Of a DNA stretch of 39,361 bases, positions 1 through 39,361 are shown in pieces. This DNA comes from a virus: positions 1-39,361 of the IMG/VR virus record IMGVR_UViG_3300014963_000048; one strand, written 5' to 3'. The translations under genes were made by a program, and so were the position numbers. The notes beneath the pieces are model-generated. The model saw only the letters and a list, made by a program, of their open reading frames with translations. It was not told the DNA's origin and searched no databases. The stretch's first letter is position 1; each line of letters starts with the position of its first letter.

Positions 1-9524: not shown

Positions 9525-9889
9525 CTTCTCCTCCTACTTTATAGCAATTAGCCTCCATCTGCTCTTTTGTTAGTATTGTTTCTATATCTTTTTCTCCTAT
9601 ATATTGTGCTTTATTAAATCCACCTTCTATTTCGAAATATAAGTTGTTATCATCTTCTCCCCATATTTCATTAACAACTCTATGTCCATTTACATAGTCT
9701 CCGAATTTCTATTAAGTCTATTAGTTGTTTGCTGTGATTTACTGGATAATCTTCACTTTCAACAATTACTATTTCAGTATTATTTACCTTTAGTTTCCAT
9801 TCGCTAGGTTCTGGATAACTTAAAGTTTCTGATATCAGTTCTCCTATAATTCCTTTTTTAGTTCTTACATATTCGTTTGTTTCTATCAT
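9517..9889 (-). CDS. Hypothetical 123-aa protein. Track ORF 9680..9889 is extended by a +1 shift at CGG 9701-9703.
   Basis: The 0 frame reads ...KQLIDLIEI-CGG-AGA... and stops at 9680. The +1 frame reads GDYVNGHRVVNEIWGEDDNNLYFEIEGG... and is open to a TAG at 9517 that overlaps the yopX start. Confidence 0.6.
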
Positions 9890-9903
9890 CTCTTATTTTC
9901 CTT

Positions 9904-10233
9904 TCATCTGATTATTCTTAGCTCCAAATCTGGATAAACTTTTTCAAATATTTTATGTTTTAATTTGAATACATCTGTCTGCATTCCTTTAACGTCTTCT
10001 ACTATTGTTTTACCGTTTTCTATGTACTTAAAGTCTGCCACATATTCTATCTTTCTAAATGTTCTACCATTCTTTTTAAAACTATCTTGTAATAAAAATC
10101 GTGGTTGTAATTCTAGATTTTTGATTTCTCCTGCTCTTTCTAGTAACTTTAATTCTTTATATCTGTTTCCTTCTCTTTTACTGTCAAATTCTTTTTCATC
10201 TACTATTACTTTTTTATTTCTGTATTTGTTCAC
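9904..10233 (-). CDS. DUF1064-family protein (PD-(D/E)xK-like, putative resolvase/nuclease)
   Basis: FDSKREGNRYKELKLL...IEYVADFKY...VEDVKG...FKLK pattern. GTG start. Confidence 0.7.
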   Translation of the reverse strand: MNKYRNKKVIVDEKEFDSKREGNRYKELKLLERAGEIKNLELQPRFLLQDSFKKNGRTFRKIEYVADFKYIENGKTIVEDVKGMQTDVFKLKHKIFEKVYPDLELRIIR

Positions 10234-10388
10234 TTTTCTTTAGCTCCTCTCTTAATTTTTCTATACTTATCTGCTCACTTGTTGCATATTCACATCTGTA
10301 TACTCCTTTGAAGTTTGCATTTTCAAGCTTATTACAGCCTAAACAGTTTACACATTTTCCGCTTTAGCGGTGGATAATTATATTTCAT
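10214..10388 (-). CDS. Small Cys-rich protein (about 57 aa) needing a +1 shift at CGG 10359-10361
   Basis: AGAGGA ribosome-binding site. The 0 frame reads MKYNYPPLK-CGG and stops after 18 codons. The +1 frame reads GKCVNCLGCNKLENANFKGVYRCEY... and is open to 10214. Confidence 0.4.
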
Positions 10389-10400
10389 AGGCTAGTCCTC

Positions 10401-10568
10401 TTATAATTCTTTTTTTAATTCTAATAATTGCTCTCTTAATAAGTCTATTCGTTTTGTTAAATACATCTTTGTACCTTTTCCTCTGCTTACTTGGTCTGAA
10501 TAAGGCCTAGCTTGATTAAGTCTATATGCTTTTTTCCCTTCCAGAATTTCTTTTAATAATTGTTCCAT
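10401..10568 (-). CDS. Hypothetical 55-aa protein
   Basis: Manual translation. AGGAGG ribosome-binding site. Confidence 0.4.
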   Translation of the reverse strand: MEQLLKEILEGKKAYRLNQARPYSDQVSRGKGTKMYLTKRIDLLREQLLELKKEL

Positions 10569-10577
10569 AACTACCTC

Positions 10578-10898
10578 CTAGTCTATTCTTGGAATATGGT
10601 TCATATTTATCGCTATAAAACCTTTTTCTGTTCTCTCATATACTGCCACGCTCTTTCCTGTGTATTTGCATTTCTTTTTGTCTATTGCTTTTACATATCC
10701 CATTTTTTCTAATTCTGTTAGTCTTGGTGCTGTATAATTTCTTTCTGTACTTGGTATAAATCCTAAATCATATAATTCTACTGCTAATTCCTTTGCCGTT
10801 TTAGGCTTGTCTAATCTATTTAAGATTTGTATATATCTTATTTTTGTTTTATCTTGTATGTCATTAAAACTCATTTGCCTTGTTTCTGTTGTAATCAT
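10578..10898 (-). CDS. Winged-helix DNA-binding protein
   Basis: IQILNRLDKPKTAKELAVELYDLG...RLTELEKMGYV resembles MarR/wHTH proteins. Confidence 0.5.
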   Translation of the reverse strand: MITTETRQMSFNDIQDKTKIRYIQILNRLDKPKTAKELAVELYDLGFIPSTERNYTAPRLTELEKMGYVKAIDKKKCKYTGKSVAVYERTEKGFIAINMNHIPRID

Positions 10899-10913
10899 TT
10901 GTTTATCACTCTC

Positions 10914-11345
10914 CTATAATCCAATTTCATTCATTAAAGGCACATAAAATTTACTTTTGTGTTCTATATCTGAAATTGTTGTGCCATCATATCTTTTTTC
11001 ATTTCCACAATCACATACTGCAAAAAATTGATATATTATTTCTTTTCCTCCATTGTCAATTTTTTTGTAATATGGCACATATCCTACTCCTTTACATTTT
11101 TTACACTCTATTCTTGTAGTTTCTTTTGCCACTATTGTTTTTACTTCATTTATTGCATTTAATATGTCCGATACTTTGGGGATAAATTTGTTATTTCTTA
11201 TGCAGTATGTTATTGCTTTTTTATATTTTTCTACTGAAACCTCTCTTAATTCTTCAAACATTATTCTTTGTTGTTCTATTGAAAATTCTTTTTCATAATA
11301 TTTTTCCAATCTAGAAGTTGCTTCAATAAATTCACCATTTGTCAT
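10914..11345 (-). CDS. Putative helicase-loader-like protein (G39P-like N-terminus, C-terminal Zn ribbon)
   Basis: It lies directly after the replisome organizer gene. CKKCKGVGYV...CDCG is present. Confidence 0.35.
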   Translation of the reverse strand: MTNGEFIEATSRLEKYYEKEFSIEQQRIMFEELREVSVEKYKKAITYCIRNNKFIPKVSDILNAINEVKTIVAKETTRIECKKCKGVGYVPYYKKIDNGGKEIIYQFFAVCDCGNEKRYDGTTISDIEHKSKFYVPLMNEIGL

Positions 11346-12156
11346 TTTTTAAAGCCTCCTCTAACTCTTTTACTCTTCTTGCTGTTTTCTCTTCTTCTGT
11401 TTCATTTTTAGTTGTAATTTCTTGTTTTTGTTCATTTTGTAAGTCTGCTAAAACTTTATATCCTTTGCTTTTCCAACTTTTTAATATTCCATTTATGTAA
11501 TTACCTGTTCTTTTATTATTTAATGTTGCTATTTTTATAGCTTCTATAATTATTCTGTAATCTTCAAAGTCTTCAAGATAACTAAAAAGTAATTCTGCTA
11601 CTGCTGGTGACATCATTCCAATATTGTTTTCATAATATTCTGTAATTTCTGCAGTATCTTTATCTATTCTTATCTTATCTATTCTTATCTTATCTATTCT
11701 GTCTGCGTTACTTTGCGTTACTGTAACTTCTCTTGTAACGTTACAAGCTTTTTTTTCGCCATTTGCAAGCTTTTTTTGCTTTTCTCTATATTTAGCAACT
11801 CTCTTTCTTGTTTGTTCTTTTGCTATTTCTAATTGGTCTAGCTTTTGATGTTTTTCCCAATTGGGAATTGTTATAACATCGTCTATTATTTCTATCATTC
11901 CAAAATTTTTAAATGTTTCTAATGCTAACTTTACTGTGTTTTCATTTCTTCTAAAAATAGTTGCAAGCATTTTGTCAGTGTACGGTATTTTTCCGTTCAT
12001 AACAAAAACCCCACTATTATTCTGTTTTCCTGCTAAACATAATAATTTAAACCATATGACTATTATGCTATCTGCTTCTGGTAACGTTTCTATTAAGAGT
12101 ACTTTTTCATCATCAAAAATATCTGTAACTATTTTTATCCATTTAACTTCTGCCAT
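11332..12156 (-). CDS. Phage replisome organizer with a DnaD-like C-terminal domain
   Basis: N-terminal WIKIVTDIFDDEKVLLIE...IWFKLLCLAGK is the replisome-organizer signature. The C-terminus YYENNIGMMSPAVAELL...GNYINGILKSWKSKG is DnaD-like. Confidence 0.8.
   Translation of the reverse strand: MAEVKWIKIVTDIFDDEKVLLIETLPEADSIIVIWFKLLCLAGKQNNSGVFVMNGKIPYTDKMLATIFRRNENTVKLALETFKNFGMIEIIDDVITIPNWEKHQKLDQLEIAKEQTRKRVAKYREKQKKLANGEKKACNVTREVTVTQSNADRIDKIRIDKIRIDKDTAEITEYYENNIGMMSPAVAELLFSYLEDFEDYRIIIEAIKIATLNNKRTGNYINGILKSWKSKGYKVLADLQNEQKQEITTKNETEEEKTARRVKELEEALKNDKW
11661..11704. repeat. 15-bp tandem iterons (tatctattcttatct, 2.9 copies); candidate phage ori
   Basis: Read directly. Followed by a GCGTTACT direct repeat and the perfect 16-bp palindrome cttgtaacgttacaag at 11732-11747. 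Confidence 0.6.
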
Positions 12157-12181
12157 TTTTTTCTTTTGCTCCTTTCTGACA

Positions 12182-12577
12182 TTAGTCGTCTAAATAACTT
12201 TTTCCAAATTCTTTTAAAAATTTTTCTTCACTGTATTTTTTTATAAATTTCTCTTTTGCAAAATTGTGTAAACATTGTCTTGTATTTTTATCTAAATCAG
12301 CTTTCTGGTGACATTCCCTGCAAAGGTAATATACTAACCCATGTTCGATACTTTTTTGTCTATTTGAGCCACCAAAAGCTTCATGCTTGTCTAATTTTTT
12401 AAATTTTCTTTTACATACAAAACATTTACCATCTTCTTTTTGTAAAATACTAAATCTATCTTTTTCTTTCTTTGCTAACTTATTACTTTTTTGTTTAATC
12501 CTTGTTTGTGTTTTTTCTTTTTTTATTGTGTTTTTAGGGCAAGGATTAAAATGATTACTTAAATCTGTCACTATCAT
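12182..12577 (-). CDS. Zn-binding HNH-like protein (Ref/NinG-like nuclease candidate)
   Basis: CFVCKRK...HEAFGGSNRQKSIEHGLVYYLCRECH. Confidence 0.4.
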   Translation of the reverse strand: MIVTDLSNHFNPCPKNTIKKEKTQTRIKQKSNKLAKKEKDRFSILQKEDGKCFVCKRKFKKLDKHEAFGGSNRQKSIEHGLVYYLCRECHQKADLDKNTRQCLHNFAKEKFIKKYSEEKFLKEFGKSYLDD

Positions 12578-12644
12578 AATTTCTCCTTTTTTTAGGGCCT
12601 TATGGCACTAATAAATTAATTTTCCTTACTTACTTTATTTTTTA

Positions 12645-13721
<1,077 letters not shown>

Positions 13722-13732
<11 letters not shown>

Positions 13733-14366
13733 TTTTCATTTCTCCAATTCTTTTTTCTAATCTCTCTAATACAGAATAATATGTAAAATAATTTTTTAGT
13801 TCATCTTCTGTTATTCCAAGATTTTCTGCAATTTTTCCAAGTGATAATCCTTGTTGCATTTTTTGTGTTATTAGCTGTTCCATTCTTTTCTTGATCATAT
13901 TTAAACTGTGCTTACCTAAATCATCTTCCCAATTTTCTTTTTCTGAATTTAATTCATCTTTAAGCCATAAATCAAAGCCTAAACCTGTTCTTATAGCAAC
14001 ACCTTTAACAAACAATCTTGTTTGACAATTCCATAATCTTTGTTGTGACATTGAATTATCCTTTACTGGATTACTTCCATTCATTACTGGTCCTCTTTGT
14101 ATAAATTCCAAATCATCTATAACAATCTTTACTGCTGTTTCATATACTCGATTAGTATTTCCCTTGTTATCTGTATATTCTTGTGTTGTCATATATAAAC
14201 TACTTCCTGTTCTTTCATCTACAACGGGTTCAAAGTACACCTTTTCAGCTCCATTTTCATGCAATAAATCAACCACCTTAGCCCAATTTAGATAATCAGC
14301 TTTATCTCTTTGTTCTACCCATTGACTTACATCTACTTTTCTCAAATCATCATATTTTTTTAACAT
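13722..14366 (-). CDS. Sak/DUF1071 (Rad52-like) single-strand annealing protein
   Basis: YLNWAKVVDLL...PVMNGSNPV...RLFVKGVAIRTGLGFDLW. The start at 14366 is preferred because of a GGAGG ribosome-binding site. Confidence 0.65.
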
Positions 14367-14566
14367 TAACCTACATCCTCCCATTCTTCTATCCAATTTC
14401 CACTATAAAACCAGTCTACTAACATTTCTTTAAATTCTTGTTGTTCATTAAATAATTCTTTACATTCTTCTATTGTTAGTTTTAGTGTTTCCATAGCAGT
14501 ATTAAAAGCTTCATCTTCATAGACTCTTCGTCCTGTTTGTGTATGTACAAAAACTTTAATTTTCAT
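14366..14566 (-). CDS. Hypothetical protein
   Basis: Track ORF. Confidence 0.45.
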   Translation of the reverse strand: MKIKVFVHTQTGRRVYEDEAFNTAMETLKLTIEECKELFNEQQEFKEMLVDWFYSGNWIEEWEDVG

Positions 14567-14649
14567 TTTTACCTTCTCTCTTGCATTTCTCTGTAAATTA
14601 TGTTAATATAATTACAGAGAATGCATTTATTTAAGTATTTTTGATTGAA

Positions 14650-14874
14650 CTAGTATTGTTTTCCAGGCACTGCTAGTTCTTTTAATATGCTATAAACTGT
14701 TTCTTCAAACTTTAATGCTCTGTTATATTGCTCTACTGTAAAAGCATTATATTTAAGTCTTTTGTTTACATCTAACATTTCAAAATAATTTGTTATAGAC
14801 TCTTCGCTTACTGCTATTAAATATTCTATTTTCTTTCCTTTTTTTCGTTTTAGTATCTTAGCCATCTTTTTCAC
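14650..14874 (-). CDS. Hypothetical protein
   Basis: Track ORF with a ribosome-binding site (AAGGAAGTG). Confidence 0.45.
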   Translation of the reverse strand: MKKMAKILKRKKGKKIEYLIAVSEESITNYFEMLDVNKRLKYNAFTVEQYNRALKFEETVYSILKELAVPGKQY

Positions 14875-14879
14875 TTCCT

Positions 14880-15050
14880 TTAATACACACTTTTTAATAT
14901 TTTTAAGCTTGTACGTATAATTTGTTGATTACGTTTCATTTTTTGCTTATTTTTTATTCTCGTTGCAATTTCGTGTATAATTTCTACTACTATTAATGAT
15001 GTAAAACTTATCATCATTGTATTTCCTATCAATTCTTTTAAAATATTCAT
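14880..15050 (-). CDS. Hypothetical 56-aa protein with one hydrophobic segment
   Basis: Manual translation (MNILKELIGNTMMISFTSLIVVEIIHEI...). Confidence 0.35.
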   Translation of the reverse strand: MNILKELIGNTMMISFTSLIVVEIIHEIATRIKNKQKMKRNQQIIRTSLKILKSVY

Positions 15051-15068
15051 CTCTATTCACCTGCCTTT

Positions 15069-15317
15069 CTAACTAAAAATTCCTATACCTTTTGTTTGCA
15101 GAACTTCTTTAAATTTATCTGCTTCTATACAATATCCTCCGAAATTTGTTCCATATTTTTTGCAAAGGTTAGTCGCCTTGTTTAAATTCACTTGATAATT
15201 TTCTGCTATTTCTTTCGCATATATTAATTTAGGAAGATTTCCTTTTTTATTTAATTCTTCTAAATTTTCATTAATACTTTGTAAAATCATCAATATTTCA
15301 TCTTGCAATGTAATCAC
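15069..15317 (-). CDS. Hypothetical protein, possibly HTH
   Basis: Track ORF, second gene of the early rightward-type operon. Confidence 0.4.
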   Translation of the reverse strand: MITLQDEILMILQSINENLEELNKKGNLPKLIYAKEIAENYQVNLNKATNLCKKYGTNFGGYCIEADKFKEVLQTKGIGIFS

Positions 15318-15348
15318 CTTCTTTCGTTTTATTTTGTGTCGTGTCGCA

Positions 15349-15588
15349 TTATTTTGTTGATTTTTTTTCTACTTTTTCGTTAAAAAAAATATTCCAAGCT
15401 TCTGCAGGATTATTAATTTTTAATAGTTCTACCGCTTTGCTTATTTCTTCGCTAGAAAAATAAGTTTGACTTTTTAGCTTTAGACTTAAGGTATTTGGAG
15501 CCATTACCATATTTTTAGCAAATTCATTTTGTGTGCCAAATACTTCTTTTATTTTACCTTTAAGTTTATCAAAATTATACTCAATCAT
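15349..15588 (-). CDS. Cro-like / DUF739-like HTH regulator
   Basis: It is divergent from the repressor gene. FGTQNEFAKNMVMAPNTLSLKLKSQTYFSSEEI is an HTH pattern. Confidence 0.6.
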   Translation of the reverse strand: MIEYNFDKLKGKIKEVFGTQNEFAKNMVMAPNTLSLKLKSQTYFSSEEISKAVELLKINNPAEAWNIFFNEKVEKKSTK

Positions 15589-15632
15589 ATTACACCTCCT
15601 TTTGTTGAATTGTTTTCAACTTTGTTGTGCTT

Positions 15633-15661
15633 ATATTATCAAATGTTATTTTTTTTGTCAA
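15633..15661 (-). promoter_or_regulatory. Early lytic promoter (TTGACA, 17 nt, TAATAT) for the cro-like operon
   Basis: The reverse complement reads TTGACAaaaaaaataacatttgaTAATAT. Confidence 0.55.
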
Positions 15662-15711
15662 CACTTTTTTAGAATTTTTTTCAACTTTTTTATATTTTTT
15701 GTAAAAATGCA

Positions 15712-15740
15712 TTGATTTAATTTCAATTTTTATGTATAAT
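15712..15740 (+). promoter_or_regulatory. Repressor promoter (TTGATT, 17 nt, TATAAT)
   Basis: ttgatttaatttcaatttttatgtataat lies upstream of a GGAGGTG ribosome-binding site and the ATG at 15761. Confidence 0.55.
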
Positions 15741-15760
15741 ACAATTATGGAGGTGCTTAT

Positions 15761-16408
15761 ATGAAACCTATTGATACTTTTCAAAATAGATTACAAAAGG
15801 CTATGAACATTAGAAATATGAAACAAGTTGATTTAGTTGAAAAGACTCACTTAGATAAAACTTTAATTAATAAATATTTATCTGGCGTTACTAATGCTAA
15901 ACAAGACAAATTGACTATATTAGCAAAAGCTTTAAATATTAATGAAATTTGGCTAATGGGATATGATATACCAATGGATAGAAATGTAGTTTTAGACGAG
16001 CTAGGTAATCCAGTATCTCCTATTCCTTTAGTTGGAGCAGTAAGAGCAGGTTATGATTATTTGGCACAAGAAAATTTAGAAGGTACTATTAATGTTGAAA
16101 AATCTTTAGTTGGAGATGGTTCGGAATATTTTGCTTTAAAAGTTAAAGGCGATAGTATGTCGCCAGTATTTGTTGAAGATGACATTGTTATAATAAAACA
16201 ACAAAATGGCTGTGAAAATAATCAAATAGCTATTGTAATTGTAAATGGTGATGAAGGTACAATAAAAAAAGTAAGAAAGACAGAGCAAGGAATTATATTA
16301 CAGCCACTTAATCCAACATATACACCACTTATATTTACTAATGAAGAAATTAAAAATATGCCCGTAACTATAGTTGGTGTTGTGAAACAATTAAAAAGGG
16401 AGTTTTAA
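15761..16408 (+). CDS. CI/LexA-like repressor (N-terminal XRE HTH plus S24 peptidase domain)
   Basis: The HTH reads MKQVDLVEKTHLDKTLINKYLSG. The S24 motifs are VKGDSMSP and GTIKKV. Confidence 0.85.
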   Translation: MKPIDTFQNRLQKAMNIRNMKQVDLVEKTHLDKTLINKYLSGVTNAKQDKLTILAKALNINEIWLMGYDIPMDRNVVLDELGNPVSPIPLVGAVRAGYDYLAQENLEGTINVEKSLVGDGSEYFALKVKGDSMSPVFVEDDIVIIKQQNGCENNQIAIVIVNGDEGTIKKVRKTEQGIILQPLNPTYTPLIFTNEEIKNMPVTIVGVVKQLKREF

Positions 16409-16411
16409 AAT

Positions 16412-16939
16412 ATGAAAAAGATTATAGATAAAATTTTAATGGGCATTTTTGTTTTCTTATGCCTTTATGCTTTTTTATTAGTATCAAGTAATCTTCCTAA
16501 ACTACTAAATGAATTATTTAATACTACTATGTTTGATAATACACATACAATTTGCTTCTTTCTTCTGTGTGTACTATTGTTCTATGTTTATAATTATTAT
16601 GAACATAAAATAAGTAACTCAGAACATACAAACTCTTTAAAAACTTTAAAACAATTAGAGGGATTAAATTATTTTTATACTATTAATTATAAACTTTTAC
16701 CTATAATAACAAAAGTTGAATTAGAAAATGTATTTACAGCAAAATTCACATTAATAAATTCAATTGTAGTAAGTATAGATTTAACACTTTTAACCCACCT
16801 AGACACTACAGACTCTATTGTAAAATTTAATGAATTTCTTACAAATTCATTATTAGGTTTGGATTTATCAAAAGATGTATTTTTAAATAATTGTATAGTT
16901 GAAAAAAGTATAAAAAAATATTTTAATTCTAAAGAATAA
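16412..16939 (+). CDS. Membrane protein co-transcribed with the repressor (superinfection-exclusion candidate)
   Basis: Two N-terminal hydrophobic segments. It sits in the lysogeny operon. Confidence 0.45.
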   Translation: MKKIIDKILMGIFVFLCLYAFLLVSSNLPKLLNELFNTTMFDNTHTICFFLLCVLLFYVYNYYEHKISNSEHTNSLKTLKQLEGLNYFYTINYKLLPIITKVELENVFTAKFTLINSIVVSIDLTLLTHLDTTDSIVKFNEFLTNSLLGLDLSKDVFLNNCIVEKSIKKYFNSKE

Positions 16940-17085
16940 AAAAGAGAAATGCGTTCAAGTTTGCGACACGACACATTTCTCTACACATAAACACTATTGA
17001 AAGTGATTACTTTAATATTATATATTAAGTAACCTTCGTTTTCAATAGTTTAAACAAATTTATTGAAAAAAATGGAGGTATTTTT

Positions 17086-18234
17086 ATGGGAAGAAATCAA
17101 AAAAACAAAACAAAAGGTAATGGTGAAGGAACTATATATGTTAGCTCTAAAACTGGATTATTAGTAGGACAATACTGCTATAATGGGAAAAGAAAATCAG
17201 TATATCAAAAGAAAAACGAAAAAACTACAGATTTTAAAAAACGTTTTAGTAAAATATTAACAGAAATTAATGAAGGAACTTATATCGAAAAAAACGATGA
17301 AACTTTTTCTAGTATCCTAAAAAACCATATTGACCAAAAATATAAAGATGGTACAACTTCTGATAGAGGGTACAAAAGGGATTTAGATACCTTTAAAGCC
17401 ATTGAAAAAACTTGTAATAATTTTATTAATAAAGCTATTCAAAAAGTCACTTTAAACGATATTAATTTGGCCAAAGAATTAATTAAAAACTACAGTAAAT
17501 CTTCTATAGATAAAATTTGGCGTCTAATAAATAAAACTTTTAAAATTGCAATCTCGCGAAGATTAATAGTATTTAATATTATGGAAGATGAAGATTTAAA
17601 AAAACCAATATCAAAAAAAGACACTAAACATGTAGAGTCCTTAACAGTTGATGAAGAAAAAAAGTTGGTTGACATACTTAATAATGAAGAAAAACATCAT
17701 AAATATAGAAATATATTATTACTTCAATTAAATACTGGCATGAGAATTGGCGAAGTATTAGCGCTATCTAAAGATTGTATAGATTTGAAAAATAAAACTA
17801 TAACAGTTTATAGAACTCTAACGAGAGATTTAAAAGAACAAGTCATTATGGGTAAAACAACTAAAACAGGCGAAGGTGGTGTTAGAACATTTCCTATGAC
17901 TGATGCAACACAAAAAATAATAACTGATGTTATGAAGAGTAAAATATTTAATATTCACAATTTACTTTTTTGGGATTATACAAAATCAAATTTTGTTACT
18001 CCTTCACAAATCGATAGTTATTTAGTAAGATTAAATAAAAAATATAAAATTGCTGATAATATAAGTTCACACGTTTTAAGGCACACTTTCATAACACGTT
18101 GTGTGGAAAATGGTATGTTTATAAAAGCAATTCAGAAAATTGTTGGTCACAAACCAAACAGTTCTATAACAGTTGATGTATATACATCTGTTTCAAATGA
18201 TTTTGTTTTGAAGGAACTAGAAAAAATAAAATAA
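17086..18234 (+). CDS. int: Tyrosine integrase
   Basis: NTGMRIGEVLAL, HVLRHTF, IVGHKPNSSITVDVYTS (the R..HxxR..Y catalytic set). Confidence 0.9.
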   Translation: MGRNQKNKTKGNGEGTIYVSSKTGLLVGQYCYNGKRKSVYQKKNEKTTDFKKRFSKILTEINEGTYIEKNDETFSSILKNHIDQKYKDGTTSDRGYKRDLDTFKAIEKTCNNFINKAIQKVTLNDINLAKELIKNYSKSSIDKIWRLINKTFKIAISRRLIVFNIMEDEDLKKPISKKDTKHVESLTVDEEKKLVDILNNEEKHHKYRNILLLQLNTGMRIGEVLALSKDCIDLKNKTITVYRTLTRDLKEQVIMGKTTKTGEGGVRTFPMTDATQKIITDVMKSKIFNIHNLLFWDYTKSNFVTPSQIDSYLVRLNKKYKIADNISSHVLRHTFITRCVENGMFIKAIQKIVGHKPNSSITVDVYTSVSNDFVLKELEKIK

Positions 18235-18239
18235 AAAGC

Positions 18240-18261
18240 TATTGCATTACTATTGCATTAC
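18240..18261 (+). repeat. Two tandem copies of tattgcattac; putative integrase arm-type sites
   Basis: Read directly. The same 11-mer recurs twice at 18446-18468. Confidence 0.5.
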
Positions 18262-18272
18262 TTCAAAAAGAA

Positions 18273-18322
18273 AAATCCTTGTAAAGTATTTATATTTCAA
18301 TACTTACAAGGATTTGTTTGTT
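18273..18322 (+). terminator. Intrinsic terminator after int
   Basis: aaatccttgtaaagtatt / aatacttacaaggattt stem followed by a T-rich tail. Confidence 0.6.
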
Positions 18323-18445
18323 TGGTGCAGATGGCCAAATTCAGTATATTTGACTATATCTTATAATATTTAATGGTATCCAAAATATTAATTTTACTTC
18401 TTTTTTTATCTGTATATATTTACGACTATTCAAAAATATTTCTAC

Positions 18446-18468
18446 TATTGCATTACTTATTGCATTAT
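18446..18468 (+). repeat. Two more copies of tattgcatta(c/t); second arm-site cluster
   Basis: Read directly. Confidence 0.5.
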
Positions 18469-18470
18469 CA

Positions 18471-18605
18471 TTATATTAGACTATTAAACATTTTTATTCT
18501 AGCAATGTTGTACACTTTCATAAATGTTTTTGTAAATACTTTTAATAGTATTCTTTCTTTAAAATTGCATTCCTTCTCAATTTCTTTTACAATATCCTCT
18601 TCCAT
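18471..18605 (-). CDS. Hypothetical 44-aa protein
   Basis: Manual translation (MEEDIVKEIEKECNFKERILLKVF...). Strong AAGGAGGAG ribosome-binding site. The TGTCGAA palindrome lies just upstream. Confidence 0.4.
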   Translation of the reverse strand: MEEDIVKEIEKECNFKERILLKVFTKTFMKVYNIARIKMFNSLI

Positions 18606-18853
18606 ATGTACTCCTCCTTCTTCTTGACAATTGTCGAAAACGGAAGTATACTTAAACTGTATATAAGTTTTTGAATGTATACTTCCCGAGATAGTTTCAG
18701 TTGCAGCTGAGCTATCTCTTTTTTATATTTTATATCATTGTCGAAAAATGTCAATCAAAATCGTTCGACAAAATAGTACGCTGACAGCGACATATAGTAT
18801 TTTCTTGAATATTCTAATAAAATAATAAGATACTAATAAAAAAGGAGTGTTTT

Positions 18854-19198
18854 ATGTTTGTTTTTAGAATTAAAGAAATAAGAGAAAAAAAGAAAATGAC
18901 AATATATAAATTAAGTAAGCTTTCTAATGTATCTAGAAGCTATATAATTGATTTAGAAAACAACAGAAAGTTAAATCCTAGCTTGACTAAATTATATTCT
19001 TTAGCTACTGCTTTAAATGTTAATATAAAAGATTTATTCTACACTAAATTTGATATAGATATTTTAAAGCAAGAAATGTACAAAAGAATAGACAAATATG
19101 GTATAAAATCACAAGAAACTTTAGAAGTAAGTCAGTTAATTGATTTATTAATTAACATTGACAACGAAGAAAAATCAAAGAGAGAACTAACTGACTAG
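18854..19198 (+). CDS. XRE-family HTH fused to a Spo0E-like C-terminal domain
   Basis: The HTH reads MTIYKLSKLSNVSRSYIIDLENNRK. The C-terminus LKQEMYKRIDKYGIKSQETLEVSQLIDLLINI matches the Spo0E-family pattern (...SQxLDxLI). Confidence 0.6.
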   Translation: MFVFRIKEIREKKKMTIYKLSKLSNVSRSYIIDLENNRKLNPSLTKLYSLATALNVNIKDLFYTKFDIDILKQEMYKRIDKYGIKSQETLEVSQLIDLLINIDNEEKSKRELTD

Positions 19199-27398: not shown

Positions 27399-30069
27399 CT
27401 ACCGTTACTATTGTATTTTTTCCAGTTCTTCTGGTCTTTGAGTTTATATAATCTATTGTATCGTCAAATATTTCTTTACCTAAGTATTGTATTGTTACAT
27501 GCAATGGTTGTCCATTTCCACTATTAAAATCTGATAATACATCTTCAAATGTATCTCTCATTATGTTTTGAGGAGTTGTTATCTCTGGGTTATTGTTTGC
27601 ACCTGAATACTCTCCAAATATAGCTAATGTTTCATCGTATGCAACATTACCTTTGGCTAGTCTTGGCAAATTTAAAGTATTAATTGTTCCAACTGATACT
27701 CCTGGAATCAAATTAATCATTCCGATCCCACCGTTTATTAACCTAATAGCACTATTTATAGTTCTTTCTATTAACGAAATAACACCATTTATTCCGCTTT
27801 TTACTGCTCCACTTATAGCATCTCCTATATTTGTACCTAACCTTGAGAATGTGTTTTTGATTCCATTCCAAATCCCACTAAAGAAGTTTTCAATTCTTCC
27901 AAATACGCTTGTTATTCCATTGTATGCTTCTTGAAATTTGTTTTTTATACCGTCTTTTATCTCTGTAACTTTATTTACTGCATTGTCTTTCATTTCATTA
28001 AATTTATTTACAAAATTATCTTTTATTTCTCCTACTTTTTCTCCTACTTTTTCCCCAAGTTCCTCCGCTGCTTTGATTACTTTTTCAGCCATTTTCACTG
28101 GCATTCCAATAATAAATTCATATGCAAGCTTTATAAGATCTTTTATAAAGTCTAATTCACTTCCTACAGTTGTCTTTATGCCTTCCCAGGCTCTTGACCA
28201 ATCACCTGTAAATACGCCTATCCAAAAGTCTAGCAACCCTCTTATTGTATCTAGCCAATTACCTATTAGCTTTACAATTAATTCTATTGCCGGTGCTGCT
28301 ACTTCCATTATACTAGTCGCAAAAGGTTCTAACGTATCACATAAAACAACTACAAATTCAATTACCTTACTAACAGCATCTAGTAAACTAGTAAATGTAT
28401 CTCTTCCTGCACCTTCCCAGATGTTTTTTATTATTTCTGTTGCTTTCTCTATTACACTTGATATCGTTTCAAAGCCTTGAACAATTGCATTTACGAAATT
28501 CTGTGCTTGTTCTGTTTCCCACCATTTTTTATATGTATCATATATACTTAAAACTATGTCCAAAACATTGTTAAGAGTATCTGCTAAATTTTGAATCATT
28601 TGAGTCCCGTTATTGTTGTTTTCCCAAGCATTCTTCCATTTTTCAGTTATTATTCCAATTGTATCTGAAATGATAGTTATTATTTGTAATATAATAGTAC
28701 AAGTTCTTTCACCTGTTCCGTTTAACCATACTTCTGAAAAACTTCTTCCTACATCATTAAACAATTCTCTTATTTTGTTAGCACTTTTTCTTATTGAATC
28801 CATAAGAGCTTGCCCGTGATTATTCCATGCATTTTGCATTGGCTCAAACAGCTTAGCTAACACTTCTTTGATTTTTTCTGCCCAAGACATAAGTTTTCTG
28901 TCTACACTTCCTAAGTCAAAGCTTGGTGATGTGCTTTCTCCGCTTCCGCTATCTGAATTATCATTAGATTGTACATTATTTATTTCACTATGTATATTAG
29001 ATAAACTTTTTGTTTCATTTTTTGCTTTTTTAGCACTTTTTGCCATACTTGAATATGCTTTTGCACTTGCATTTGCAAATATATTAACTCCTGTAAGTGC
29101 ATAAATTAAAGATTGTACCCCTTTTAATGCTTGATATATAAGATTAACTATATATTGTATAACTGGTGCTAAAGTTGAACCTAGTGCGTATTTCATATAA
29201 TCTATGTTAGCACTTAATTGCTTTGCTTGTGAATTTTGACTAGATAACCACGTGCTAGCTGCGCTTCTCAAAGTTGAATATATTGTTTGCAAACCAAACA
29301 GAGCTCCTGCGATTTTAAATATTTGCCCTAAGCCCGCTTTTAATGAACCTCCCATTCCTCTTAAACTGCTTGTAATATTTCGCCCTGTTTTTGGCATCTG
29401 CTTAAATGCTGTTCCTAGTTTTCCTGCTGATGTTTTTGCTTGTTCTATTTTTTGTTTGAAAGCACTAAAAAAACTACTCAATTTGTTTTGAATAGTTGCT
29501 GTTTTAGACGTCTGCTGTCCTAATTGTGTCATTTTTGTCTTAGCACTGCTTAGTAATGTATTATATTTTTCTATTTCATTGTTTAATTTGTCACTTTGTT
29601 TGACTAATGCTTGATAATTTATATCTTTATCTAGTCTACTATACGTTTCTTGTGTTAATTTTTTATTTCCTGCATCTGGCATTTCATTTATTACAGATTG
29701 ATTCGTGTCATTTCTCATTTTATCTAATGCACTATTAGTAATATCCAACTTTAACTGTCGACCAGTTATTTTTTTTTGTAGACTATCTATTTCTTTTTCT
29801 AGTTGAGTCACTTGCTCACTAGCTTCTTTATTGTTTACTTTTATTGCAATTTTGCTATTTTCACTACTTTTTTTCAAGTCTTGTATTTTTTTCTTTGCAA
29901 AATTTGTAGCTTGTTGCACTTTGCTTTTTATTTCTTTAGCATCTATTTTTGAAAAAGCTTCTTGTACTTGTTTCATTTTTTCTTTAATTGCCGGTACTAT
30001 TTTATTAAATTCCTTCAATGCTTCTTCTACTTTTGCAGTTACAATTATTTCAATTTCTTCTGCTGTCAT
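27391..30069 (-). CDS. Tape measure protein
   Basis: 892 aa with a coiled-coil N-terminus, hydrophobic central segments and a small tandem EKVGEKVGE repeat. GGAAGGAGG ribosome-binding site. Confidence 0.85.
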   Translation of the reverse strand: MTAEEIEIIVTAKVEEALKEFNKIVPAIKEKMKQVQEAFSKIDAKEIKSKVQQATNFAKKKIQDLKKSSENSKIAIKVNNKEASEQVTQLEKEIDSLQKKITGRQLKLDITNSALDKMRNDTNQSVINEMPDAGNKKLTQETYSRLDKDINYQALVKQSDKLNNEIEKYNTLLSSAKTKMTQLGQQTSKTATIQNKLSSFFSAFKQKIEQAKTSAGKLGTAFKQMPKTGRNITSSLRGMGGSLKAGLGQIFKIAGALFGLQTIYSTLRSAASTWLSSQNSQAKQLSANIDYMKYALGSTLAPVIQYIVNLIYQALKGVQSLIYALTGVNIFANASAKAYSSMAKSAKKAKNETKSLSNIHSEINNVQSNDNSDSGSGESTSPSFDLGSVDRKLMSWAEKIKEVLAKLFEPMQNAWNNHGQALMDSIRKSANKIRELFNDVGRSFSEVWLNGTGERTCTIILQIITIISDTIGIITEKWKNAWENNNNGTQMIQNLADTLNNVLDIVLSIYDTYKKWWETEQAQNFVNAIVQGFETISSVIEKATEIIKNIWEGAGRDTFTSLLDAVSKVIEFVVVLCDTLEPFATSIMEVAAPAIELIVKLIGNWLDTIRGLLDFWIGVFTGDWSRAWEGIKTTVGSELDFIKDLIKLAYEFIIGMPVKMAEKVIKAAEELGEKVGEKVGEIKDNFVNKFNEMKDNAVNKVTEIKDGIKNKFQEAYNGITSVFGRIENFFSGIWNGIKNTFSRLGTNIGDAISGAVKSGINGVISLIERTINSAIRLINGGIGMINLIPGVSVGTINTLNLPRLAKGNVAYDETLAIFGEYSGANNNPEITTPQNIMRDTFEDVLSDFNSGNGQPLHVTIQYLGKEIFDDTIDYINSKTRRTGKNTIVTVGD

Positions 30070-30100
30070 TATACTTCCTCCTTCCGCTTTTTACTTTTCA

Positions 30101-30130
30101 TAAAAAAACGTCAGATTAATTCTGACGTTT
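30101..30130 (-). terminator. Intrinsic terminator (10-bp perfect stem aaacgtcaga/tctgacgttt plus a T run) between the accessory island and the tape measure gene
   Basis: Read directly. Confidence 0.7.
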
Positions 30131-30139
30131 GATTTTTAT

Positions 30140-30574
30140 TTATGCTACTTGATTTACTAAATCTTTAACTTTTATTTCCATATTATCTAAATTTTCAAGT
30201 ATGTCATCCCAAAAATATTCTGGTAATTCTCTGTATGTCGCTACCCCGTATTGGTCATTTAGCTTTCCATATACCCTAGGAAATATTTTTGATTTCATTT
30301 GATGATAATCTAAATTATTTTCTTCACATACTATTTTTACTTTTTCTTTAACAGCTTTTCTTAATAATCTTGCTTTATTTGAACTTAAATATATTTTCCT
30401 TTTTATTATTTCATCATGTTCTTGTAATTTATTATCGACTTCATTAAATTTTTGCTCTGTTTCAGTTTTAAATCCTGCAAATGCATAATTCATAATTGTT
30501 TGACTTTCCATTAAACTTTTTAACATATCCTCATTAGATATTTCTTTCTTTTCTTTTAATATCATATCACTCAT
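30140..30574 (-). CDS. ORF6C-domain-like protein
   Basis: C-terminal KIFPRVYGKLNDQYGVATYRELPEYFWDDILENL resembles the ORF6C/antirepressor C-terminal domain. Confidence 0.4.
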   Translation of the reverse strand: MSDMILKEKKEISNEDMLKSLMESQTIMNYAFAGFKTETEQKFNEVDNKLQEHDEIIKRKIYLSSNKARLLRKAVKEKVKIVCEENNLDYHQMKSKIFPRVYGKLNDQYGVATYRELPEYFWDDILENLDNMEIKVKDLVNQVA

Positions 30575-31460
30575 TTATTATTTCTCCTTCACTAAATATT
30601 ATATTTCCAACAACGTTTTGTTCATTGTTTAATGCTTGTTTCATTAATAATGCCCAATTTTCTATTTCTTGAATTTTATTCTCTACTATCCTTTTATTTT
30701 TAGATGGTATTTTTTGTAGTTCATCTTTTAAATATGTATATTTAGAAGCATTATTCAAAAAATCCGTTATATTTACTAGTAAGTTGTCTAATTTTATATT
30801 TGTATATACTTTATCTTGATTTATTTCTTTATCTAATTTTAATCGATTTACAGTATTTTCAGCTTTTTCTGCCCTTTTTCTTAATGTTTCTAACTCGTCT
30901 TCTAATGATTGTTTTTCTAGAATAAGATTTTCTGGTATTACCTCTTTAATAATTTCTTTTTCAACTACTTGTACTTCAGGTTTTGAAACGTTTTCTATTT
31001 TATTTTGCAAATTTCTTATTTGAATTTCTTTTTCTTTTATTGCTTCTTGAAGTTCTTCTGAATATTCTTTTTCTGCTTCTAACTGTTTTTTTATTTCTTT
31101 CTTTTCTTTTACAACTTGTTCTAATTCTCTTGTTGTCATTTCTTCTATATTGTTTTCTTGCATTACTTCTTCTCTATTTTCTTCATCTAAACCTGCAAGA
31201 AGAAACAATTTTGTACTTCCTAAATTCGCAATCGATTGCGAATTTGAAAAAGTTGTTGCAACTTTCATAAAATTATTTGCTGTTCTATGGCTTATATCTA
31301 CTCTTTTCTTTAACCATTCTGAAAATTCTCCATGTTGCAAATTTTCTTTTACCTCTATAAGTCTTTTACCTATTTCTATTATATTCTGAGCAGTTTGGTC
31401 TTTTAATATAAGAATTTCTGCTGTTGTTTTTTCTATATTAAACTCTGTTAACTCTTGCAT
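30567..31460 (-). CDS. DUF3102-like protein with a long coiled coil
   Basis: N-terminus AQNIIEIGKRLIEVKENLQHGEFSEWLKKRVDISHRTANNFMKVA. Confidence 0.5.
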   Translation of the reverse strand: MQELTEFNIEKTTAEILILKDQTAQNIIEIGKRLIEVKENLQHGEFSEWLKKRVDISHRTANNFMKVATTFSNSQSIANLGSTKLFLLAGLDEENREEVMQENNIEEMTTRELEQVVKEKKEIKKQLEAEKEYSEELQEAIKEKEIQIRNLQNKIENVSKPEVQVVEKEIIKEVIPENLILEKQSLEDELETLRKRAEKAENTVNRLKLDKEINQDKVYTNIKLDNLLVNITDFLNNASKYTYLKDELQKIPSKNKRIVENKIQEIENWALLMKQALNNEQNVVGNIIFSEGEIINE

Positions 31461-31630
31461 ATCGATTTATCCTTTCTTGGCAACTTTTTCAGTGCTGTTA
31501 ACCCTTCGTCTAAAGTAAATCTTCCTTTATTTACTCCTCTGTATATAGTCCCCATAATTTTGTATATTGTTCTTTTACAGTTTCTTCTGTCTTGTAAATA
31601 TCCTTTTAAAGCATTTGTATATTCTTCCAT
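31448..31630 (-). CDS. Hypothetical protein
   Basis: Track ORF. Confidence 0.4.
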   Translation of the reverse strand: MEEYTNALKGYLQDRRNCKRTIYKIMGTIYRGVNKGRFTLDEGLTALKKLPRKDKSICKS

Positions 31631-31914
31631 TAAGCAACACCTACTTTCTGGTATGGTATACCTCTGCTAAATAAAGGATTTCCATTTTCGAATATATAAT
31701 CATTAATATTTATATTGTCTATATCTTCTTTAGTTAAAGGTGTGGTACTTACCACAATATAACTTAACTCATTATAATTGCACCTCATAATAAATTGAAT
31801 ATTTCTTGTTTTGTATATAGCCTTCTCGATAATAGCATTAAACCAATTACCTTTTATTCTTTTTGGTTTGCTCCAAAGTACTAAATCATCTTTTTTTATT
31901 TCTTTAATTTCCAT
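31630..31914 (-). CDS. Hypothetical protein
   Basis: Track ORF. Confidence 0.45.
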   Translation of the reverse strand: MEIKEIKKDDLVLWSKPKRIKGNWFNAIIEKAIYKTRNIQFIMRCNYNELSYIVVSTTPLTKEDIDNININDYIFENGNPLFSRGIPYQKVGVA

Positions 31915-31918
31915 ATGC

Positions 31919-32071
31919 TTACACCTCCAACATCTTCATAAGATTTTTATAAATATTAAAATTAAAAATCCTATAGCTTATTAGTTGTATAAACATAAAT
32001 CCAATAAAACCTAAAGATGCATATATTCCTAATAATATAATTGTAAATATTCCTGTTATTAAAATTTCCAT
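31919..32071 (-). CDS. 50-aa hydrophobic peptide (MEILITGIFTIILLGIYASLGFIGFMFIQLISYRIF...)
   Basis: Manual translation. GGAGG ribosome-binding site. It is preceded by a structured 131-nt leader. Confidence 0.45.
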   Translation of the reverse strand: MEILITGIFTIILLGIYASLGFIGFMFIQLISYRIFNFNIYKNLMKMLEV

Positions 32072-32202
32072 AATAAAAAGACCTCCACTTCAATTTTACT
32101 TGAATTTCAGTCCTTACTGTGATACAATATATTTGTAAGGACTAAAATTCTTATGTTTGAGATAATCTGTGCTGTTCGCCAAAACTTAGCAGGTTATCTC
32201 TC

Positions 32203-32409
32203 TTATTTTTTTAATTCTTGGTAGATTTTGTCTATTCCATCTCTAACAATTTCTGATTTATTTTTATCACTATGTTGTATACAATAATCTAATTTTTCTT
32301 TTTCTTTTTCTGATATTCTTACTTTTAATTCAATATTTTTAGGATTGTCAGTAGGTCTACCTATTTTTTTATTTTCTATTTTTCTCACCTCACTTTTGTT
32401 CACACACAT
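32203..32409 (-). CDS. Ribbon-helix-helix (CopG-like) protein
   Basis: GRPTDNPKNIELKVRISEKEKEKLDYC...KSEIVRDGIDKIY. Confidence 0.55.
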   Translation of the reverse strand: MCVNKSEVRKIENKKIGRPTDNPKNIELKVRISEKEKEKLDYCIQHSDKNKSEIVRDGIDKIYQELKK

Positions 32410-32484
32410 ATATTATAATATGTTCACACAAAAGTCAAGAGGTATTTTAATATTTTTTAAATTTTTTTCAAAAGAAAAAAACAC

Positions 32485-33484
32485 TTAATTAAGTGCTTCT
32501 TTACATTTTTTAATTAAATTTTCTTTACTTATTAATTCAGTATATTTCCACTCTATTAGCTTTACATTGTTTTCTTGACAAAGCTTTCTTTTTTTATCAT
32601 CTAAACTCTTTCTTTTTAGTAGTCCTTCTTCTCCTCCGAAATATGCCAATAGGATTATAATGTTGTTCTCCTTGATATTCAAAAGCGACTTTTTTGCTTG
32701 GAATATATATATCTATCGATTGTCTTCCGAGCCACTCTGCTCTATATTGATAAATGGCATCTTTAAATATATCTTTTATGATTTTATATAATGTAAGTTC
32801 TGATGTATTTTTTAATTTTATATAGTTAGGTAGTCCTATTATTTTTCTTAACACTTCATCTCTTCTATCATATGCATTGTTTACGGCTTCCATAGAGTCT
32901 TTAAAGTAATTCATTCTGTATTTCCAACAAATTGCTTCATTAATTGCATTATATGTTTCGTTCTTTTGTAGATGTGACTTATATAACTTTTGAACTGTGT
33001 ATTCTTCGTTTAGATTTAACTCTTTTTTTAATTCTTCGAAGATTTCTTTTTCTTCTGTTATATCTATATTGCTATCTATTGAATTTTTATATATTTGACT
33101 TTCTGATATAATTGCTAATATATGCTGAAGTGATTTTTTTCTTACTGATATAAAATTATTATAATTATTCAGGATATACATATTAAATATATCTTCAATT
33201 CTGTTGATATCATATGTCACTTTATAATTGATAGTTATATCATTTTTCAATATGTTTTTAACAATTTCTACATCATCTGCATTTTTCATATAATATTCTT
33301 TAACCCAAAAGTTAAATTCTTCAAATTTTGGAAATAAAAACACTGATTTATCTTTGTCTACTTTTGCTTGCTTTCTTTCTATATTATACTTTTCTAATGA
33401 ATATAATCTATCGTACTGTTTTATTTCTTGCAATAATTCCTTTTCATTTGGATATAGTTCTATCTCTTGTGTTTTTTTATTCAT
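32485..33484 (-). CDS. 332-aa protein with a C-terminal Vsr/DUF559-like PD-(D/E)xK endonuclease domain. Track ORFs 32597..33484 and 32485..32682 are joined by a +1 shift at CGG 32636-32638.
   Basis: The 0 frame reads ...NPIGIF-CGG-AGG, giving RRRRRTTKKKEFR then a stop. The +1 frame reads GGEEGLLKRKSLDDKKRKLCQENNVKLIEWKY. The joined sequence IDIYIPSKKVAFEYQGEQHY...FGG fits the family. Confidence 0.6.
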
Positions 33485-33510
33485 TTCAAGTTATCCTTTT
33501 CATAAGTATT

Positions 33511-34047
33511 TTATAAATTATTAAATACTTTTAGTATCTTGTCTTTGTTTATATGTTCTTCATAACCAGTTAATACTAATCCTTTGTTGTACACTGCTTT
33601 CATTTCATAATTATCAAAACTTGGCATTGTTATTATTCCTTTTTCTTTTGCAGATTTAATATTTGATTTTGTTAATTCTTCTTTGCTATTAGTATTATAT
33701 AAATATATTTCTATATATTCACCATTTATTTCTAGTCCATAACCTTCTTTTGCTCCTATGAGTTCGGCTGATTTATTTATTTTGTTATCTATTTTTAAGT
33801 TTGCTTCTTCAAGTTTTTTTATAAAATCATCTATATTCAAATTACTTTGTGATTGTTTTATATTACTTGTTAGACTACTTGTAGCGCTTTCACTATCGCC
33901 TTGATTAGCTAAATATAAACAAATCCCTATGCTTGCAATTATAATTATTACGATTATTGCTATTATAAGTTTTTTGTTATTATTTCCCGATGAATGCTTG
34001 CTCATCTTTTTCCCCTCACAATGTGCCATAATTGATTCCCCCTTCAT
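33511..34047 (-). CDS. Membrane-anchored protein (N-terminal transmembrane segment, extracytoplasmic domain); superinfection-exclusion candidate
   Basis: KKLIIAIIVIIIIASIGICLYL anchor. The likely true start is at 34005 (MSKHSS, GAGGGG ribosome-binding site). It has its own promoter. Confidence 0.5.
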   Translation of the reverse strand: MKGESIMAHCEGKKMSKHSSGNNNKKLIIAIIVIIIIASIGICLYLANQGDSESATSSLTSNIKQSQSNLNIDDFIKKLEEANLKIDNKINKSAELIGAKEGYGLEINGEYIEIYLYNTNSKEELTKSNIKSAKEKGIITMPSFDNYEMKAVYNKGLVLTGYEEHINKDKILKVFNNL

Positions 34048-34061
34048 TCAATATATTAAGA

Positions 34062-34090
34062 ATTATATCGAACGAAGTCGAATAAGACAA
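34062..34090 (-). promoter_or_regulatory. Promoter of the accessory island (TTGTCT, 17 nt, TATAAT) with TTCGAC in the spacer
   Basis: The reverse complement reads cTTGTCTtattcgacttcgttcgaTATAAT. Confidence 0.5.
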
Positions 34091-34141
34091 GAAAAATCGT
34101 GTTACAAAATTCGACACTTTTTTTCGTTGTCAGCAATTTTT

Positions 34142-34393
34142 TTATCCTTTAAACAACTTTCTTTGCTCTTCTAATGTTTGCTCTTGTTTATCTTCAAACA
34201 ACTTTTTGTAATTATCTCTAATCATTATTATTTTTGCATTCTTATTCATACAATCACCTGCGATTAATTTATTAGTCACCGCTTCTTGTAAATCTATTTC
34301 TCTTCTCAAATCGTCAAAAATTTTAACTAAGTGAGTTTGACAGTAAATATTTATTTCTGAATATCTGCTATTCCAAAATTCGGACGGCTTCAT
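34142..34393 (-). CDS. Tail assembly chaperone, T-like part (frame open upstream to about 34620; probably expressed as a -1 frameshift fusion)
   Basis: There is no ribosome-binding site before the ATG at 34393. This frame is -1 relative to the upstream chaperone ORF and is open across its stop. Confidence 0.5.
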   Translation of the reverse strand: MKPSEFWNSRYSEINIYCQTHLVKIFDDLRREIDLQEAVTNKLIAGDCMNKNAKIIMIRDNYKKLFEDKQEQTLEEQRKLFKG

Positions 34394-34491
34394 ATCGAAA
34401 TAATACGCAAGTGGTTCTATCGCATATATTAAGTCTATTAAATTGTTAGTGTCTTTTATATTTTGTATTATATTGCTTAATCCTTTTGACT

Positions 34492-34923
34492 CTAGAACTC
34501 TTGTTCTATTATCTTGCCTACCACGTTTTCTGCAGATTTCTCTACAATCTTGTCTAAGTTTAGCGTAGACAAAGGATTTGTTGCTATTTCTTTCAACTCT
34601 TTCTTTGTCATTTTCTTTTTGAAAAAACCCTCATCATTCAATGCCTCCGCAATCTTTTCATATAAATTTTTAATTGTCATTCCTTCTTTTCTACATTCAT
34701 CTATAAAATCGTAAACTTCATCACTATTTGTAAATGCATTTTCTCCACTTTCTAATTCTGATATTTTAAATATTATCTTTGATAAAGCTTCCATGTCTAA
34801 TATAGAATATGCTTTAATAAAAGCTTCTTCAAAATTTTTATTTTTAAGTAGATTAGCTATATCTACTATTTTTCTTGTTTTTAGTACTAAATTAATATTT
34901 CTATTTTTTGTTTCTATAATCAT
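34492..34923 (-). CDS. Tail assembly chaperone (G-like)
   Basis: It lies between the major tail gene and the downstream tail genes. ...ALNDEGFFKKKMTKKEL is present. The start at 34923 is chosen because of an AGGAG ribosome-binding site. Confidence 0.6.
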   Translation of the reverse strand: MIIETKNRNINLVLKTRKIVDIANLLKNKNFEEAFIKAYSILDMEALSKIIFKISELESGENAFTNSDEVYDFIDECRKEGMTIKNLYEKIAEALNDEGFFKKKMTKKELKEIATNPLSTLNLDKIVEKSAENVVGKIIEQEF

Positions 34924-34940
34924 TTTATTTTCTCTCCTTT

Positions 34941-34971
34941 GCAAAAGAGAGAAGACTTTTCAGTCTTCTCT
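34941..34971 (-). terminator. Hairpin/attenuator directly after the major tail gene (agagaagact tttc agtcttctct)
   Basis: Read directly: 10-bp perfect stem and a short T run. Confidence 0.55.
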
Positions 34972-34973
34972 TA

Positions 34974-35459
34974 TTAAAATTTTGTTGAATCTCCCTCTAC
35001 AGGATATCCATCTGTTTCTACTACTTTTGATTCTTTATATACTCTCATAGTATCCTTTATAAAGTCCCCATCGTTCATCTCTTGTCCTGCAATATCTACA
35101 GTACATTTCACAGTCTGAACTAATGGTTTATTGGCAACTGATGCTGTTGTCTCTGGATATTCTAAGAATAAGAATATTGTTGTATCTGCATCAGCTATTT
35201 CTTGAATAGCTTTATGTGTTTCTTGTATAAACATCATTTCTATATCAACAGTTTCTGCTTTTCTTTTTCCTTTAGCCATTCTTTCTTCTTCTAAATCTAA
35301 TGCACTATATGTTTGTCCCTCTTTTAAAGTTTTTAATTGTCCTACCTTTTGAACATAACCTATATCTGTTCTGTCTCCTGTTAATGTTGTTGCATAAGAC
35401 ACCTTCGCTTTCATAGCAACTTGTGGTGTTGTTGTTTTTGGTGTTGCTTCATCTCCCAT
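34974..35459 (-). CDS. Major tail protein
   Basis: 161 aa, in the position before the chaperone genes, followed by a hairpin. Confidence 0.6.
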   Translation of the reverse strand: MGDEATPKTTTPQVAMKAKVSYATTLTGDRTDIGYVQKVGQLKTLKEGQTYSALDLEEERMAKGKRKAETVDIEMMFIQETHKAIQEIADADTTIFLFLEYPETTASVANKPLVQTVKCTVDIAGQEMNDGDFIKDTMRVYKESKVVETDGYPVEGDSTKF

Positions 35460-35471
35460 TTTTAATTCCTC

Positions 35472-35858
35472 CTATCTTAAATTAAAAGAGCTCGTTATAG
35501 AATTATAACAAACCTCAAAAGTTATTGTTATACCATATTTTTGCAGTATTTGGTCATATACTGCAGGACTGGTATTTGTCCTTGTAAAATTAAGTTCTTG
35601 AAGCTTTTTATCAACTTCATCTGTCATTTGCATTGCCTGGCGTTGCTTTTCATTCCAACAAGTTATCGAAATTTGAAATGTAGAACGAATAGGAAATGCA
35701 TTTTCGGTTAAATTTACTGACTTTAAAGGTGTATGTAATTCTAGCATAGGAAATTTACTTTCTGTATTTGGATTGCTTAAAATTGGCTTATTTTTATACA
35801 ATTTTTCTAGTTTTTCATATACTAAATCACTAAACTCTTTTATACTTAAATCTTTCAT
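35472..35858 (-). CDS. Tail terminator / tail completion protein candidate
   Basis: Position and size. Confidence 0.4.
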   Translation of the reverse strand: MKDLSIKEFSDLVYEKLEKLYKNKPILSNPNTESKFPMLELHTPLKSVNLTENAFPIRSTFQISITCWNEKQRQAMQMTDEVDKKLQELNFTRTNTSPAVYDQILQKYGITITFEVCYNSITSSFNLR

Positions 35859-36400
35859 TACTTACATACCTCCTTCAGCATTTCATCTAGTTTCTTCTTG
35901 ACAATTTCTGTATTTTCATTTCTGGTTTTAAATTCAGCATCGCCTAAAAAGTGATTTGCCCTTGAACCAACCGCTACATAGAATTGAGTATTTCCTATTG
36001 TTGTGATTGGAAAATTCAAGGATCTACCTACTTTATGTACGGGTATATACCACTCAGTGTAACCTGTTTCCAAAAAGTGTTTTGTCTTACCAATATGTTC
36101 TTTTTCAGCATATTGACCTGTTCCGAAATATTCAAACCATAAATATGATTGTCCATTTTCAGTCATAAATTTAGCAGGGTCTGCATAAACCCTGCCTTTA
36201 ACTGTTTTCGTTGACATATCAACCATCTCAACGATAATACCATCTTCTTTATGACCTTTTTCTAATCTTATTGCACAACCTCTAATGTTTTTTAGAACAT
36301 CTTCTGTTGCTATCTTTACTGTTTGTGGTAGTTTTTGAATTATAGCATTAATATTTTTGAAATTATTTTTTACTTTTATATTACAATTAAAATTTATCAT
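35858..36400 (-). CDS. HK97 gp10-like neck protein
   Basis: Position, and the general HK97 gp10-like layout. Confidence 0.45.
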   Translation of the reverse strand: MINFNCNIKVKNNFKNINAIIQKLPQTVKIATEDVLKNIRGCAIRLEKGHKEDGIIVEMVDMSTKTVKGRVYADPAKFMTENGQSYLWFEYFGTGQYAEKEHIGKTKHFLETGYTEWYIPVHKVGRSLNFPITTIGNTQFYVAVGSRANHFLGDAEFKTRNENTEIVKKKLDEMLKEVCK

Positions 36401-36726
36401 TCTTGCACCTTCTCACATATATATACATAAGTACTTCCAATTTTGTTTTTGTCAATTATCTTATATTGAGGTTTAAACTCCTCTAATTTTGAGACATCTT
36501 CAAATGATATTCCATTGCCTTTTTGTATATCATAATCTCTTGTCGTGCGACCTTTATATGTACTATAATCGACTTCACCTGTGGACTTTCTATCTAACTC
36601 GTTGACATCTTGTTGCATATTTAGCCAAGCTATGCTTTTATATTTCCATTTCTTTTCGGGTTCGCCGTGGTCTTCTACTTCTTCATATTCTGATATATAT
36701 ACTTTAGTTAAATCTCGTAATAACAT
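36397..36726 (-). CDS. Head closure / head-tail adaptor protein
   Basis: Position and size (109 aa). Confidence 0.45.
   Translation of the reverse strand: MLLRDLTKVYISEYEEVEDHGEPEKKWKYKSIAWLNMQQDVNELDRKSTGEVDYSTYKGRTTRDYDIQKGNGISFEDVSKLEEFKPQYKIIDKNKIGSTYVYICEKVQE

Positions 36727-39361: not shown

Follow-up and report, generated by a model that had tools for sequence, protein, structure and literature searches.

The junction between the tail assembly chaperone gene TAC-T and the tape measure gene (TMP) is very probably a hypervariable moron hotspot, whose cargo differs in almost every relative. In the window, that is, the whole stretch of 39,361 nt that was analysed, an accessory insert of ~4 kb lies between the stop of TAC-T (position 34142) and the ATG of TMP (position 30069). 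As predicted from the sequence, its cargo comprises two units, each with its own promoter, plus an antisense promoter; the single unit with one promoter described in the initial annotation is thus replaced by at least two predicted transcription units. The island is probably the counterpart, in a Gram-positive siphovirus, of the "ant moron" or immI region of P22-like phages.

Gene content and variability of the junction

All ORFs of the island and its flanks, from MTP (34974-35459) to TMP (27391-30069; 892 aa), are located on the minus strand. The left flank consists of the chaperone TAC-G (34492-34944) and the -1 frame ORF TAC-T (34142-34393). TAC-G matches Phage_TAC_12 only weakly (22 bits, below the cut-off of 26.2), and its identity is 66-99% over 80 IMG/VR loci. 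The frame of TAC-T extends without a stop for at least 69 codons ahead of its own ATG and is offset by -1 from that of G, which makes the G/GT reading sound. On the right, TMP is in synteny with its counterpart in every relative and is followed by Dit- and Tal-like genes.

The initial annotation counted nine genes. There are indeed nine ORFs, but they represent eight genes, since the nuclease is split in two pieces by a frameshift. The domains named there, that is, a membrane anchor, a Vsr-like nuclease (now with a model of pLDDT 94), RHH, DUF3102 and ORF6C, were correctly called.

The relatives used for comparison were about 100 phages and prophages from uncultured Clostridia of the gut. In the 72 measurable IMG/VR relatives, the gap between TAC-T and TMP ranges from 375 to about 3500 nt, and the window gap of 4072 nt is the largest of all compared. 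In a single relative (L099), the site is empty, with 49 nt from the TAC-T stop to the TMP ATG. Against the canonical gene order, the stretch is thus an insert, as had been proposed. The cargo falls into 52 ORF clusters, several of which are spurious antisense ORFs or TMP fragments. The same pattern of a variable junction is repeated in 30 prophages within genomes of uncultured Clostridia. The description as a moron-type insert agrees with this variation, the one empty site, the island's own terminator and a lower G+C content (0.251 against 0.29-0.31 in the flanking virion genes). The location, on the other hand, is not unusual: the site is filled in about 100 relatives and empty in only one, and a close precedent is the ant moron in the late operon of P22-like phages (PMC2629481).

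The strong terminator reported for the island end was recovered as an intrinsic terminator at 30099-30130 (minus strand). It has a 10-bp stem (30130-30106) with four G-C pairs, a 5-nt loop and a T7 run, and lies 36 nt ahead of the TMP start. The scan of the region gave seven terminator-like sites, compared with 2.2 +/- 1.2 in shuffled sequences. A hairpin with a T-run is found 30-45 nt before the TMP start in ~40 of the 42 distinct upstream regions of relatives, whatever their cargo. This terminator would insulate TMP from island transcription in lysogens and would dampen late transcription reading through into the low-copy tail genes. Cargo may be swapped by recombination at short conserved linkers, namely the promoter after TAC-T, the terminator with the RHH promoter, the antisense-promoter hairpin with the ribosome-binding site, and the terminator before TMP.

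The first unit: membrane protein and nuclease

The promoter region of the first unit (34062-34116, minus strand) was delimited by motif matches and conservation. The promoter TTGTCT-17-TATAAT at 34090-34062 (motif score 10/12) is present as initially annotated, and its position is conserved in relatives. Taken as a class, promoter-like motifs are no commoner than chance in DNA so rich in A and T (75 found against 67.9 +/- 8 expected), and what supports this promoter is conservation: a promoter-like element follows directly on the TAC-T stop in nearly every relative. These conserved elements suggest that the island is expressed independently of the late operon, in line with the earlier proposal.

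A perfect Spo0A-box 7-mer, TGTCGAA, is located at 34116-34110, upstream of the -35, and TTCGACttcgTTCGA (34082-34068) sits in the promoter spacer. The pattern TTCGACN{3,7}TTCGA has two matches in the window, where 0.02 are expected. Within 110 nt after the TAC-T stop, a perfect 0A-box 7-mer occurs in 40 of the 42 distinct relatives, against a background of 0.005 per 110 nt. Judged by motif identity only (consensus from PMC3485338), these elements are candidate Spo0A boxes. Such a promoter would drive a membrane-anchored surface protein together with the nuclease.

The membrane protein occupies the first slot of the island (33511-34029, 172 aa). Its ORF is open from 34047, and a GGGGG ribosome-binding site favours the ATG at 34029. 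It has a single N-terminal membrane anchor (residues ~21-39, hydropathy peak 3.18), beyond which a domain of ~130 aa lies outside. The protein has no match in Pfam, PHROG, PADLOC or PDB, no similarity to any known exclusion protein, and only 19 homologues among 5.8 billion proteins. Its N-terminus is common to cluster C13 of three relatives (L002-L004). Membrane segments are found in 8 of the 11 slot-1 protein families, which carry domains such as DUF4190, DUF4352, SHOCT and bPH. The protein may be an envelope or superinfection-exclusion factor expressed in lysogens.

The next gene (32485-33484, minus strand) is homing-endonuclease-like with a C-terminal Vsr-fold PD-(D/E)xK domain, according to its ORFs, PHROGs and model. 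An insertion of 1 nt (C at 32638) splits it into an ORF of 295 aa (32597-33484) and a +1-frame tail that extends to 32485 (ORF 32485-32682). Both ORFs match the same PHROGs end to end, and intact homologues have 320-326 aa. A candidate +1 frameshift site, UUU-CGG, lies at 32641-32636, with the codon CGG used at 0.55 per 1000; the full-length protein would need a +1 ribosomal frameshift there. The same frameshift is carried by the allele of L113, in which dN/dS past the shift is 0.03.

The model of the joined nuclease (pLDDT 94.3) resembles Vsr chains 1cw0 and 1vsr with probabilities of 1.00 and 0.99, respectively, and the residues D258, E269, Q271 and H275 are invariant. Structural matches in BFVD bear names such as "restriction enzyme", DUF559 and "homing endonuclease" (E from 6e-9). 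Overall, the nuclease looks like a free-standing homing endonuclease rather than a defence nuclease. It is present in a minority of relatives, always at one sub-site, where it follows the slot-1 gene and its stop codon falls within the terminator hairpin. In the window, this hairpin is weak and is followed by a T-run (palindrome I4, 32475-32502, minus strand); relatives have a stronger one (AACACTTACTTAGGTAGGTGTT plus T-run) at the end of the unit, just before the RHH promoter.

These two genes bear on the proposal that the island serves anti-phage defence or superinfection exclusion, in which the membrane protein would block incoming DNA, the nuclease would degrade foreign DNA, and RHH, DUF3102 and ORF6C would be regulators or a new defence system. 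A nuclease is present, and the diverse membrane proteins that mostly fill slot 1 are expected of exclusion factors; sieA is also present in the ant moron of P22 (PMC2629481), and late-operon prophage morons can be defences, for instance Tab of JBD26 (PMC10884400). Nevertheless, no protein matches a known defence system, with PADLOC giving a single weak match (5e-4), to the ORF6C protein, and no relative of known function was detected for the membrane protein. The nuclease has free-standing phage homing endonucleases among its neighbours, besides the proteins named DUF559 or restriction enzyme, and its restriction to a minority of relatives and one sub-site also speaks against defence. The larger half of the island is a module under predicted repressor and antisense control, and in relatives the regulated slot holds a classical Bro-N/KilAC antirepressor. 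The defence or exclusion cassette of the initial annotation is therefore considered unlikely.

Selfish cargo is a rather improbable explanation. The homing endonuclease would cut the genomes of co-infecting or resident relatives lacking it, and repair would copy the nuclease gene along with adjacent cassettes, which would account for the hotspot with no benefit to phage or host. Consistent with it, the nuclease sub-site is occupied in at least four different backbones (window, L111, L113 and L122), segments flanking the nuclease are 88.9% identical between backbones that are themselves ~70% identical, and purifying selection acts on the gene (dN/dS 0.15 and 0.03). However, none of the 110 loci retrieved with the TAC-G query carries the nuclease, although they are equally variable, and a cassette 98.8% identical in L117 moves without it. 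Moreover, the conserved linkers suffice to explain exchange by homologous recombination, and no target site is known for the nuclease.

The second unit: control region and payload

The promoter of the second unit, TTGACT-17-TAATAT (32438-32410), lies with its operators at 32397-32438 on the minus strand (repeat D5). Two copies of TGTGTGAACA flank the -10 (32430-32421 and 32406-32397) and are presumed to be RHH operators. The promoter block (A1) is nearly invariant over loci with different upstream DNA. Across six types, the operator repeat changes in sequence with the type of RHH, and its position is fixed.

The RHH protein (32203-32409) is a ribbon-helix-helix protein of the Arc/CopG type. 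Its match to RHH_1 is below the Pfam cut-off (E = 0.0057, 17 bits against 20.5), and it matches phrog_876, "transcriptional repressor", with E = 3.5e-16. Five RHH variants all give weak RHH-type matches below the Pfam cut-offs. The start of the gene is ambiguous: an ATG (32409) lies inside the promoter, an ATA (32379) lies 5 nt past a GAGGTGA ribosome-binding site, and the ATG that precedes GGTAGACCT in close relatives is an ATA in the window (32364). The start is thus non-canonical or mutated, and the repressor may be poorly made. Since the operators co-vary with the RHH type, RHH would be expected to repress its own promoter through the two repeats flanking the -10.

A convergent antisense promoter, TTGAAT-17-TGaTACAAT with an extended -10, was recognised by pattern match at 32100-32128 on the plus strand. 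The pattern TTGAN16TGNTAYAAT has this one match in the 39 kb window, where 0.07 are expected. It also occurs on the antisense strand of 23 fetched loci of the phage family and of eight fetched by protein identity. In the loci whose gene order was examined, which include several unrelated sequence types, it lies just downstream of RHH, and it is found in every RHH-bearing locus examined. Compensatory changes are seen at four pairs of the hairpin that bears the promoter.

RNA folding predicts a countertranscript of ~75 nt (32135-32212, plus strand), with a 5′ hairpin (32135-32154), a long terminator hairpin (32159-32200) and a U-run. It would be complementary to the 3′ end of RHH and to the spacer between RHH and hyd50. 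Its predicted fold has -21.3 kcal/mol (z = -4.0), and the equivalent RNA of L117 has another sequence but the same shape (z = -4.3); the sense strand of the region also folds (z = -4.1). No Rfam family matches it. In contrast to the sar RNA of P22 and RNAII of pMV158, it leaves the ribosome-binding site of the next gene uncovered. The constitutive-looking antisense promoter would produce this RNA, which we infer to limit the downstream genes further. We regard the control circuit of RHH and antisense RNA as likely.

The payload of the unit would be three small proteins and the DUF3102/ORF6C pair. The first, hyd50 (31919-32071), is a hydrophobic peptide of 50 aa with one or two membrane segments by hydropathy, and is also found in L113 and L117-L121. 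Its location immediately after a strong antisense promoter and a structured RNA recalls a type I toxin-antitoxin (addiction) pair, with the rest of the unit as passenger DNA. This is very unlikely: the promoter and hairpins are equally conserved where the next gene encodes a soluble protein of 120 aa (C3), and the predicted RNA overlaps neither the hyd50 coding region nor its ribosome-binding site.

The genes unk94 (31630-31914) and unk60 (31448-31630) each have a start codon overlapping the preceding stop codon, and neither has a Pfam or PHROG family match. Relatives of unk60 occur in three loci (L057, L021 and L031).

The DUF3102 protein (30567-31460, 297 aa) matches PF11300 above the Pfam cut-off (E = 1.2e-24). 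From the N-terminus, a helical HTH-like domain is followed by a long coiled coil and then by a helical C-terminal part; the pLDDT of the protein's model is 66 overall and 77-86 in residues 21-150, except for one block of ten at 69. The N-terminal domain shows a weak likeness to the HTH of Spo0J/ParB (4umk, probability 0.99, E = 0.43). Judging from this modelled ParB-type look, a DNA-binding regulator seems to fit at least as well as a repressor-binding antirepressor. Proteins 72-100% identical are found on hundreds of gut contigs; in the literature, DUF3102 is mentioned in only three papers, each time in passing.

The ORF6C protein (30140-30574, 144 aa) matches PF10552 (25.1 bits, cut-off 22) and PHROGs 373 and 463, "anti-repressor". 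The ORF6C and DUF3102 genes share 8 nt, the start of the former overlapping the stop of the latter. A DUF3102-like/ORF6C pair, also with an 8-nt overlap, is found in the early region of the Streptococcus prophage Javan642, two genes after a Cro-sized "transcriptional regulation" gene; its second gene is annotated "antirepressor", and a divergently transcribed repressor lies further upstream of the Cro-sized regulator.

In ~20 of the mapped RHH-bearing loci of the family, the cargo after RHH is either Bro-N with KilAC (ANT 1.4e-29, Bro-N 8.2e-29) or DUF3102 with ORF6C; L105, and possibly L102, has neither pair. L113 has a Bro-N+ORF6C fusion. The window has no homologue of Ant (PF03374). The phage is temperate: it carries an integrase, an HTH+S24 repressor and a Cro-like gene of the DUF739 type. 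DUF3102 and ORF6C could act together as an antirepressor-type effector of the lysis-lysogeny switch, directed at the phage's own S24-type CI repressor or at the repressors of other prophages; this function is proposed tentatively.

Cassette transfer and the ant moron of P22

A cassette including hyd50, unk94, unk60, DUF3102, ORF6C and the terminator (30104-32097, minus strand) has been recently transferred, as shown by DNA identity. Over 1995 nt it shares 98.8% identity with L117-L121, and both unk94 and unk60 are inside this block in L117. The backbone of L117-L121 is unrelated (ClpP-type protease, PF05065 capsid, TMP of 1115 aa), and the sole other DNA match is a stretch of 49 nt just upstream of the RHH promoter. 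Similarly, L113 shares a block of 1.96 kb at 88.9% identity within a backbone only ~70% identical.

In the phages of the L117 type, the cassette is placed between MTP and TAC. Conserved, as yet unrecognised tail-morphogenesis factors would suit genes co-oriented with and lying between tail genes, but this is hardly credible when nearly every relative has different content, one relative lacks genes there altogether, and the same cassette is found elsewhere in an unrelated phage. The synteny comparison suggested by the initial annotation thus contradicts that alternative through the empty site of L099 and the differing content of other relatives.

The anatomy of the island, its variability, the conservation of its control elements and the transfer between backbones were demonstrated by these comparisons, and from them we infer the expression of its elements and every molecular function. 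In P22-like phages, the ant moron is a variable region of the late operon with mnt, arc, the sar antisense RNA, ant and sieA, of which ten types are found in sixteen genomes, and it affects read-through into the tailspike gene (PMC2629481). Like it, the island of the window appears to combine a membrane protein with a tightly regulated antirepressor-like module in the late/tail operon.

The junction between the chaperone and tape measure genes

The window has a G+C content of 0.279 and is the genome of a temperate siphovirus, with the virion genes on the minus strand. In detail, the order on this strand is scaffold, capsid, and head-tail genes, followed by the major tail protein gene (MTP, 34974-35459), the tail assembly chaperone genes TAC-G (34492-34944) and TAC-T (34142-34393), eight further genes, the tape measure gene (TMP, 27391-30069, 892 aa), and Dit- and Tal-like genes. 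Relative to G, the T frame is at -1, and ahead of its own ATG it stays open for 69 codons or more; the G/GT reading of the two ORFs is therefore sound. A CI-type repressor with HTH and S24 domains (15761-16408), a DUF739 Cro-like gene, and a tyrosine integrase are also encoded. In the whole window, no tRNA genes were found and Rfam gave no match at its gathering thresholds.

The eight genes of the island are all located on the minus strand. The first encodes a 172/178-aa protein with one N-terminal membrane segment by hydropathy, and the second is a nuclease gene broken into ORFs of 295 aa and, in another frame, 65 aa. They are followed by an RHH protein (68 aa), a hydrophobic peptide of 50 aa (hyd50), two ORFs of 94 and 60 aa without a family match (unk94 and unk60), a DUF3102 protein (PF11300, E = 1.2e-24, 87.5 bits vs. 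a cut-off of 24.4), and an ORF6C protein (PF10552, 25.1 bits vs. a cut-off of 22); the last two matches both exceed the curated Pfam cut-offs. A hairpin terminator closes the island (30130-30106, minus strand), and terminator-like sites are enriched as a class (7 vs. 2.2 ± 1.2 in shuffles). Over the island, Rfam at E ≤ 1 produced a single chance-level match, on this terminator. The terminator motif is clear. The promoter motif of the initial annotation is present at 34090-34062 and its elements are conserved in relatives, but promoter-like motifs as a class do not rise above chance (75 found vs. 67.9 expected).

In the search for close cultured relatives, megablast of 27000-36000 and tblastn of MTP against 50,697 phage records gave only one distant metagenomic virus, and the synteny was therefore drawn from IMG/VR and GTDB genomes. 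The scan of IMG/VR with TAC-G provided 164 relatives, of which 80 were kept, and the scan of one genome per species provided 30 prophages, nearly all from MAGs of uncultured gut Clostridia. Mapping of the window proteins showed that the synteny of MTP, TAC-G, TAC-T, TMP, Dit, and Tal extends to all of these loci. The distance from TAC-T to TMP ranges from 375 to ~3500 nt in the mapped relatives and is largest in the window (4072 nt). The ORFs of the gap form 52 clusters, several of which are spurious antisense ORFs, and some of the long gaps are inflated by frameshifted TMP N-termini (clusters C10 and C28). In one prophage (L099), the TAC-T stop and the TMP start are separated by a gene-free 49 nt. 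Therefore, the canonical adjacent order exists in this family and everything else found at the junction is insertion.

The first position past TAC-T (slot 1) is occupied by very diverse proteins, mostly membrane associated, with predicted membrane segments in 8 of the 11 families; the types include DUF4190, DUF4352, SHOCT, bacterial PH, TM2, and zinc-ribbon-plus-TM proteins. Regardless of the cargo, about 40 of the 42 distinct relatives examined have their own hairpin and T-run 30-45 nt before the TMP start, so that the terminator ahead of TMP is a feature of the family. This carries a warning for annotation: in this phage group, it is usual for a strong terminator and several kilobases of nonstructural genes to separate chaperone and tape measure, and they should not be taken for the boundary of a prophage. 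Insertions are also located at other junctions of the tail operon. In L021 (14694-15145) and L031 (15113-15901), an RHH module with an unk60-like gene lies between TMP and Dit and not between TAC and TMP, which indicates a second insertion junction, and in the loci L117-L121 the junction used is the one between MTP and TAC.

The several-kilobase accessory insert which had been proposed from the sequence is thus confirmed, and its description as a moron is supported by the presence/absence of genes at the same junction (49 nt in L099, up to 4072 nt in the window) and by a G+C content of 0.251, against 0.29-0.31 in the flanking virion genes. The suggestions of an unusual location and of a defence or exclusion cassette are not supported as worded: the junction is a hotspot throughout the family, and 9 of the 10 proteins submitted to the defence models of PADLOC-DB 2.0 had no match, and the ORF6C protein had a single weak one (PDC-M13C, E = 5e-4). 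An integrative element with att-like flanking repeats can be dismissed, as the repeats are only AT-rich and of low complexity and no integrase or replication gene lies in the island.

Putative promoters and operators and a predicted countertranscript

Just past the TAC-T stop, nearly all loci share a block composed of TTTTCGACAAAATTCGACA, ~20 nt, TGnTATAAT, a ribosome-binding site, and the start of the slot-1 gene. The consensus of the Spo0A "0A box" is TGTCGAA (PMC3485338), of which TTCGACA is the reverse complement. A perfect 0A-box 7-mer lies within 110 nt of the TAC-T stop in 40 out of 42 distinct loci, against a background of 0.005 per 110 nt. In the window, the block is a variant with TGTCGAA at 34116-34110, followed by TTGTCT-17-TATAAT with TTCGACttcgTTCGA in the spacer, where tandem TTCGAC/TTCGA cores are found. 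Judged by motif identity, a 0A box therefore stands at or near the promoter of unit 1, that is, of the slot-1 membrane protein and the nuclease. All seven perfect boxes of the window (TGTCGAA or TTCGACA; intervals 18632-18770, 19381-19397, 20631-20672, and 34068-34116) are placed in intergenic regions of accessory genes, and two of these regions are upstream of Spo0E-like genes. From these motifs, the phage may both sense and manipulate the Spo0A state of its host, and the promoters suggest that accessory genes of the prophage are coupled to the host regulator of sporulation and stationary phase. The membrane protein itself is an orphan: a set of 5.8 billion proteins contained 19 relatives, all without a name, and a PDB sequence search gave nothing significant.

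A tandem pair of 0A boxes (19397-19381, minus strand) is located ~20 nt upstream of TGtTATAAT, before a small Spo0E-like ORF starting near 19334, and the gene at 18854-19198 encodes an HTH fused to a Spo0E-like domain. Two similar promoter-like sites on the plus strand (20760-20800 and 20990-21035), with the internal palindromes TTGACttcacGGTACACCGTGTACtATAAT and TTGACAtacGGTATACCGTGTgttATTATAAT, precede two small plus-strand ORFs and look like operator-bearing promoters under a common regulator. A gene with a SocA/Panacea domain (19978-20481, minus strand; PF13274, 28.7 bits) and a 183-aa gene without a match, whose start it overlaps, may be a toxin-antitoxin pair (19440-20481, minus strand) in the accessory region beside the integrase.

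Unit 1 ends with a weak hairpin and T-run (32475-32502, minus strand), at a place where relatives have a stronger hairpin. It is followed by a block, ACCTCTTGACT...TAATAT, which is nearly invariant across loci that are wholly different upstream. Its -10 is flanked by two copies of TGTGTGAACA with a spacing of 24 nt. In loci with other RHH types, the -35 frame remains constant and the repeat changes along with the protein: TGTGAACACA in L113, TGTGGATACA in L122 and L057, ATGACGTCA in L117 and L081, TGATATCAAA in L064, and the inverted GTATCTTGC/GCAAGATAC in L111. This co-variation is the pattern expected of operators for an autorepressor with diverging specificity. Such RHH/operator pairs would be useful as orthogonal repressors and for the prediction of heteroimmunity.

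The RHH matches are weak (subthreshold in Pfam) yet consistent, and phrog_876 is matched with E = 3.5e-16. A second, divergent repressor like mnt is not present in the window. Close relatives have an ATG before GGTAGACCT, at which the window has ATA, and in two RHH types a strong ribosome-binding site is followed at the usual spacing by AUA or AUU. The gene thus seems to be without a canonical start codon (positions 32364, 32379, and 32409 in the window; about 6110 in L117), which may reflect a deliberately weak translation of the repressor.

Past the RHH stop, a structured spacer of 130 nt (z = -4.1) is conserved across loci with different next genes. It contains, on the plus strand, a candidate antisense promoter with an extended -10, TTGAAT-17-TGaTACAAT. 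The pattern TTGAN16TGNTAYAAT has its sole match of the whole window here (0.07 expected), and among the fetched loci of the family it lies on the antisense strand inside the island in 23. The antisense promoter directly follows the RHH gene in every RHH-bearing locus examined, including types of unrelated sequence. Together with a terminator hairpin, it occupies 32100-32212 (plus strand) between RHH and the next gene in the window, and the element is found in L017, L023, L026, L031, L037, L043, L057, L062, L064, L081, L082, L086, L111, L113, L117, and L122.

The predicted countertranscript of ~75 nt (32135 to ~32212, plus strand) would have a 5′ hairpin, a long hairpin, and a U-run (z = -4.0), and its counterpart in L117 has the same shape with another sequence (z = -4.3). 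It matches no Rfam family, and as predicted it does not cover the ribosome-binding site of the effector. The promoter-bearing hairpin shows compensatory changes in four pairs. Hairpin 1 was missed by the RNAalifold consensus on the alignment of the spacer (A2), which is poor at this point because sequence and orientation differ between loci; it was judged by eye and has weaker support. In the long hairpin (A2 columns about 40-90; window 32159-32200), the stem is kept despite differing sequences, and its loop TTGGCG reads CGCCAA in L057, L023, and L031, as if flipped between lineages. A type I toxin-antitoxin system, in which the antisense RNA is specific to the toxin, was rejected, since in relatives the same element precedes unrelated genes that are not hydrophobic.

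The nuclease, the putative effector genes, and their probable exchange

The nuclease gene starts 26 nt past the membrane-protein gene. Both of its ORFs match the same PHROG profiles end to end, and intact homologues have 320-326 aa. The joined sequence was modelled at pLDDT 94.3. Its last ~110 residues match Vsr in Foldseek (1cw0, probability 1.00, target-normalised TM-score 0.53; 1vsr, 0.99), and their numerous BFVD matches are viral proteins that bear the names homing endonuclease, DUF559, or restriction enzyme (E from 6e-9). Residues D258, E269, Q271, H275, D295, and K298 are invariant in 32 sequences, and the predicted structure is thus of the Vsr type with conserved acidic and His residues. 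A PDB sequence search with the nuclease gave nothing significant. In L111, L113, and L122, homologues lie at the same subsite, with the slot-1 gene on one side and the RHH promoter on the other, and none was found in the 110 loci fetched with TAC-G.

The frame of the gene is interrupted by a 1-nt insertion, an extra C past TTT at 32638 (ATA TTT C GGA GGA). This yields UUU-CGG at 32636-32641 (minus strand), with CGG being a very rare codon (0.55 per 1000). The identical break is present in the allele of L113 (about 6840-6850), at ~11% nucleotide divergence and in a backbone only ~70% identical. Between these two alleles, dN/dS is 0.15 before the break and 0.03 past it in the +1 frame (6 synonymous vs. 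1 nonsynonymous changes), where in the other two frames every change would be nonsynonymous. This purifying selection suggests that the tail past the shift is still translated. The simplest reading of the sequences is a programmed +1 ribosomal frameshift in a homing-endonuclease-like gene, in which tRNA-Phe would slip from UUU to UUC at the hungry CGG codon. The alternative for the break common to both alleles is a recent gene conversion that spread the mutation. An assembly error was rejected, as five distinct sequences of the 295-aa form are on ~40 contigs, which come from different samples and sources, and the form recurs in the allele at 89% DNA identity.

In most of the mapped RHH-bearing loci of the family, the promoter, RHH gene, and antisense element are followed either by a ~120-aa protein and a Bro-N+KilAC antirepressor (ANT 1.4e-29, Bro-N 8.2e-29) or by DUF3102 and ORF6C. 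L105, and possibly L102, have neither, and L113 has a Bro-N+ORF6C fusion at the same place. The window itself has no match to PF03374 or PF02498 (KilAC/ANT and Bro-N). In L071 (about 7092-8400), a Bro-N/KilAC antirepressor directly follows a DUF3102 N-terminus that is truncated (96 aa, 81% identical). This resembles a scar left by recombination, with a switch from one type of effector to the other.

The DUF3102/ORF6C pair is seen on hundreds of gut contigs, and among cultured phages the DUF3102 N-domain is found mostly in those of Streptococcus. This domain is helical and may contain a ParB/Spo0J-like HTH (probability 0.99, but E = 0.43 and a model of pLDDT 66); with all Foldseek E-values above 0.1, the likeness is a lead and not a result. 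A PDB sequence search with the protein gave nothing significant, and in the literature DUF3102 had three mentions in passing, with no functional study found. In Streptococcus prophage Javan642, a DUF3102-like gene of 303 aa is located in the early region, two genes past a Cro-sized regulator and with a divergent repressor further upstream. The gene behind it encodes ORF6C, is annotated "antirepressor," and shares 8 nt with it; the two genes are thus arranged like those of the window. The two DUF3102 proteins can be aligned over their N-terminal ~100 residues only (40-47% identity), and BLASTP gave no alignment between the two ORF6C proteins, which are linked by their common match to PF10552. 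From the arrangement in Javan642, our best guess for the pair is an immunity or regulatory role, a candidate function for two genes that are so far uncharacterised.

The stretch from hyd50 through the terminator (32097-30104) is 98.8% identical over 1995 nt to L117-L121, whose backbone is of another kind (ClpP-type protease, HK97-type capsid, TMP of 1115 aa) and otherwise has DNA-level similarity to the window only in 49 nt near the RHH promoter. In these phages, the shared block separates MTP from the chaperone genes and stands behind a lipoprotein gene and a different type of RHH, which has operators and an antisense promoter of its own. Similarly, 33848-31909 has 88.9% identity with L113, compared with ~70% in the backbone. 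Short conserved linkers mark the break points, namely the promoter past TAC-T, the terminator together with the RHH promoter, the hairpin of the antisense promoter with the ribosome-binding site, and the terminator before TMP. This suggests that cassettes are exchanged by recombination at these linkers.

A proposed platform and its comparison with known systems

Four secondary findings are the more interesting leads: a predicted countertranscript that is conserved, operators that change with the RHH type, promoters with Spo0A boxes, and the +1 frameshift kept in both nuclease alleles. Their functions we infer. In a further-reaching scheme, gut-Clostridia siphophages would carry at TAC|TMP (or MTP|TAC) a standardised expression platform, in which an autorepressor of the RHH type is combined with type-specific operators and a convergent countertranscript. 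The platform would accept different effector cassettes, which would be exchanged between unrelated phages. The DUF3102+ORF6C pair would then be a new class of antirepressor-like switch protein, the Vsr-fold endonuclease made by programmed +1 frameshifting would help to drive the exchange, and the adjoining membrane-protein gene would be tied to the Spo0A state of the host. We regard this scheme as a whole as rather unlikely.

The island resembles the morons of lambdoid and Mu-like phages, in the definition from HK97/HK022, which are extra genes, sporadic among relatives, that sit among late-operon genes and have their own promoter and terminator (the promoter of the island being predicted) and a composition unlike that of the flanks. 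It differs in being a multigene, two-unit insert with a predicted internal regulatory circuit. A late-operon moron that acts as defence is Tab of Pseudomonas phage JBD26 (PMC10884400), and no defence function was identified in the island.

The nuclease is comparable to free-standing homing endonucleases of the Vsr/DUF559-type PD-(D/E)xK kind, as its C-terminal ~110-aa fold matches them (Foldseek probability 1.00, E down to 6e-9), the BFVD matches being from Enterococcus phage EFP01, Staphylococcus phage Remus, and Bacillus phages Bobb and Eldridge. Like them, it is a gene between genes with a sporadic distribution among relatives. Unlike them, it has a different N-terminal region of ~220 aa and a +1-interrupted frame common to two diverged alleles; its cleavage activity and homing are predicted. 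The DUF3102/ORF6C pair shares with that of Javan642 the domain order, the 8-nt overlap, and a second gene annotated as an antirepressor there, but the Javan642 pair belongs to an early operon, two genes past a Cro-sized regulator, whereas the pair of the window is in the tail operon under predicted RHH/antisense control.

In pMV158, the copG-rnaII-repB operon is headed by a small RHH autorepressor, and its effector is a replication initiator. A short countertranscript with a terminator hairpin arises from a convergent promoter between repressor and effector and covers the translation start of the effector. The order RHH-countertranscript-effector in the island recalls this arrangement, with a dual control of the effector in both (predicted for the island). 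The differences are that the effectors of the island are phage proteins of regulatory type and that the ribosome-binding site stands downstream of the predicted RNA.

Among described systems, the "ant moron," or immI (immunity I), of the P22-like phages comes closest. This region of the late operon varies in length and content, with ten types in sixteen genomes; in P22 it contains mnt, arc, the sar antisense RNA, ant, and sieA, and it is thought to influence read-through into the tailspike gene (PMC2629481). Like it, the island is hypervariable, lies inside the late operon between virion genes with a turnover far above that of its surroundings, and is placed to modulate read-through into a downstream tail gene. 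Both have a small RHH protein (in the island a predicted repressor) encoded directly upstream of the effector genes and co-oriented with them, a small antisense RNA promoter between the RHH gene and the effector (promoter and RNA of the island being predicted), and an adjoining membrane protein gene.

The differences start with the carriers, a Clostridia siphovirus as opposed to enterobacterial podoviruses. The junction is TAC|TMP in the island and lies between gene 16 and the tailspike gene in P22. One RHH gene without a divergent mnt stands against two repressor genes in P22, DUF3102 and ORF6C against the Ant/KilAC protein, and the predicted countertranscript, unlike that of the ant moron, leaves the effector ribosome-binding site uncovered. 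A homing-type nuclease and the Spo0A-box promoter motifs are additional to the island. At the level of sequence or profile, no similarity to Arc, Mnt, Ant, or SieA was found in the window.

The effector slot of the ant moron is filled by an antirepressor. In the window no Ant-family (KilAC/ANT) effector is encoded, but relatives have an antirepressor in the same slot, and the island would therefore be ant-moron-like in its working and is not a member at the sequence level. In sum, the window matches the ant moron in position, in turnover, and in the predicted logic of RHH repressor, antisense RNA, and effector, and fails to match it in sequence. The idea of a fast-evolving secondary immunity region within a virion operon would in this way be extended from the P22-like enterobacterial phages to the abundant prophages of uncultured Clostridia in the human gut.
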